Source: a virus
Lineage: Duplodnaviria; Heunggongvirae; Uroviricota; Caudoviricetes
IMG/VR virus record: IMGVR_UViG_2778261139_000002
Coordinates: 22,595 to 86,594 of that record
Direction: 5' to 3' (one strand)
DNA length: 64,000 nucleotides
The notes beneath the pieces are model-generated. The model made no database searches. It was not told the origin of the DNA and saw only the letters and a program-made list of their open reading frames with translations. Shown piece by piece: positions 1 through 64,000 of the stretch (the stretch's first letter is position 1; each line of letters starts with the position of its first letter). The translations under genes and the position numbers were made by a program.

Positions 1-203
1 TACAGGGAATAAGTGACGCAGACCGACGACGTGAAGAAATTGAGGCTGCGAACAAACAGATGGCGGCGCAACAGAAAGCGCAGAACAAGCAGAATATCGG
101 TACGGGCATTGGTACGGGGGCGGCTATTGGCGCATCCGTTGGTGGTCCTGTTGGTGCTGTTGCTGGTGCAGTAATTGGCGGCATTGCTGGTTCTTTGTTT
201 TAA
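1..203 (+). CDS. C-terminal end of an upstream protein with glycine-zipper tail (partial CDS)
   Basis: Open frame 3 to stop at 201-203; translation ends ...NIGTGIGTGAAIGASVGGPVGAVAGAVIGGIAGSLF; RBS-like GGAGTGGTG precedes next gene. Confidence 0.5.
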   Translation, partial: QGISDADRRREEIEAANKQMAAQQKAQNKQNIGTGIGTGAAIGASVGGPVGAVAGAVIGGIAGSLF

Positions 204-213
204 GGAGTGGTGA

Positions 214-1479
214 ATGAGCGGATTTGCACAGGGGTTACTTGCCGGATTCAGCACCGTTGACCAGGCAATGACCCGTCGTAAGGAGCTTGGTCTGCGTGAA
301 GCACAGCTTGCCCGGCAACAGAAAAATAACGAGCGCGATTTTGAATTTGCGCAGTCTCAGTTTGAGCACCGGAAAGAGAATGATCAGCGTACATATGATC
401 TTAATGTCAGGAATGCTGACCGTGAATATGCGCTGAAAGAGAGGGAACACAAAGCAGCGCAGAATTATCGAAATGCGTCACTGGGTATGGAGCAGCAGCG
501 ACTCCAGTTGCAGAAATACAACCAGCGACGGCTTGAGTATAACGATATGCTGGCGCGCGATCAGCCTGTGATGGCTGCGCTTGGAAAGGCTGTGGATGCT
601 GGTGATCGGGATGCGGCAATGCGTCTTTACGGGCAGTTGTCAGAGGGTAATCCGCTGAGGCTGATGGCGAATGATGGCTATGCAGCGAAAGCGGGGCAGG
701 CCGTGAACAACCTGCAGAAAATCTTTGATGATAAGCCGGACAGGGCGATTGCTTCGCTGAATACCCCGGAAAATCTCGATGTGCTTTCCGGCGTGTTTGC
801 CCCGGAACTACAACAGCGTATTGGCATGCCTGATTCAACCGGGGAAAAGACAATAAAAGAGGCCAGGATTGGCAGTATCGTACCGGCGCAGCAGGAAGGG
901 TACGTACTTATTGGTCTTGATCTCACATACAGCGATGGCTCCACCGCGCATAAACCTGTAACAGAATACGGCAGTGCACATCCTGATGATCAAACCGTGC
1001 TGGCGATACCCGTTGATAAGGCTGTCGCTCTTGTCAGGGATCGCAGTAAATTCGCGGAAATTTCGAAAAATTACGGTTATTTCATGCCGAAGCAGCAGGG
1101 ACTTTCTCTGAAAGAGCTTCAGAAGGGGGCCAGCAACGTAGCGGCGGAGGCGATCAAGAATGGCGGTAATGCTCAGGCTGCGGTGGATGAATATTATGCT
1201 GCGACTGGTTCACAACCGCATCAACAGAAAATTCAGCAACAAAAACTTCAGCAACAGGTTATCAACTGGGCGGGAGATGATCCTGATAAGCTGTCATTTG
1301 CCAGAAATGTAGCGGCCCGTCAGCCTGAAATGCTGGAACCTCAGAATCAGAAATTGCTGGAGAACGGGTATGCGAATTTTCTCCGTATTCAAAAGGCCAG
1401 GGGGGAACAGGCCAGAGATGAAAGTGCTTCATCTGCATCTCAGTTTATCCGTGGACTGAAACAGAATTACGCCCAGTAA
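214..1479 (+). CDS. Hypothetical coiled-coil-rich protein, 421 aa (possible virion/late protein)
   Basis: Long ORF with AAGGAG 6 nt upstream of ATG; Gln/Arg/Glu-rich predicted coiled-coil composition; no family recognised. Confidence 0.6.
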   Translation: MSGFAQGLLAGFSTVDQAMTRRKELGLREAQLARQQKNNERDFEFAQSQFEHRKENDQRTYDLNVRNADREYALKEREHKAAQNYRNASLGMEQQRLQLQKYNQRRLEYNDMLARDQPVMAALGKAVDAGDRDAAMRLYGQLSEGNPLRLMANDGYAAKAGQAVNNLQKIFDDKPDRAIASLNTPENLDVLSGVFAPELQQRIGMPDSTGEKTIKEARIGSIVPAQQEGYVLIGLDLTYSDGSTAHKPVTEYGSAHPDDQTVLAIPVDKAVALVRDRSKFAEISKNYGYFMPKQQGLSLKELQKGASNVAAEAIKNGGNAQAAVDEYYAATGSQPHQQKIQQQKLQQQVINWAGDDPDKLSFARNVAARQPEMLEPQNQKLLENGYANFLRIQKARGEQARDESASSASQFIRGLKQNYAQ

Positions 1480-1511
1480 TTCACGATATTCCATTAATAC
1501 CATTTCCTGAT

Positions 1512-1538
1512 GCCCGGCCATTGTGCCGGGTTTTTTTA
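1512..1538 (+). terminator. Rho-independent terminator/attenuator hairpin followed by T7 tract
   Basis: CCCGGC-cattgt-GCCGGG followed by TTTTTTT, directly upstream of the giant ORF RBS. Confidence 0.5.
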
Positions 1539-1548
1539 TGGAGTCTGT

Positions 1549-4500
1549 ATGGCCTATTCAGAGGAACAGCGTCCTGAGGCGCAACTCGGTAACCAGAATC
1601 GTAACAGCCTGAACATTCAGCAACCCGGCGAAACTGACAGCTATGAAGCATTTTTCTCTGATCCGAATCGCTGGAAGGATAACAGTACGTCGTTCAGCCT
1701 GGGCGATGTATTGCCAACAATGGGTAAAGGTTTCGCCCAGTCCGTCCGGGGAACAGGGGAAATGGCCCGTGGACTCGGTGATGCGATGATTCAGAGCCCG
1801 GTAAAAACAGGGGTGCGTATTTTAAATGAGTTCAGCCGTATGGGGCTGCCGGGTGTCGCAACTGTGCAGGATATTTTTGCCGGTGGCAGCAGGGGGGCTG
1901 ATGAGGTCATCGATACCCTGCCTGATGGCAAAAACGCGGTTACTGATACTGTCGGTAAAGGTCTGAAGGCAACCGGTAAGGCTGTCAGTGATGGTGCTAA
2001 AGCCTCGGATGAATGGCTGACCGATAATATGTCGCCGGGTGCTGTGCGTGCGCTGAATACGCCAATGAGTGAAGGCTATGATGATCCCGCAGTCTGGCTG
2101 ACGAAGGGGATGAATTTTGTCGGTGCCGTTGCGGCAGATGTGTTTGCTGGCGGTGTGGCTAAAAAGGTGGGTGATGTCACACTGCGAAAAATGCTGACCG
2201 CCGGGCTGGAGAAAAAATACATCGCGGCAGGGATGCAGCCGGAAAGAGCCACGGCACTGGCAGCAGACGCTGTCGATAAAAAAATGCCGGATTTATTCCG
2301 GGCGGGCCTGATCACCCATTCCACAGCCAGTGCACAGGGGCAGAGTGCAATGGCGGCAGCAGATGCTGTTCTTAATGCGGATTACTCTGAGCTGGCGCAG
2401 TCACCGAAATTTCAGCAGACGTTTTTGTCCATTGACGCCGACCCGCAGCACGCACAGCTTACTGATCGCCAGAAAATGGACCTGGCAAAAGAGCGTGTGG
2501 CTGATGAGGTGCGTGCGCAACTGGCAACCGATCCTCAGTTGCTGGCTGTGAATGCCATGGCGGCAAAACTGGGCGATGCTCAGTTGCTTAATCTGGCGAT
2601 GCGGGGCACGGCGAATACCGTTAAAAGCGGCATGATCAGAAACGCCACTGAACAGGGGGCGATTAATGCGGCGCAGGGCGGCTATTCACGCTATCAGGAA
2701 AACATGGCACTGCGTGATACCGCCGGAATGGATGTGTCGCCGTGGGAGGGCGTGGCTGACGCAACGATCGAAGGTGCAGCCCTTGGTGCTGCGATGGGGG
2801 CACCATTCGGTGCGGTTGCCGGATATCGTGGCAGACGTCAGGCGGCAGATGAAGCCGCCATGCGTGAGGCTGAAGTCGTACAGCAGGACGACGCAGCCCC
2901 GCAACCAGAATCTGTTGATCCGGTGGCGCAGCATCGTGAATCCATGCAGGGGATGAATCGCGAGCAGCTTCTGGAGCAGTATGCTGATGCGGATATGGCG
3001 ACAGAGGGTGACGCATCCGCAACTCATCGCCGGGAAGCCGCCAGCCAGCTGTTGAATGAACTGGACGAACAGGCGAAGCGACAGGCTGTGATGAATGAGC
3101 TGAAGGCGAAGCCGCGTTCTGAACTGCTTGAGGAATACCGCAGACTCAGCCAGAAAGAGGGGCGCACCGAGACTGAAGAACAACAGTTTCAGGCAATACG
3201 AGAAGTCATTCGCCCACAACAGGAAGTGACGCCGGAAGCACAGTCACAGTCTGAAAATGCGGAGGATGGTAACGGGAGCATTTACCCGACGGTGCGGTTC
3301 CGGGACCCGAATGAAGTCCGCATTGAAATTAACGGGAATGGTGCGTCCAGACCAGCGGAACGCATTGAAAAGGTGCGCCCGGACAACCGTTATTTCACGG
3401 ATGAGAAAAGCGCCATGGGGAGTGATGTTTTCCGTAATGCCGCCGCCACCGGCCTGAAACCGTCCGTAGTGAAGAAAGGCGAGAATCAGTATGCCGTTGA
3501 AATGGATAATCCTGCGTTCTCTGAAAATGTGGCAACGGAAACCATTAACACCCTGGCTGACGGAGAGCGTATTGCTGATGCTGACCCGATGGAGCAGCCC
3601 GCGTTCATGCGTGACCCGCGATTCCGTGGTTTCACGGGGGATGATACGGAGGTACAGGCCCGCCTTGCCCGTGGCAACGCGCCGACGGCGGAGGAGCTTG
3701 TACGTTCACAGATGGCTGAAGGTGATGCCGGTCCGACAGCACAGGAGTTAACTGAGCGTCCGCGTCTGCCCGCCCCCGGCGATATTCATCCCGGACAGGG
3801 ATATCCGTTACCGGGAGAGGTGGCGCGTACGCCGGATGAGAATCAGGCCGGACGTGGTGGTCGTTTTACCACAACCGGTGAGGTTAAGGGCCAGAGTTTC
3901 CAGAAAGGACGCGGCCCGGCACAGGAAAACGCCGCTGGTCGCCAGGGGGAAATACTGGAGGGCGAAACTGTTCGTCGTGGTCTGCCGTCACCGGATGAGC
4001 AGAGTGTTACCGCCCCGGTACGTGAAGGTCTACCGGCTCCTGACATTACACACAATGTCCGCATGCCTCAGCCTGAACAGCTTCCCCGAACTGTTCGCAA
4101 CTCATTACCTGAGCTGGCACAGCAGGCAGAAGTACGCCGACAGACAGGAGAAGTTCGCGACATCCCGCATGCTGAAACAACAGCACATGAGTCTGAAACA
4201 GTTGCTGCTACTGATGGTGAAGGTGCCGCACGCGGAGGTGTTGCCGGGGGCAAAAAAATTGAAGACTTTGGCGAGGAAATTAAAGGGGCAGCCAAACACC
4301 GTTATGCACAGCTTGCTGAAACACTGGGTAAAACGCTGGAAGACAGGGATTATGCCACGCAGCCGCTGAGCAAACTGTTCCCGAAACCGGACTACGCAAA
4401 ACTGGCGAACGAAGGTGCCGATGCTGACACTCTGGCAATGATAGCTCTGTATCGTAGCGATATTCCGGCGAAGACGAAACACAATACGGCAGGCTGGGGG

Positions 4501-7500
4501 GAGAGCATAAAAAAAGTACGACACAGTGTATCGGAAATGCTGAACGGAACGGTCAGCGCGAAACGCCTCGCAGAATGGATGGAAGGTAGAATGCCCTCCC
4601 GTTACGCGGATACCTGGCAACTGTTACGCACTCTGCCACCCTCACAGATGGACAGGGCTTCTGCTTATCGGGTGGTATCGGGTGTGTATCAGGCGGCAGG
4701 AGGGAAGCGTTACGATCCGCCACAGAAACTTTATTCACTGCGCAATAAGGACAATAAGGGGAGTAACCTCTTTTTCTCGGAAAGCAGGGATGAATTACTG
4801 GCAAAGGCGAAAGTCTGGTTTGCAGAGCAGGAGGAAAAATCACAGGCGAAAGGTGATGAAAAAACAGCACCGTCACCGGATGACAAAATCCGCTTTGACG
4901 TTTACCGGAATACCCGCAGTGGCGATATTTTTATCGCTTACGGTAAAAACAAAATGCGGGTGAGAGGTGGCTTTAAGTCAGCCAGTGATGCGCGTAAGTA
5001 CATTGATTCACATCGTGATGAGCTTGTTCGTCATGTGAAGGATATGCGGGAGATTTCGCGTGAGGAGCAGCGTAACGCCACCAACCGCGACCGTACCGGA
5101 CCAGAACGCCGTAAAGGGGATGTTTCACCGGAGCAGTTCAGTGATGCGTTTGGTTTCCGTGGTGTGCAGTTTGGTAACTACGTGGAAGGTCCGCGTCGTC
5201 AGGCTGATTTGAACCGGGCTTATGACTCGCTGCATGACCTTGCGGAAGTACTGAATGTACCGACAAAAGCGCTTTCCCTGAACGGTCGTCTTGGCCTGGC
5301 ATTTGGTGCCCGTGGTAAGGGTAAGGCGGCGGCACACTATGAGTCAGGTGAGGTGGCAATCAACCTGACAAAAGGTAACGGACCGGGGGCGCTGGCGCAC
5401 GAATGGTTCCATTCACTGGATAATTATTTTGGTCGTTATGACGTTTCCACTGACGGGAAGATTACGTCAGGTGGCGACTTTATGACGGAAGCACAGCGTG
5501 CCAGGCGCGTATTTAAAGACGGCAGGTATGTTGATGCTGAATATCCGGTACGTCAGGAGGTTTACGACGCTTTTAAAGGTGTGATTCAGGCCATTAAAAA
5601 CAGTGACATGCCGCGTCGTTCAGCGCTTCTCGATGAGGTGCGCTCAAAACCGTACTGGTCAACGGATGTTGAAATGGCGGCACGTGCCTTTGAGCGTTAT
5701 GTTCAGGATAAGGCGCGTATGGCTGGCGTGGAGAATGATTATCTGGTCAATATCCGTAAGGCACCTGAGCACAACACAGATAACACTTGGGCTTATCCGA
5801 CGAATGCGGAACTGGATGGCGGTATTCGTGAGGCATTCGATCACCTGTTCCGCACCCTGAAAACCCGTGAGACGGACAAGGGCGTTGCGTTTTATTCCCG
5901 TAAGGGCGTTACCCGCACACCTGAAGGTAATCTCATTTCGGATGTTAACCGTAGTGCGGAAGCCAAAGGCAGCCCGGTCCCGCAGGTTGAAGCGGTTGCC
6001 CGTGGCGTGATGAGCGGCATTAAGGACAGTGACCTGAAGGTCCGTGTGGTGAAGTCACAGAAAGAGGCTGAAGCGCTGGCGGGTGAATCGTTCGACGGTT
6101 ACGGCAGGGTGCACGCATTCTATCGTCCGGATAAACGAGAAATTGTCCTGGTGGCGGATAACATCCCTGACGGGCGGACCGTACGCGAGAAGTTGCGTCA
6201 CGAGATTATCCACCATGCCATGGAGCATGTTGTCACGCCAGCGGAATATCAGACGATTATCAAAACCGTGCTGAAAACCCGCGACAGTGATAACGCCACC
6301 ATCCGTGAAGCATGGCGTAAGGTTGATGCGTCCTATGGTAAGGAATCACCGGAAGTACAGGCGGGTGAATTTCTGGCACATATGGCGGAGAAACAGCCGA
6401 ATAAATTCGTGGCGGCATGGGAGCGTGTTGTTGCCCTGGTCAAAGGGGTACTGCGTCGTACGGGGTTACTGAAACCGACGGAACTGAACGATATCAGACT
6501 TGTTCGCGAGACCATCCGTACGTTAGGCCAGCGTGTGCGGGAAGGTTACACGCCGCGTGAGGATGGCGCGGGCGCATCGTCTCAGTACTCCCGTAGTGGT
6601 AAACCTGATCCGTTCAAAGTGCCGGAAGGTGAGGGTGAACGTTATCGCGATGACCTTGCCAGAATGATGAAATCTCTGCGTACCACAGATTTAACGGTAA
6701 ACATCGGGCGTACGCCGCCGGTATTGCGTCACCTTGGTGCACCGGATTTGCCGCTGGTTATTTCCCGCGATACTGTGCGGAAGGCCACCAATGGTGTGAA
6801 ACATGTGGTGCCGATGGATGTTATCGAGAGACTACCGGAACTGATGCACGATCCGGATGCAATTTACCGTTCCGCGACAGAAAGAAATGCGGTTGTGATG
6901 CTGCTTGATGCCGTGGATAAAAATGGTGATCCGGTAGTGTCTGCGGTGCATATGAAGGCAACCCAAAAACTTCTGGAAGTTAACCGTATTGCTTCTGTTT
7001 ACGGAACGGAAAACGGGAAAAAACTGAAGAGTATGGAAATGGCTGGCTTAACATTATACAGGAGAGAAAAACTAAACCCTGATGGTTCTCTGTACAGAGG
7101 GCTCCAATTGCCCAAAGATGAGCACTCCCGTCAGGGTTCTGCGGATAAAATACTCTATCCTGAAGATATTCGCAAGGGGCCGTATTACTCCCGTACCAGC
7201 AGTCTGACACCGGAAGAGACAATTGCATCGCGTTTTGTGCGCCAGATGCAGGATAAATTCCAGGTGCTGAAAGCTGTTCAGGAGAATATCCGTAAAACTG
7301 GTGGAAAAATAGACGACAGTAACAACGCTTATATGGCGGAAGAACTCTTCCACGGGAAGGCGGAAAACGACCTGAACGTGATGAAGGAGCGCTACGTTCA
7401 GCCACTGGCTAAATTACTGGCGGACTACAAAATTGCGCAGGCCGATCTGGATGAGTACCTCTACGCCCGTCACGCGCCGGAACGTAACGCGCATATCGCG

Positions 7501-9930
7501 AAAATCAACCCGAAAATGCCGGACGGCGGTTCGGGGATGACCAACGCGGAAGCGGCGGAAATCATGCAGCGTGTACGTAACAGCGGCAAACAGGCACAGT
7601 ATGACCGTCTGGCAGGGATTGTTGACGATATGCTGGCCCGTCGCCGTGAGCTTATCCGTGAGGCCGGACTGGAAGAGAGCGGTGTGGTGGATGCTTGGCA
7701 GAACGCCTACCGTTACTACGTTCCCTTGAAAGGGCAGGATGTTGACGGTGTGGTGTCACTGCCCCGTACAGGTAAGGGCTTCACCATCGGTGGGCGTGAA
7801 AGTAAGCAGGCCATGGGGCGTGCATCCCGCGCACAGTCTCCGTCCACTCAGGCGATACAGGACTTGAGCGAATCGCTGATCCGCAGTCGCAAAAATGAAG
7901 TGGGTAACGCCTTCCTGAAGCTGGTGCAGGATAATCCCGATAAGGATTACTGGCAGGTATTCACTGATGACAGACCGGATACCATGCGTGTGATTGCAGA
8001 GCGCAAGGACCAGGAAACTGGTGAAACCATTCGCGAAGTTGTCGAGCGTCCGGTGGCGATGGCAATGATGGCAGACCGGTACTTCACCACCAAAAAGAAC
8101 GGCAAAACGTACTACATCAAACTCCATGATCCGCGCCTGATGCGTGCGATGAAGAATATGGGACCGGAAACCAGTAACGCAGTAATCCGTACGCTGGGGA
8201 AAGTTAACCGCTTCCTGGCAACGGTGAACACGTCGTATAACCCGGAATTCCTGGTCAGTAACTTTATCCGTGACGTGCAGACAGCGGTGATGAATCTGAA
8301 GGCGGAGCAGGGAAGGAGCGACGGCAAACTGAAAGGGCTGGATAACTTATCCGCACTGGCTGTGGTGAAAGACAGCCGTTCTGCTATGTCAGCCGTATAC
8401 GCCAGTCTGCGTGGCAAAAACCTCACGGGCAAAGGTGCGCAGTGGCAGAAGGTGTGGAAAGAGTTTGTTGAGGACGGAGGTAAAACCGGCTGGTTTAACA
8501 TGGGTGACCTTGAAGGCCAGCAGAAGGAAATGGATCGCCTTGTATCGCTGGCGAAGGGAGGATGGAAAGGCCAGAGTATCGGTGCATGGAATTCGTTCCT
8601 TAACCTTGTCGAGGATGCCAACGGGGCGGTTGAAAATGCTCTGCGTCTTTCTGCCTATAAACACGCCCGTGATGCCGGTTTGTCACGCCAGCAGGCGGCG
8701 TCTCTTGCCAAAAACATGACGGTGAACTTTAATCGTCGTGGTGAGCAGGGAGCGCTGATGAACTCGCTGTATATGTTTGCCAACGCCAGCATTCAGGGGA
8801 CGGCAAACCTGGTGAGAACGCTCGGACATCTTAATGGCGACGGGCCGTTACTGGAGCGCCTTCGCTGGAAGAATCTCAATGTACCGCAGAAAATCGCGCT
8901 TGCAGCTGTGGGTGCGGGTTATCTGCTTGGCTCGCTTAACCGCAGTGTTGCGGGGGAGGATGATGACGGGGTTAACTGGTATGACAAGGTGCCGTCTCAT
9001 GTGAAAGAGCGTAACCTCGTCATTATGAAATCGGTGTTCGGGGGCAAGGCCGGAGAGTACTGGAGTATTCCTCTGCCTTACGGGTACAACGTTTTCTTCC
9101 TGCTCGGGCATACTGCTGAAGGTGTGGCGGCAGGTGACCTGACGGCGTCCCGTGCTGCCGGTAATGTTGTCGGTGGTATCCTGGGGGCATTCAGTCCTGT
9201 GGGCAGTGAAACGTCGGAAACACTGTCCGGGGCATTGCTGAAAAATGCAGCGCCGACCATTCTGCGTCCGTTTGCGAACCTTGCCATGAATGAAAACTTC
9301 ATGGGGGCGCAGATTTACCAGGAGAACATGCCGTTTGGTACACCAAAACCTGACAGCCAGCTGGGAAGACGTTCAACGCCAGAAGCGTACAAGGCGTTTG
9401 CATCCTGGCTGAATGCGTTCTCAGGTGGCAGCCAGTATCGTCCCGGCGCGGTGGATATCACACCGGAATCGCTGAAATTCTGGATTGACTATATCTCCGG
9501 AGGGACAGGGCGCTTCATTTCCAAAACCACGGATGCGGCGGTGAAATCGCTGAATGGTATTGATATACCGGAGCAGCAGGTGCCTTTCCTGGGGAAAATT
9601 TCAGGTGAGGTGATGCCGTATACTGACCAGCAGAAGATGTACGACCGGATGACAGAGGTCGCGCAGTATCACGCAGAGCTGAAGAGTCTGAGCGGTGCAG
9701 AAAGAACGGCATTCATTGACGAGAACAACGGAAAATTGTCGATGAACGGGCTTATGCAGGATACCCGGAAGAGACTGAAGGATTTGCGCAAACAGCGCGA
9801 TGCCATTTATGCCGACAGTTCTCTCAGTCTGGCGCAGCAGGCGGCGATAGTGAAATCGGTAGAGCGGGATATGAAGGTTGCCGTGGATCGCTTTAACCGC
9901 GAGTACAACAAAAAAGTGGGAGTGGATTAA
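1549..9930 (+). CDS. Giant multidomain protein, 2793 aa, with two HExxH zincin-like motifs (polyvalent virion/injected protein candidate; function unknown)
   Basis: Uninterrupted 8.4 kb ORF; start moved from tabulated 1510 to ATG 1549 (GGAG 5 nt upstream; 1510 lies in terminator hairpin); motifs ALAHEWFHSLD (~nt 5398) and LRHEIIHHAMEH (~nt 6199). Confidence 0.8.
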   Translation: MAYSEEQRPEAQLGNQNRNSLNIQQPGETDSYEAFFSDPNRWKDNSTSFSLGDVLPTMGKGFAQSVRGTGEMARGLGDAMIQSPVKTGVRILNEFSRMGLPGVATVQDIFAGGSRGADEVIDTLPDGKNAVTDTVGKGLKATGKAVSDGAKASDEWLTDNMSPGAVRALNTPMSEGYDDPAVWLTKGMNFVGAVAADVFAGGVAKKVGDVTLRKMLTAGLEKKYIAAGMQPERATALAADAVDKKMPDLFRAGLITHSTASAQGQSAMAAADAVLNADYSELAQSPKFQQTFLSIDADPQHAQLTDRQKMDLAKERVADEVRAQLATDPQLLAVNAMAAKLGDAQLLNLAMRGTANTVKSGMIRNATEQGAINAAQGGYSRYQENMALRDTAGMDVSPWEGVADATIEGAALGAAMGAPFGAVAGYRGRRQAADEAAMREAEVVQQDDAAPQPESVDPVAQHRESMQGMNREQLLEQYADADMATEGDASATHRREAASQLLNELDEQAKRQAVMNELKAKPRSELLEEYRRLSQKEGRTETEEQQFQAIREVIRPQQEVTPEAQSQSENAEDGNGSIYPTVRFRDPNEVRIEINGNGASRPAERIEKVRPDNRYFTDEKSAMGSDVFRNAAATGLKPSVVKKGENQYAVEMDNPAFSENVATETINTLADGERIADADPMEQPAFMRDPRFRGFTGDDTEVQARLARGNAPTAEELVRSQMAEGDAGPTAQELTERPRLPAPGDIHPGQGYPLPGEVARTPDENQAGRGGRFTTTGEVKGQSFQKGRGPAQENAAGRQGEILEGETVRRGLPSPDEQSVTAPVREGLPAPDITHNVRMPQPEQLPRTVRNSLPELAQQAEVRRQTGEVRDIPHAETTAHESETVAATDGEGAARGGVAGGKKIEDFGEEIKGAAKHRYAQLAETLGKTLEDRDYATQPLSKLFPKPDYAKLANEGADADTLAMIALYRSDIPAKTKHNTAGWGESIKKVRHSVSEMLNGTVSAKRLAEWMEGRMPSRYADTWQLLRTLPPSQMDRASAYRVVSGVYQAAGGKRYDPPQKLYSLRNKDNKGSNLFFSESRDELLAKAKVWFAEQEEKSQAKGDEKTAPSPDDKIRFDVYRNTRSGDIFIAYGKNKMRVRGGFKSASDARKYIDSHRDELVRHVKDMREISREEQRNATNRDRTGPERRKGDVSPEQFSDAFGFRGVQFGNYVEGPRRQADLNRAYDSLHDLAEVLNVPTKALSLNGRLGLAFGARGKGKAAAHYESGEVAINLTKGNGPGALAHEWFHSLDNYFGRYDVSTDGKITSGGDFMTEAQRARRVFKDGRYVDAEYPVRQEVYDAFKGVIQAIKNSDMPRRSALLDEVRSKPYWSTDVEMAARAFERYVQDKARMAGVENDYLVNIRKAPEHNTDNTWAYPTNAELDGGIREAFDHLFRTLKTRETDKGVAFYSRKGVTRTPEGNLISDVNRSAEAKGSPVPQVEAVARGVMSGIKDSDLKVRVVKSQKEAEALAGESFDGYGRVHAFYRPDKREIVLVADNIPDGRTVREKLRHEIIHHAMEHVVTPAEYQTIIKTVLKTRDSDNATIREAWRKVDASYGKESPEVQAGEFLAHMAEKQPNKFVAAWERVVALVKGVLRRTGLLKPTELNDIRLVRETIRTLGQRVREGYTPREDGAGASSQYSRSGKPDPFKVPEGEGERYRDDLARMMKSLRTTDLTVNIGRTPPVLRHLGAPDLPLVISRDTVRKATNGVKHVVPMDVIERLPELMHDPDAIYRSATERNAVVMLLDAVDKNGDPVVSAVHMKATQKLLEVNRIASVYGTENGKKLKSMEMAGLTLYRREKLNPDGSLYRGLQLPKDEHSRQGSADKILYPEDIRKGPYYSRTSSLTPEETIASRFVRQMQDKFQVLKAVQENIRKTGGKIDDSNNAYMAEELFHGKAENDLNVMKERYVQPLAKLLADYKIAQADLDEYLYARHAPERNAHIAKINPKMPDGGSGMTNAEAAEIMQRVRNSGKQAQYDRLAGIVDDMLARRRELIREAGLEESGVVDAWQNAYRYYVPLKGQDVDGVVSLPRTGKGFTIGGRESKQAMGRASRAQSPSTQAIQDLSESLIRSRKNEVGNAFLKLVQDNPDKDYWQVFTDDRPDTMRVIAERKDQETGETIREVVERPVAMAMMADRYFTTKKNGKTYYIKLHDPRLMRAMKNMGPETSNAVIRTLGKVNRFLATVNTSYNPEFLVSNFIRDVQTAVMNLKAEQGRSDGKLKGLDNLSALAVVKDSRSAMSAVYASLRGKNLTGKGAQWQKVWKEFVEDGGKTGWFNMGDLEGQQKEMDRLVSLAKGGWKGQSIGAWNSFLNLVEDANGAVENALRLSAYKHARDAGLSRQQAASLAKNMTVNFNRRGEQGALMNSLYMFANASIQGTANLVRTLGHLNGDGPLLERLRWKNLNVPQKIALAAVGAGYLLGSLNRSVAGEDDDGVNWYDKVPSHVKERNLVIMKSVFGGKAGEYWSIPLPYGYNVFFLLGHTAEGVAAGDLTASRAAGNVVGGILGAFSPVGSETSETLSGALLKNAAPTILRPFANLAMNENFMGAQIYQENMPFGTPKPDSQLGRRSTPEAYKAFASWLNAFSGGSQYRPGAVDITPESLKFWIDYISGGTGRFISKTTDAAVKSLNGIDIPEQQVPFLGKISGEVMPYTDQQKMYDRMTEVAQYHAELKSLSGAERTAFIDENNGKLSMNGLMQDTRKRLKDLRKQRDAIYADSSLSLAQQAAIVKSVERDMKVAVDRFNREYNKKVGVD

Positions 9931-10053
9931 CAGAAATGGCCCCGTACGGAAGTGCGGGGCTGATTAAGGAATAAACACACATTAACCTGTAATAACCGGA
10001 GCTATTAACATATAGTCAGAAAGAGTATTTCATGTGAGACAGAGAGCCGATTT

Positions 10054-10245
10054 ATGTTTAATGAAGAAAAAGTTGCGCAAATGGCAGCGTATTTGCTGAA
10101 AAAGCATGGCGGATCTATGCGTTTCATTAAGCTGATGAAGCTGATGTATCTCTCTGACCGCAAAGCAATGGAGTCTTTAACCGGGAAGGGGAGAGGTTTG
10201 AATGCTCCCCCACAATTCCCCGGCATCAAATCTCCATGCAGGTGA
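10054..10245 (+). pseudogene. Possible N-terminal remnant of a phage-associated (Panacea/DUF4065-like) gene
   Basis: 63-codon ORF; first ~40 aa (MFNEEKVAQMAAYLLKKHGGSMRFIKLMKLMYLSDRKAM) resemble the N terminus of that family from memory, then low-complexity tail; lies in convergent gap. Confidence 0.25.
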
Positions 10246-10331
10246 ACTATTTTACCCCCAGCGGCAAATCGCAAAAACAATCAGTGCGATCGAAATGGCA
10301 GCCACTACAATTGCAAATGCTTCAGGCTAGG

Positions 10332-11258
10332 TCATTGGCGTACCTCCTTCGGCGGTTCTGGTAGCGGCATCCAGTGGGTTACTTCTTTGAGATGCAGGTC
10401 TTCGCCATCACCGTCATCCCAAGTGGGATTGCCATCATTAAACCAGTCGCCATATACGCCGACCTGAGTGTTGGGGATGCTTGGTGGGTAGTTGTTTTTA
10501 AAGTCAGCTGCTAACACATAGTATTGTCGCTCTCCCATTTCTGGCATTCGATCACTACAGCTTATCCAACCATCCGGAGTTACCGGAACTGGCGGAACGG
10601 CTGTTTGCTCTCGAACGTCATTAGTCGCTATCGGTTCTGCTGCCAACTGACTGGCATATTTGTTAATGGTAACGATAAGCTCTTGCTCAGCCTCATCCAG
10701 ACAATCACCGATACCTCGCCTGTCACCGTCAAAATCATCGAAATCGGCACGAATCTTGGCAACCTTCTGGATTGCGGACAACACCTCACTAGGAATTACC
10801 GGATAGTTGGTTGACGTTTCCGCGATTTCCCGAAAATTATTGGTTGACGAATTCTTGTTTTCCCGAAAGTTTCCGGACTGAAGCATGGCGGCGCGGCAGG
10901 CATTCCAGCCTCTTACCTCTGCAATAGCGGCAACCGCATCAACCGCGTACATGCTAAGAGGATTAGGCATTGGTTTTTCTTCCGGTACTACTGGTGCTGG
11001 AGGGGCGGCGTAAATGCCCTCTATCACTAAATGTTTGCGCTCAAAATCATCTGGCTCTCGATGATATACGTAACTCCAATCACCAAGGTTATCATTGCGC
11101 CTGCAACGGAAACCTATCGGCTCGGCTTCCAGCGCTGCCAGAGCAATTCGTGCCAGTTCTTCCGCTTCTTCTGCTGGCAGTACAACGTTGCTACCAGGTC
11201 CGTATGTTTCGCGCCACTGTTTGATTGTCAGCAGTCGCCCTTTGGTAATAGTGATCAT
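10332..11258 (-). CDS. Phage protein with C-terminal DUF551-like motif, 308 aa
   Basis: ORF; C-terminal ...HLKEVTHWMPLPEPPK resembles the DUF551 signature; translationally coupled to upstream gene. Confidence 0.55.
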   Translation of the reverse strand: MITITKGRLLTIKQWRETYGPGSNVVLPAEEAEELARIALAALEAEPIGFRCRRNDNLGDWSYVYHREPDDFERKHLVIEGIYAAPPAPVVPEEKPMPNPLSMYAVDAVAAIAEVRGWNACRAAMLQSGNFRENKNSSTNNFREIAETSTNYPVIPSEVLSAIQKVAKIRADFDDFDGDRRGIGDCLDEAEQELIVTINKYASQLAAEPIATNDVREQTAVPPVPVTPDGWISCSDRMPEMGERQYYVLAADFKNNYPPSIPNTQVGVYGDWFNDGNPTWDDGDGEDLHLKEVTHWMPLPEPPKEVRQ

Positions 11259-11770
11259 GCCGCGTTTCCTTCTTTCTTATTAACAATCACACCGTCATAT
11301 ATTTCATTAAGGTGCCCCCTCAACTCCATGCGCCTTAATGCAGATAACATGTAATCGCATTCAACCTGCTTATTTCCAGTAAATGGCTTATCGTCAGGAT
11401 TACCCCAACAGCAATTACCCTTGGGCCACCCATGTACTTTCCGTACTCTTCCGTTAACAACGTGAAGTAACCCCCAGCCAGCTGGTAAATCCTCAATTGA
11501 AATAATTCCCGGCTCACTAATAAAGAATCGCCAGTCGCCCATTCCAAGAGACGGATTTTTACGAAAACGCTTTTTTCTATCTGCTAACAAGTCAGCACGA
11601 GAACACTTCGCCTCTATCAGGCATGATGCTGAATTTCTGAATCCCATAGCATCTGGCTGTTCTCCGGTACTGGTTACAGCTATAAAGCGGTCATGAAAAC
11701 AAACCTTGAACCCGTTGCGCTTAAGGAACTTGTACGCAATCTGACAGAGTTCGCGGTGTGTTAGCGCCAT
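11255..11770 (-). CDS. Hypothetical protein, 171 aa, possible PD-(D/E)xK nuclease fold
   Basis: ORF with 4-nt overlap to next gene; D...EAK arrangement (PDAMGF...CLIEAKCSRAD) noted by eye only. Confidence 0.5.
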   Translation of the reverse strand: MALTHRELCQIAYKFLKRNGFKVCFHDRFIAVTSTGEQPDAMGFRNSASCLIEAKCSRADLLADRKKRFRKNPSLGMGDWRFFISEPGIISIEDLPAGWGLLHVVNGRVRKVHGWPKGNCCWGNPDDKPFTGNKQVECDYMLSALRRMELRGHLNEIYDGVIVNKKEGNAA

Positions 11771-11875
11771 ATCACTCTCCTTTGATGCCAGTGTTTACAA
11801 CCTGACAAGCCTCTTTGAGCACCCAGTCAACAGCGTCTTTCCATGCTCCGGTTTCGGCTGGCGGATTCTCACGTT

Positions 11876-12466
11876 TTACCTGCTCATAGAAGCCAGTCCT
11901 TCCGGCACTACTGGCGATGGCTGTTTAGCTTCTAAATCAGCAATTCTGTCAACCACGGCATCGACAGCATCTGAAAAACTGAAACAGTTACTCCACTCAG
12001 GCCTATCCCCGGTTGCTGCAAAGTACATATCAGCTAAAGCAGACTCAGCATGGTCACGCTCATTAATGAGTTGCTCTTCGCTTTTCTCCAGTTCTGCAAT
12101 GCGCTTACTTCCATCCGCGATTACACCCTCGTAATATTCACGCTGCTCGTTGAGTTTTGATTTTGCTGCTTCCAGCTCAACGCGCAGCTTCCCTACCGTT
12201 AGCGCAATATCCTCGTTCTCCTGGTCGCGTGATTTGATGTATTGCTGGTTTCTTTCCCGTTCATCCAGCAGTGCCAAGACGGTAGCCGGATTGGCTGCTG
12301 CTATGAATCGCTTATTGGCGCGATTATCTGTTCCTGAGCATGATGCTATGTAGTAATTGGCGTTCAGTCCGGCATTGGCAATAACCCCATAGTCATCAGT
12401 ACACCATTCGCCTGGTGTTGCATTTTCTGCCGCCAGCCGCAGTGCTTGATAGCTAACTCCGTTCAC
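11876..12466 (-). CDS. Ead/Ea22-like prophage protein, 196 aa
   Basis: N-terminal ATPGEW motif and central coiled coil typical of Ead/Ea22-like proteins. Confidence 0.55.
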   Translation of the reverse strand: MNGVSYQALRLAAENATPGEWCTDDYGVIANAGLNANYYIASCSGTDNRANKRFIAAANPATVLALLDERERNQQYIKSRDQENEDIALTVGKLRVELEAAKSKLNEQREYYEGVIADGSKRIAELEKSEEQLINERDHAESALADMYFAATGDRPEWSNCFSFSDAVDAVVDRIADLEAKQPSPVVPEGLASMSR

Positions 12467-12684
12467 TTCACACCTCTCTGTTTGTTGATAAGTTCAATAT
12501 CCTGCTGGCAACTTGCGCAAGCTCGGCATCCACGAACAGCCAGGCGTCGCCGCTCATCTATCGGATCGCCACACTCGCAACAATGAGTAGCAGATGGGGC
12601 ATTACTATCGGATTTGTATTTTTGCAGGGAGAGATTGCGCTGCAATTCTTCGATTTCAGCGGCATTGTCGACGATATCTGCCAT
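12463..12684 (-). CDS. TraR/DksA-family C4 zinc-finger protein, 73 aa
   Basis: CECGDPIDERRR...CRACASC four-cysteine motif at C terminus; size typical of phage TraR. Confidence 0.65.
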   Translation of the reverse strand: MADIVDNAAEIEELQRNLSLQKYKSDSNAPSATHCCECGDPIDERRRLAVRGCRACASCQQDIELINKQRGVK

Positions 12685-12731
12685 TTTCCTTTCCTTCAGG
12701 CATGAAAAAAGGAGCCGAAGCTCCTTTGGTA

Positions 12732-13361
12732 TCAGAATTCAAATTGTCTTGCCCGCAGGCTTTTCAGCATTGGCATGGCCCGCTGGATAACGGAACTTGA
12801 CATGTCGAGACGTGTTACCTCCCTCAGTAGCGCGTCTCTGTTCTTCGTCACCATGTAGATGGTCTCAAACGCAATGTCATACAGCTTGTTCGTGTATGAG
12901 GAGTTCAGCTCTTTCATAATGGGATACAGGTGTTTGCTGATGTCCTGGGCTTTTTCCATCCAGAGCTGCATGTAGCAAAGGAGGATGATTTCCTCGGCTG
13001 TGAATTGCGGCTGTGGTTCTGCTTGTACTGGCTGAATGTTGCGAAGTTTCTTTTCGCACTCGATGAAGTAGCGGCGTATCTGGCGGCCTTTTTCGTTACG
13101 TTCAACCATCGCAAGCTCTTTGGCTGTGTCGAGGGTGAGGTGGTAATCCTTGCGGCGGCGGCCTGGAGTTTTCGCCAAATTTGGCGAAAATAGAATGTAG
13201 TCTAAATTTTCTACGAATCCATACTCGTTTAGCCTGGCCCGTATCCAGTTAGAAAAATCTTTACCTACCTCTAAAAATCCATGCAAATCACGCGCGTTCA
13301 CCAGAAGCGTAGGTTCATTTGAGATTGTACCTTCAAACACAGGGATGAGTTGAGTGGTCAT
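12732..13361 (-). CDS. AntA/AntB-like antirepressor-domain protein, 209 aa
   Basis: N-terminal LIPVFEG...ARDLHGFLEV...FSNWI pattern recalled from the AntA N-terminal domain; last gene before element end. Confidence 0.5.
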   Translation of the reverse strand: MTTQLIPVFEGTISNEPTLLVNARDLHGFLEVGKDFSNWIRARLNEYGFVENLDYILFSPNLAKTPGRRRKDYHLTLDTAKELAMVERNEKGRQIRRYFIECEKKLRNIQPVQAEPQPQFTAEEIILLCYMQLWMEKAQDISKHLYPIMKELNSSYTNKLYDIAFETIYMVTKNRDALLREVTRLDMSSSVIQRAMPMLKSLRARQFEF

Positions 13362-13698
13362 GATGACCTCCTTATTTGTTTAGTTTATAACCGCCAGTTA
13401 GTAGCTGGCGGTCGGGTGTCAACTGAGCCAAATAAGAAGCTCTGGGCATATTCCCCTTGCGGGTGTTGTATTACGCCTCTCCACCCGACCTTTGTACGGA
13501 TGTAACTATGCCAAATTGCAGGCATAAAAAAGCCGCAAAGCTATCGGGTGCGGAGACCGCTTATTTGTTCAGTGCGATCAGTATGCGATAGCTCTGACGG
13601 ATTTGTCAAATCGTGCAGTAACATCCTTTTCTTCCTTGCCATTTCTCAATGATGACAAAGGGTGGATTCGGATTGGTATTGGGACAAAAGTGAGACAC

Positions 13699-13732
13699 AC
13701 AAAGCTTTGCATCGGCTTACAAAGCTTTGCAT
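13699..13732. repeat. Two 14-bp direct repeats (ACAAAGCTTTGCAT) 20 bp apart, each containing the 10-bp palindrome CAAAGCTTTG
   Basis: Exact copies at 13699-13712 and 13719-13732, about 80 bp inside the inferred element end. Confidence 0.7.
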
Positions 13733-13776
13733 GTTTTTCAATGTTGGGACGTGTGAGCGCAGAAATGACGGGCTAT

Positions 13777-13890
13777 CTAATTGATTTTAAACGATACGTA
13801 ACCAACTTTAAAATCTTTGCACGCCAGTTCGCAGGTTTTACAGCCAGTACAGCGGCTGGAATCGATAAAAAATCCATATTGTGTGGTCAT
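13777..13890 (-). pseudogene. ynfG: ynfG 5-prime fragment (4Fe-4S subunit gene truncated by the mobile element)
   Basis: Translation MTTQYGFFIDSSRCTGCKTCELACKD matches the recalled YnfG/DmsB-type N terminus, then diverges and stops after 37 codons; start 10 bp after ynfF stop. Confidence 0.7.
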
Positions 13891-13900
13891 GGGCTACTCC

Positions 13901-16327
13901 TTAAACCTTTTCGATCTGGACAAGATTGCTGTGCGACGGGTTTCCCTTTGCCAGCGGTGAAGGGCGGTGAGAGGTCAGAATATTGATACTGCCGCCGTGA
14001 TCGACCCGGTCACCAAACATATCCGCTTTAAGCCACGCACCTTGCCCGATGGCGGTAACGCCAGGCAGAATACGCGGAGTCACTTTTGCGGCAATCAGCA
14101 TTTCTCCATTATTGTTAAATACCCGCACGGTATCGCCATGACGGATACCGCGTGCCTGAGCATCAATGGGGTTGATCCACACCTCTTGTGGGCAGGCCTG
14201 CTGTAACACATCAATATTGCCGTAGCTGGAGTGGGTACGCGCTTTGTAGTGGAAGCCCGTTAACTGCAGTGGATAGGTTTTCCGCAGGGGATCGTCCCAG
14301 CCATCAAAACCTGGGGTATACGCAGGAAGGGGATGAATAATTTCATCTTTTTTCAATTCCCAGGTATCTGCAATCTTCGCCAGTCGTTCCGAATAAATTT
14401 CGATTTTCCCCGAAGGTGTTTTCAACGGGTTTGCCTGTGGATCTTCACGGAATGCGCGGAAAGCGACGTAGTGTTCTTCCGGGCATTTTTTCTTAAAGAT
14501 CCCGGTCGTTTTCATCTCCTCGTAGTCGGGCATCTCAGGGTTACGTTCCTTCGTTTTCGCATGGAGATATTTGATCCATTCATGCTGACTGCGACCTTCA
14601 GTAAAGGTTTGATAAACGTCTGGTCCTAAGCGTTTGGCGACTTCACTCAGCATCCAGTAGATGGGTTTGCGTTCAAATTTTGCTGAGGTTGCGGGTTGGG
14701 CGAGGATCACATAGCCCATATTCCCTGCAGATTCATGAGAGATAAGGTCTTCTTGCTCTGTTGGCATCAGGTCGGGCAACAGGATATCGCAATACTTAGC
14801 CGAGGCCGTCATGAAGTGGTCAATGCCAACAATCATCTCGCACTTGCTGTCATCCTGAAGCACCTCATGGGTGTGATTGATGTCGCCATGTTGATTGATC
14901 AATGTGTTACTGGCGTAGCACCATAAAAACTTGATGGGGACATCCAGTTTTTCTTTTCCACGAACACCATCACGGGTCGCGGTCATTTCCTTACCATGGT
15001 CGATGGCATCTGTCCATGTAAAGACGGAAATCTGCGTTTTAACAGGGTTCTCAAGCATCGGGAACCATTCTACCCCCAGATCCCAGCTACCTTCGCGTAC
15101 ACCTGAGTTGCCGCCGTTTATGCCGACGTTACCGGTGAGAACGGAAAGCATGGCAATAGCGCGGGACGTTTGCTCGCCGTTGGAATGTCGTTGTGGCCCC
15201 CAACCCTGACAAATATAAGCAGGTTTTGCTGAACCGATCTCTCGTGCCAACTGGATAATTTTTTCTGCCGGGATGCTGGTGATTTTTGCTGCCCATTCCG
15301 GCGTTTTAGCTATGCCGTCAGGCCCTTCGCCCAGAATATAGGCTTTATAATGCGCGTTACGTGGTGCGTTGGCGGGCAGAGTTTTTTCATCGTAACCAAC
15401 ACAATATTTGTCGAGAAATGGCTGATCGACCATGTTTTCAGTAATCAGTACCCAGGCAATCGCACAGGCCAGTGCGCCATCGGTGCCTGGGCGAATGGGC
15501 AGCCATTCATCTTCACGCCCGGCAGCTGTGTCGTTATAACGTGGATCGATGACGATCATGCGTGCGTTTGAACGTTCGCGGGCTTGCTCGACGTAGTAAG
15601 TGACACCACCGCCGCTCATCCGCGTTTCTGCCGGGTTATTTCCGAACATAACGACCAGTTTCGTATTGGCGATATCATCCGGGCTGTTGCCATCATTGGC
15701 ACCGAACATATAACTCATTGCGGCACTGATCTGTGCGGTACTGTAGCTGCCATAGCGACTGAGAAAACCACCGCAAGAGTTCATCAGACGGTACGGGACG
15801 TTTGAGTTGGTGATGTTTCCGCCATCTACGCCTGTTCCGTACAGGACATGTACAGCCTCATTGCCGTAATCTTTCAGGATCCGCCGAAGATTATCACTGA
15901 TGGTATCCAGGGCTTCGTCCCAACTTATCCGTTCAAATTTACCTTCACCGCGCTTGCCGACGCGCTTCATGGGATATTTCAACCTATCAGGATGATTCAT
16001 CCGTCGGCGGATAGAGCGCCCGCGTAAACACGCTCGAACCTGATGGTTACCGTAGACGTCGTCACCTGTCGTATCAGACTCCACCCAGTACACGGTGTCA
16101 TCTTTCACATGCAAACGTAACAGACAGCGGCTCCCGCAGTTAACGGTGCAGGAACTCCAGACCGCTTTCTCTTCTACCGGAGCCTCTGCCGCCCGGACCA
16201 TTTGGGAAAATGGCAGAGTGAAAGCACTGCTTGCCAGCGCAAGACTGCCAAGTGCGGAGGTTTTCATCAGACTTCTACGGCTGATTTCAGCCTTCATGAG
16301 CGCCTCTGTGGTATGGATTTTCATCAT
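13901..16327 (-). CDS. ynfF: Molybdopterin oxidoreductase catalytic subunit (DmsA paralogue) with Tat signal
   Basis: 808-aa ORF; twin-arginine SRRSLMK signal, Cys cluster CTVNCGSRC, DmsA-family length; position distal to ynfE. Confidence 0.9.
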   Translation of the reverse strand: MMKIHTTEALMKAEISRRSLMKTSALGSLALASSAFTLPFSQMVRAAEAPVEEKAVWSSCTVNCGSRCLLRLHVKDDTVYWVESDTTGDDVYGNHQVRACLRGRSIRRRMNHPDRLKYPMKRVGKRGEGKFERISWDEALDTISDNLRRILKDYGNEAVHVLYGTGVDGGNITNSNVPYRLMNSCGGFLSRYGSYSTAQISAAMSYMFGANDGNSPDDIANTKLVVMFGNNPAETRMSGGGVTYYVEQARERSNARMIVIDPRYNDTAAGREDEWLPIRPGTDGALACAIAWVLITENMVDQPFLDKYCVGYDEKTLPANAPRNAHYKAYILGEGPDGIAKTPEWAAKITSIPAEKIIQLAREIGSAKPAYICQGWGPQRHSNGEQTSRAIAMLSVLTGNVGINGGNSGVREGSWDLGVEWFPMLENPVKTQISVFTWTDAIDHGKEMTATRDGVRGKEKLDVPIKFLWCYASNTLINQHGDINHTHEVLQDDSKCEMIVGIDHFMTASAKYCDILLPDLMPTEQEDLISHESAGNMGYVILAQPATSAKFERKPIYWMLSEVAKRLGPDVYQTFTEGRSQHEWIKYLHAKTKERNPEMPDYEEMKTTGIFKKKCPEEHYVAFRAFREDPQANPLKTPSGKIEIYSERLAKIADTWELKKDEIIHPLPAYTPGFDGWDDPLRKTYPLQLTGFHYKARTHSSYGNIDVLQQACPQEVWINPIDAQARGIRHGDTVRVFNNNGEMLIAAKVTPRILPGVTAIGQGAWLKADMFGDRVDHGGSINILTSHRPSPLAKGNPSHSNLVQIEKV

Positions 16328-16384
16328 TACTCACTTATTGCTTTTCAAACAAAATGTCATGCCAGAATTTATGGTTGTCGTGGG

Positions 16385-18811
16385 TTATATTTTTTCGATC
16401 TCGACCAGATTAGTGTGCTGCGGGTTTCCCTTCGCCAGTGGTGAAGGGCGCAGAGTGGTTAGCGTATTCACACAGCCGCCATGGTCGATTTTATCGCCAG
16501 ACATATTGGCCTCGTGCCAGGCTCCCTGGCCCATAGCGCTAACTCCAGGGAGAATACGTGGTGTTACTTTGGCTGGTAGCCGAACTTCGCCACGATGGTT
16601 AAACACCCGCACCATATCGCCGTTGGCAATCCCACGTTTCTGCGCATCTATAGGGTTGATCCACACCTCCTGACGGCAGGCAGCCTTCAGGAGATCAATA
16701 TTGCCGTAGGTCGAGTGAGTACGGGATTTGTAATGGAAACCAAACAGTTGCAGTGGGAAGGTTCTACGTTCAGGGGAGTTCCAGCCTTCAAAGGTTGAGG
16801 CATAAACTGGCAATGGGCTTATCACTTCATCTTTTTCCAGTTCCCAGGTACGGGCAATTTCCGCCAGCCTGCTGGAATAAATTTCAATCTTACCGGAAGG
16901 CGTTTTAAGTGGATTTGCCTCGGGGTCGTCACGAAATGCTTTGTAGGCGACAAAATGGCCATTGGGATCTTTACGCTTATAGATACCCATTTTTTTCAGT
17001 TCGTCGTAAGACGGTAACGCCGGATCTTTGGCAAGCATTTTGGCGTACAGATGTTGTAACCATTGTTCCTGCGTGCGACCTTCTGTGAACTTTTGATAGA
17101 CGTCAGGTCCAAGACGTTTCGCGACTTCACTCAGGATCCAGTAAATCGGTTTGCGTTCGAATTTTTCGCTGGTGACAGGCTGGAGGAAAATGAGATATCC
17201 CATGTTACCGGCGTAGTCGTTAGGAATAATATCTTCCTGCTCAACGGTCATCAGGTCTGGCAGCAGAATGTCGGCATATTTTGCCGATGAGGTCATAAAG
17301 TTTTCGATGATCACAATCATTTCGCATTTCGATTCGTCCTGCAGAATTTCATGCGTTTTGTTGATGTCAGAATGCTGATTAACGAGGGTATTTCCCGCGT
17401 AGTTCCAGATGAACTTAATGGGCACATCCAGTTTATCTTTGCCGCGGACGCCGTCGCGGATTGCCGTCATTTGCGGACCATGATCGATAGCATCTGTCCA
17501 GCTGAAGCAGGAGATTGACGTTTTGACCGGATTATCCAGCACCGGCAGGCGTTCTATGGTAATGGTATAGGTCGATTCACGCGCGCCACTATTTCCGCCG
17601 CTGATGCCGACATTGCCCGTCAAAATAGGTAACATAGCAATAGCGCGTGCAGTCAGTTCGCCGTTTGCCTGGCGTTGCGGCCCCCAGCCCTGGCAGATAT
17701 AAGCGGGTTTTGCTGTGCCAATTTCACGCGCCAGTTTGATGATACGGTCTACCGGGATACCGGTAATTTGCGAAGCCCACTGCGGCGTTTTCGCTGTGTT
17801 ATCATCACCTTCACCAAGAATATAGGCTTTATAGTGACCATTTTTGGGTGCATCTGCGGGTAAGGTTTTTTCGTCATAGCCGACGCAGTATTTATCGAGA
17901 AAAGGTTGATCAACGAGATTTTCGTTAATCAATACCCAGGCAATACCCGCAACCAGCGCGGCATCGGTGCCCGGGCGAATAGGGAGCCATTCATCTTCAC
18001 GACCAGCAGCCGTATCGGTATATCGCGGATCGATAACAATCATTTTGGCGTTCGATTTCTCGCGCGCTTTTTCAAGAAGATAAGTGATGCCACCGCCGCT
18101 CATGCGGGTTTCTGCCGGGTTGTTACCAAACATCACGACCAGCTTGCTGTTTTCAATATCCGTGGTGCTGTTGCCATCATTACTGCCGTAGGTGTAGGGC
18201 ATGGCACAGGAAATTTGCGCGGTGCTGTAGGAGCCATACTGATTGAGTGAACCGCCGTAGCAGTTCATCAGGCGTTTGACCGCCGAGGCTGATGGCGAAG
18301 AGCGGGTCATATTGCCGCCAACAATCCCCGAAGAGTACTGAATATATACAGCCTCATTGCCATATTGTTCGACGGTTTTTTTCAGGCTACTGGCGATAGT
18401 ATCCAGGGCTTCATCCCAGCTAATCCGTTCGAATTTGCCTTCACCGCGTGTACCCACGCGTTTCATTGGGTAATTCAAGCGATCGGGATGATTAATACGC
18501 CGGCGGATGGAGCGACCGCGCAAACAGGCGCGTACCTGATGGTTGCCGTACTCATCGCTGCCGGTATTGTCAGTTTCCACCCAGGTCACTTCATTATCTT
18601 TAACATGTAGACGAAGTGCACAGCGGCTACCACAGTTGACGGAACAGGCACCCCAGATCACTTTTTCGCTGGCCTGTTGTACCGTTGCCGCTGCACTGCG
18701 CAGGGTGAACGGTAAAGAAAAACCGCCTGCAGCCAGCGCCAGAGAACCTATCGCGGTTGATTTAACGAGTGTTCTGCGGCTGATGCCCACCATTCGGTCA
18801 TTTTTGGACAT
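16385..18811 (-). CDS. ynfE: Molybdopterin oxidoreductase catalytic subunit (DmsA paralogue) with Tat signal
   Basis: 808-aa ORF, SRRTLVK Tat motif, tandem paralogue of ynfF. Confidence 0.9.
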   Translation of the reverse strand: MSKNDRMVGISRRTLVKSTAIGSLALAAGGFSLPFTLRSAAATVQQASEKVIWGACSVNCGSRCALRLHVKDNEVTWVETDNTGSDEYGNHQVRACLRGRSIRRRINHPDRLNYPMKRVGTRGEGKFERISWDEALDTIASSLKKTVEQYGNEAVYIQYSSGIVGGNMTRSSPSASAVKRLMNCYGGSLNQYGSYSTAQISCAMPYTYGSNDGNSTTDIENSKLVVMFGNNPAETRMSGGGITYLLEKAREKSNAKMIVIDPRYTDTAAGREDEWLPIRPGTDAALVAGIAWVLINENLVDQPFLDKYCVGYDEKTLPADAPKNGHYKAYILGEGDDNTAKTPQWASQITGIPVDRIIKLAREIGTAKPAYICQGWGPQRQANGELTARAIAMLPILTGNVGISGGNSGARESTYTITIERLPVLDNPVKTSISCFSWTDAIDHGPQMTAIRDGVRGKDKLDVPIKFIWNYAGNTLVNQHSDINKTHEILQDESKCEMIVIIENFMTSSAKYADILLPDLMTVEQEDIIPNDYAGNMGYLIFLQPVTSEKFERKPIYWILSEVAKRLGPDVYQKFTEGRTQEQWLQHLYAKMLAKDPALPSYDELKKMGIYKRKDPNGHFVAYKAFRDDPEANPLKTPSGKIEIYSSRLAEIARTWELEKDEVISPLPVYASTFEGWNSPERRTFPLQLFGFHYKSRTHSTYGNIDLLKAACRQEVWINPIDAQKRGIANGDMVRVFNHRGEVRLPAKVTPRILPGVSAMGQGAWHEANMSGDKIDHGGCVNTLTTLRPSPLAKGNPQHTNLVEIEKI

Positions 18812-18910
18812 AACTCACTCCCTGTTCTTTATCGTTATATAAATGTTTATATATTGAATATTTAGCGCGCTAACAATAGAGGGAGTCTACCCATTTTGGG
18901 TTAAGAATTA

Positions 18911-18924
18911 TTAATCCATATCAA
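18911..18924. promoter_or_regulatory. Possible FNR-type site (TTAAT-N4-ATCAA) upstream of ynfE
   Basis: One mismatch to TTGAT-N4-ATCAA, ~100 bp upstream of the ynfE start; purely motif-based. Confidence 0.25.
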
Positions 18925-19009
18925 TAGAAGGGTATGAGTAATAAGGTGGGATTATGTTGTATGTTCAAATCGCCGGATGTGTCGTATCCGGCGTTCAGTC
19001 GATAATGTA

Positions 19010-19315
19010 TTACTGCGGTTCGGCAGGCGCGCCATCCTGGGTAGACTGCGCGGGAGCAGAGACGTTACCGCTGGTGGTGCGGGTATAGAGAATTTTATGC
19101 GTATCATTAGCGCAATGGCCGACGACCTGGGAATCAGGCTGATCAACCTGGTCATTGGGTACAATACTTAACGTGAAGCTGCTTTCGGGTACGCCATTAT
19201 TGATAATGCGCTGTGATATATCGCTCTGTATGCGCTCACAGGATCCCGGCGCGGCGAGTACCACGGGTGAGGCGAGGGCGAGCAGAAGCGCGGCACAGCA
19301 GGTTGAGAGTTTCAT
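19010..19315 (-). CDS. ynfD: Small secreted protein YnfD (DUF1161-type)
   Basis: Signal peptide MMKLSTCCAALLLALASPVVLA; 101 aa; start taken at internal Met of the tabulated ORF. Confidence 0.8.
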   Translation of the reverse strand: MKLSTCCAALLLALASPVVLAAPGSCERIQSDISQRIINNGVPESSFTLSIVPNDQVDQPDSQVVGHCANDTHKILYTRTTSGNVSAPAQSTQDGAPAEPQ

Positions 19316-19422
19316 CATAAGCTCCTTACGCGAAGATAACTTCTTTAAGCATAGCATTTAACGTGTAAAGTACTGTATTTGCTACTATGATTGAGAATCA
19401 TCTCTACTCTCTGGTGACTGTT

Positions 19423-20133
19423 GTGAAATACAAATTACTACCATGCTTACTCGCGATATTCCTCACAGGATGTGACCGCACAGAGGTAACACTTTCATTT
19501 ACCCCTGAGATGGCCAGTTTCTCTAATGAATTCGATTTTGATCCGCTGCGTGGTCCGGTAAAAGATTTCACTCAGACATTAATGGATGAGCAAGGTGAAG
19601 TGACGAAACGTGTTTCTGGGACTTTGTCGGAAGAAGGCTGTTTTGATTCACTCGAATTACTGGATCTGGAAAATAATACCGTGGTCGCTCTGGTACTGGA
19701 TGCCAATTATTACCGTGATGCCGAGACGCTGGAGAAGAGAGTACGTTTACAGGGAAAATGCCAGCTAGCAGAATTACCTTCTGCCGGGGTGAGTTGGGAA
19801 ACCGATGATAATGGCTTCGTGATTAAAGCCAGCAGCAAACAAATGCAGATGGAATATCGCTATGATGATCAGGGTTATCCGCTGGGTAAAACCACGAAAA
19901 GTAACGACAAAACATTATCTGTCAGCGCCACGCCATCAACGGATCCGATCAAAAAATTAGATTACACAGCGGTTACTTTACTGAATAATCAACGAGTTGG
20001 TAATGTAAAACAGAGCTGTGAATATGACAGTCACGCCAATCCGGTGGACTGTCAGCTGATCATTGTTGATGAAGGAGTAAAACCCGCCGTCGAACGGGTT
20101 TACACCATCAAAAATACGATCGATTATTATTAA
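19423..20133 (+). CDS. ynfC: Lipoprotein YnfC
   Basis: Lipobox LTGC; GTG start at 19423 gives 236 aa beginning (M)KYKLLPCLLAIFLTGC; tabulated ATG 19387 is probably too far upstream. Confidence 0.8.
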   Translation: MKYKLLPCLLAIFLTGCDRTEVTLSFTPEMASFSNEFDFDPLRGPVKDFTQTLMDEQGEVTKRVSGTLSEEGCFDSLELLDLENNTVVALVLDANYYRDAETLEKRVRLQGKCQLAELPSAGVSWETDDNGFVIKASSKQMQMEYRYDDQGYPLGKTTKSNDKTLSVSATPSTDPIKKLDYTAVTLLNNQRVGNVKQSCEYDSHANPVDCQLIIVDEGVKPAVERVYTIKNTIDYY

Positions 20134-20135
20134 TG

Positions 20136-20696
20136 CTATTGTGCGGTCGGCTTCAGGAGAGTCTGACCCGGTGTTTTGTGCTCTGCCAGATACTGATGCT
20201 GGAATATACACATGCGAATGGCATTACGATATTGACCATTAATAAAGAACTCGTGCATCAATTCACCTTCAACCGTAAAGCCAAGCTTGCGGTAAATGTG
20301 AATCGCTTTTTCATTCTCTTTATCGACGATCAGATACAGCTTATAGAGATTGAGAACGGTGAAGCCATAGTCCATTGCTAATTTGGCGGCACGGGTTGCC
20401 AGACCTTTCCCCTGATACTCCGGGGAGATAATTATCTGAAATTCTGCCCGGCGATGTACATGGTTAATTTCCACCAGCTCCACCAGACCGGCTTTTTCGC
20501 CGTCACATTCCACCACAAAGCGTCGTTCGCTCTGATCGTGAATATGCTTATCATACAGATCAGAGAGTTCAACAAAGGCTTCGTAGGGTTCCTCAAACCA
20601 GTAACGCATCACACTGGCGTTATTGTCGAGTTGATGTACATAGCGTAAATCTTCACGCTCCAGCGGGCGTAGCTTAACACTGTGGGCGCTTGGCAT
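20136..20696 (-). CDS. speG: Spermidine N1-acetyltransferase
   Basis: 186-aa GNAT protein, sequence recognised ([29 protein letters not shown]...). Confidence 0.9.
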
Positions 20697-20730
20697 AACG
20701 TGTCCTTACATTCCTTAAATCAATAACAGG

Positions 20731-21072
20731 TTAGGGGGTAATAACGCGGCCAGTTCGACGGTCCAGGCAGCGCAAAGTATTTGGCTCCCAGTAGGCATTG
20801 ATGTTGGCGCTTTGCTCACATTTATCGCGGTTATCAAAAGCGGCGTCGGCTTTATCCCACTCTTTTTCAGTGCGTTTATTCACTTTCTGACGCAGATTGC
20901 GCGTGTCATTCCATTGCTCTTTTTCCATAGCGGCGTGCTGGCGGCTTTGTGCACTGTCGCCAGACTCAATCACCAGTTTGTTAGTTTCGGCATGAACAGT
21001 TGTGCTCAGTGCCAGTGCGCAAGGCAGCAGAAAAGCGAGCAGGCCGATTCGTTTGCTGAGAGTGATTTTCAT
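20731..21072 (-). CDS. ynfB: UPF0482-type secreted protein YnfB
   Basis: 113 aa with signal peptide; conserved position between speG and ynfA. Confidence 0.85.
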
Positions 21073-21206
21073 AATTCATTCCCTGTATGAATGATTAAAG
21101 GAGATTCTACACCATCCACTGCGAACGCAAAACGTACCAGGAGGGTGTTTATATTGATGATATTATGTCGCCCTATAACTATACATGATGTCAATAAGTG
21201 ACAAAG

Positions 21207-21533
21207 ATGATTAAAACAACGTTACTATTTTTTGCTACTGCGCTGTGTGAAATTATTGGATGCTTTCTGCCCTGGTTGTGGTTAAAACGAAACGCCAGTA
21301 TCTGGCTGTTGCTTCCGGCGGGGATTTCACTGGCGCTGTTTGTCTGGTTGTTAACGTTGCATCCAGCGGCGAGTGGGCGTGTTTACGCGGCTTATGGTGG
21401 CGTTTATGTCTGCACGGCGTTGATGTGGCTGCGCGTTGTGGATGGCGTGAAACTGACTCTTTATGACTGGACGGGTGCGTTGATTGCGCTTTGCGGCATG
21501 TTGATCATTGTTGCGGGCTGGGGGCGCACGTAG
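21207..21533 (+). CDS. ynfA: Small inner-membrane protein YnfA (UPF0060)
   Basis: 108 aa from internal Met MIKTTLLFF; four hydrophobic segments. Confidence 0.85.
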
Positions 21534-21738
21534 GAACATAAATCCATTTTATCAATAAGATAAGAGGAAGTGTCAGCTGACAAAAGGTATTCTATTTCAT
21601 CTTTTGTCAACCATTCACAGCGCAAATATACGCCTTTTTTTGTGATCACTCCGGCTTTTTTCGATCTTCATACTTGTATGGTAGTAGCTCAGTTGCGTAG
21701 ATTTCATGCATCACGACAAGCGATGCAAGGAATCGAAC

Positions 21739-22953
21739 ATGAAGATCGTAAAGGCTGAAGTTTTTGTTACCTGTCCGGGGCGTAATTTCGTCACATTAAA
21801 AATCACCACTGAGGACGGTATTACGGGCCTTGGGGATGCCACCCTCAATGGACGTGAGCTTTCCGTGGCCTCTTATTTGCAGGATCACCTTTGTCCGCAG
21901 CTTATTGGTCGCGATGCGCACCGTATCGAAGATATCTGGCAGTTTTTCTATAAAGGTGCTTACTGGCGTCGCGGTCCGGTTACGATGTCGGCCATTTCAG
22001 CGGTTGATATGGCGCTGTGGGATATTAAAGCCAAAGCTGCCAACATGCCGCTTTACCAGTTACTCGGCGGCGCGTCTCGTGAAGGGGTGATGGTTTATTG
22101 CCATACCACCGGTCACAGTATTGATGAAGCTCTGGATGATTATGCCCGTCATCAGGAGCTGGGATTCAAAGCCATCCGCGTGCAGTGCGGAATCCCTGGT
22201 ATGAAAACCACCTACGGCATGTCGAAAGGTAAAGGTCTGGCTTATGAACCCGCAACCAAAGGACAGTGGCCGGAAGAGCAGCTGTGGTCGACGGAGAAAT
22301 ACCTCGATTTCATGCCGAAATTGTTTGACGCGGTACGTAACAAGTTTGGTTTTAATGAACATTTGCTGCATGACATGCACCATCGCTTAACGCCTATTGA
22401 AGCGGCGCGCTTTGGTAAAAGCATTGAAGATTATCGCATGTTCTGGATGGAAGACCCGACGCCTGCAGAAAACCAGGAATGCTTCCGTCTCATTCGCCAA
22501 CATACCGTCACACCCATCGCAGTGGGTGAAGTCTTCAACAGCATCTGGGACTGCAAACAACTGATTGAAGAGCAACTCATCGATTATATCCGCACCACGC
22601 TGACCCATGCAGGCGGAATTACCGGTATGCGCCGGATTGCCGATTTTGCTTCGCTGTATCAGGTACGTACTGGCTCACACGGTCCTTCCGATTTGTCACC
22701 AGTCTGCATGGCTGCAGCGCTGCACTTTGATCTGTGGGTCCCCAATTTCGGTGTCCAGGAATACATGGGTTATTCCGAACAAATGCTCGAAGTCTTCCCG
22801 CACAACTGGACTTTCGATAACGGCTATATGCATCCGGGAGACAAACCGGGTCTTGGCATCGAATTCGATGAAAAGCTGGCGGCGAAATATCCCTATGAAC
22901 CTGCTTATCTACCAGTCGCACGTCTGGAAGATGGCACGCTGTGGAACTGGTAA
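21739..22953 (+). CDS. rspA: Starvation-sensing protein RspA (enolase-superfamily dehydratase)
   Basis: 404 aa from [27 protein letters not shown]; enolase-superfamily composition. Confidence 0.9.
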
Positions 22954-22964
22954 GGAGTAAGATA

Positions 22965-23984
22965 ATGAAAAGCATATTAATTGAAAAACCGAATCAACTG
23001 GCGATTGTCGAACGTGAAATACCCACCCCGTCAGCGGGTGAAGTACGAGTAAAAGTGAAACTTGCCGGAATTTGTGGTTCTGATAGCCATATTTATCGTG
23101 GGCATAATCCTTTTGCGAAATATCCGCGCGTCATTGGACATGAATTCTTTGGCGTCATTGATGCGGTGGGTGACGGCGTGGAAAGCGCCAGAGTCGGTGA
23201 ACGTGTTGCTGTCGATCCGGTGGTCAGCTGTGGGCATTGCTATCCGTGCTCTATAGGTAAACCGAACGTTTGTACGACACTTGCTGTATTAGGTGTGCAC
23301 GCTGACGGTGGTTTCAGTGAATATGCCGTGGTTCCGGCAAAAAATGCGTGGAAAATTCCTGAAGCAGTGGCCGATCAATATGCGGTGATGATCGAACCTT
23401 TTACCATTGCGGCTAACGTAACCGGACATGGTCAACCGACTGAAAATGATACCGTTCTGGTTTATGGTGCCGGTCCAATCGGCCTGACGATCGTTCAGGT
23501 ATTAAAAGGCGTCTATAACGTTAAAAATGTGATTGTTGCCGATCGCATTGATGAACGACTGGAAAAAGCGAAAGAGAGCGGGGCAGACAGGGCGATTAAT
23601 AACAGCCAGACACCGCTTGGCGAGATTTTCGCTGAAAAAGGCATCAAGCCGACATTAATTATCGATGCGGCTTGTCATCCTTCTATCCTGAAAGAGGCCG
23701 TAACGCTGGCTTCTCCAGCGGCACGTATTGTATTGATGGGCTTCTCCAGTGAACCGTCTGAAGTGATTCAGCAAGGAATTACCGGAAAAGAACTCTCTAT
23801 TTTCTCTTCACGCTTAAATGCAAATAAATTTCCGGTTGTTATCGACTGGTTAAGTAAAGGGTTAATTAAACCAGAAAAATTAATTACCCATACGTTTGAT
23901 TTCCAGCATGTTGCTGATGCCATTAGTTTATTTGAACAGGATCAAAAACATTGCTGCAAAGTCTTACTCACTTTTTCTGAATAA
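22965..23984 (+). CDS. rspB: Starvation-sensing protein RspB (zinc-dependent alcohol dehydrogenase family)
   Basis: 339 aa from MKSILIEKPN; GHEFFG and CGHCYPC zinc-ADH motifs. Confidence 0.9.
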   Translation: MKSILIEKPNQLAIVEREIPTPSAGEVRVKVKLAGICGSDSHIYRGHNPFAKYPRVIGHEFFGVIDAVGDGVESARVGERVAVDPVVSCGHCYPCSIGKPNVCTTLAVLGVHADGGFSEYAVVPAKNAWKIPEAVADQYAVMIEPFTIAANVTGHGQPTENDTVLVYGAGPIGLTIVQVLKGVYNVKNVIVADRIDERLEKAKESGADRAINNSQTPLGEIFAEKGIKPTLIIDAACHPSILKEAVTLASPAARIVLMGFSSEPSEVIQQGITGKELSIFSSRLNANKFPVVIDWLSKGLIKPEKLITHTFDFQHVADAISLFEQDQKHCCKVLLTFSE

Positions 23985-24041
23985 TACCAATAACGGCGAG
24001 TAAGTAGTACGCATCTTACCTCTTTTTTAGAGATAACCATT

Positions 24042-24137
24042 ATGACAATAGAAAAACATGAAAGAAGCACTAAGGATTTGGTGAAAGCAGCAGTATCGGG
24101 ATGGCTGGGCACTGCGCTTGAATTTATGGATTTCAAG
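24042..24137 (+). pseudogene. ydfJ: ydfJ 5-prime fragment (MFS transporter gene interrupted by the prophage)
   Basis: MTIEKHERSTKDLVKAAVSGWLGTALEFMDF then divergence and stop; ProP-like WFDF-type motif cut at the junction. Confidence 0.6.
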
Positions 24138-24171
24138 AGTCATACGTGTCAACTATTTGATAAATATTAAA

Positions 24172-25467
24172 TTAATTTTTCATTGCTTCGTTATGGGGCA
24201 TGGTTGGGGCAAACTCGCTTAACTGTGTATTTAACAAAGCTACCTGTGCATTATTGTTTTCAGACATCCATTTTCCGTATACCTGAAATACCATTTGCGC
24301 ATCTGCATGGCCCATCTGGTTTGCTATAAATGCCGGGTTAGCACCAGCTGTCAGCGACCAGCAGGCATAAGTATGTCTCGACTGATATGATTTTCGATGG
24401 CGGAGTCCGGCACGTTTTATCGCTGCGTCCCACATCTGCCTTATTGAGTCAACGGTAAAATGGTCACCATAATTTTTTACTCTCGCTGACACTTCAGGTT
24501 GAAAAACAAAGGTGCATTTATGTTTTTCTGTTCTGCCATACTCTCTGAGGTGAACATCAATGATATGCTCTTTGCTCAGTCTCGTTAATGTCATCTGACT
24601 CCGGAGAGCGTCGATTGCTGGCTTAATAAGATGAATGACCCGATTGGTTCCCGCCTGTGTTTTTGGTACCGTGAAACGGTCTTTTGCTAAATTTCTCCTG
24701 ATCATCATTGTTCCATTTTTCAGATCTATGTCCTCCCATCCAAGTGCACACAGCTCACCAGGGCGAACGCCAGTATAAACAGAAACACACCATAAATTTT
24801 TGGCTTGCTGATTTCTGCACGCATCGATAAGACGGATGAATTCCTCCCGCGAAAGAGGATCCGGAATGGTTCTTGATTCCTTTAATGGCGAGATCCCCTT
24901 AAACGGGTTATCTGCCAGGTAACCGTTATCAACACCAAACTGGAACACGGCGTTAAGATTTGTCATGTAATTATTTACAGTTACAGCCGATCTCCCTGGT
25001 TGTGTAACAATATAGTTACTTTTGGGGATCTGGTATCCAGTCAGTAGCTCTTTACGAACCTCCAGTAATTTTTCTTTATTAATCGATGAGGCAAGATTTT
25101 TTTCACCGATTATGCTCAGGATATTTTTGATGACGGCACGGTATGTGTTGAGTGATGTTTTTGCGACTTCAGTTTCTTTCAGTGCCAGAAATTTTTCAGC
25201 CAGTTCTTTTATGGTTAAATCTTGTCGGGTCTCACCAAATTTTTCCAGATTGCGTGAGGAGGGAAACTGTTTTGCATAGTCGAAAACACCAGTTTTTATT
25301 GCGTAACAAACAGAGGCGCGTAGCTCACCTGCAACGCGCCTGTTTTTTGCTGTGTCAGGAACCCCCAGGTTTTCCCTGACTCTTACGCCTTTATAAACAA
25401 ACCAGATACGTAATTTCCCTCCATGGTTTTCCACGCCTGTCGGATATTTCATTTCAACTTCTCTCAT
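24172..25467 (-). CDS. Tyrosine integrase (lambda Int family)
   Basis: 431-aa ORF; N-terminal arm-binding-type segment (KYPTGVENHGGKLRIWFVYKG) and C-terminal catalytic domain; true start may be the Met of MKYPTG. Confidence 0.85.
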   Translation of the reverse strand: MREVEMKYPTGVENHGGKLRIWFVYKGVRVRENLGVPDTAKNRRVAGELRASVCYAIKTGVFDYAKQFPSSRNLEKFGETRQDLTIKELAEKFLALKETEVAKTSLNTYRAVIKNILSIIGEKNLASSINKEKLLEVRKELLTGYQIPKSNYIVTQPGRSAVTVNNYMTNLNAVFQFGVDNGYLADNPFKGISPLKESRTIPDPLSREEFIRLIDACRNQQAKNLWCVSVYTGVRPGELCALGWEDIDLKNGTMMIRRNLAKDRFTVPKTQAGTNRVIHLIKPAIDALRSQMTLTRLSKEHIIDVHLREYGRTEKHKCTFVFQPEVSARVKNYGDHFTVDSIRQMWDAAIKRAGLRHRKSYQSRHTYACWSLTAGANPAFIANQMGHADAQMVFQVYGKWMSENNNAQVALLNTQLSEFAPTMPHNEAMKN

Positions 25468-25486
25468 TAGTTAGTGTGGCTTTTAG

Positions 25487-25738
25487 TCAAGTAAGATGAC
25501 GTCTTGGTCTTGCTGATGCCTGGCGCTCAATCCAGCGATCAATTTCTTCCAGGTTGTAAAAGCATGGACTGTTATCCCATGGCATACCGTCATGAGCGAC
25601 ATGCTTATATTCCCTTCCTTCCATAAACGATTTTTCCCGGGCCTTTTTTAACGTACCTTTTTTTATTCCTTTCAGCGCAATTAACTGCTCTTCGGATACC
25701 CATTTGCCGGGAGAGACAATCATGATTACTTCGCTCAT
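25487..25738 (-). CDS. Excisionase-like protein
   Basis: 83 aa, directly upstream of int on the same strand; KWVSEE...GTLKKAREKSFMEGREYKHV pattern recalled from excisionase-like proteins. Confidence 0.65.
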   Translation of the reverse strand: MSEVIMIVSPGKWVSEEQLIALKGIKKGTLKKAREKSFMEGREYKHVAHDGMPWDNSPCFYNLEEIDRWIERQASARPRRHLT

Positions 25739-25810
25739 CGATTTCTTTATCTCTTACATCAGACGAGCGCCGGTTGCAGAATACCAGTCACAACCGGCGA
25801 CAGTTGAACA

Positions 25811-28282
25811 TTAAGAATCAGCCTGACTCGGGATCAGTTTTTGCCAGATAACTGAAACGTATTTTGCCTGGTAACGGGCGTCATCAAGTGCATTATGGCG
25901 CTCACCTTCGAATGGAATAGCCGTTCTGGCATCGAAGTCTATGGCTTTCCCCAGCTCAACGATTGTGCGTACATCGCGATCGTTGTAGTAACGCCACGGG
26001 CAGGGGATCCCCTGCCGTTCGTATGAACGGCGCAAAATCGTGTTGTCGAAGTTGGCTCCATTTCCCCAAACCTGAACAAAAAATTCACCGGAGTTTTCGT
26101 CGATAAATTCCCGCAATTGTAACAGTGCATCATCTAACGGGATTTCATCGGTCATAATGGCAGATTGCGCTTCGCGTGATTGCTTAAGCCACCATTTAAT
26201 GGTGTCCCGATCAATGACTCCGCCAGCAGTTTCCAGATCGATAGTCTTACTAAATTCCGGTCCCATATCTCCGGTTTGCGGATCGAAAAATATTGCACCT
26301 ATTGAGATGATCGGGGCATCAGGATTTTTTCCCATGGTTTCAAGGTCGATCATTAGATGGTCACACGTCCTGCTGGTGGATGTGATTTCGTGATGACCGT
26401 TCACCTTAATTGGGTGATCTGCCGTCTCGCCAGTTTCATTATCGCTATTGTGATGCTGATTGCCGCCAGTGTTCTCCTTGTGTGGATGTTCAGCGCCTTC
26501 CATTTCCTCCGGATCATCTTCCTGAACTTCAACCTGATACTCTTCATCGAATGTTTCTTGGTATGTTGCGTCGCCCATCACCGCGCCACAATCAGGGCAG
26601 TTGCCGCCGCCGGTCTGACCGCAGGCGGTGCAGGCCTTTTCCACTTCCTGGTGCGCCACTGGTTCAGGCTGTTTCGTTTCTGGCTCGTTTTGTAACGCAT
26701 TTGGACTGTTTTGTTCCGCTTTTTGGTAGTTCCGTTCCGATTCATGCTGGTTCTGGTTCACAGAATCGCGGGTCTGGATCCCCTTAACCCATTTCGGATC
26801 ATTCGGGTCACTAATCCCTTCAACAAATTCACCACGTGATGCAGCAAGCAACTTATCGGCGTCAGGCTGGCTGATATTGGCTGCCTGCATAATTTTGTTT
26901 ACTTCGTCAGCGGTAACTTTTATCGGCTCTGGTTGTTCTGAATCTTCAGCGGTATCTACATTTTGCGGTAAGCCCGTGTATGTGCCATTTTTTCGGGCAA
27001 AATATTCTTCTTTTGTGATTTCAGTGGCGCCAGCAGCCACTGCCTTATCCAGACCAGAAAGTTTGTTTGCGCGACCGTATTTTTCTCCGTCCTTATCTGC
27101 GAAGAGGAAATAGAACGGCCCCTCACGCTCTACAGATGGTTCAGCTTCCGGCGCGGTTTCATTTTTTGGGATATCAGATACCTCAGTTTCCACTGCATCA
27201 GTTTGTGTTTCTGATGACTGGAGAACATCAACAGTGCCCAGGTCTGTTTCTTCATTCTCAAACACGCCCTTTGTCGTCAGGTATTCGCAGATATATTTGT
27301 TCAGTGCTACGGGATCTTTGTGAATGTCGATCGGACGCTCACGGACAAGGCCAAAAATAGTTTGGCGGTCGTAGCGAAGGGCATCAGGCTGTTTGCGCAT
27401 TGATGCCGAGATACGCTTCCAGTCTTCGCGGTCGTTGTCGATAACTTCTTTTTTTGCCCAGCGATGGATGCTGCCGTCAATGTTTCCGGCATCCACATCA
27501 CCAGGCCAGAGAGCGTAGGCCAGTTCGTCATCCAGTGTTTTCCATGTCTGCTTGTATTCGCGATGAATGGCAGCAATGACCGGGCTGATTTTTCCTGTTG
27601 AATTTTCAGTGTACTGTTGATTGGCTCTGGCGCGGGCGAGATCAACAACAGACGTGTATTTTCCGGTTTCCTTGCGTTCACCTTCGCGACGTTTTTTCCA
27701 GATGCGCATCTCTGCCTGAATTTCGGGCCATTTAGCACCAGGAATACATTTATGCTTAACCCACCCAATGGCGTGCAACTTAAGCTCCGGATACATGGCG
27801 TTAACTTCTGGCATTTTCATCAACGCTTCAACGATATGTCCGTCGAATGTTGCCATGTCTTCCTGCAACAATTCCTGTGCGCTAATAACCATATCAACGG
27901 TGATGTTTTCACATGTGTCGAACTTAACCATGACAGCGTTCTGTACTTCAGGGGCCAGCTTGTCAAAAGTGACGTTCATCGGATCGGATTCAGTCTCAAC
28001 CGGGACAAAAGAAGCAGACTCCTCATCCCAGCGGTTTTCCTGCATATATTCAGCATCCCATGAATCGAGGGCAGGGCGGGGTATGCCAGGTTTATCCTCG
28101 CAGACAATAAATTTATAAGCGCAGTCCTGAGCAGCCGGATAATGTTCCAGGAACTGCCAGTGAAATTTTGCTCGAGCACGGCGTTCGTCGCCAGCTTCAA
28201 TGGCTGTGGCTACAGCCACAGCGCCTTCTTCCCTTGTTGCCAGTTCGTCAGGAATAGCGGCGCAAATAAAGACTTTACTCAT
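25811..28282 (-). CDS. RecE-like exonuclease, 823 aa, with central zinc ribbon and C-terminal DEDDh-type 3-prime-5-prime exonuclease domain
   Basis: C-terminal DLETMG...ISIGAIFF...HNALDDARYQ motifs; CTACGQTGGGNCPDCG zinc ribbon; position corresponds to the ydfE pseudogene of Qin. Confidence 0.7.
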   Translation of the reverse strand: MSKVFICAAIPDELATREEGAVAVATAIEAGDERRARAKFHWQFLEHYPAAQDCAYKFIVCEDKPGIPRPALDSWDAEYMQENRWDEESASFVPVETESDPMNVTFDKLAPEVQNAVMVKFDTCENITVDMVISAQELLQEDMATFDGHIVEALMKMPEVNAMYPELKLHAIGWVKHKCIPGAKWPEIQAEMRIWKKRREGERKETGKYTSVVDLARARANQQYTENSTGKISPVIAAIHREYKQTWKTLDDELAYALWPGDVDAGNIDGSIHRWAKKEVIDNDREDWKRISASMRKQPDALRYDRQTIFGLVRERPIDIHKDPVALNKYICEYLTTKGVFENEETDLGTVDVLQSSETQTDAVETEVSDIPKNETAPEAEPSVEREGPFYFLFADKDGEKYGRANKLSGLDKAVAAGATEITKEEYFARKNGTYTGLPQNVDTAEDSEQPEPIKVTADEVNKIMQAANISQPDADKLLAASRGEFVEGISDPNDPKWVKGIQTRDSVNQNQHESERNYQKAEQNSPNALQNEPETKQPEPVAHQEVEKACTACGQTGGGNCPDCGAVMGDATYQETFDEEYQVEVQEDDPEEMEGAEHPHKENTGGNQHHNSDNETGETADHPIKVNGHHEITSTSRTCDHLMIDLETMGKNPDAPIISIGAIFFDPQTGDMGPEFSKTIDLETAGGVIDRDTIKWWLKQSREAQSAIMTDEIPLDDALLQLREFIDENSGEFFVQVWGNGANFDNTILRRSYERQGIPCPWRYYNDRDVRTIVELGKAIDFDARTAIPFEGERHNALDDARYQAKYVSVIWQKLIPSQADS

Positions 28283-28375
28283 TTTGTTTTAACCTCATGA
28301 CAGATTTAAGGATGAACAAATCCCTGCCATTGCTGGCATATAAGAATGAAACCGGATATTTATTACGGAACTGTT

Positions 28376-28567
28376 TTAAAGACCTGCCGGGATTTCGATA
28401 TTATCCTGGTGAATAACTTTATCGACCGGGTAACAGTTACCGGGAATTTTCTGTTCGGTTGCTGCAGTCATACACTCCTGCATTGTCCTGTGAACACTGA
28501 CTGCAATATCAACTGGCACTCCGGAAACAAGAAAAACTGTCAGAACAAGCGCAAATGCTGAATTCAT
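28376..28567 (-). CDS. ydfD: Small membrane/lysis protein YdfD
   Basis: 63 aa from MNSAFALVLTVFLVSGVPVD; hydrophobic N terminus; immediately downstream of dicB. Confidence 0.7.
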   Translation of the reverse strand: MNSAFALVLTVFLVSGVPVDIAVSVHRTMQECMTAATEQKIPGNCYPVDKVIHQDNIEIPAGL

Positions 28568-28752
28568 TGTGCACATCCTTTTGGCATCAGACGTAAACGA
28601 GCCAGCATTGAAACAATGCATATTTTATTTAATAGCTCCCGTTCTTGTTTTCTCTTGTTAATGGCATCTTCAGTAAATACAGGGTTACTGATAGTGACAC
28701 CAATTTCAAAACAACCTTCAGACGTATTAACGTTTGGTAATAACGTTTTCAT
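28564..28752 (-). CDS. dicB: Cell-division inhibitor DicB
   Basis: 62 aa MKTLLPNVNTSEGCFEIGVTISNPVFTEDAINKRKQERELLNKICIVSMLARLRLMPKGCAQ, recognised as DicB. Confidence 0.8.
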   Translation of the reverse strand: MKTLLPNVNTSEGCFEIGVTISNPVFTEDAINKRKQERELLNKICIVSMLARLRLMPKGCAQ

Positions 28753-28921
28753 TATCGCGTCCTCAACAATGAATTTTGTGATGCAGTGCCTGGTGCCTCC
28801 AGGTGACGTTAACCAGTTAACAATTAACGTCGGATACAGAGAATCCACCCATAACACTGTTTTTGGTTTTAACTGTTCCGCGTGCGCTTAGCCGTATTCA
28901 CCGCATCACAAAATTCACTTT

Positions 28922-28979
28922 AAAAAGGGCGGCAGAGCAGTCACGGAGTAAAACTGATACCGCCAAACGTCACCAGAAA
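28922..28979 (-). ncRNA. dicF: DicF small RNA (ftsZ-targeting sRNA processed from the dicB operon transcript)
   Basis: Minus-strand sequence TTTCTGGTGACGTTTGGCGGTATCAGTTTTACTCCGTGACTGCTCTGCCGCCCTTTTT matches recalled DicF with 3-prime hairpin and U tract. Confidence 0.75.
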
Positions 28980-29238
28980 ATTGATAACAGAGGGCGTTGC
29001 AGCGGGGTTGTCACTTAAGCGTATGGTCAACCTGACAACCCGGTGTCCTCAACGGGGAAGGAATAACCCCGCCATACTTACCGCCGCGCCATTTTGCGGG
29101 TTGCCACAACCGGAAGCGCACGGTCGAATTAAATTTAACGACACCGTACAGTGAGACGAACTTCGCCGTGCGCTTTCGTGTTGTGTGCCTGCTTTTAACC
29201 ACGTCAGGCGAGGTGGTATCCTTAAAATCACCACAGTT

Positions 29239-29814
29239 TTAAGGATTCATTAAGCAATGTCGCAACCACCAATAAATCCGCTTAAGAACATGAAAATTGA
29301 TTACTGGTATAAAGCTCTTACAGTTGTTGGCGCTGCGTTGTTTGTCTTTAATGGAACGTCTTTTTTTGACAGATATCCCGTTGTTCCATTGGGTTTTTTG
29401 TCCTCCGGCATCTTTTTTATTGGTTTGGGGGAGTGGATTAATCACCCTCTCATAGTGAGATTTATTGGTCCTGGAGTTTGGACTCGTGGATATAATCGTT
29501 CTTCGTGCGCACTCGGTATCATCTTCGACATACTTGGTTGTTTCCTGATTGTTACAGGAGTCGTCAAGTTCTTCTGATGTAAAACCGCAAATGGGGCACG
29601 TAACGGGAATTTTGAAAAGCGTTTCTCCGGGTTCCAGAACAAAATTTTCTGCGGTCTGATTTTGCTTCTCATATTTGTGCTCCGCGTCATTGTGAGAGCA
29701 CATTCTTATTCTGAGTGCCTGTTTAAACTCACTGAAGCTGAGAGCTTCTTCGCCTTCGGCAAGGCCTTCGAAGTATTCTTCGTAAGCCTTTTCCATGATT
29801 GTGTCGAAATCCAT
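29239..29814 (-). CDS. YdfB/YdfC-like early protein with Cys/His-rich region; only the N-terminal ~80 codons are convincing
   Basis: Start ATG 29814 coupled to ydfA stop (TGAtATG); beyond ~29577 the frame is antisense to the membrane ORF and K/N/Q-rich, so the true 3-prime end is uncertain. Confidence 0.4.
   Translation of the reverse strand: MDFDTIMEKAYEEYFEGLAEGEEALSFSEFKQALRIRMCSHNDAEHKYEKQNQTAENFVLEPGETLFKIPVTCPICGFTSEELDDSCNNQETTKYVEDDTECARRTIISTSPNSRTNKSHYERVINPLPQTNKKDAGGQKTQWNNGISVKKRRSIKDKQRSANNCKSFIPVINFHVLKRIYWWLRHCLMNP
29257..29577 (+). CDS. Predicted small membrane protein, 106 aa, three hydrophobic segments (moron candidate, antisense to the dicB operon)
   Basis: AAGGA 9 nt upstream of ATG; segments ALTVVGAALFVF, VVPLGFLSSGIFFIGLG, ALGIIFDILGCFLIVTGVV; overlaps the 3-prime part of a minus-strand ORF. 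Confidence 0.4.
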   Translation: MSQPPINPLKNMKIDYWYKALTVVGAALFVFNGTSFFDRYPVVPLGFLSSGIFFIGLGEWINHPLIVRFIGPGVWTRGYNRSSCALGIIFDILGCFLIVTGVVKFF

Positions 29815-29815
29815 A

Positions 29816-29971
29816 TCACTCACCTGAGTTTCTTTCCAGCCAGCGACGGGCACCATTTTCGGTTTTAAACGTTTTGCTTTTGGTATACGTCATCGCGGTG
29901 AACGTGCCGTCCTGGTTGGGGAACACGCCACATACCAGAGATTCGCTGTTGCCAAGATCGATAGTATCCAT
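29816..29971 (-). CDS. ydfA: Small protein YdfA
   Basis: 51 aa MDTIDLGNSESLVCGVFPNQDGTFTAMTYTKSKTFKTENGARRWLERNSGE; first gene after dicA on the same strand. Confidence 0.7.
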   Translation of the reverse strand: MDTIDLGNSESLVCGVFPNQDGTFTAMTYTKSKTFKTENGARRWLERNSGE

Positions 29972-30163
29972 GCTGACCTCATTTCCCCTTAACGCCGGGG
30001 TAGCGGAACTGTTTGCTGAGAACACCGTGCGGTGTCTTGATGGAGGTAATTTAGTTTTCTCATTATTTTTCGTCAAGGTTTTTTGATGAGAAAACTCAAG
30101 TGTTGGCGCAAGATAAAGCCAATACATTGAAATGTAAGGCTTTAAAATTTTGTGAAGGGATGA

Positions 30164-30571
30164 TTATTGATGCTTGTTGCGTTTGCGAGCCTCTAATAGC
30201 TCGGTGAACAGGCGATTAAAATTCTCAACGCGGGCGCGGAGTTCGCTGAGTTGTGCTTGTTGCTCTGATTTAGGAAGTGCGCGATACAAACGCAGCATCT
30301 CTAACTCATCTTCCGATAAGTCTAAGGCACTATCGAGTGAAACAGGGGGAGCTGGTGTTTTGTCCTCGTCGCCAAACAGTATCCAAGTTGGTGAACATTG
30401 CAATACCTCGGCGAGGCGATGCAAATTTTGCCCGCGCGGGGCTGTATGGTCACTTTCCCATAATGAAATTGATGAGCCAGATACGCCAGCAGCTTTGCTT
30501 AAACCGTTTTGACTTAAGCCTACCTGCTTACGTCTTTCTCTAATGCGTTGACCTAAAGTTTTCTCGTTCAT
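30164..30571 (-). CDS. dicA: HTH (XRE-family) repressor DicA-like, 135 aa
   Basis: HTH segment LSQNGLSKAAGVSGSSISLWE and C-terminal QCSPTWILFGDEDK...RARVENFNRLFTELLEARKR closely match recalled DicA; start at internal Met. Confidence 0.85.
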   Translation of the reverse strand: MNEKTLGQRIRERRKQVGLSQNGLSKAAGVSGSSISLWESDHTAPRGQNLHRLAEVLQCSPTWILFGDEDKTPAPPVSLDSALDLSEDELEMLRLYRALPKSEQQAQLSELRARVENFNRLFTELLEARKRNKHQ

Positions 30572-30648
30572 ATTTAGATATCTTAATAACCCTTGACTTG
30601 AGATTCCTTGAGTGATTAGCATTGAGAAAACTCAATATTGGAGGTGCG
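30572..30648. promoter_or_regulatory. Divergent dicA/dicC promoter-operator region
   Basis: 77-bp intergenic region with TTGACT -35-like hexamer and palindrome TTGAGaaaaCTCAA (30612-30625). Confidence 0.5.
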
Positions 30649-30876
30649 ATGTTTAAATCAGACGTAATTAATTTTTACGGTACGAAAGCCAAAGTAGCGA
30701 AAGCTGCTGGCGTTGACCCATCTGCTGTTTCTCAATGGCAAGAGCTGGTTCCTGAAGGTCGCGCGATGCGTCTACAGGAGGCATCTGGCGGCGAGCTTCT
30801 GTATGATCCCAAGGTTTATGACGAATATCGTAAGACGAAGCGGGCGGGGCGGTTGAACAATGAAAATCACTCCTGA
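30649..30876 (+). CDS. dicC: Cro-like regulator DicC
   Basis: 75 aa; C-terminal LVPEGRAMRLQEASGGELLYDPKVYDEYRKTKRAGRLNNENHS matches recalled DicC. Confidence 0.75.
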   Translation: MFKSDVINFYGTKAKVAKAAGVDPSAVSQWQELVPEGRAMRLQEASGGELLYDPKVYDEYRKTKRAGRLNNENHS

Positions 30877-31381
30877 ACAGGCTCGTGAGGCTCTGGATGC
30901 CTGGATATGTCGACCAGGAATGACACAGGAGCAGGCGACGATATTAATCACTGAAGCATTCTGGGCTTTGAAAGAGCGCCCGAACATCGATGTTCAGCGT
31001 GTCACAGATGAAGGTGGCGCGGTTGATCAGCGAGCACTTGGCGTTAATCGAGTGAAGATATTCGAACGCTGGAAGGCTATCGACACCAGGGATAAGCGTG
31101 AAAAGTTCACGGCGCTAGTGCCTGCAATTATGGAGGCTATTCGGATTAATGATTTCAGGTTGTATCGTGAAATTAGTGACGGAAAAAGCATCACGTACAT
31201 GATCGCCGGGTTAAACAAAGAATATGGCGATGTGGTGGAGTCCGGACTGCTTTTTGCTGATCCTGCCGTAGTGGATCGTGAAACTGACGAACTTATAGAA
31301 AAAGCAATTGCTTTCAAACTTGCGTATCGACAGCAATACCAACAAAAAGCTGGATGGAATTATGAGCCTTCTTTTTGCTGA
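30860..31381 (+). CDS. Hypothetical early protein, 173 aa
   Basis: ORF following dicC with short overlap; no family recognised. Confidence 0.5.
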   Translation: MKITPEQAREALDAWICRPGMTQEQATILITEAFWALKERPNIDVQRVTDEGGAVDQRALGVNRVKIFERWKAIDTRDKREKFTALVPAIMEAIRINDFRLYREISDGKSITYMIAGLNKEYGDVVESGLLFADPAVVDRETDELIEKAIAFKLAYRQQYQQKAGWNYEPSFC

Positions 31382-32327
31382 ACGCCCACTGGTTATAAAC
31401 ACACAGCTTGCGATGAAGATTGGCTTAAATGAAGCCATTGTGTTGCAGCAGTTGCATTACTGGTTGAGAGATACCAATTCCGGCATGGAATGTGATGGTG
31501 TTCGCTGGATTTACAACACAACGGAACAATGGCTGGAACAGTTCCCATTCTGGTCAGAGTCAACGTTAAAGCGCGCGTTTGCAAGTCTGAAAACGCTGGG
31601 GCTTTTGCGTTGTGAAAAGCTCAATAAATCAAAGCGCGATATGACCAATTTCTACACGATCAACTACGGGAGCGAGCTTTTAGATGGTGGCAAATTGAGC
31701 GAATCCATCGGTTTAAAATGCGCCGCTCCATCAGGTCAAAATGACACGATGGAAGAGGTCAAAATGAAACGCTCCATTGGTTCAAAACGACCCAATGTCA
31801 TCGGGTCAAAATGGCCTGATGATCTTACAGAGAATACAACAGAGATTACTACAGAGAATAAAAACACTTTTCGTCCGGAAGCTTCGCAACCGGACCCGCA
31901 GACCGCTGAACAGGATTTTTTAACCCGGAACCCCGACGCGGTTGTGTTTAGTGCGAAAAAACGCCAGTGGGGTAGCAGGGAGGATTTGGCGTGTGCGCAG
32001 TGGATTTGGGGGCGGATCGTGAACCTTTACGAACAGGCTGCCAGCGACGATGGAGAGATCATGCGACCAAAAGAGCCTAACTGGACAGCCTGGGCCAATG
32101 ACGTGCGCACAATGCGGATGCTGGATGGCAGAAGCCACAGACAAATTTGCGAAATGTTTGGTCGGGTACAGCGAGATCAATTCTGGGTAAAAAACATCAT
32201 GAGCCCGTCAAAACTCCGCGAAAAATGGGACGAACTGGTCATCCGCCTGGGACGTTCACCTGTAAAGCGTTGTGTGAATCATATTTCTGAACCGGATACA
32301 GAAATTCCGCCTGGTTTCAGGGGATAA
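31362..32327 (+). CDS. Phage replication initiation protein (replisome-organiser-type N-terminal domain)
   Basis: N-terminal LNEAIVLQQLHYWL... wHTH-like segment typical of phage replication initiators; position after cro-like gene; start taken at internal Met. Confidence 0.55.
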   Translation: MSLLFAERPLVINTQLAMKIGLNEAIVLQQLHYWLRDTNSGMECDGVRWIYNTTEQWLEQFPFWSESTLKRAFASLKTLGLLRCEKLNKSKRDMTNFYTINYGSELLDGGKLSESIGLKCAAPSGQNDTMEEVKMKRSIGSKRPNVIGSKWPDDLTENTTEITTENKNTFRPEASQPDPQTAEQDFLTRNPDAVVFSAKKRQWGSREDLACAQWIWGRIVNLYEQAASDDGEIMRPKEPNWTAWANDVRTMRMLDGRSHRQICEMFGRVQRDQFWVKNIMSPSKLREKWDELVIRLGRSPVKRCVNHISEPDTEIPPGFRG

Positions 32328-32367
32328 GTGTTGATTTTAGGGTATAAAGTAATGTTCAGGAGGACTT

Positions 32368-32787
32368 GTGGCAAAAGTTTTTACACAAGAAGAGCGGGAA
32401 AAAATTAAAGGGCAGGTGGTGGAACTCGTACGCCAGAGTGGGCGCGAGACGTTACGACAACTGGAAGCTAAAACTGGGGCAACAAGATATCTGATGAGCG
32501 TTCTGGCCAGAGAGCTGGTTGCCAGTGGCGATGTATACAGCTCTGGTTACGGGTTATTCCCGTCTGAACAGGCGCGTAAGGACTGGCAAAACGCCCGCAA
32601 AAAACTCTCGAGGGCAAAGGTGAAGAAACCTGCTGTGGTTGATCCGGACCTTATCTGGTCATTACCTGACGGAGAAATACGTCGCTACGACAGTCGTCTA
32701 AACATAATCTGTCGCGAGTGCCGGAAGGCAAGGAGAAGCAGGCTATTGTTAACATCAAGCTGTAATGTCCCCTTTGAACCATTCTAA
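32368..32787 (+). CDS. Hypothetical replication-region protein; C-terminal codons probably altered by the IS insertion
   Basis: 139-codon ORF whose last ~6 codons lie beyond the putative insertion point at 32768. Confidence 0.45.
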   Translation: MAKVFTQEEREKIKGQVVELVRQSGRETLRQLEAKTGATRYLMSVLARELVASGDVYSSGYGLFPSEQARKDWQNARKKLSRAKVKKPAVVDPDLIWSLPDGEIRRYDSRLNIICRECRKARRSRLLLTSSCNVPFEPF

Positions 32788-34497
32788 AATGTCCCCAGAC
32801 AATTCTCTGGGGGATTTTTCATGATCAAAGAGACTGTTACGATGAGTCATAAGGAACTCCACCGACTTCAGATTATTCAGGAGTCAATTAATCGACATAT
32901 TACTCAGGAACAAGCTGCGGCACGCATTGGCATTTCTATTCGGCAGGTTAAACGTCTGGTGCAACGGTATAGAAATGAAGGGCCTTCTGGTCTGGTTTCC
33001 CACCGACGTGGAAAGCGTCCTAATAATTCCTTTTCTACTGAATTCAGAGCAACAGTAATTTCACTCCTCAAAGGCCGTTACGCTGATTTTGGACCTACGT
33101 TTGCGTGCGAAAAATTGCGCGAGATACACGGTTTATCTTTATCCGTTGAAACTCTCAGAAAGTGGATGATAGAAGAGGGGTTATGGCGTGAACGCCGTCG
33201 TAAAATTGCCCGTATATATCAACGCCGCATGCGACGACCATCTTACGGTGAACTGATCCAGATTGATGGCTCACCTCATGACTGGTTTGAAAATCGAGGC
33301 CCCAGATGTACACTGATCGTTTTCATTGATGATGCCACCAGTGCGTTGATGGCGTTGCGTTTTGTGCCTGCTGAAACAACCCGGGCTTACATGGAAACCC
33401 TCCGGGGTTACCTTAATGATCATGGCGTACCGCTCGCTCTCTACTCTGATAGACACAGTATATTCAGGGTAAATAACCCAGAGCGGGAAGGTGAGCTGAC
33501 CCAGTTCACTCGTGCGATAAAGACACTGGGCATCGAGCCAATCCATGCCAACAGCCCGCAGGCAAAAGGGCGGGTAGAGCGCGCCAATCAGACACTACAG
33601 GACAGGCTGGTCAAAGAAATGCGGCTTCAGAATATCAGTGATATTGAAACAGCAAATGCATGGTTGCCGACCTTTATTGAAGCCTATAACAACCGGTTCT
33701 CTACGTCGCCTCGTACTACTGATAATGCTCATCTTGATGTGCACCATTCTGAAGAGGAACTGGGTTATATCTTCAGCCTACAGGCGAAGCGCGTTCTGTC
33801 TAAAAATCTCACTTTCCAGTACAAAAGCAGTGCGTTTCAGGTACGCAGTGAGGGCCGGGGATATCGACTTAGGCATTCGGTTGTTACTGTATGTGAGAAC
33901 TTTGACGGTGAAATTAACGTTCTGTATGACGGGAAAGCGCTGGGCTGGGAAAAGTATGTTGATGGCCCGGAGCCTATACCACTGGATGATGAAAAGAGTG
34001 TCCATGAACGAGTGGATAATGCCCGTATTGATTTACGCTCAAAATACTATGTTAAATCTAAAGCTGACCATCCCTGGCTTACGCGCCGAACGCAAAGTCA
34101 TCAGCAAGTTAAGCCCCCGAAGTTACCTAAAAAGAAGCCTGATCCCGATAAAATAGATTGAAACCAAGATCGATTCGGTTGAGTGCATATCCATTCATAG
34201 GGTAGATTCTTAAGTCGCGTTTCTGGTGTTCATTTTCGGGTGGTTTGTTACTTGTTTTACCGGGGATATGCCAGAAACGCGCTGAGTCAGTCTGGGCGGT
34301 GCGCGTAATGAGGCGTTATGGTAAATAGCCTATGCTAATGTCCGCTAAGAGCAAGAAGCGGAAGTTGGCAGTTTTGTGGACTGTCCCCACAAAAGTGACT
34401 ACAGAAATAGTTGCAATTCATAATTGATCATGGGTTGTCAGTTAAACTCGTGGCGATTTAAATAGACTAATTGGGAGTGCGTCCATTACTTATATCT
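32769..34497. mobile_element. Putative insertion sequence (~1.7 kb) carrying a single DDE transposase gene; ends approximate
   Basis: Transposase ORF flanked by 8-bp direct repeat TGTAATGT (32761-32768 and 34498-34505); terminal inverted repeats not identified by eye. Confidence 0.4.
32821..34161 (+). CDS. DDE-type transposase/integrase (rve-like core with N-terminal HTH), 446 aa; IS family not assigned
   Basis: N-terminal HTH (QEQAAARIGISIRQVKRLVQRY), central D...D...E-type core (IQIDGSPHDWF..., LYSDRHSIF..., ANSPQAKGRVERANQTLQDRL). Confidence 0.75.
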   Translation: MIKETVTMSHKELHRLQIIQESINRHITQEQAAARIGISIRQVKRLVQRYRNEGPSGLVSHRRGKRPNNSFSTEFRATVISLLKGRYADFGPTFACEKLREIHGLSLSVETLRKWMIEEGLWRERRRKIARIYQRRMRRPSYGELIQIDGSPHDWFENRGPRCTLIVFIDDATSALMALRFVPAETTRAYMETLRGYLNDHGVPLALYSDRHSIFRVNNPEREGELTQFTRAIKTLGIEPIHANSPQAKGRVERANQTLQDRLVKEMRLQNISDIETANAWLPTFIEAYNNRFSTSPRTTDNAHLDVHHSEEELGYIFSLQAKRVLSKNLTFQYKSSAFQVRSEGRGYRLRHSVVTVCENFDGEINVLYDGKALGWEKYVDGPEPIPLDDEKSVHERVDNARIDLRSKYYVKSKADHPWLTRRTQSHQQVKPPKLPKKKPDPDKID

Positions 34498-34597
34498 TGT
34501 AATGTTAACTATCAGAAATGATACAAAGATAATATGTCTTTAAAGAAAAGGCTGATGGCGAAAAGTGGCCCGATGAGGGCCACAATACGGCTGTCAC

Positions 34598-34930
34598 TTA
34601 GACGTAAATATCAATGGTGCCAGCGGTATTTGTATCGTCTTTTTTCTCTTCTTTTTTATCAGGCTGAACTGTCGCGTCTTTATTCTTTTTCTCTGCCTGC
34701 TGCCTTAACAACTGCTCCAGTTGAGCCCTGAGGCTTTCAATTTGCTTCTGTACCAATGCAGCCATTTCTTTTTTCTGCTGTGTCGTCATCCCCTCTTCCG
34801 ATGAGATTTTCCCAAGCTTTTCAGTCAGCACCTGAATTTGTCTTGTGATTTTGGCTATTTCTGATGTTCCTTCCGGGGCGGAGTTGTTTGAAATAACGGT
34901 TGAGGTATTTCCCTGAATTGTGACAGACAT
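34598..34930 (-). CDS. flxA: FlxA (flagellar-regulon protein)
   Basis: 110 aa MSVTIQGNTSTVISNNSAPEG...; sigma-28 promoter upstream. Confidence 0.85.
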   Translation of the reverse strand: MSVTIQGNTSTVISNNSAPEGTSEIAKITRQIQVLTEKLGKISSEEGMTTQQKKEMAALVQKQIESLRAQLEQLLRQQAEKKNKDATVQPDKKEEKKDDTNTAGTIDIYV

Positions 34931-34952
34931 AGATTTCTCCTTTTAAAAAAGC

Positions 34953-34979
34953 ACTATCGGCATGCACAAAAAAATCTTT
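34953..34979 (-). promoter_or_regulatory. Sigma-28 (FliA) promoter of flxA
   Basis: Minus strand reads TAAAGATT-N11-GCCGATAG, matching consensus TAAAGTTT-N11-GCCGATAA. Confidence 0.6.
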
Positions 34980-35132
34980 AATCGTATTTCTTGTGTCATT
35001 AATTGTTTGATGTTCAGATTGTTTTCCTCGCGGGCTGGCGCGCCTCAGAAAGTAAAGCTTGTTGACAGGGGTAAACGTTCGGCAATAATTTTCTGCCGCA
35101 TGCGGGTGTTGCATAAAACGTGCTACGTTCCT

Positions 35133-35438
35133 TTATCGACAGGTCAGGTCACCGCTCACCCGCCGACGAGAAAGCAACACTGACATGCTAAAGCAAAAAA
35201 TAGATGAATAAGTTGAGTTGTGCATATGTAGCCTGACCGTCACAAAGTATATGGTGTCTGTACCAGTAAGATGATGGCCGGACTCTTTAAAAGCGAGCTG
35301 ACCTGCACAATACAGGATGGACTTAGCAATGGCTGCTCCTGGCACAAAGCGGACAGTGATCACCGTTCTTACGACTACTTTCTGACTTCCTTCGTGACTT
35401 GCCCTAAGCATGTTGTAGTGCGATACTTGTAATGACAT
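35133..35438 (-). CDS. ydfV: Hypothetical prophage protein YdfV-like, 101 aa
   Basis: ORF at the position and size of ydfV between flxA and relB; sequence not independently recognised. Confidence 0.5.
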   Translation of the reverse strand: MSLQVSHYNMLRASHEGSQKVVVRTVITVRFVPGAAIAKSILYCAGQLAFKESGHHLTGTDTIYFVTVRLHMHNSTYSSIFCFSMSVLLSRRRVSGDLTCR

Positions 35439-35462
35439 TTGTAATTACAAGAGGTGTAAGAC

Positions 35463-35702
35463 ATGGGTAGCATTAACCTGCGTATTGACGATGAACTTAA
35501 AGCGCGTTCTTACGCCGCGCTTGAAAAAATGGGTGTAACTCCTTCTGAAGCGCTTCGTCTCATGCTCGAGTATATCGCTGACAATGAACGCTTGCCGTTC
35601 AAACAGACACTCCTGAGTGATGAAGATGCTGAACTTGTGGAGATAGTGAAAGAACGGCTTCGTAATCCTAAGCCAGTACGTGTGACGCTGGATGAACTCT
35701 GA
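35463..35702 (+). CDS. relB: Antitoxin RelB
   Basis: 79 aa MGSINLRIDDELKARSYAALEKMGVTPSEALRLMLEYIADNERLPF... recognised. Confidence 0.9.
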   Translation: MGSINLRIDDELKARSYAALEKMGVTPSEALRLMLEYIADNERLPFKQTLLSDEDAELVEIVKERLRNPKPVRVTLDEL

Positions 35703-35989
35703 TGGCGTATTTTCTGGATTTTGACGAGCGGGCACTAAAGGAATGGCGAAAGCTGGGCTCGACGGTACGTGAACAGTTGAAAAAGAAGCTGGTTGAAGTA
35801 CTTGAGTCACCCCGGATTGAAGCAAACAAGCTCCGTGGTATGCCTGATTGTTACAAGATTAAGCTCCGGTCTTCAGGCTATCGCCTTGTATACCAGGTTA
35901 TAGACGAGAAAGTTGTCGTTTTCGTGATTTCTGTTGGGAAAAGAGAACGCTCGGAAGTATATAGCGAGGCGGTCAAACGCATTCTCTGA
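35702..35989 (+). CDS. relE: mRNA interferase toxin RelE
   Basis: 95 aa MAYFLDFDERALKEWRKLGSTVREQLKKKL...; start overlaps relB stop (TGATG). Confidence 0.9.
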   Translation: MAYFLDFDERALKEWRKLGSTVREQLKKKLVEVLESPRIEANKLRGMPDCYKIKLRSSGYRLVYQVIDEKVVVFVISVGKRERSEVYSEAVKRIL

Positions 35990-36060
35990 ACCAAAGCATG
36001 ACATCTCTGTTTCGCACCGAAGGTGACACTTCTGCTTTGCGTTGACAGGAGAAGCAGGCT

Positions 36061-36216
36061 ATGAAGCAGCAAAAGGCGATGTTAATCGCCCTGATCGTCA
36101 TCTGTTTAACCGTCATAGTGACGGCACTGGTAACGAGGAAAGACCTCTGCGAGGTACGAATCCGAACCGGCCAGACGGAGGTCGCTGTCTTCACAGCTTA
36201 CGAACCTGAGGAGTAA
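36061..36216 (+). CDS. hokD: Hok-family membrane toxin HokD (RelF)
   Basis: 51-aa ORF below the ORF-track size cut-off: MKQQKAMLIALIVICLTVIVTALVTRKDLCEVRIRTGQTEVAVFTAYEPEE. Confidence 0.85.
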   Translation: MKQQKAMLIALIVICLTVIVTALVTRKDLCEVRIRTGQTEVAVFTAYEPEE

Positions 36217-36285
36217 GAGACCCGGCGGGGGAGAAATCCCTCGCCACCTCTGATGTGGCAGGCATCCTCAACGCACCCGCACTTA

Positions 36286-36310
36286 ACCCGCTTCGGCGGG
36301 TTTTTGTTTT
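36286..36310 (+). terminator. Rho-independent terminator after hokD
   Basis: CCCGC-ttcg-GCGGG followed by TTTTTGTTTTT. Confidence 0.6.
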
Positions 36311-36432
36311 TATTTTCAACGCGTTTGAAGTTCTGGACGGTGCCGGAATAGAATCAAAAATACTTAAGTAGCGCGCAGGGATAAGAGGGATGGTCCCTTA
36401 AAGGGGAGAGCTAATTATCCGGAAGGATTCTG

Positions 36433-36684
36433 ATGATGAACATCGAAGAACTGCGTAAAATTTTTTGTGAAGATGGCCTCTATGCTGTGTGCGTTGAAAA
36501 TGGAAATCTTGTTAGTCATTACCGCATTATGTGTTTGCGAAAGAATGGGGCTGCGTTAATTAATTTTGTGGATGCTCGGGTCACGGACGGATTTATCTTG
36601 CGCGAAGGTGAGTTTGTCACTTCATTACAGGCATTGAAAGAGATCGGAATAAAAGCTGGCTTTTCTGCTTTTTCAGGAGAATAA
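36433..36684 (+). CDS. rem: Rem-like prophage protein, 83 aa
   Basis: Size and position match rem of Qin (between hokD and ydfU); sequence not independently recognised. Confidence 0.6.
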   Translation: MMNIEELRKIFCEDGLYAVCVENGNLVSHYRIMCLRKNGAALINFVDARVTDGFILREGEFVTSLQALKEIGIKAGFSAFSGE

Positions 36685-36750
36685 ACTCATCTACAATCTT
36701 GCGCGGGGCTGAACTCCCGCTGAGTAACACCGTGCCACCGGAGAAAACCG

Positions 36751-37029
36751 ATGGCACGCAACGCAAAATATTACAATTCTGATAATTCGCCCGTTCTTGC
36801 CTGCACGCACGGGCGGTATTCTCACGCATTCAAGTCTGAATGGTTCCAGCACCCTCCATGCACTGCAGAACAGGCCGAATGGCTGATTCATTCTTACCGC
36901 AGGCGCGGGTTCGAGGTTAAGAAAGCTCTCAGTCTCGACTATCGGCACTGGATAATCTCTGTCAGGCTGCCTTATTCCGAACGCCCACCACGTGCGTCCC
37001 GCACTTTCCAGCAACGGATCTGGAGGTAA
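36751..37029 (+). CDS. Hypothetical protein, 92 aa
   Basis: ORF ending 1 nt before the inferred ydfU GTG start; no family recognised. Confidence 0.35.
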   Translation: MARNAKYYNSDNSPVLACTHGRYSHAFKSEWFQHPPCTAEQAEWLIHSYRRRGFEVKKALSLDYRHWIISVRLPYSERPPRASRTFQQRIWR

Positions 37030-37030
37030 C

Positions 37031-38080
37031 GTGCGGGTATTACTTAGACCTGTTCTGGTGCCTGAGCTTGGGCTGGTGGTCCTTAAGCCGGGCCGTGAAT
37101 CCATACAGATATTTCATAATCCTCGAGTGCTGGTGGAACCGGAACCAAAAAGCATGCGTAATCTGCCATCCGGAGTCGTTCCTGCCGTTCGCCAGCCGCT
37201 GGCGGAAGACAAAACATTGCTGCCGTTTTTTAGTAACGAACGGGTGATTCGTGCTGCTGGCGGCGTTGGCGCATTGTCCGACTGGCTATTACGTCATGTT
37301 ACATCCTGCCAGTGGCCTAATGGCGATTACCATCACACTGAAACAGTCATTCACCGTTATGGTACCGGCGCAATGGTGTTGTGCTGGCACTGCGACAACC
37401 AACTGCGTGACCAGACATCGGAATCACTGGAGCTGCTTGCTCAACAAAATCTGACAGCATGGGTGATTGACGTCATCCGTCACGCAATAAGCGGTACGCA
37501 GGAGCGGGAATTATCTTTGGCTGAATTATCCTGGTGGGCGGTCTGCAATCAGGTGGTGGATGCACTACCTGAGGCTGTATCGCGTCGTTCGCTGGGATTA
37601 CCAGCGGAAAAAATCTGCTCGGTGTACCGCGAAAGCGACATCGTACCGGGAGAGCAGACCGCCACCAGCATATTGAAACAACGCACAAAAAATCTTGCAC
37701 CGTTGCCTTACGCCCACCAGCAACAAAAATCACCACAGGAAAAGACGGTGGTAAGCATCACCGTTGATCCAGAGTCTCCGGAATCTTTCATGAAGCTGCC
37801 TAAACGTCGCCGCTGGGTTAAGGAGAAATACACACGTTGGGTTAAGACACAGCCGTGTGCTTGCTGCGGTATGCCAGCCGACGATCCGCATCATCTGATT
37901 GGTCACGGGCAGGGCGGAATGGGAACAAAAGCACATGATCTCTTTGTGTTGCCTTTGTGCAGAAAGCATCACAACGAGCTGCATACGGATACAGTGGCAT
38001 TTGAAGATAAGTATGGCTCCCAACTGGAGCTGATATTTCGTTTTATCGATCGCGCGCTGGCAATTGGCGTACTGGCGTAA
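37031..38080 (+). CDS. ydfU: DUF968-family prophage protein YdfU
   Basis: C-terminal CACCGMPADDPHHLIGHGQGGMGTKAHDLFVLPLCRKHHNELH motif; GTG start at 37031 inferred to give 349 aa. Confidence 0.7.
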   Translation: MRVLLRPVLVPELGLVVLKPGRESIQIFHNPRVLVEPEPKSMRNLPSGVVPAVRQPLAEDKTLLPFFSNERVIRAAGGVGALSDWLLRHVTSCQWPNGDYHHTETVIHRYGTGAMVLCWHCDNQLRDQTSESLELLAQQNLTAWVIDVIRHAISGTQERELSLAELSWWAVCNQVVDALPEAVSRRSLGLPAEKICSVYRESDIVPGEQTATSILKQRTKNLAPLPYAHQQQKSPQEKTVVSITVDPESPESFMKLPKRRRWVKEKYTRWVKTQPCACCGMPADDPHHLIGHGQGGMGTKAHDLFVLPLCRKHHNELHTDTVAFEDKYGSQLELIFRFIDRALAIGVLA

Positions 38081-38093
38081 GTGGAGAACGAGC

Positions 38094-38846
38094 ATGAACC
38101 TTGAAGCCTTACCAAAATATTACTCCCCAAAATCTCCAAAATTGAGCGATGACGCTCCAGCGACAGGCACCGGTTGTTTAACAATTACGGATGTAATGGC
38201 AGCGCAGGGGATGGTGCAGTCGAAAGCACCACTTGGGTTGGCCTTATTTCTGGCAAAAGTTGGTGTTCAGGACCCTCAGTTTGCGATTGAAGGCCTGCTA
38301 AATTACGCGATGGCACTGGATAACCCGACATTGAACAAATTGAGTGAAGAAATCCGGTTACAGATTATTCCTTACCTCGTGAGTTTTGCCTTTGCTGATT
38401 ACTCCAGGTCTGCGGCAAGTAAGGCTCGCTGTGAGCATTGTTCAGGTACGGGATTTTATAATGTATTGCGCGAAGTGGTGAAACACTACAGACGCGGGGA
38501 ATCTGTAATCAAGGAAGAATGGGTGAAGGAACTATGTCAGCATTGCCATGGTAAGGGCGAAGCCAGCACAGCGTGCAGAGGGTGTAAGGGTAAAGGGATT
38601 GTTCTGGATGAAAAAAGAACCCGGTTTCATGGCGTACCGGTATATAAGATTTGTGGGCGTTGTAATGGAAACCGGTTTAGTCGTTTACCGACCACGCTGG
38701 CACGACGTCATGTCCAGAAGCTGGTACCAGACCTGACCGATTATCAGTGGTATAAGGGGTATGCGGACGTCATTGGTAAACTGGTAACAAAGTGCTGGCA
38801 GGAAGAAGCATACGCGGAAGCGCAATTGAGGAAGGTGACGAGATAA
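38094..38846 (+). CDS. quuQ: Late-gene antiterminator Q (phage 21/82 type)
   Basis: 250 aa from MNLEALPKYY; Cys clusters CEHCSGTGF, CQHCHGKGE, CRGCKGKG, CGRCNG; position upstream of the late promoter region. Confidence 0.8.
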   Translation: MNLEALPKYYSPKSPKLSDDAPATGTGCLTITDVMAAQGMVQSKAPLGLALFLAKVGVQDPQFAIEGLLNYAMALDNPTLNKLSEEIRLQIIPYLVSFAFADYSRSAASKARCEHCSGTGFYNVLREVVKHYRRGESVIKEEWVKELCQHCHGKGEASTACRGCKGKGIVLDEKRTRFHGVPVYKICGRCNGNRFSRLPTTLARRHVQKLVPDLTDYQWYKGYADVIGKLVTKCWQEEAYAEAQLRKVTR

Positions 38847-38877
38847 ATGATTTTTGCTGAAGATGGCGACATGATGT

Positions 38878-38906
38878 TTGCATTCTTCAAAAAATATGGA
38901 TAAAAT
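38878..38906 (+). promoter_or_regulatory. Candidate Q-dependent late promoter (PR-prime-like)
   Basis: TTGCAT-N17-TAAAAT about 30 bp after the Q stop codon. Confidence 0.45.
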
Positions 38907-38952
38907 TTTTTCAACGATGGGCTTTGTATACCCGACGTTAAGAAAAAGTAGA

Positions 38953-38980
38953 AAACCCGCTGATGAGCGGGTTTTGTGCT
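38953..38980. terminator. Bidirectional rho-independent terminator (tR-prime-like on plus strand; cspF terminator on minus strand)
   Basis: ACCCGCT-gatg-AGCGGGT flanked by A tract upstream and T tract downstream. Confidence 0.6.
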
Positions 38981-39267
38981 TTAAATGGGGCAATGGTAAT
39001 GTTGAATCTCATCCCGGGACTCATGTCTGTTAACTTATTATTTAGCTGGTGACTTGGTTATTTGCCTGATGTTTAAAATGTTTTCTTCCAGTACAATGTC
39101 CCTAAACACAATGAGTCTGCTTATTATATTATTAGCAGAGCTATTACGGCCAAAGTACAGCATAAGCTTTTAAAGCCAATCAACCAGTCATCAAGACAGA
39201 CGGGGTTATTCATAAAAACTCTCCATGTGTGATCCGATGGGGCCTGAAATTAAAGCTTTAATATAGC

Positions 39268-39480
39268 TCATGAAAGGTAAACATTGGCAGCTGAAGGGCC
39301 ACGCAGACCATTTATCCGGCAAAATTCCACGCGTAATCCGGTGGTAATTTCTTCTGCATCGCGGAGATTGAGCGCTGAAACATGAAGCTGGACATCGATA
39401 CGACCATCGGATGGGGTGATAAGACCCTTGCCGCTTTTGCCGTCAAAGGTTTTGACAATTCCTGTCATTTTACGGGACAA
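39268..39480 (-). CDS. cspF: Cold-shock-domain protein, CspF/CspH type
   Basis: 70 aa [27 protein letters not shown]...[20 protein letters not shown]. Confidence 0.85.
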
Positions 39481-39780
39481 AAAAATTCCTTAATACTGAT
39501 AACTTGGCGCACTATACACACGTTCCTGAAGAAAGCTATAGTTTTTTGATGGGGTTGAAGATGGCTGGATGTCTAAAATAAACATTGCTTCATATGTTCA
39601 ACTATGCGTTAATGATTGCGTCGGTTTGAAGAACAGACGATATACGAAGTAGTTTACTAAAGCAGTTCTCATTTCAGGTGTTATTCACTTATTCCTTCTT
39701 TGAGTCTCTCCAATTAAGTACGAAGTCGTTTCTGTTATGCAAACCATTTATGCCGAAAGGCTCAAGTTAAGGAATGTAGA

Positions 39781-39996
39781 ATGTCAAATAAAATGACTGG
39801 TTTAGTAAAATGGTTTAACGCTGATAAAGGTTTCGGCTTTATTTCTCCTGTTGATGGTAGTAAAGATGTGTTTGTGCATTTTTCTGCGATTCAGAATGAT
39901 AATTATCGAACCTTATTTGAAGGTCAAAAGGTTACCTTCTCTATAGAGAGTGGTGCTAAAGGTCCTGCAGCAGCAAATGTCATCATTACTGATTAA
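39781..39996 (+). CDS. cspB: Cold-shock protein CspB
   Basis: 71 aa [71 protein letters not shown]; long 5-prime UTR-like leader. Confidence 0.9.
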
Positions 39997-40277
39997 AATT
40001 CATCGCTCGTCTGTATACGATAACGAAGAAGGCTGATGCCTGAGTAGAGATACGGACAGAGTAGTGAATATTGGATCTCTTTAATAAAAAGTAAGGAGGT
40101 CCAATACATGAAACAATGGCTAGCATATTTGGCAAAATCTTAATCAGGAAAAGTATGCTAACCATTGTGGTGAAGTGCAGGTTTGCTGCATGAATAGTTT
40201 TACAGCAGAAGCTAACTGCTGGCATGGCAAAACAAAGTGCGTAAGTGGATGACTCCCACAAAAAGCACCACAATCTC

Positions 40278-40300
40278 AAACCCGCTCAGGCGGGTTTTTT
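40278..40300 (+). terminator. Rho-independent terminator after cspB
   Basis: AACCCGC-tcag-GCGGGTT followed by TTTTTTATT. Confidence 0.6.
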
Positions 40301-40359
40301 ATTATCTGCTTTAAATATATTATTAAAATATAAAAAATACTTGTTACTAATAAAATCAA

Positions 40360-40530
40360 TCAGGCTACAGCTTTAAGATTTGTCTGGAATACTTTGTTGC
40401 AATGAGGGCAGATCAAAAGGGCACCTTTTTGTACTCTTGAAAAACTGTGTTCTGACTCTTGGGTGCAGTTTGGGCAGGAACATTTAACGAGATAATTACG
40501 GCGTGATTTTGAGTTTTTACGTTCTGACAT
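40360..40530 (-). CDS. Small zinc-ribbon protein, 56 aa (hypothetical)
   Basis: CSCPNC...CPHCNK four-Cys motif; start taken at internal Met MSERKNSK. Confidence 0.4.
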   Translation of the reverse strand: MSERKNSKSRRNYLVKCSCPNCTQESEHSFSRVQKGALLICPHCNKVFQTNLKAVA

Positions 40531-40749
40531 AGGCTTTTCCTGTATAAATGGCCGTATACAGTACACTAAATATGAAAACATTTCTCGTATTATTATTTTA
40601 TATATGACTTTCTTTCAAAATAATTACCCACATTTTTAATGTGTATGTTTTTTTAGCGCCGTTGAGAACAACGTGTGCTGTCAAAACTACCCCGTAGACT
40701 CCGATCTTTTCAAACATATTGCACCATCCGTGTACATCGGGGTGAGGAT

Positions 40750-40965
40750 ATGAAATCAATGGATAAGTTAACAACAGGTGTTGCCTATGGCACATCGGCG
40801 GGTAATGCTGGTTTCTGGGCATTGCAGTTACTCGATAAAGTAACTCCGTCACAGTGGGCTGCAATCGGTGTGCTGGGTAGCCTGGTTTTTGGCCTGCTGA
40901 CGTATCTGACAAATCTTTATTTCAAGATTAAAGAAGACAGGCGTAAGGCTGCGAGAGGAGAGTAA
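40750..40965 (+). CDS. Class II holin of the phage 21 S (pinholin) type with dual-start motif
   Basis: 71 aa [71 protein letters not shown]; two hydrophobic segments; Met1-Lys-Ser-Met4 dual start. Confidence 0.8.
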
Positions 40966-40969
40966 TCCA

Positions 40970-41277
40970 ATGACTCAAGACTATGAACTGGTTGTGAAAG
41001 GAGTCCGTAATTTTGAGAATAAAGTTACGGTAACTGTAGCCTTACAGGACAAAGAACGCTTTGACGGTGAAATTTTTGACCTGGATGTCGCCATGGACCG
41101 TGTTGAAGGAGCTGCGCTGGAGTTTTATGAGGCAGCAGCCAGAAGGAGCGTCCGGCAAGTCTTCCTGGAAGTAGCAGAAAAATTGTCAGAAAAAGTTGAG
41201 TCTTATCTGCAGCATCAGTACTCCTTTAAGATTGAAAATCCTGCCAATAAGCACGAGCGTCCTCATCATAAATATCT

Positions 41278-41281
<4 letters not shown>
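40970..41281 (+). CDS. ydfR: YdfR-like (DUF1327-type) protein between holin and endolysin
   Basis: 103 aa; position inside the lysis cassette as in Qin. Confidence 0.6.
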
Positions 41282-42305
<1,024 letters not shown>

Positions 42306-42667
42306 GGTAATATTAAATCGGAACATTTACATCGCGGAATGTAAAATTTGAATAAAAAGGACTCTTCCATGAGCCAAAATTCCTGAAATCTTAAGGGTAA
42401 GATAAAAGGTCTTAATCAGAATGACACGTTTTATTAATAAATAAAGCTATTCTTTCATTGCTGTGTTTTTCTTTACAAAAGTAATCCTTGCTATGGGTGG
42501 TTAATCATGCGTTAATGGTGTTCTGGTTTGTTACAAATTTATCTGAAGCAGTCATTGTTATAATTTTATTATTTGTACCTCTTGAGATTTCCTTGTTGGT
42601 TTTTCTCTCTGATATTTTTTTTCGGACCATTCTGCCCAAGGGCTAATTTCTTCAAAAGGTAATAATT

Positions 42668-42880
42668 ATGTCTAACAAAATGACTGGTTTAGTGAAATGG
42701 TTTAACCCTGAAAAAGGTTTTGGTTTCATCACGCCGAAAGATGGCAGCAAAGATGTGTTTGTCCATTTCTCAGCAATTCAGAGCAACGATTTCAAAACAT
42801 TAACTGAGAATCAGGAAGTTGAATTTGGTATTGAGAACGGACCTAAAGGTCCTGCCGCTGTTCATGTAGTGGCGCTTTGA
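42668..42880 (+). CDS. cspI: Cold-shock protein CspI
   Basis: 70 aa [70 protein letters not shown]. Confidence 0.9.
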
Positions 42881-43085
42881 GGTAGACAATATTACAAACC
42901 ATATTCACTTTAGATGCCCGTGTTGTCATGGTTCCCAGTATAGAACATCATCTTTTGATGTTTCTGACATGAATCCTTTCGGGGCAAAATGTATCTTTTG
43001 TAAATCAATGATGATTACATTTGATAATATTTCACAATACTTAAATGCCAGCCGTCTGTCGTTGGATTTAAAAAAGTGAAAATGA

Positions 43086-43108
43086 AGGCTCCTTCGGGAG
43101 CTTTTTTG
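43086..43108 (+). terminator. Rho-independent terminator after cspI
   Basis: GCTCC-ttcg-GGAGC followed by TTTTTT. Confidence 0.55.
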
Positions 43109-43151
43109 CTTGGTGTCTATTCGATGGATACTCACATACTACGGTAACATC

Positions 43152-43382
43152 ATGAAAAAAATCATAGTTTTTTTTAACTCTGAACCAGCAGTGGTAGTGC
43201 CAGCGATGACTGGAGTTAACACCATCATGCGTGAATATCCAAATGGCGAAAAAACACACCTTACTGTAATGGCCGCAGGGTTTCCATCTCTGACCGGAGA
43301 TCATAAAGTCATTTATGTAGCCGCGGATCGACATGTTACTTCAGAAGAAATTCTGGAAGCAGCAATAAGGCTCTTGAGTTGA
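43152..43382 (+). CDS. Hypothetical prophage protein, 76 aa
   Basis: ORF from internal Met MKKIIVFF; no family recognised. Confidence 0.4.
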   Translation: MKKIIVFFNSEPAVVVPAMTGVNTIMREYPNGEKTHLTVMAAGFPSLTGDHKVIYVAADRHVTSEEILEAAIRLLS

Positions 43383-43550
43383 TTTGATGCTATTGCATTG
43401 ATAATTCAGGAAAATTCTCTTTGTCTGTTTGTGTAAAATTTAGACTATCGTATGTTGATTATTGCGATGTTTCATCTTATCTTTTACACGTTTGCACCAT
43501 ATAATCGACTTACTGTGTAACTGGAAAGTCATAACAGACTAAAAGAGGAA

Positions 43551-43727
43551 ATGATGAATATTGAAGACTTAAAAACAAAAGCAGAAGCAGATATTTCTGA
43601 ATATATAACAAAAAAAATTATTGAACTTAAGAAAAAGACCGGGAAAGAAGTTACCAGTATTCAGTTTACCGCACGGGAAAAAATGACGGGTCTTGAAAGC
43701 TATGATGTCAAGATTAATTTAATCTGA
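43551..43727 (+). CDS. gnsB: GnsA/GnsB-family small protein
   Basis: 58-aa ORF below the ORF-track cut-off: MMNIEDLKTKAEADISEYITKKIIELKKKTGKEVTSIQFTAREKMTGLESYDVKINLI. Confidence 0.7.
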   Translation: MMNIEDLKTKAEADISEYITKKIIELKKKTGKEVTSIQFTAREKMTGLESYDVKINLI

Positions 43728-43878
43728 TGTATTCAATAATAAAATTTATCCATAAACCTCGTTTTTACGGGGTTTTGTTATATTTGAATGGTTCCGAATA
43801 TCTAAATCACAATTGTTGATGGTTTTTATTAAACCAATGCAGTCCGGCTCAGGAGTGAGAGAAGCCGGACGTTATGGT

Positions 43879-44310
43879 TTAGCGTGGTAAGATCTGTGTA
43901 GTTTTCTGGATGCTTTCAGTAATTTTCTGGATGCTTTCAGTAAATAGTAATGAGTTATCAAAGGCATAGTAATATCTTTGGTGTTCCTGGATATTTGTAA
44001 CCCATCGGAAAACTCCTGCTTTAGCAAGATTTTCCCTGTATTGTTGAAATGTGATTTCTTTTGATTTCAACTTATTATAGGAGGTCTCTATAAGATGTTT
44101 GTTTCTGGAGAATTTAACATTTACAACCTTTTTGAGTCCTTTTACTAACACTATGTTGTCGTTTTCTAACACAATGTGAATATTATCTGTGGCTAAATAG
44201 TAAATATAAAGTGAGACATTGTGACGTTTTAGCTCAGAATAAAATAATTCACAGTTTAAATCTTTACGCACTTGATCGAATATTTCTTTAAAAATGGCAG
44301 CCTGAGCCAT
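43879..44310 (-). CDS. ydfO: YdfO-like (DUF1398-type) protein carrying an in-frame 7-codon tandem duplication near the C terminus
   Basis: 143 aa from internal Met [19 protein letters not shown]...; C terminus ...[20 protein letters not shown]. Confidence 0.65.
43902..43943. repeat. Perfect 21-bp tandem duplication (2 x TTTTCTGGATGCTTTCAGTAA) inside the ydfO-like CDS
   Basis: Read directly: 43902-43922 and 43923-43943 identical. Confidence 0.95.
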
Positions 44311-44610
44311 TGGTAAACCTTCCATGTGATACGATGGCGCGTAGTTAGCATTATCGTGTTTATTGTTTCAATCTGGTCTGACCTCTTTGTGTTTTGTTGA
44401 TGATTTATGTCAAATATTAAGCCTGTTTTTAATGAATAGTGTTGATTGCGTAACAAAATTGAGCCTTGCTGGCATCCAGGAGGGATATGCAACCGACAGA
44501 TGTATGTAAGGTCGATGTACTCAAACTTTCATACTTTTCCTCTTTTATGCAGTAAGATTTGAAGTAATATTTTAACCGCTAGATGACGAGCAAACGCATG
44601 GAGCGACAAA

Positions 44611-44817
44611 ATGAATAAAGAACAATCTGCTGATGAACTCTCGTTGGATGTGATTCGTGTAAAAAATATGCTTAATAGCACCATTTCTATGAGTTACCCG
44701 GATGTTGTAATTGCATGTATAGAACATCAGGTGTCTCTGGAAGCATTCAGGGCAATTGAGGCAGCGTTGGTGAAGCACGATAAGAATTCGAAGGATTATT
44801 CCCTGGTGGTTGACTGA
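44611..44817 (+). CDS. Hypothetical prophage protein, 68 aa
   Basis: ORF with RBS-like GGAG upstream; no family recognised. Confidence 0.4.
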
Positions 44818-45141
44818 GCACCATAACTGCTAATCATTCAAACTATTTCACCTGTGACAGAGTCAATATCGCATTCTGTCACTGTCAGGCTAATACAGAG
44901 CTGCAATTCAACTACTGCAATGTCCTCGTAATTAGGTGAATTTACAATATCGTCCTGTTCGGATGCCGGTTGCATTGCTGAAGATGAGGCATTTATGGTT
45001 CGCATATTTTCCCCTCATGCTCGTCAGTCCTGTGCGTAGGAAGAAACAGGACACTCACACTAATTTGTGTGGGCATGCTGTGATGTCCTTCTGAATTATT
45101 CCTATGCCATTATGTAAAGCGCTGTATCAGATGCTCATCAC

Positions 45142-45165
45142 GGCTGTCAGGCTGTCAGGCTGTCG
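45142..45165. repeat. Three tandem octamers GGCTGTCA/GGCTGTCA/GGCTGTCG upstream of the cos-like element
   Basis: Read directly from sequence. Confidence 0.9.
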
Positions 45166-45184
45166 GGTCCTCCCGGTGGGGGCC

Positions 45185-45245
45185 CCTGCCACGGGGCGGG
45201 AGCGTCGCGGAAAAAGGCTAGTTTTTGAAATTTTATTCGTCATCA
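45185..45245. other. Candidate cos region (cosN-like GC-rich element GGGGCGGGAGCGTCGCGG, then TTCGTCAT) ~180 bp upstream of the terminase small-subunit gene
   Basis: Similarity by eye to lambda cosN (GGGCGGCGACCTCGCGG) and position relative to Nu1-like gene. Confidence 0.45.
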
Positions 45246-45379
45246 CCACTACTGTAATTTATTGATATTACAGTGGTTTTATTTTTATGGTGTCGATTCT
45301 GATTGTTTTTTGTTCATCACTAACACCGTTTGCCTAAAGTTGTTCGCAAGATGCATGTTTAAAACATTCTGGAGCGGGT

Positions 45380-45874
45380 ATGGATCGAGAGTTAAAAAAT
45401 CTGACGCTGAATATCAGTCAACTGGCGGCATTGTCAGGTGTACATCGCCAGACTGCTGCGGCAAGGCTGCAAAATCTACCCGTTGCAGGGGGGCATGAAA
45501 GCAACCTCAAGCTTTATCGGGTGGTTGATATTGTGTCGGCATTTCTGGCATTACCACCGCCGGTTGCAGAAGGCGAAATGGACGCGCATGAGCGCAAAGC
45601 CTGGTATCAGTCTGAACGTGAGCGTCTTAAGTTCGAACAGGAAACGGCACAACTCATTCCGGCCAGTGATGTCAGACGGGAGTTTGCCATCTGGGCAAAA
45701 GCGGTCGTGCAGGTGCTGGAGACATTACCGGATATTCTTGAACGTGACTGCGGTCTGCAGCCTGCCGCTGTGAGCCGTGTTCAGTCCATTATTGATGATC
45801 TGCGCGATCAGATAGCCCTGCGGGTGACTGAAGCAGGTGCGGATGATGAGGAGGAATTACAGCAGGAGGAGTAA
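45380..45874 (+). CDS. Terminase small subunit (Nu1-like)
   Basis: 164 aa, immediately upstream of and abutting the terminase large-subunit gene; HTH-like N terminus. Confidence 0.7.
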   Translation: MDRELKNLTLNISQLAALSGVHRQTAAARLQNLPVAGGHESNLKLYRVVDIVSAFLALPPPVAEGEMDAHERKAWYQSERERLKFEQETAQLIPASDVRREFAIWAKAVVQVLETLPDILERDCGLQPAAVSRVQSIIDDLRDQIALRVTEAGADDEEELQQEE

Positions 45875-47976
45875 TGCTGAATCAGGAAACCGCAAAGGCA
45901 GCACGAACCGATTCAGGTTATATCCTTCGCGCACCGAGACGAATGCGGGTTGCTGATGCCGTTGCTCAGTATATGCGGGTGCCTATGGGGGCAGGGAACT
46001 CAGTCCCGTGGGATCCGCTGGTGGCACCGTATGTTATTGAGCCTATGAACTGCCTGGCCTCGCGTGAATACGACGCAGTGATATTTGTTGGCCCGGCACG
46101 AACCGGCAAGACTATCGGCCTGATTGACGGCTGGGTGATTTACAACGTGATTTGCGATCCTGCTGATATGCTGATCATTCAGATGACGGAGGAAAAAGCC
46201 CGCGAACACTCCAAAAAACGACTCGCCAGAACGTTTCGCGTCAGCCCGGAAGTGGTCAGTCGCCTGAGTCCGAACAAAAATGACAACAACGTTTATGACA
46301 GAACATTCCTTGCTGGCAACTACCTGAAAATCGGCTGGCCGTCAGTCAATATCATGTCTTCATCAGATTATAAATGCGTGGCGCTGACGGATTATGACCG
46401 TTTTCCGGAAGATATTGATGGTGAGGGGGATGCCTTCTCTCTTGCCTCAAAACGTACCACCACATTTATGTCCAGTGGTATGACGCTGGTGGAGAGTTCC
46501 CCCGGCAGGGATGTGAAGGATGTGAAATGGCGACGGACTTCACCGCATGAGGCTCCACCAACCACGGGGATCCTGTCGCTCTATAACCGTGGCGATCGCC
46601 GTCGCTGGTACTGGCCCTGTCCACACTGTGGTGAGTATTTTCAGCCCTGCGGCGATGTGGTTGCTGGTTTCCGTGATATTGCCGATCCTGTGCTGGCAAG
46701 TGAGGCGGCTTATATTCAGTGTCCTTCCTGTTCAGGACGGATTTTGCCTGTACAAAAACGCGAGCTGAACGGACGTGGGGTCTGGTTACGGGATGGTGAA
46801 TCCATCAATGCAGATGGCAGTCGTTATGGTGATCCCCGGCGTTCACGTATTGCGTCATTCTGGATGGAGGGTCCGGCAGCTGCTTATCAGACACTCTCGC
46901 AACTCGTTTACAAACTGCTTACTGCAGAACAGGAATACGAGACAACCGGAAGTGAAGAGACACTCAAGACGGTTATCAATACCGACTGGGGATTACCTTA
47001 TCTTCCCCGCGCCAGCATGGAGCAACGAAAAAGTGAATTGCTTGAGCAGCGGGCAGAGCCAGTTCCTTCCCGCAGTGTGCCGGATGGCGTTAATTTCCTT
47101 GTGGCGACAGTGGATGTGCAGGCGGGACGTCATCGCCGTTTTGTGGTTCAGGTAACGGGCTATGGCAGCCGTGGCGAACGCTGGATTATTGATCGTTACA
47201 ACATCACGCAGTCATTGCGCGGTGACAGCGACGGGGAGAGCCAGCGAATTGATCCGGCCAGCTATCCGGAAGACTGGGATGTCCTGCTGACGGATGTTTT
47301 TCATAAAAGCTGGTCGCTGGCCTCCGATCCTTCTCAACAAATGCGACTGATGGCAATGGCGGTGGACTCCGGCGGTGAAGACGGGGTCACTGATAATGCC
47401 TATAAATTCTGGCGTCGTTGCCGTCGTGATGGCCTTGGTAAACGTATTTACCTGTTTAAGGGTGACAGCATCCGGCGCGCAAAACTGATCAGCCGTACAT
47501 TCCCTGATAACACCGGACGAACGGGCCGCCGGGCGCAGGCCGCAGGTGATGTGCCGCTCTGGCTTCTTCAGACGGATGCCCTGAAAGACCGGGTGAATAA
47601 CGCGTTATGGCGTGACTCGCCAGGTCCCGGCTATGTGCATTTCCCTGACTGGCTGGGGAGCTGGTTTTACGACGAACTGACGTATGAAGAGCGGAGCAGT
47701 GACGGGAAATGGAGTAAGCCGGGTCGCGGTGCCAACGAAGCTTTTGACCTGATGGTGTATGCCGAGGCTCTGGTCATTCTGCATGGATACGAAAAGATCC
47801 GCTGGCCGGATGCACCGGAGTGGGCGAGCCGGGAAACCTGGCTGGAGTGTGTCCCGGACAGTACCGAACCGTCACCCACACCGGAACCGGTATCCACGCC
47901 TGTTAAAAAACAAAAACGGAAGAAAACAGTAACTGACGATGTTAACCCCTGGCTGACTTCCGGAGGATGGTTATGA
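45874..47976 (+). CDS. Terminase large subunit (GpA family)
   Basis: 700 aa; Walker A-like VGPARTGKT; CPHCGE zinc-binding-type motif as in lambda gpA. Confidence 0.9.
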   Translation: MLNQETAKAARTDSGYILRAPRRMRVADAVAQYMRVPMGAGNSVPWDPLVAPYVIEPMNCLASREYDAVIFVGPARTGKTIGLIDGWVIYNVICDPADMLIIQMTEEKAREHSKKRLARTFRVSPEVVSRLSPNKNDNNVYDRTFLAGNYLKIGWPSVNIMSSSDYKCVALTDYDRFPEDIDGEGDAFSLASKRTTTFMSSGMTLVESSPGRDVKDVKWRRTSPHEAPPTTGILSLYNRGDRRRWYWPCPHCGEYFQPCGDVVAGFRDIADPVLASEAAYIQCPSCSGRILPVQKRELNGRGVWLRDGESINADGSRYGDPRRSRIASFWMEGPAAAYQTLSQLVYKLLTAEQEYETTGSEETLKTVINTDWGLPYLPRASMEQRKSELLEQRAEPVPSRSVPDGVNFLVATVDVQAGRHRRFVVQVTGYGSRGERWIIDRYNITQSLRGDSDGESQRIDPASYPEDWDVLLTDVFHKSWSLASDPSQQMRLMAMAVDSGGEDGVTDNAYKFWRRCRRDGLGKRIYLFKGDSIRRAKLISRTFPDNTGRTGRRAQAAGDVPLWLLQTDALKDRVNNALWRDSPGPGYVHFPDWLGSWFYDELTYEERSSDGKWSKPGRGANEAFDLMVYAEALVILHGYEKIRWPDAPEWASRETWLECVPDSTEPSPTPEPVSTPVKKQKRKKTVTDDVNPWLTSGGWL

Positions 47977-48185
47977 ACCAGAATGATATCGAAGCCATGA
48001 TTCAGCGTTATACGGAAGCTGAAATGGCGGTGCTGGACGGAAAATCCGTCACCTTTAATGGTCAGCAGATGACCATGGAAAACTTATCTGAGATCCGGCA
48101 GGGACGGCAGGAGTGGGAGCGCCGCCTTGCGGCTCTGATTACACGACGACGGGGGCATCCCGGGTACCGGCTGGCGAGGTTCTGA
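47967..48185 (+). CDS. Head-tail joining protein (gpW-like)
   Basis: 72 aa between terminase and portal, C-terminal RRRG motif as in lambda gpW. Confidence 0.6.
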   Translation: MVMNQNDIEAMIQRYTEAEMAVLDGKSVTFNGQQMTMENLSEIRQGRQEWERRLAALITRRRGHPGYRLARF

Positions 48186-49693
48186 TGGCAATTCTTGATG
48201 ATGTGATTGGCGTTTTTTCACCAGGATGGAAAGCGGCAAGGCTGCGTTCCCGTGCGGTGATCCAGGCTTATGAGGCCGTAAAAACGACACGGACACACAA
48301 AGCCCGGCGGGAAAACCGAACTGCCGACCAGTTAAGCCAGTACGGGGCCGTGTCGTTACGTGAGCAGGCCCGTTACCTTGATAACAACCACGATCTGGTT
48401 ATTGGTGTATTTGACAAGCTGGAAGAACGGGTGGTGGGGAAAAACGGGATTATTGTCGAGCCACATCCGGTATTACGCAATGGGGCCATTGCCCGTGATC
48501 TGGCAGCGGAGATACGCACCCGATGGAGTGAATGGTCTGTCAGTCCGGAAGTCACCGGGCAGTTTACCCGTCCGATGCTGGAACGTCTGATGCTGCGTAC
48601 CTGGCTGCGCGATGGTGAGGTGTTTGCCCAGATGGTTTCCGGGCGCATAAACAGCCTGACGCCTTCTGCCGGTGTTCATTTCTGGCTGGAGGCGCTCGAG
48701 CCGGACTTTATTCCCATGACCAGTGATGAGAGCAACAGGCTGAATCAGGGCGTGTTTGTTGATGACTGGGGGCGTCCCGAAAAATATCTGGTGTATAAAA
48801 GCCGTCCCGTATCCGGGCGGCAGATGGAAACCAAAGAAGTGGATGCAGAGCGAATGCTGCATCTTAAATTTGTTCGCCGTCTGCACCAGATGCGCGGGAC
48901 GTCTTTGTTGTCCGGTGTGCTGATCCGCCTCAGTGCCCTGAAAGAGTATGAAGATTCTGAGCTGACTGCAGCAAGGATCGCCGCTGCTCTGGGGATGTAC
49001 ATCCGGAAAGGCGACGGGCAGAGCTATGAACCGGATGGTAATGGCAGCAAGGAGAATGAACGCGAGCTTACCATTCAGCCAGGCATTATTTACGACGATC
49101 TGAAACCCGGCGAAGAAATCGGAATGGTGAAGTCGGATCGTCCCAATCCTAACCTTGAAACTTTTCGTAATGGTCAGTTGCGTGCCGTGGCGGCGGGCAG
49201 TCGTCTGAGTTTTTCCAGTACGGCACGCAACTATAACGGCACTTACAGCGCCCAGCGTCAGGAGCTGGTTGAATCCACTGATGGCTACCTGATCCTGCAG
49301 GACTGGTTTATTGGTGCCGTCACCCGCCCGATGTATCGTGCCTGGCTGAAACAGGCTGTGGCATCCGGTGTTATCAGGCTACCCCGCGATCTTGATCGTT
49401 CTTCACTGTATACCGCGGTGTATTCCGGACCGGTGATGCCGTGGATTGACCCTGTTAAGGAGGCTGAGGCCTGGAAAATTCAGATTCGTGGTGGAGCGGC
49501 GACAGAATCAGACTGGGTACGTGCAGGTGGTCGTAATCCGGATGATGTCAAACGTCGGCGCAAGGCCGAAATTGATGAAAACCGCAAGCTGGATCTGGTA
49601 TTTGATACCGATCCGGCCAGTGATAAAGGAGGCAGCAGTGCCGCAACGAAACGACAGGAGCCGCAGCACACCGACGACCAGTCCGAAGAATAA
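48185..49693 (+). CDS. Portal protein
   Basis: ~502 aa from MAILDDVIG; position after terminase/gpW; start overlaps gpW stop. Confidence 0.8.
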   Translation: MAILDDVIGVFSPGWKAARLRSRAVIQAYEAVKTTRTHKARRENRTADQLSQYGAVSLREQARYLDNNHDLVIGVFDKLEERVVGKNGIIVEPHPVLRNGAIARDLAAEIRTRWSEWSVSPEVTGQFTRPMLERLMLRTWLRDGEVFAQMVSGRINSLTPSAGVHFWLEALEPDFIPMTSDESNRLNQGVFVDDWGRPEKYLVYKSRPVSGRQMETKEVDAERMLHLKFVRRLHQMRGTSLLSGVLIRLSALKEYEDSELTAARIAAALGMYIRKGDGQSYEPDGNGSKENERELTIQPGIIYDDLKPGEEIGMVKSDRPNPNLETFRNGQLRAVAAGSRLSFSSTARNYNGTYSAQRQELVESTDGYLILQDWFIGAVTRPMYRAWLKQAVASGVIRLPRDLDRSSLYTAVYSGPVMPWIDPVKEAEAWKIQIRGGAATESDWVRAGGRNPDDVKRRRKAEIDENRKLDLVFDTDPASDKGGSSAATKRQEPQHTDDQSEE

Positions 49694-49706
49694 TTCCTGG
49701 TTCAGG

Positions 49707-51665
49707 ATGCAGGCAGGTCACCAGAGTGACGCGGATATTTATATTTATGACGAGATTGGTTTCTGGGGTGTTACAGCGAAGCAGTTTATCAGTGATCTGA
49801 ATGCACTGGGCGATATCACCCACATTAATCTCCATATTAATTCACCGGGTGGCGATGTCTTTGAAGGCATCGCCATTTTTAATGCACTGAAAACACATGG
49901 TGCGTCCATTACCGTTTATGTCGACGGTGTGGCGGCGTCAATGGCGTCGGTCATTGCGATGGTGGGAAACCCGGTCATTATGCCGGAAAACTCCTTCATG
50001 ATGATTCATAAACCATTTGGCTTTACGGGCGGTGATGCGGAGGACATGCGCACCTATGCCGACCTGCTCGATAAAGTTGAGGCGGTTCTGTTACCCGCTT
50101 ATGCACAGAAAACCGGGAAAACCACCGATGAAATTGCTGCCATGCTGGCGGATGAGACCTGGATGTCCGGTGCCGAATGTCTGGCACAGGGATTTGCTGA
50201 TCAGGTGACACCAGCCGTTAAGGCAATGGCATGTATTCAGTCAAAACGTACAGAGGAATTTAAAAAGATGCCGGAATCCATTCGAAACATGATTACTCCG
50301 CCACGCAACAGTGCTCCACGCGTACAGGATGATGAACCTGCAGCCTCCCGGACGCCAGTGCAGGCAGCAGCACCCGTGGTGGATGAAAACAGTATCCGTG
50401 CGCAGGTACTGGCAGAGCAAAAAGCGCGTGTAAACGGTATTAATGATCTGTTTGCCATGTTTGGCGGGCGTTATCAGACGCTGCAGGCCCAGTGTCTTGC
50501 CGATCCTGAATGTTCGCTGGAGCAGGCCCGTGAAAAGCTGTTGAACGAGATGGGGCGCGAGTCCACGCCATCCAATAAAAATACCCCGGCTCATATTTAT
50601 GCCGGTAACGGTAATTTTGTGGGGGACGGGATTCGCCAGGCGCTGATGGCGCGTGCCGGATTTGAAAAAACCGAACGTGATAATGTCTACAACGGGATGA
50701 CCCTGCGTGAATATGCCCGTATGTCACTAACTGAACGGGGTATTGGGGTTTCCGGTTATAACCCGATGCAGATGGTCGGTGCGGCGTTCACACACAGTAC
50801 GTCTGACTTCGGTAATATTCTGCTGGATGTTGCGAACAAAGCCATTCTGCAGGGCTGGGAAGATGCCCCTGAAACCTATGAACAGTGGACGCGGAAAGGT
50901 CAGTTGTCTGATTTTAAAATTGCCCATCGTGTGGGTATGGGGGGCTTCAGTGCTCTACGTCAGGTGCGTGAAGGGGCGGAATATAAATACGTCACCACCG
51001 GAGATAAACAGGCCACTATTGCACTGGCGACCTATGGCGAGCTGTTCAGTATCACCCGTCAGGCCATTATCAATGATGATCTGAATATGCTGACCGATGT
51101 CCCGATGAAACTGGGCCGTGCGGCGAAATCCACTATTGCCGATCTGGTTTATGCCATTCTGACGTCTAACCCGAAAATCTCCACAGATAATGTAAGTCTG
51201 TTCGATAAAGCGAAACATGCAAACGTACTGGAGAGCGCTGCAATGGACGTGGCATCGCTGGATAAAGCCCGCCAGTTGATGCGCGTTCAGAAAGAGGGGG
51301 AGCGTCATCTGAATATTCGTCCTGCGTTCGTACTGGTACCGACGGCGATGGAGTCTGTTGCTAACCAGGTCATTCGCTCCTCAAGTGTCAAGGGGGCTGA
51401 CATTAACGCCGGTATTATTAACCCGGTGAAAGATTTTGCGACCGTTATTGCAGAGCCTCGTCTTGATGATAACAGCCAGACCACCTTCTACCTGGCTGCG
51501 TCAAAAGGCTCCGATACGATTGAAGTGGCTTATCTCAACGGTGTGGATACGCCATATATTGATCAGATGGAGGGCTTCAGTGTGGATGGCGTGACAACGA
51601 AAGTGCGTATTGACGCCGGTGTCGCGCCAGTTGATCACCGCGGTCTGGTGAAATGTACGGCGTAA
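49707..51665 (+). CDS. Prohead protease (ClpP/S49-like) fused to major capsid protein, 652 aa
   Basis: N-terminal IYIYDEIGFWGV...INSPGGDVFEG protease-type motifs; long C-terminal capsid-like domain; start at Met right after portal stop. Confidence 0.75.
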   Translation: MQAGHQSDADIYIYDEIGFWGVTAKQFISDLNALGDITHINLHINSPGGDVFEGIAIFNALKTHGASITVYVDGVAASMASVIAMVGNPVIMPENSFMMIHKPFGFTGGDAEDMRTYADLLDKVEAVLLPAYAQKTGKTTDEIAAMLADETWMSGAECLAQGFADQVTPAVKAMACIQSKRTEEFKKMPESIRNMITPPRNSAPRVQDDEPAASRTPVQAAAPVVDENSIRAQVLAEQKARVNGINDLFAMFGGRYQTLQAQCLADPECSLEQAREKLLNEMGRESTPSNKNTPAHIYAGNGNFVGDGIRQALMARAGFEKTERDNVYNGMTLREYARMSLTERGIGVSGYNPMQMVGAAFTHSTSDFGNILLDVANKAILQGWEDAPETYEQWTRKGQLSDFKIAHRVGMGGFSALRQVREGAEYKYVTTGDKQATIALATYGELFSITRQAIINDDLNMLTDVPMKLGRAAKSTIADLVYAILTSNPKISTDNVSLFDKAKHANVLESAAMDVASLDKARQLMRVQKEGERHLNIRPAFVLVPTAMESVANQVIRSSSVKGADINAGIINPVKDFATVIAEPRLDDNSQTTFYLAASKGSDTIEVAYLNGVDTPYIDQMEGFSVDGVTTKVRIDAGVAPVDHRGLVKCTA

Positions 51666-51688
51666 ACGTCGCAGACAACAACTCTGAT

Positions 51689-51709
51689 GGCCCGTAAGGG
51701 CTTTTTTTG
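51689..51709 (+). terminator. Weak hairpin plus T tract after capsid gene
   Basis: GGCCC-gtaa-GGGC followed by TTTTTTT. Confidence 0.4.
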
Positions 51710-51751
51710 TACCTGAAATCAGCCCCTGAACGGGGCTGTGCGGAGACAGTT

Positions 51752-52075
51752 ATGGCAAAGAATTTTGTAGAAGAAGGAAAAACGGTGGCGATTGTTGCCA
51801 GTGCAGCCATCAGCAGCGGAGATCTGGTGCAGGTGGGCGATGTTTTTGCGGTGGCGCTGACCGATATTCCACAGGGTGAAACAGGCGACGGCATGACCGA
51901 AGGTGTGTTTATGCTGCCTAAGCTGAAAACGGATGACATGAAAACGGGTAAGAAGGTTTATCTGAAGTCCGGAAAAGTTCAGCTGACTAACAGCGGCTCT
52001 GATCCGCTGGTCGGGGTTGTCTGGGCAGATGCCGGAACCAGTGCAGAAGAAGTGCCGGTAAAACTCAATGTCTGA
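51752..52075 (+). CDS. Head-associated small protein (DUF2190-like), function uncertain
   Basis: 107 aa after capsid gene; GGAAAAACGGTGG-type RBS context. Confidence 0.5.
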   Translation: MAKNFVEEGKTVAIVASAAISSGDLVQVGDVFAVALTDIPQGETGDGMTEGVFMLPKLKTDDMKTGKKVYLKSGKVQLTNSGSDPLVGVVWADAGTSAEEVPVKLNV

Positions 52076-52343
52076 TCCCTTTTCCCGGCTGGCAGCGCGT
52101 ATGGATGCTATCACGGTTAGAAAGATGGGAAAGACAGCCTCGATTAATGATGTCGATATGACTGTGATCCCGGGAGAAACACTGGCAGAGCTGAATGCTC
52201 TGTCCGGACCTGCGGTCTCTCTGGTGGTGTTTTCTTCGGGATACCGCCCACGGCGCGGGGATCGCGTTGTTTATGACGGACAACAATGGACGGTCACACG
52301 GCATGAACGTTTTAACGGTAAGCCAATGATCTTTATTGAGTAA
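52068..52343 (+). CDS. Head-tail connector-type small protein, 91 aa
   Basis: Position between head and tail modules; overlapping start/stop with flanking genes. Confidence 0.5.
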   Translation: MSDPFSRLAARMDAITVRKMGKTASINDVDMTVIPGETLAELNALSGPAVSLVVFSSGYRPRRGDRVVYDGQQWTVTRHERFNGKPMIFIE

Positions 52344-52354
52344 AGAGGTGTGGG

Positions 52355-52933
52355 ATGAAGGGGCTTGAGAATGCCATCCGTAATCTGAACAGCCTTGATA
52401 CCCGTATGGTGCCACAGGCCAGCGCATGGGCGATAAACCGTGTGGCACAGAAAGCGGTCTCGGTCGCCACCCGGCAGGTTGCCGGGAATACCGTTGCGGG
52501 AGATAACCAGGTGAAAGGGATCCCCCTGAAACTGGTACGTCAGCGTGTCCGGGTGTTTAAAGCCAGTCCGTCAGGAAAAATGACGGCCAGGATCCGCGTT
52601 AACCGGGGCAATCTGCCCGCTATTAAGCTGGGGACAGCCCGGGTCAGACTGGCCCGGCGTGGTGGAAAACTGCAGTACCGTGGCAGTGTGCTGAAGGTGG
52701 GTAAATATCTTTTCCGGGATGCGTTTATTCAGCAACTGGCGAATGGTCGCTGGCATGTGATGCGGCGTATTGATGGCAAAAATCGTTACCCCATTGATGT
52801 GGTGAAAGTCCCGCTGTCCGGACCGCTGACACAGGCATTTGAAGATGCCCGCGACCGCATTATTGCTGCGGAAATGCCGAAACAGCTGGGGTATGCACTG
52901 AAACAACAACTGAGGTTATGGCTGACCCGATGA
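52355..52933 (+). CDS. Minor tail protein Z-like, 192 aa
   Basis: Length equals lambda gpZ; motifs RDAFIQQLANGRWHV and PIDVVKVPLSGPLTQAF recalled from gpZ family. Confidence 0.6.
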   Translation: MKGLENAIRNLNSLDTRMVPQASAWAINRVAQKAVSVATRQVAGNTVAGDNQVKGIPLKLVRQRVRVFKASPSGKMTARIRVNRGNLPAIKLGTARVRLARRGGKLQYRGSVLKVGKYLFRDAFIQQLANGRWHVMRRIDGKNRYPIDVVKVPLSGPLTQAFEDARDRIIAAEMPKQLGYALKQQLRLWLTR

Positions 52934-53331
52934 ACCGACATACACAAATCCGCCAGGCCGTACTGGCACGCCTTCGGGAACAGTGTGGAGACAGCGCCAC
53001 GTTTTTTGACGGGCTTCCGGCATTTATTGATGCGCAGGAACTGCCTGCCGTGGCGGTGTGGCTGAGTGATGCTCAGTACACCGGAAAAATGACGGATGAA
53101 GATGACTGGCAGGCTGTTCTGCATATTGCTGTCTTCATCCGGGCACAGGCACCGGATTCAGAGCTGGATATGTGGATGGAGAGCACCATTTTCCCGGCCC
53201 TGAATGATATACCGGCACTTTCCGGACTCATCGACACCCTGATCCCTCTCGGTTTTAACTATCAACGTGATAATGAGATGGCCACCTGGGCGATGGCGGA
53301 AATCACGTACCAGATCACGTACACGAATTAA
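52918..53331 (+). CDS. Tail terminator protein U-like, 137 aa
   Basis: Position immediately upstream of major tail protein; size close to lambda gpU. Confidence 0.6.
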   Translation: MADPMNRHTQIRQAVLARLREQCGDSATFFDGLPAFIDAQELPAVAVWLSDAQYTGKMTDEDDWQAVLHIAVFIRAQAPDSELDMWMESTIFPALNDIPALSGLIDTLIPLGFNYQRDNEMATWAMAEITYQITYTN

Positions 53332-53336
53332 AGGAG

Positions 53337-54086
53337 GTGGCAATGACCACACCAAATCCACTGGCAAAAACGAAAGGTGCGGGAACGACGTTCTGGATGT
53401 ACACCGGCAAGGGCGATGCGTTTGCGAACCCTTTATCGGACACTGACTGGCTGCGTCTTGCGATGGTGAAGGATCTGCAACCTGGCGAAATGACCGCTGA
53501 TGCAGAAGATGACACTTATCTCGATGATGAAGATGCAGACTGGAAAACGACAACCCAGGGGCAGAAATCCGTCGGTGATACTTCGGCGACGCTGGCCTGG
53601 CGTCCGGGTGACAGCGGGCAGAAAAAACTGGTTCAGTTGTTCGACTCCGGTGAAGTCTGCGCGTTTCGTATCAAATATCCCAACGGCACTGTTGATGTTT
53701 TCCGTGGCTGGCTGAGCTCACTGGGTAAAACCATTGCCTCAAAAGACGTGATGACCCGCACAGTGAAAATCAGCGGTGTGGGGCGTCCGTATCTGGCAGA
53801 GGAAGGCACTGAAACAGTGAGCGTTACCGGGCTGACGGTGGCACCGGCATCTGCCAGTGTAAAAGTGGGAGCAACCACCACGCTGACCTTTACAGTAAAA
53901 CCTGACGGAGCCAGTGACAAAGCGATCAGTGTGCATTCGACAGATCCACAGACTGCCACGGTGACCCTGAACGGGCTTGTGGCCACGGTGAAAGGCGTGA
54001 AGCAGGGCAGTGTCAGCATTGTGGGCATGACTTCTGACGGCGATTTTGTGGCAGTGGCTGCGGTGGCTGTCAGCGCCGCAGGTTAA
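53337..54086 (+). CDS. Major tail protein V with C-terminal Ig-like domain
   Basis: Clear similarity to lambda gpV (KGAGTT.W.Y.G.GD..ANPLSD.DW.RLA.VKDL.PGE.TA...DD.YLDDEDADW). Confidence 0.9.
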   Translation: MAMTTPNPLAKTKGAGTTFWMYTGKGDAFANPLSDTDWLRLAMVKDLQPGEMTADAEDDTYLDDEDADWKTTTQGQKSVGDTSATLAWRPGDSGQKKLVQLFDSGEVCAFRIKYPNGTVDVFRGWLSSLGKTIASKDVMTRTVKISGVGRPYLAEEGTETVSVTGLTVAPASASVKVGATTTLTFTVKPDGASDKAISVHSTDPQTATVTLNGLVATVKGVKQGSVSIVGMTSDGDFVAVAAVAVSAAG

Positions 54087-54106
54087 CAGGACGATACTCA
54101 TCATTT

Positions 54107-54130
54107 GCCCCGGTTATCCGGGGCTTTTTT
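54107..54130 (+). terminator. Rho-independent terminator after major tail gene
   Basis: GCCCCGG-ttat-CCGGGGC followed by TTTTTT. Confidence 0.65.
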
Positions 54131-54143
54131 GCAGGTGGAGAAC

Positions 54144-54533
54144 ATGATGTTTCTGAAACAGGGCACGTTTAATTATGAAAAGCAGTCCGTGGTGCTCAGT
54201 GAGCTGTCCGGGCTGCAGAGAATTGAATATCTGGCGTTTGTTCAGCAGCGAACGGCAAAGTTTGATGCCGAAGAGGGAGAACTGCCGGAGGCTGAACGAC
54301 AGATTGCTTTTCTGCGGATGGGGATGGATATCAATGCCTGGCTGGTTTCCCGCTCACTGTGGAATGCGGAACAGTCTCAGGATGTTGAGACGCTTTGCGC
54401 ATCCGTTATTACAACATGGTCGTATGATGCCCTGGGAGCGGGGGCGGAGATGGTTCTGTCGCTGAGCGGTATGGGAGTCATTGAGAATGCCGGGGATTTG
54501 GAGCATGAGGTGCTGACGCCGGAAAAGTCCTGA
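54144..54533 (+). CDS. Tail assembly chaperone G
   Basis: Similarity to lambda gpG (MFLK...LSELSGLQRIE.LA); start placed after terminator at ATGATG with GGTGGAG RBS. Confidence 0.8.
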   Translation: MMFLKQGTFNYEKQSVVLSELSGLQRIEYLAFVQQRTAKFDAEEGELPEAERQIAFLRMGMDINAWLVSRSLWNAEQSQDVETLCASVITTWSYDALGAGAEMVLSLSGMGVIENAGDLEHEVLTPEKS

Positions 54534-54541
54534 CGCGGGAA

Positions 54542-54871
54542 ATGCAGTTTGTCATGCGGCTTGCCCGGGAGTTCCGGCGGGCAGACTGGCGGCGGATGCT
54601 GTCGGAAATGTCGGCCACTGAGCTTGGTGAGTGGGGCGATTATTTCCGGATGCAGAGCTTCAGTGATGTGTGGATGGATGCGCAGTTTGCCTCGCTGAAG
54701 GCATTGATCGTGAGAATGGTGTCCGGTAGCAGTGATGCTGCGGTGGCTGATTTCAGCCTTTTACCGGAAGAGAACGGGATACCGGAGCGAACGGACGAAG
54801 AACTGATGCATCTTGGGGAAGGTATTTCCGGAGGTGTGCGTTATGGACCAGATAGCCAACTTGGTCATTGA
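54542..54871 (+). CDS. Tail assembly chaperone T segment, probably expressed as G-T fusion by -1 programmed frameshift
   Basis: ORF in -1 frame relative to G, open across the G stop; slippery-like GGAAAAG at 54521-54527. Confidence 0.6.
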   Translation: MQFVMRLAREFRRADWRRMLSEMSATELGEWGDYFRMQSFSDVWMDAQFASLKALIVRMVSGSSDAAVADFSLLPEENGIPERTDEELMHLGEGISGGVRYGPDSQLGH

Positions 54872-57800
54872 TTTGGGGATTGATGCGGCAGAGTTTAAAA
54901 ATGAAATTCCCCGTATCAAAAACCTTCTGAATGGTGCAGCCAGCGATGCAGAACGGTCTTCTGCCCGTATGCAGCGTTTTATGGAGCGTCAGACTCAGGC
55001 CGCCCGGCAGACAATGCAGGCGGCTTCTTCGGCTGCAACAGCCGCATCCGTCCATGCGCAGACGGTGGAGAAGAGCGCACAGGCTCATGAACGCATGGCC
55101 CGCGAGGTGGAGCAAACCCGCCAGCGTATGGAGGCACTGAGCCAGAAAATGCGCGAGGAACAGGCGCAGGCCATGGCTCTGGCGGAGGCTCAGGATAAAG
55201 CGGCTGCCGCGTTTTATCGTCAGATTGACAGTGTGAAACAGGCCAGTGCGGGGCTGCAGGAATTACAGCGTATTCAGCAGCAGATCCGACAGGCCAGAAA
55301 CAGTGGCGGGATTGGTCAGCAGGATTATCTGGCGCTGATTTCTGAGGTTACGGCGAAAACCCGTGTTCTTACGCAGGCTGAGGAAGAGGCTACCCGACAG
55401 AAAGTGGCGTTTATCCGTCAGCTTAAAGAGCAGGCAACCCGCCAGAATCTTTCTTCTTCTGAGTTGCTTCGTGCTAAGGCTGCCCAGCTGGGGGTAAGCA
55501 GTGCTGCAGAAGTGTATATCCGCAAAATGGAGCAGGCAGGAAAAGCCACGCATTCGCTGGGTCTGAAAAGTGCAGCGGCCCGCCAGGAGATTGGCGTTCT
55601 GATAGGTGAACTGGCCCGCGGCAATTTAGGGGCGCTGAGGGGATCCGGGATAACGCTGGCTAACCGTGCCGGATGGATAGACACTCTGATGTCACCGAAA
55701 GGCATGATGCTTGGCGGGGTTATTGGCGGTATTGCCGCGTCCGTCTATGGTCTGGGTAAAGCCTGGTATGACGGTCAGAAGGAGGGGGAAGAATTTAACC
55801 GCCAGTTGTCGCTGACGGGGCATTATGCCGGAGTCACTGCCGGGCAGCTGTGGACGCTCAGTCGTGCTATTTCCGGGAATGGTATCACGCAACATGCTGC
55901 AGCCGGTGCGCTGGCTCAGGTGGTGGGGAGTGGTGCATTTCGTGGAAACGATATCGGTATGGTGGCGAGAGCTGCCGCACAGATGGAGCGATCGGTTGGC
56001 CAGTCGGTCAGCGATACCATAAATCAGTTTAAGCGGCTGAAGGATGATCCTGTAAATGCCGCGAAGGCTCTGGACAATGAGCTGCATTTTCTTACTGCCA
56101 CTCAGCTTGAGCAGATACGTGTCCTTGGGGATCAGGGACGGTCCAGTGATGCTGCACGGATAGCCATGTCTGCACTGGCAGAGGAAACCGGTCGGCGTAC
56201 TGCGGATATTGATAATAACCTCAATGCGCTTGGCAGTACGCTGAAGTATCTGTCTGATTTGTGGAGTCGTTTCTGGGATGCGGCCATGAATATTGGTCGT
56301 GAAGACTCGCTGGATGAACAGATTGCCGCTTTACAGGAGAAAGTGTCGCGGGCGAAAAGACTCCCCTGGACGGCATCATCTTCTCAGGTTGAATACGATC
56401 AGCAGCGTCTTAACGATCTTCAGGAGAAAAAACGCCAGAAGGATTTGCAGGATGCAAAAGAGCAGGCAGAGCGGAATTATCAGGAGCAACAGAAACGACG
56501 TAATGCTGAAAATGCTGCACTGAACCGGATGAATGAAACGGAAGCAGCACGACATCAGCGTGAAATTGCGCGTATTAATTCCATGCAGTACGCCGATCAG
56601 GCTGTCAGGGATGCAGCGATACAACGTGAAAATGAACGTTACGAGAAAGCCCTGGCATCCGGTAAGAAAAAAACACGCGAACCCCGTAATGATGAGGCCA
56701 CCCGGTTATTGCTGCAGTACAGTCAGCAACAGGCACAGGTGGAAGGACAGATTGCTGCTGCCAGACAGTCAGCAGGCATTGCCACGGAAAGGATGACAGA
56801 AGCGCATAAACAGCTTCTGGCTCTGCAGCAGCGCATCAGCGACCTGGACGGGAAAAAACTGACGGCAGATGAAAAGAGTGTGCTGGCCCGTAAAGATGAA
56901 CTGATTCAGGCACTGACGCTGCTGGATGTAAAACAGCAGGAGCTTCAGAAACAGACGGCACTCAACGAGCTGAAGAAAAAAACAATTCAGCTGACCAGTC
57001 AACTGGCTGAAGAAGAGCGCGCTCAGCGTCAGCAACATGACCTGGATATCGCCACGGTGGGTATGGGTGATCAGCAGCGGCAGCGATATCAGGTACAACT
57101 GAGTCTTCGCCAGAAATACCAGCAACAGCTGGAGCAGTTGAGGCGGGATAGTGAGCAGAAAGGAACATATAACACGGATGACTACAGAAAGGCCGAGCAG
57201 GCGCTGACGGAGAGCCTGAACCGACAACTGAATGAGAATCGCCGTTACTGGCAACAGCTTGAAGTTGTGCAGGGTAACTGGAAAAACGGAGTCCTGCGTG
57301 CATTTCAGGATTTTACCGTGGATGCAGATAATACGGCAGGAACAGCAGAACAGGTGTTCTCGTCAGCCTTCAGCAACATGGGAAATGGCCTGGCAACTTT
57401 TGTCACTACCGGCAAACTCAATTTCAAATCCTTCACCTCTTCTGTGCTGTCAGATATGGCGAAAATCCTGGCGCAGGCAACCATGATGAAATCGATAAAA
57501 GGGATTGGCAGTGTGCTGGGATTTGATCTCAGCAGCCTTTCCCTGAATGCCAATGGGGGGATTTATCAGTCTGCTGATTTGAGTCGTTACAGTGGCACGG
57601 TGGTTAACCGTCCGACGTTTTTTGCTTTTGCAAAAGGCGCGGGTGTGATGGGGGAAGCGGGACCTGAAGCCATTCTGCCACTGCGTCGTGGTGCTGACGG
57701 TAAGCTGGGGGTTGTGGCGGATATTGGTGGTTCAGGTATGGCGATGTTTGCCCCGCAGTACAACATCGAGATCAATAACGATGGCACGAACGGGCAGATA

Positions 57801-57908
57801 GGTCCGGCTGCCCTGAAGGTGGTTTATGACCTTGGGAAAAAAGCGGCAGCGGACTTTATGCAACAGCAGGCCCGTGATGGTGGTCGGTTAAGTGGAGCAT
57901 ATCGGTAA
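54843..57908 (+). CDS. Tail tape measure protein (gpH-like)
   Basis: ~1021 aa, coiled-coil-rich, C-terminal INNDGTNGQIGPAALKVVYD shared with lambda gpH. Confidence 0.85.
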   Translation: MDQIANLVIDLGIDAAEFKNEIPRIKNLLNGAASDAERSSARMQRFMERQTQAARQTMQAASSAATAASVHAQTVEKSAQAHERMAREVEQTRQRMEALSQKMREEQAQAMALAEAQDKAAAAFYRQIDSVKQASAGLQELQRIQQQIRQARNSGGIGQQDYLALISEVTAKTRVLTQAEEEATRQKVAFIRQLKEQATRQNLSSSELLRAKAAQLGVSSAAEVYIRKMEQAGKATHSLGLKSAAARQEIGVLIGELARGNLGALRGSGITLANRAGWIDTLMSPKGMMLGGVIGGIAASVYGLGKAWYDGQKEGEEFNRQLSLTGHYAGVTAGQLWTLSRAISGNGITQHAAAGALAQVVGSGAFRGNDIGMVARAAAQMERSVGQSVSDTINQFKRLKDDPVNAAKALDNELHFLTATQLEQIRVLGDQGRSSDAARIAMSALAEETGRRTADIDNNLNALGSTLKYLSDLWSRFWDAAMNIGREDSLDEQIAALQEKVSRAKRLPWTASSSQVEYDQQRLNDLQEKKRQKDLQDAKEQAERNYQEQQKRRNAENAALNRMNETEAARHQREIARINSMQYADQAVRDAAIQRENERYEKALASGKKKTREPRNDEATRLLLQYSQQQAQVEGQIAAARQSAGIATERMTEAHKQLLALQQRISDLDGKKLTADEKSVLARKDELIQALTLLDVKQQELQKQTALNELKKKTIQLTSQLAEEERAQRQQHDLDIATVGMGDQQRQRYQVQLSLRQKYQQQLEQLRRDSEQKGTYNTDDYRKAEQALTESLNRQLNENRRYWQQLEVVQGNWKNGVLRAFQDFTVDADNTAGTAEQVFSSAFSNMGNGLATFVTTGKLNFKSFTSSVLSDMAKILAQATMMKSIKGIGSVLGFDLSSLSLNANGGIYQSADLSRYSGTVVNRPTFFAFAKGAGVMGEAGPEAILPLRRGADGKLGVVADIGGSGMAMFAPQYNIEINNDGTNGQIGPAALKVVYDLGKKAAADFMQQQARDGGRLSGAYR

Positions 57909-58237
57909 TGGAGACGTTTCACTGGAAAGTGCGCCCGGATATGAATGTGGTATCAGAGCCGAAAGTGGTGACAGTGAAGCTGGGCGATGGTTATGAACAG
58001 CGTCGTGCGGCGGGACTGAATAACCAGTTGTCGATTTACAGCGTGACGATACGTGTTCGTAAATGTGAACACCCATCTTTAAAAGCCTTTCTGGAACGGC
58101 ACGGTGGCGTCCGCGCATTTCAGTGGACGCCACCTTATGACTGGAAGCCGATCAGGGTGGTTTGTCGTAAATGGTCGGCAAGCGTGGGGGCGTTGTGGGT
58201 AACCATAACGGCAGATTTTGAACAGGTCGTGGCATAG
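57908..58237 (+). CDS. Minor tail protein M
   Basis: 109 aa, same length and position as lambda gpM. Confidence 0.85.
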   Translation: METFHWKVRPDMNVVSEPKVVTVKLGDGYEQRRAAGLNNQLSIYSVTIRVRKCEHPSLKAFLERHGGVRAFQWTPPYDWKPIRVVCRKWSASVGALWVTITADFEQVVA

Positions 58238-58246
58238 GAGGCTCTG

Positions 58247-58945
58247 ATGCAGGATATTCCACAGGAAACACATCATGAGACGACACGCCTCACTCAGTCA
58301 GCCCAGGTGGTGCTCTGGGAAATCGATCTGACAGAGGTCGGTGGTGAACGTTATTTTTTCTGTAATGAGCAGAACGAAAAAGGTGAGCCGGTTACCTGGC
58401 AGGGGCGGCAGTATCAGGCATACCCCATTCAGGGGACGGGATTTGAACTGAATGGCAAGGGCAGTGCTGCCCGTCCGACACTGACGGTTTCTAACCTGCA
58501 CGGCATGGTCACCGGGATGGCGGAAGATCTGCAGAGTCTGGTCGGCGGAACGGTGGTCCGGCGTAAGGTTTACGCCCGTTTTCTGGATGCGGTGAACTTC
58601 GTCAACGGAAACAGTGACGCCGATCCGGAGCAGGAGGTGATCAGCCGCTGGCGCATCGAGCAGTGCAGCGAACTGAGCGCGGTGAGTGCCTCTTTTGTAC
58701 TGTCCACGCCGACGGAAACGGACGGTGCCGTTTTTCCGGGGCGCATCATGCTGGCCAACACCTGCACCTGGACCTATCGCGGTGACGAGTGCGGTTATCA
58801 CGGTCCGGCGGTCGCGGATGAATATGATCAGCCGACGTCCGATATCACGAAGGATAAATGCAGCAAATGCCTGAGCGGCTGTAAGTTTCGCAATAACGTC
58901 GGCAACTTTGGCGGCTTCCTTTCCATTAACAAACTTTCGCAGTGA
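58247..58945 (+). CDS. Minor tail protein L
   Basis: 232 aa, same length and position as lambda gpL; C-terminal Cys cluster. Confidence 0.85.
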   Translation: MQDIPQETHHETTRLTQSAQVVLWEIDLTEVGGERYFFCNEQNEKGEPVTWQGRQYQAYPIQGTGFELNGKGSAARPTLTVSNLHGMVTGMAEDLQSLVGGTVVRRKVYARFLDAVNFVNGNSDADPEQEVISRWRIEQCSELSAVSASFVLSTPTETDGAVFPGRIMLANTCTWTYRGDECGYHGPAVADEYDQPTSDITKDKCSKCLSGCKFRNNVGNFGGFLSINKLSQ

Positions 58946-59694
58946 ATCCCATGACAGAGACAGAATCAGCGATTCTGGCGCACGCCCGGCGATGTGCGCC
59001 AGCGGAGTCGTGCGGCTTCGTGGTGAGAACACCGGAGGGGGAAAGATATTTTCCCTGCGTGAATATCTCTGGTGAGCCGGAGGCGTATTTCCGGATGTCG
59101 CCGGAGGACTGGCTGAGTGCAGAAATGCAGGGAGAGATTGTGGCGCTGGTCCACAGCCACCCCGGTGGTCTGCCCTGGCTGAGTGAGGCCGACCGGCGGC
59201 TGCAGGTGCAGAGTGATTTGCCGTGGTGGCTGGTCTGCCGGGGGGCGATTCATAAATTCCGCTGTGTGCCGCATCTCACCGGGCGGCGCTTTGAGCACGG
59301 GGTGACGGACTGTTACACGCTGTTCCGGGACGCTTACCATCTGGCGGGAATTGAGATGCCGGATTTTCATCGCGGGGATGACTGGTGGCGTCACGGCCAG
59401 AATCTCTATCTGGATAATATGGAGGCAACGGGGTTGTATCAGGTGCCGTTGTCAGCGGCCCAGCCGGGCGATGTGCTGCTGTGCTGTTTTGGTTCATCGG
59501 TGCCGAATCATGCCGCCATTTACTGTGGCGACGGCGAGCTGCTGCACCATATTCCTGAACAACTGAGTAAACGAGAGAGGTACACCGACAAATGGCAGCG
59601 ACGCACACACTCCCTCTGGCGTCACCGGGCATGGCACGCATCTGCCTTTACGGGGATTTGCAACGATTTGGTCGCCGTATCGACCTTCGTGTGA
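58942..59694 (+). CDS. Tail tip assembly protein K (JAB/MPN plus NlpC/P60-like domains)
   Basis: JAMM-type VHSHPGG motif; Cys/His later in sequence; position as lambda gpK. Confidence 0.85.
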   Translation: MNPMTETESAILAHARRCAPAESCGFVVRTPEGERYFPCVNISGEPEAYFRMSPEDWLSAEMQGEIVALVHSHPGGLPWLSEADRRLQVQSDLPWWLVCRGAIHKFRCVPHLTGRRFEHGVTDCYTLFRDAYHLAGIEMPDFHRGDDWWRHGQNLYLDNMEATGLYQVPLSAAQPGDVLLCCFGSSVPNHAAIYCGDGELLHHIPEQLSKRERYTDKWQRRTHSLWRHRAWHASAFTGICNDLVAVSTFV

Positions 59695-60239
59695 AAACGG
59701 GGGCTGAAGCCATCCGGGCACTGGCCACACAGCTCCCGGTGTTTCGTCAGAAACTGAATGAGGGCTGGTATCAGGTGCGCATTGCCGGGCGTGATGCAGG
59801 CGAAAATGAATTATCTGCCCGTCTTAATGAGCCGCTGGCAAATGGTGCCGTGATCCACATCGTGCCGCGTCTGGCGGGAGCTAAAAGTGGCGGTGTGTTT
59901 CAGGTGGTGCTTGGGGCGGCGCTGATTGCGGTGGCATGGTGGAACCCTGTGGGCTGGCTGGGGGCCGCGGCTGTATCGGGCATGTATGCGGCAGGGGCCA
60001 GTATGATCCTGGGCGGAGTGGCGCAGATGCTGGCACCGAAAGCCAGGACGCCCACGGCAGCCAGTACAGATAACGGCAAACAGAACACCTATTTCTCCTC
60101 ACTGGATAACATGGTTGCCCAGGGCAATGTTCTGCCTGTTCTGTACGGTGAAATGCGCGTGGGGTCACGTGTGGTTTCTCAGGAGATCAGCACGGCAGAC
60201 GAAGGGGATGGTGGTCAGGTTGTGGTGATTGGTCGCTGA
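59592..60239 (+). CDS. Tail tip assembly protein I
   Basis: Near-identical to recalled lambda gpI N terminus (MAATHTLPLASPGMARICLYGDLQRFGRRIDLRVKTGAEAIRALATQLP); overlaps end of K as in lambda. Confidence 0.85.
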   Translation: MAATHTLPLASPGMARICLYGDLQRFGRRIDLRVKTGAEAIRALATQLPVFRQKLNEGWYQVRIAGRDAGENELSARLNEPLANGAVIHIVPRLAGAKSGGVFQVVLGAALIAVAWWNPVGWLGAAAVSGMYAAGASMILGGVAQMLAPKARTPTAASTDNGKQNTYFSSLDNMVAQGNVLPVLYGEMRVGSRVVSQEISTADEGDGGQVVVIGR

Positions 60240-60296
60240 TGCAAAATGTTTTATGTGAAATCGCCTCCGGGCGGTTTTATCGTTTATGGAGCGTGA

Positions 60297-63698
<3,402 letters not shown>

Positions 63699-63716
63699 AT
63701 TTTATAACCCAGAACG

Positions 63717-63742
63717 GGCGTCAGAAATGACGCCTTTTTTAT
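63717..63742 (+). terminator. Rho-independent terminator after J
   Basis: GGCGTCA-gaaa-TGACGCC followed by TTTTTTATT. Confidence 0.6.
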
Positions 63743-63764
63743 TGCAGAAAAGCGAGAGGTAATT

Positions 63765-64000
63765 ATGCGTAAACTTTATGCCGCCATTTTGTCCGCAGCC
63801 ATTTGTCTGGCCGTATCCGGTGCGCCTGCATGGGCGTCTGAACATCAGTCCACGCTGAGCGCGGGGTATCTTCATGCCTCGACGAACGTCCCCGGCAGTG
63901 ATGATCTGAACGGGATTAACGTGAAATACCGTTATGAGTTTACGGACACACTGGGGCTGGTGACGTCATTCAGCTATGCAGGAGACAAGAATCGCCAGCT
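63765..64000 (+). CDS. lom: Lom-like outer membrane protein (Ail/PagC family), 5-prime partial in window
   Basis: MRKLYAAILSAAICLAVSGAPAWASEHQSTLSAGYLHASTNV... signal peptide and beta-barrel start; runs off window end. Confidence 0.8.
   Translation, partial: MRKLYAAILSAAICLAVSGAPAWASEHQSTLSAGYLHASTNVPGSDDLNGINVKYRYEFTDTLGLVTSFSYAGDKNRQ

Follow-up and report, generated by a model that had tools for sequence, protein, structure and literature searches.

A probable 3.3-kb ISEsa1-type transposon carrying relBE at the start of a prophage hokD gene

ISEsa1 belongs to the third subgroup of the IS1202 family as defined by Harmer and Hall 2023, and in the published tree the ISEsa1 transposases lie on a branch of their own (PMC10132070). 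In ISfinder it is listed at 1609 bp, with inverted repeats matching at 15/22 positions and no target duplication (PMC10132070). Regarding relBE, the literature describes the relBEF operon of the Qin prophage of Escherichia coli K-12, which is the same DNA as that considered here. The relBE genes are described as having "integrated" into hokD after plasmid acquisition (Ramisetty and Santhosh 2016, as cited in PMC6379469), and hokD is stated to be transcribed from the relBE promoter (literature cited in PMC5120126). In the literature searched, no description was found of the vehicle, ends or duplication for K-12 relBE, nor of hok targeting or of the architecture reported below.

The window, i.e., the whole stretch of 64,000 nucleotides from a Caudoviricetes virus record (IMGVR_UViG_2778261139_000002) that was analysed, harbors these genes next to a transposase gene. 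Positions 32747-36047 very probably constitute a single 3.3-kb transposon of the IS1202 family (ISEsa1 subgroup), inserted at the start of hokD (Table 1).

Table 1. Features of the hokD region, in positions of the window.
Feature	Positions	Strand	Remarks
DUF977 replication-region ORF	32368-32787	+	Pfam DUF977; native part ends at ~32727
Deletion junction	32718-32727		10-nt microhomology GTGCCGGAAG, found both in the 3' region of DUF977 and in the hairpin of the hok leader
Left target-duplication copy	32732-32746		GGAGAAGCAGGCTAT; hok Shine-Dalgarno to AT of the start codon
Left terminal inverted repeat	32747-32772	+	TGTTAACATCAAGCTGTAATGTCCCC; shared sequence of copies in different contexts starts here
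Transposase, IS1202 family, ISEsa1 type	32821-34161	+	Full length; Pfam, NCBIfam, protein identity
cer-like Xer site	34170-34326	+	Accessory region, then core; plasmid homology
Hairpin GTCCGCT...AGCGGAA	34340-34366	+	Closes the conserved left module
Variable cargo slot	34367-35334		Contents here: flxA (34598-34930, minus strand); ydfV ORF, 3' part
ydfV ORF	35133-35438	-	5' part overlaps the relBE promoter region
Conserved right module	35335-36047	+	relBE promoter region, relB, relE, right terminal repeat
relB	35463-35702
relE	35702-35989
Right terminal repeat	36022-36047	+	GGTGACACTTCTGCTTTGCGTTGACA; within the conserved right module
Right target-duplication copy	36048-36062		GGAGAAGCAGGCTAT; continues into the hokD start codon
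hokD	36061-36216		Start codon overlapped by the right target-duplication copy

Ends, target duplication and transposase

The limits of the element were set by comparison with 30 related loci. In copies lying in unrelated contexts the common sequence begins at TGTTAAC (32747), and the element so delimited covers 3301 bp. Its 26-bp inverted ends, TGTTAAC... and ...GTTGACA, pair at 18/26 positions and display at 32747 and 36047 the outer TGT...ACA that characterizes the IS1202 family; only one left end and one right end are found in the window. A second ATGTC motif is located 24-25 nt further inside each end: on the left, ATGTCCCC at 32765 recurs 24 nt inward (32789-32796), and on the right the reverse complement reads GTGTCACC and ATGTCATG, 25 nt apart. 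These motifs would correspond to the putative transposase-binding motif repeated near each end in the IS1202 family. Both ends are directly adjoined by a perfect copy of the 15-mer GGAGAAGCAGGCTAT, a length found among the duplication classes of the family (3-6, 15-18 or 24-29 bp). The duplications are also of 15 bp in the related loci L011, L023 and L032 and of 13 bp in L012, and 13/15 flank positions match in L033; these lengths fit the long-duplication class of the IS1202 family. Many plasmid matches start at 32719, and the ~27 nt to the left of TGT were considered as IS sequence; this was rejected, as they correspond to the hok ribosome-binding region and are far more divergent between copies than the element itself.

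The transposase ORF encodes 446 aa, or 439 aa if started at the second ATG (32842), and lies between the DUF977 ORF and flxA with helix-turn-helix and transposase domains, as a sequence-only reading of this DNA had described it. Pfam places HTH_28/29/32/23 at the N-terminus together with a rve_3 integrase core, and the score against NCBIfam NF033594 ("ISNCY family transposase") is 464 bits for a cut-off of 250. A protein from Klebsiella pneumoniae with 99.5% identity (WP_004196353.1), whose ORF likewise has 1341 nt, is named "IS1202-like element ISEsa1 family transposase" by PGAP. The HTH domain, the DDE RNaseH core and the length agree with the transposases of the IS1202 family (394-507 aa), and the motifs IQIDGSPH, LYSDRH and GRVERAN, read in the translation, probably constitute the DDE triad. 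A TnsB-like fold is ascribed to the transposase in the literature, and a sequence search against PDB gave no match. Since the ends and the ORF are intact, the transposase is presumably active, and it may itself recognize the hok site.

The hok target and a secondary deletion

An empty site can be found in E. coli PEC1011, where the hok leader is joined directly to hokD in the order dicA-dicC-ydaT-repO-DUF977-small ORFs-hok leader-hokD-rem, without the transposase, flxA, ydfV or relBE. A stretch of 16 nt in this locus (L030, 4164-4179) aligns both to the left duplication copy and to 36047-36062. In CFT073 and others the homology likewise stops exactly at the insertion point, and in the sampled genomes without the element (H259-H279) the homology to the window begins at 36047. 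Matches to the Rfam sok/hok leader RF01794 (81-104 bits) end at the left end of the element in five loci (L012, L016, L022, L024, and L025). At the hok ATG, the left end is adjoined by some 11 distinct hok leaders (<95% identical), including one in inverted orientation with the same 15-mer; three left flanks (L007, L015, and L027) are other than hok. Beyond the right end lies a Hok ORF in the window, as in L011, L012, L032, and L033, so the arrangement by which hok/sok loci are recognized, a structured sok/mok leader upstream of a Hok ORF of ~50 aa, is found at these insertions. The window keeps only the last ~28 nt of the hok leader, and an Rfam search of the window region itself gave no match because the leader has been deleted.

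The transposon would have inserted at the translation initiation region of the prophage hokD, with a 15-bp staggered cut leading to duplication of the 15-mer. Such an insertion would have cut the coding sequence of hok off from the mok/sok leader and brought it directly downstream of relBE, and hokD would as a consequence be transcribed from the relBE promoter.

Regarding the DUF977 ORF, its last ~20 codons consist of the remnant of the hok translation initiation region and of the left end of the transposon, and the intact DUF977 genes of E. coli 1409 and PEC1011 part from the window after ...GTGCCGGAAG. BLAST comparisons of the Shigella flexneri locus L024 and of L030 with the window gave two aligned blocks that have 32718-32727 in common, and ~1.99 kb of the S. 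flexneri locus (5729-7717), containing small ORFs and the sok/hok leader, is missing in the window. The DUF977 ORF in the window is a fusion made by deletion. A later deletion of ~2 kb at GTGCCGnAAG in the window lineage would have removed the small ORFs together with the sok/hok leader, which would be the reason why the transposase abuts this ORF. It had earlier been proposed that the replication-region ORF was the target of insertion; the target is instead the translation start of hokD, the DUF977 fusion having arisen via the secondary deletion.

Modules, cargo and related elements

From left to right, the element displays the TGT end, the transposase, a cer-like XerC/D site, a hairpin, cargo, relB-relE and the ACA end. 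Cer-type sites comprise a XerC arm, a central region of 6-8 bp and a XerD arm, with ~180 bp of accessory sequence ahead. The core found here reads GGTGCGCGTAA (34298-34308), TGAGGCG (34309-34315) and TTATGGTAAAT (34316-34326), its XerC and XerD arms being presumptively assigned from the dif, cer and psi cores. A homology of ~170 nt between the Xer region and a 3.3-kb plasmid stops exactly at the XerD-type arm, positions 34296-34329 are 100% identical to a 4.3-kb plasmid, and small plasmids do have related cer-like sites. The site may serve multimer resolution or exchange. Several other readings of this region were dropped. An element ending at the Xer core with Xer-mimicking ends was abandoned, the left end being only weakly similar to the inverted XerD arm and the boundaries drawn from other copies disagreeing. 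Plasmid fragments matching 34203-34367 are not IS-free cer sites, that of pSC138 being an IS26-truncated remnant of the same module, and an Edwardsiella plasmid match starting at the Xer core, which resembled a Xer-mediated joint, is not informative, a Tn3-family transposase gene directly abutting it on the left.

The conserved left module ends at ~34356-34366 and measures 1606-1620 bp in all copies, with other IS elements recurrently inserted at 34352/3 and 34356/7. Positions 34367-35334 are missing in the L011 and L012 elements, where other genes lie between the same two modules, and the final 713 bp of these elements match the right module at 96-99% identity. Four other elements (4.5-9.2 kb) combine the same ends and relBE with different cargo, other hok genes and duplications of their own. 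The L011, L023 and L032 elements (6093 bp) are flanked by GGAGAAGAAGGCCAT and the L012 element (4487 bp) by GATGTTAGCCATG, and the L033 element reaches 9.2 kb; the right end is truncated in a ~12.8-kb form and in pINF118_1. Loci L009 and L010 have identical left modules and the same cargo but different hok leaders, and recombination within elements therefore occurs.

Plasmid records with the left module number 841 and those with the right module 784; every plasmid checked has both. Among the cargo on IncF/IncHI2 plasmids are nickel and cation-efflux genes, besides others. Of the 5426 E. coli genomes, 760 have at least 80% of the element in one place, with a median of one copy and always in the same prophage context, and there is therefore no sign of recent chromosomal movement in this species.

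Alternative origins and comparison with described systems

The octamer TGTAATGT does occur at both 32761-32768 and 34498-34505 with the transposase in between, and the sequence-only reading had taken it for the 8-bp target duplication of a ~1.73-kb IS (32769-34497) inserted in the 3' end of the replication-region ORF; removal of the segment in silico indeed yields ...TSSCNVNYQK-stop, read off the joined sequence. This origin has virtually no chance of being correct. Between the 150 nt upstream of the transposase ORF and the 437 nt downstream, three exact 8-mer pairs were counted, compared with a mean of 1.0 in shuffled sequences, where the probability of at least one pair is 0.54 (0.40 with a 100-nt upstream window), and the empty site predicted from the octamer was found in 0 of the 5426 E. 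coli genomes. The sequence common to other copies begins 14 nt ahead of the left octamer, which corresponds to positions 15-22 of the left terminal repeat, and stops 132 nt before the right octamer, which lies within the cargo beyond the conserved transposase module; moreover, intact DUF977 genes have different ends. The octamer is thus a chance pair with the true ends elsewhere, an outcome that the sequence-only reading had itself envisaged, and the actual element includes flxA, ydfV, relB and relE. The terminal inverted repeats that could not be seen by eye do exist, the right one 1.5 kb beyond the boundary then drawn. An inverted-repeat search limited to 32600-34700 gave weak matches only, as did the left end when aligned locally with 34150-34530, and a gapped match at 34479-34509, adjoining the right octamer, was dropped as a right end after the true one had been found at 36022-36047. 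That the transposase belongs to a mobile element and arrived by insertion was correctly recognized; flxA is likewise foreign to the phage at this locus.

It can also be hypothesized that two events took place, a 1.6-kb ISEsa1 (32747 to ~34356, without duplication) lying beside an independently acquired flxA-relBE block; for relBE, for example, Ramisetty and Santhosh 2016 proposed recombination from a plasmid. The ISfinder entry for ISEsa1 (PMC10132070) and the length of the left module common to all copies agree with this, as does a left-end-like inverted sequence (13/16) just past the Xer core, near the module end, in the L006/L033 plasmid lineage, from which a short 1.6-kb form could exist. 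However, neither in the window nor in most copies does an inverted repeat close the left module on its right; the left end pairs only with 36022-36047, and it is the full 3.3 kb that lies between the two perfect copies of the 15-bp duplication. The four other elements, too, keep both ends around different cargo with matching duplications. Moreover, the limit at 1609-1610 bp is the insertion point of an IS110-like element (ISEsa2 family according to PGAP) in the commonest plasmid form. The length given in ISfinder and the reported absence of a duplication would both follow from this. Two events are consequently improbable, and import of a plasmid hok region with its transposon by homologous recombination between hok loci is rated lower still. 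While plasmids and prophages frequently carry hok loci and the L009/L010 pair attests to recombination within elements, both 15-mers of the window are identical to the local hokD of the empty-site strain and differ from those flanking plasmid elements, and prophage sequence extends on both flanks right up to the duplication.

Insertion of a single transposon at hokD accounts for the relB-relE-hokD order of E. coli, known as "relBEF" in K-12. K-12 keeps the equivalent of 33977-36100 at 99.7% identity, in which the right repeat and the 15-mer duplication are still present, and its ydfW corresponds to the last 49 codons of the transposase (34012-34161); a separate, larger deletion would have left only ydfX' and this transposase tail. 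A broader statement can be made, with even chances of being both correct and not previously described as a whole: that ISEsa1-type elements are site-specific transposons homing to the translation starts of type I toxin genes of the hok family; that each insertion swaps the sok-controlled leader for the type II module relBE and adds a Xer site and an exchangeable cargo slot; that in K-12 a transposon of this kind has left relBE, ydfW, flxA and ydfV as its remnant; and that ISEsa1 of ISfinder (1609 bp) is mis-delimited owing to an adjacent IS110-like insertion. Its structural part is well supported, the loci compared showing where the element ends, its duplication and modular architecture, an empty site and recurrent insertion at hok starts.

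The much-studied relBE locus would thereby gain a concrete origin, having come to lie upstream of hokD through a transposon that targets hok starts and carries relBE at its right end. In K-12, ydfW could be re-read as a transposase tail, ydfX as a deletion stump, flxA as transposon cargo and ydfV as an ORF straddling a module junction. A target and a duplication would be assigned to the sole IS1202 subgroup reported without either, which suggests a truncated database entry. The same vehicle would move metal-resistance and other cargo among IncF/IncHI2 plasmids of Klebsiella, Enterobacter, Citrobacter and Salmonella, where cargo can be delimited now that the ends are known. A transposon that disables the regulation of one toxin system and installs another would also be a useful case for competition between addiction modules.

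Among described systems, Tn7 shares the TGT/ACA ends, multiple transposase-binding motifs per end and site- and orientation-specific insertion (comparison from PMC10132070), but its duplication is of 5 bp and its target unrelated, and the element described here has a single transposase gene without TnsA/C/D/E. ISTde1 and the long-duplication IS1202 subgroups resemble it in their duplications of 16-17 bp (Siguier et al.) or ">15" (Harmer and Hall), with no target specificity or relBE/Xer cargo reported. The ISAjo2/ISAba32 group has a related transposase family, TGT...ACA termini, ~26-bp imperfect repeats, a second internal motif and oriented site-specific insertion; tandem insertions at one target occur in both, as in L026 here and ISKpn21 for that group (bioRxiv 10.1101/2022.12.17.520857). 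In contrast, insertion of those elements takes place at dif-like sites (pdif/dif targets), at a distance of 5 bp from the XerC arm and with 5-6-bp duplications, whereas the present element inserts at the hok ribosome-binding site and start with 13-15 bp and carries its Xer site inside rather than targeting one; no dif-like site was seen in the insertion target, nor the insertion at a Xer arm with a 5-6-bp duplication that defines the ISAjo2/ISAba32 subgroup. ISEsa1 itself has the same type of transposase, the 439 aa counted from the second ATG being the length listed for it, and the left module measures 1610 bp up to the ISEsa2-type insertion point compared with the 1609 bp listed. The window element nevertheless departs from the listed definition because no repeat is present at the end of the 1.6-kb module, the right end lies 1.7 kb further and the element is flanked by a 15-bp duplication. 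While the description of ISEsa1 is that of a 1609-bp IS without target duplication or known target, the mobile unit considered here extends over 3.3-9.2 kb to a distant right end, makes duplications of 13-15 bp at hok starts and carries relBE, a Xer site and cargo.

Ends, target duplication and empty site

The window holds a complete, apparently intact, hok-targeting transposon of the IS1202 family with relBE, flxA and a Xer site, and confidence in this structure is high. Boundaries were compared between the window, plasmid copies from Klebsiella, Enterobacter and Citrobacter, and 18 loci from other genera. In all compared copies, the match to the window begins at TGTTAAC (32747), and the left module common to them ends at 34352-34366; between 32747 and the end of this module, an inverted-repeat search and local alignment revealed no sequence that pairs with the left end as an inverted repeat. 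Taken as its reverse complement, 36022-36047 agrees with the left end at 18/26 positions, a second ATGTC motif lies 24-25 nt inward at both ends, and the window contains one left end, one right end and no more. The empty site is found in PEC1011 (comparison locus L030), whose gene order is dicA-dicC-ydaT-repO-DUF977-small ORFs-hok leader-hokD-rem, without transposase, flxA, ydfV or relBE, and where 16 nt (L030 4164-4179) align to window 32731-46 and also to 36047-62. In many E. coli genomes, homology to the flank of the Shigella flexneri locus L024 halts precisely at the insertion point and resumes into a hok gene. In the element-free genomes sampled (hits H259-H279), homology to the window starts at 36047. 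From ends, duplication and empty site, the element is therefore delimited to 32747-36047, which makes it 3301 bp long, and at the start of hokD 15 bp of target are duplicated.

Features of the window (by position) and related elements (by length)
Feature	Position or length	Strand	Details
DUF977 ORF	32368-32787		upstream of the transposase ORF
Target duplication, left copy	32732-46		GGAGAAGCAGGCTAT; abuts TGTTAAC
Transposase ORF	32821-34161	+	446 aa; HTH domains, rve_3 integrase core
cer-like Xer core	34298-34326		GGTGCGCGTAA-TGAGGCG-TTATGGTAAAT
flxA	34598-34930	minus	downstream of the transposase ORF
Target duplication, right copy	36048-62		GGAGAAGCAGGCTAT; abuts ...GCGTTGACA; runs into hokD ATG at 36061
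L011/L023/L032 (Enterobacter, Superficieibacter, C. farmeri IncHI2)	6093 bp		duplication GGAGAAGAAGGCCAT; IS110-like 'ISEsa2 family' element, cytochrome b, cation-diffusion transporter; different Hok next
L012 (Kluyvera)	4487 bp		duplication GATGTTAGCCATG; two membrane proteins, LysR regulator; hok next
L033 (E. hormaechei IncF)	9.2 kb		duplication matches 13/15; AraC regulator, MFS transporter, SDR genes; hok next
L031 (K. pneumoniae pINF118_1)	~12.8 kb		ncr nickel cluster; right end truncated, duplication not assessable

The sequence-only reading had recognized the transposase gene between the replication-region ORF (the DUF977 ORF) and flxA, and had assigned it to a ~1.73-kb insertion into the end of that ORF with the octamer TGTAATGT as presumed target-site duplication. 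The transposase insertion is real (the ORF scores 464 bits with NCBIfam NF033594 'ISNCY family transposase', cut-off 250), but its proposed boundaries, duplication and target were wrong. The octamer does occur at 32761-68 and 34498-505; as evidence of duplication it is uninformative, the number of such pairs being near chance: three exact 8-mer pairs link the 150 nt upstream and the 437 nt downstream of the transposase ORF, and shuffled sequence gave a mean of 1.0, 54% of the shuffles having one pair or more. The empty site predicted from it is covered contiguously over both query halves in 0/5426 complete E. coli genomes, and the best match, strain MSB1_9I, is a separate deletion joining 32557 to 34315. 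Sequence common to the copies starts 14 nt left of the left octamer, the left module stops at least 132 nt before the right one, and the actual target is the hokD start.

In length the transposase ORF equals its plasmid copies, with which it shares 99.5% identity; with the second ATG as start, it encodes 439 aa. An imperfect palindrome, AAAATGTCCCCAGACAA / TTCTCTGGGGGATTTTT, lies at 32786-32819 and ends 2 nt before the transposase ATG; in transcripts that read through, it might occlude the start region.

The hok start as target and the related elements

The sequence left of TGT is alike in most copies, yet it is 77-93% identical over 70-200 nt, far more diverged between copies than the element. 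Left flanks match Rfam RF01794 (sok/hok leader) with 81-104 bits, and in five loci the match stops precisely at the first base of the element. The left junction reads ...AAGGAGAAGnAGGCyAT followed by TGTTAAC, i.e., the element stands directly after the hok Shine-Dalgarno and the start codon's AT(G). Such junctions involve about 11 distinct hok leaders; in L020 the element is inverted and abuts the opposite side of the same 15-mer, and non-hok left flanks are found in three loci (L007, L015, L027).

Two blocks are kept across the elements, a left one (32747 to ~34356/66: transposase, Xer site, hairpin) in 841 plasmid records and a right one (35335-36047: relBE promoter region, relB, relE, right end) in 784. 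In Leclercia sp. EMC7 (L026), a second, 72%-identical element stands in tandem at the hok start regenerated by the first insertion: at 3792-3817 and beside it, the right end of the relBE-bearing element comes first, then 10 nt that belong to the hok start (GAAGGCTATG), then the second left end. Judged from this tandem, the duplicated target evidently stays usable as a target. The 72%-identity variant (L007, L022, L026) has a left module of 2305 bp, in which a reversed RelE/ParE-type toxin-antitoxin pair separates the transposase gene from the cer-like site. In L031, TGTATGGGTCC is found twice, just ahead of the left end and in place of the right end's final 11 nt. A plasmid of the fish pathogen Edwardsiella piscicida, NZ_CP090964.1 (L034), likewise bears the cargo and the right module of the E. 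coli type (flxA-ydfV-relB-relE); on its left side, homology halts at window-equivalent 34296, next to a Tn3-family transposase gene.

As cited in PMC6379469, relBE was 'integrated' into hokD once it had been gained from plasmids, according to Ramisetty and Santhosh (2016). The IS1202-family papers searched mention neither hok nor relB, and a 2026 preprint surveying Hok mentions neither ISNCY nor IS1202 elements, relBE being in its reference list only. No closer published description of the element was found in a search of limited coverage, which does not prove novelty; that a hok-targeting relBE transposon was previously undescribed is held with moderate confidence.

Different deletions in Qin-type prophages

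The window matches E. coli MEI2BO-21 at 100% identity and follows the Qin-type prophage order dicC, ydaT-like, repO, DUF977, transposase, flxA, ydfV, relB, relE, hokD, rem; at least 80% of the element is found in one place in 760/5426 E. coli genomes. The ancestral layout was like that of PEC1011; the 3.3-kb element then inserted at hokD, the window lineage lost 1.99 kb between DUF977 and the leader hairpin, and other deletions are found in K-12 and MSB1_9I. The full hok leader is still beside the left end in S. flexneri L024 and in E. coli strains such as JNE120442. The deletion junction of the window shows a 10-nt microhomology (GTGCCGnAAG, 32718-27), and the final 19 codons of the DUF977 ORF are now supplied by the hok ribosome-binding region together with the end of the transposon.

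K-12 (L002 3723-4185) retains window-equivalent 33977 onward and no earlier part: its 'ydfX' is the N-terminal stump of a YdaT-family gene, joined by deletion to 33977, and its 'ydfW' corresponds in frame to the C-terminal 49 codons of the transposase ORF (34012-34161). For the source genome, the PGAP annotation labels the full-length transposase a pseudogene 'missing C-terminus', perhaps because a separately annotated ydfW covers these 49 codons. The MSB1_9I deletion (L003 3186-3190) runs from DUF977 into the Xer core with a 5-nt microhomology (GTTAT); it is independent, and with it three different deletions are seen to have removed the transposase in this family of prophages.

The internal Xer site and a possible cause of the ISEsa1 delimitation

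The dif core is GGTGCGCATAA-TGTATA-TTATGTTAAAT, and that of ColE1 cer is GGTGCGTACAA-TTAAGGGA-TTATGGTAAAT; we take the left arm of the core in the element to be one base off dif and the right arm to be the same as in cer. About 170 nt ending at the XerD-type arm are homologous to part of a 3.3-kb plasmid, the homology stopping at the arm, and a 4.3-kb plasmid has an identical 34-nt core region, which fits a cer-type site with accessory sequences. Tentatively, the site could serve multimer resolution of host plasmids or allow the right-hand part to be exchanged. Most cargo junctions are found 26-40 nt past the core, not inside it, and divergence at the core itself is confined to the L006/L033 lineage. 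There (E. hormaechei IncF; L006 4028-4043), sequences diverge 3 nt past the XerD-type arm; GCTTGGCATAAACACA, past the core, is a 13/16 inverted match to the left end, and the real right end, flanked by the hok duplication, lies 7.4 kb beyond it.

The hairpin closing the left module is itself an insertion site. An IS110-like element, named 'ISEsa2 family' by PGAP, is inserted at window-equivalent 34356/7 in the commonest plasmid form; it occurs at this point in eight loci (L005, L011, L014, L016, L018, L023, L025, L032). Four nt before this point, at 34352/3, an IS30-like element (ends TGTGAGTTCAAC) occupies the identical base position in L015, L019 and L026, in both orientations and two element variants.

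Harmer and Hall (PMC10132070) give ISEsa1 a length of 1609 bp, inverted repeats matching at 15/22 and a transposase of 439 aa, with neither a target duplication nor a known target. This ISfinder length compares with 1610 bp from the left end to the 34356/7 junction, a likeness of lengths. If ISEsa1 was cut at the ISEsa2-type junction, neither a duplication nor a recognizable target would be expected, and its 1.6-kb, duplication-less appearance would be explained by delimitation at an IS110-like junction.
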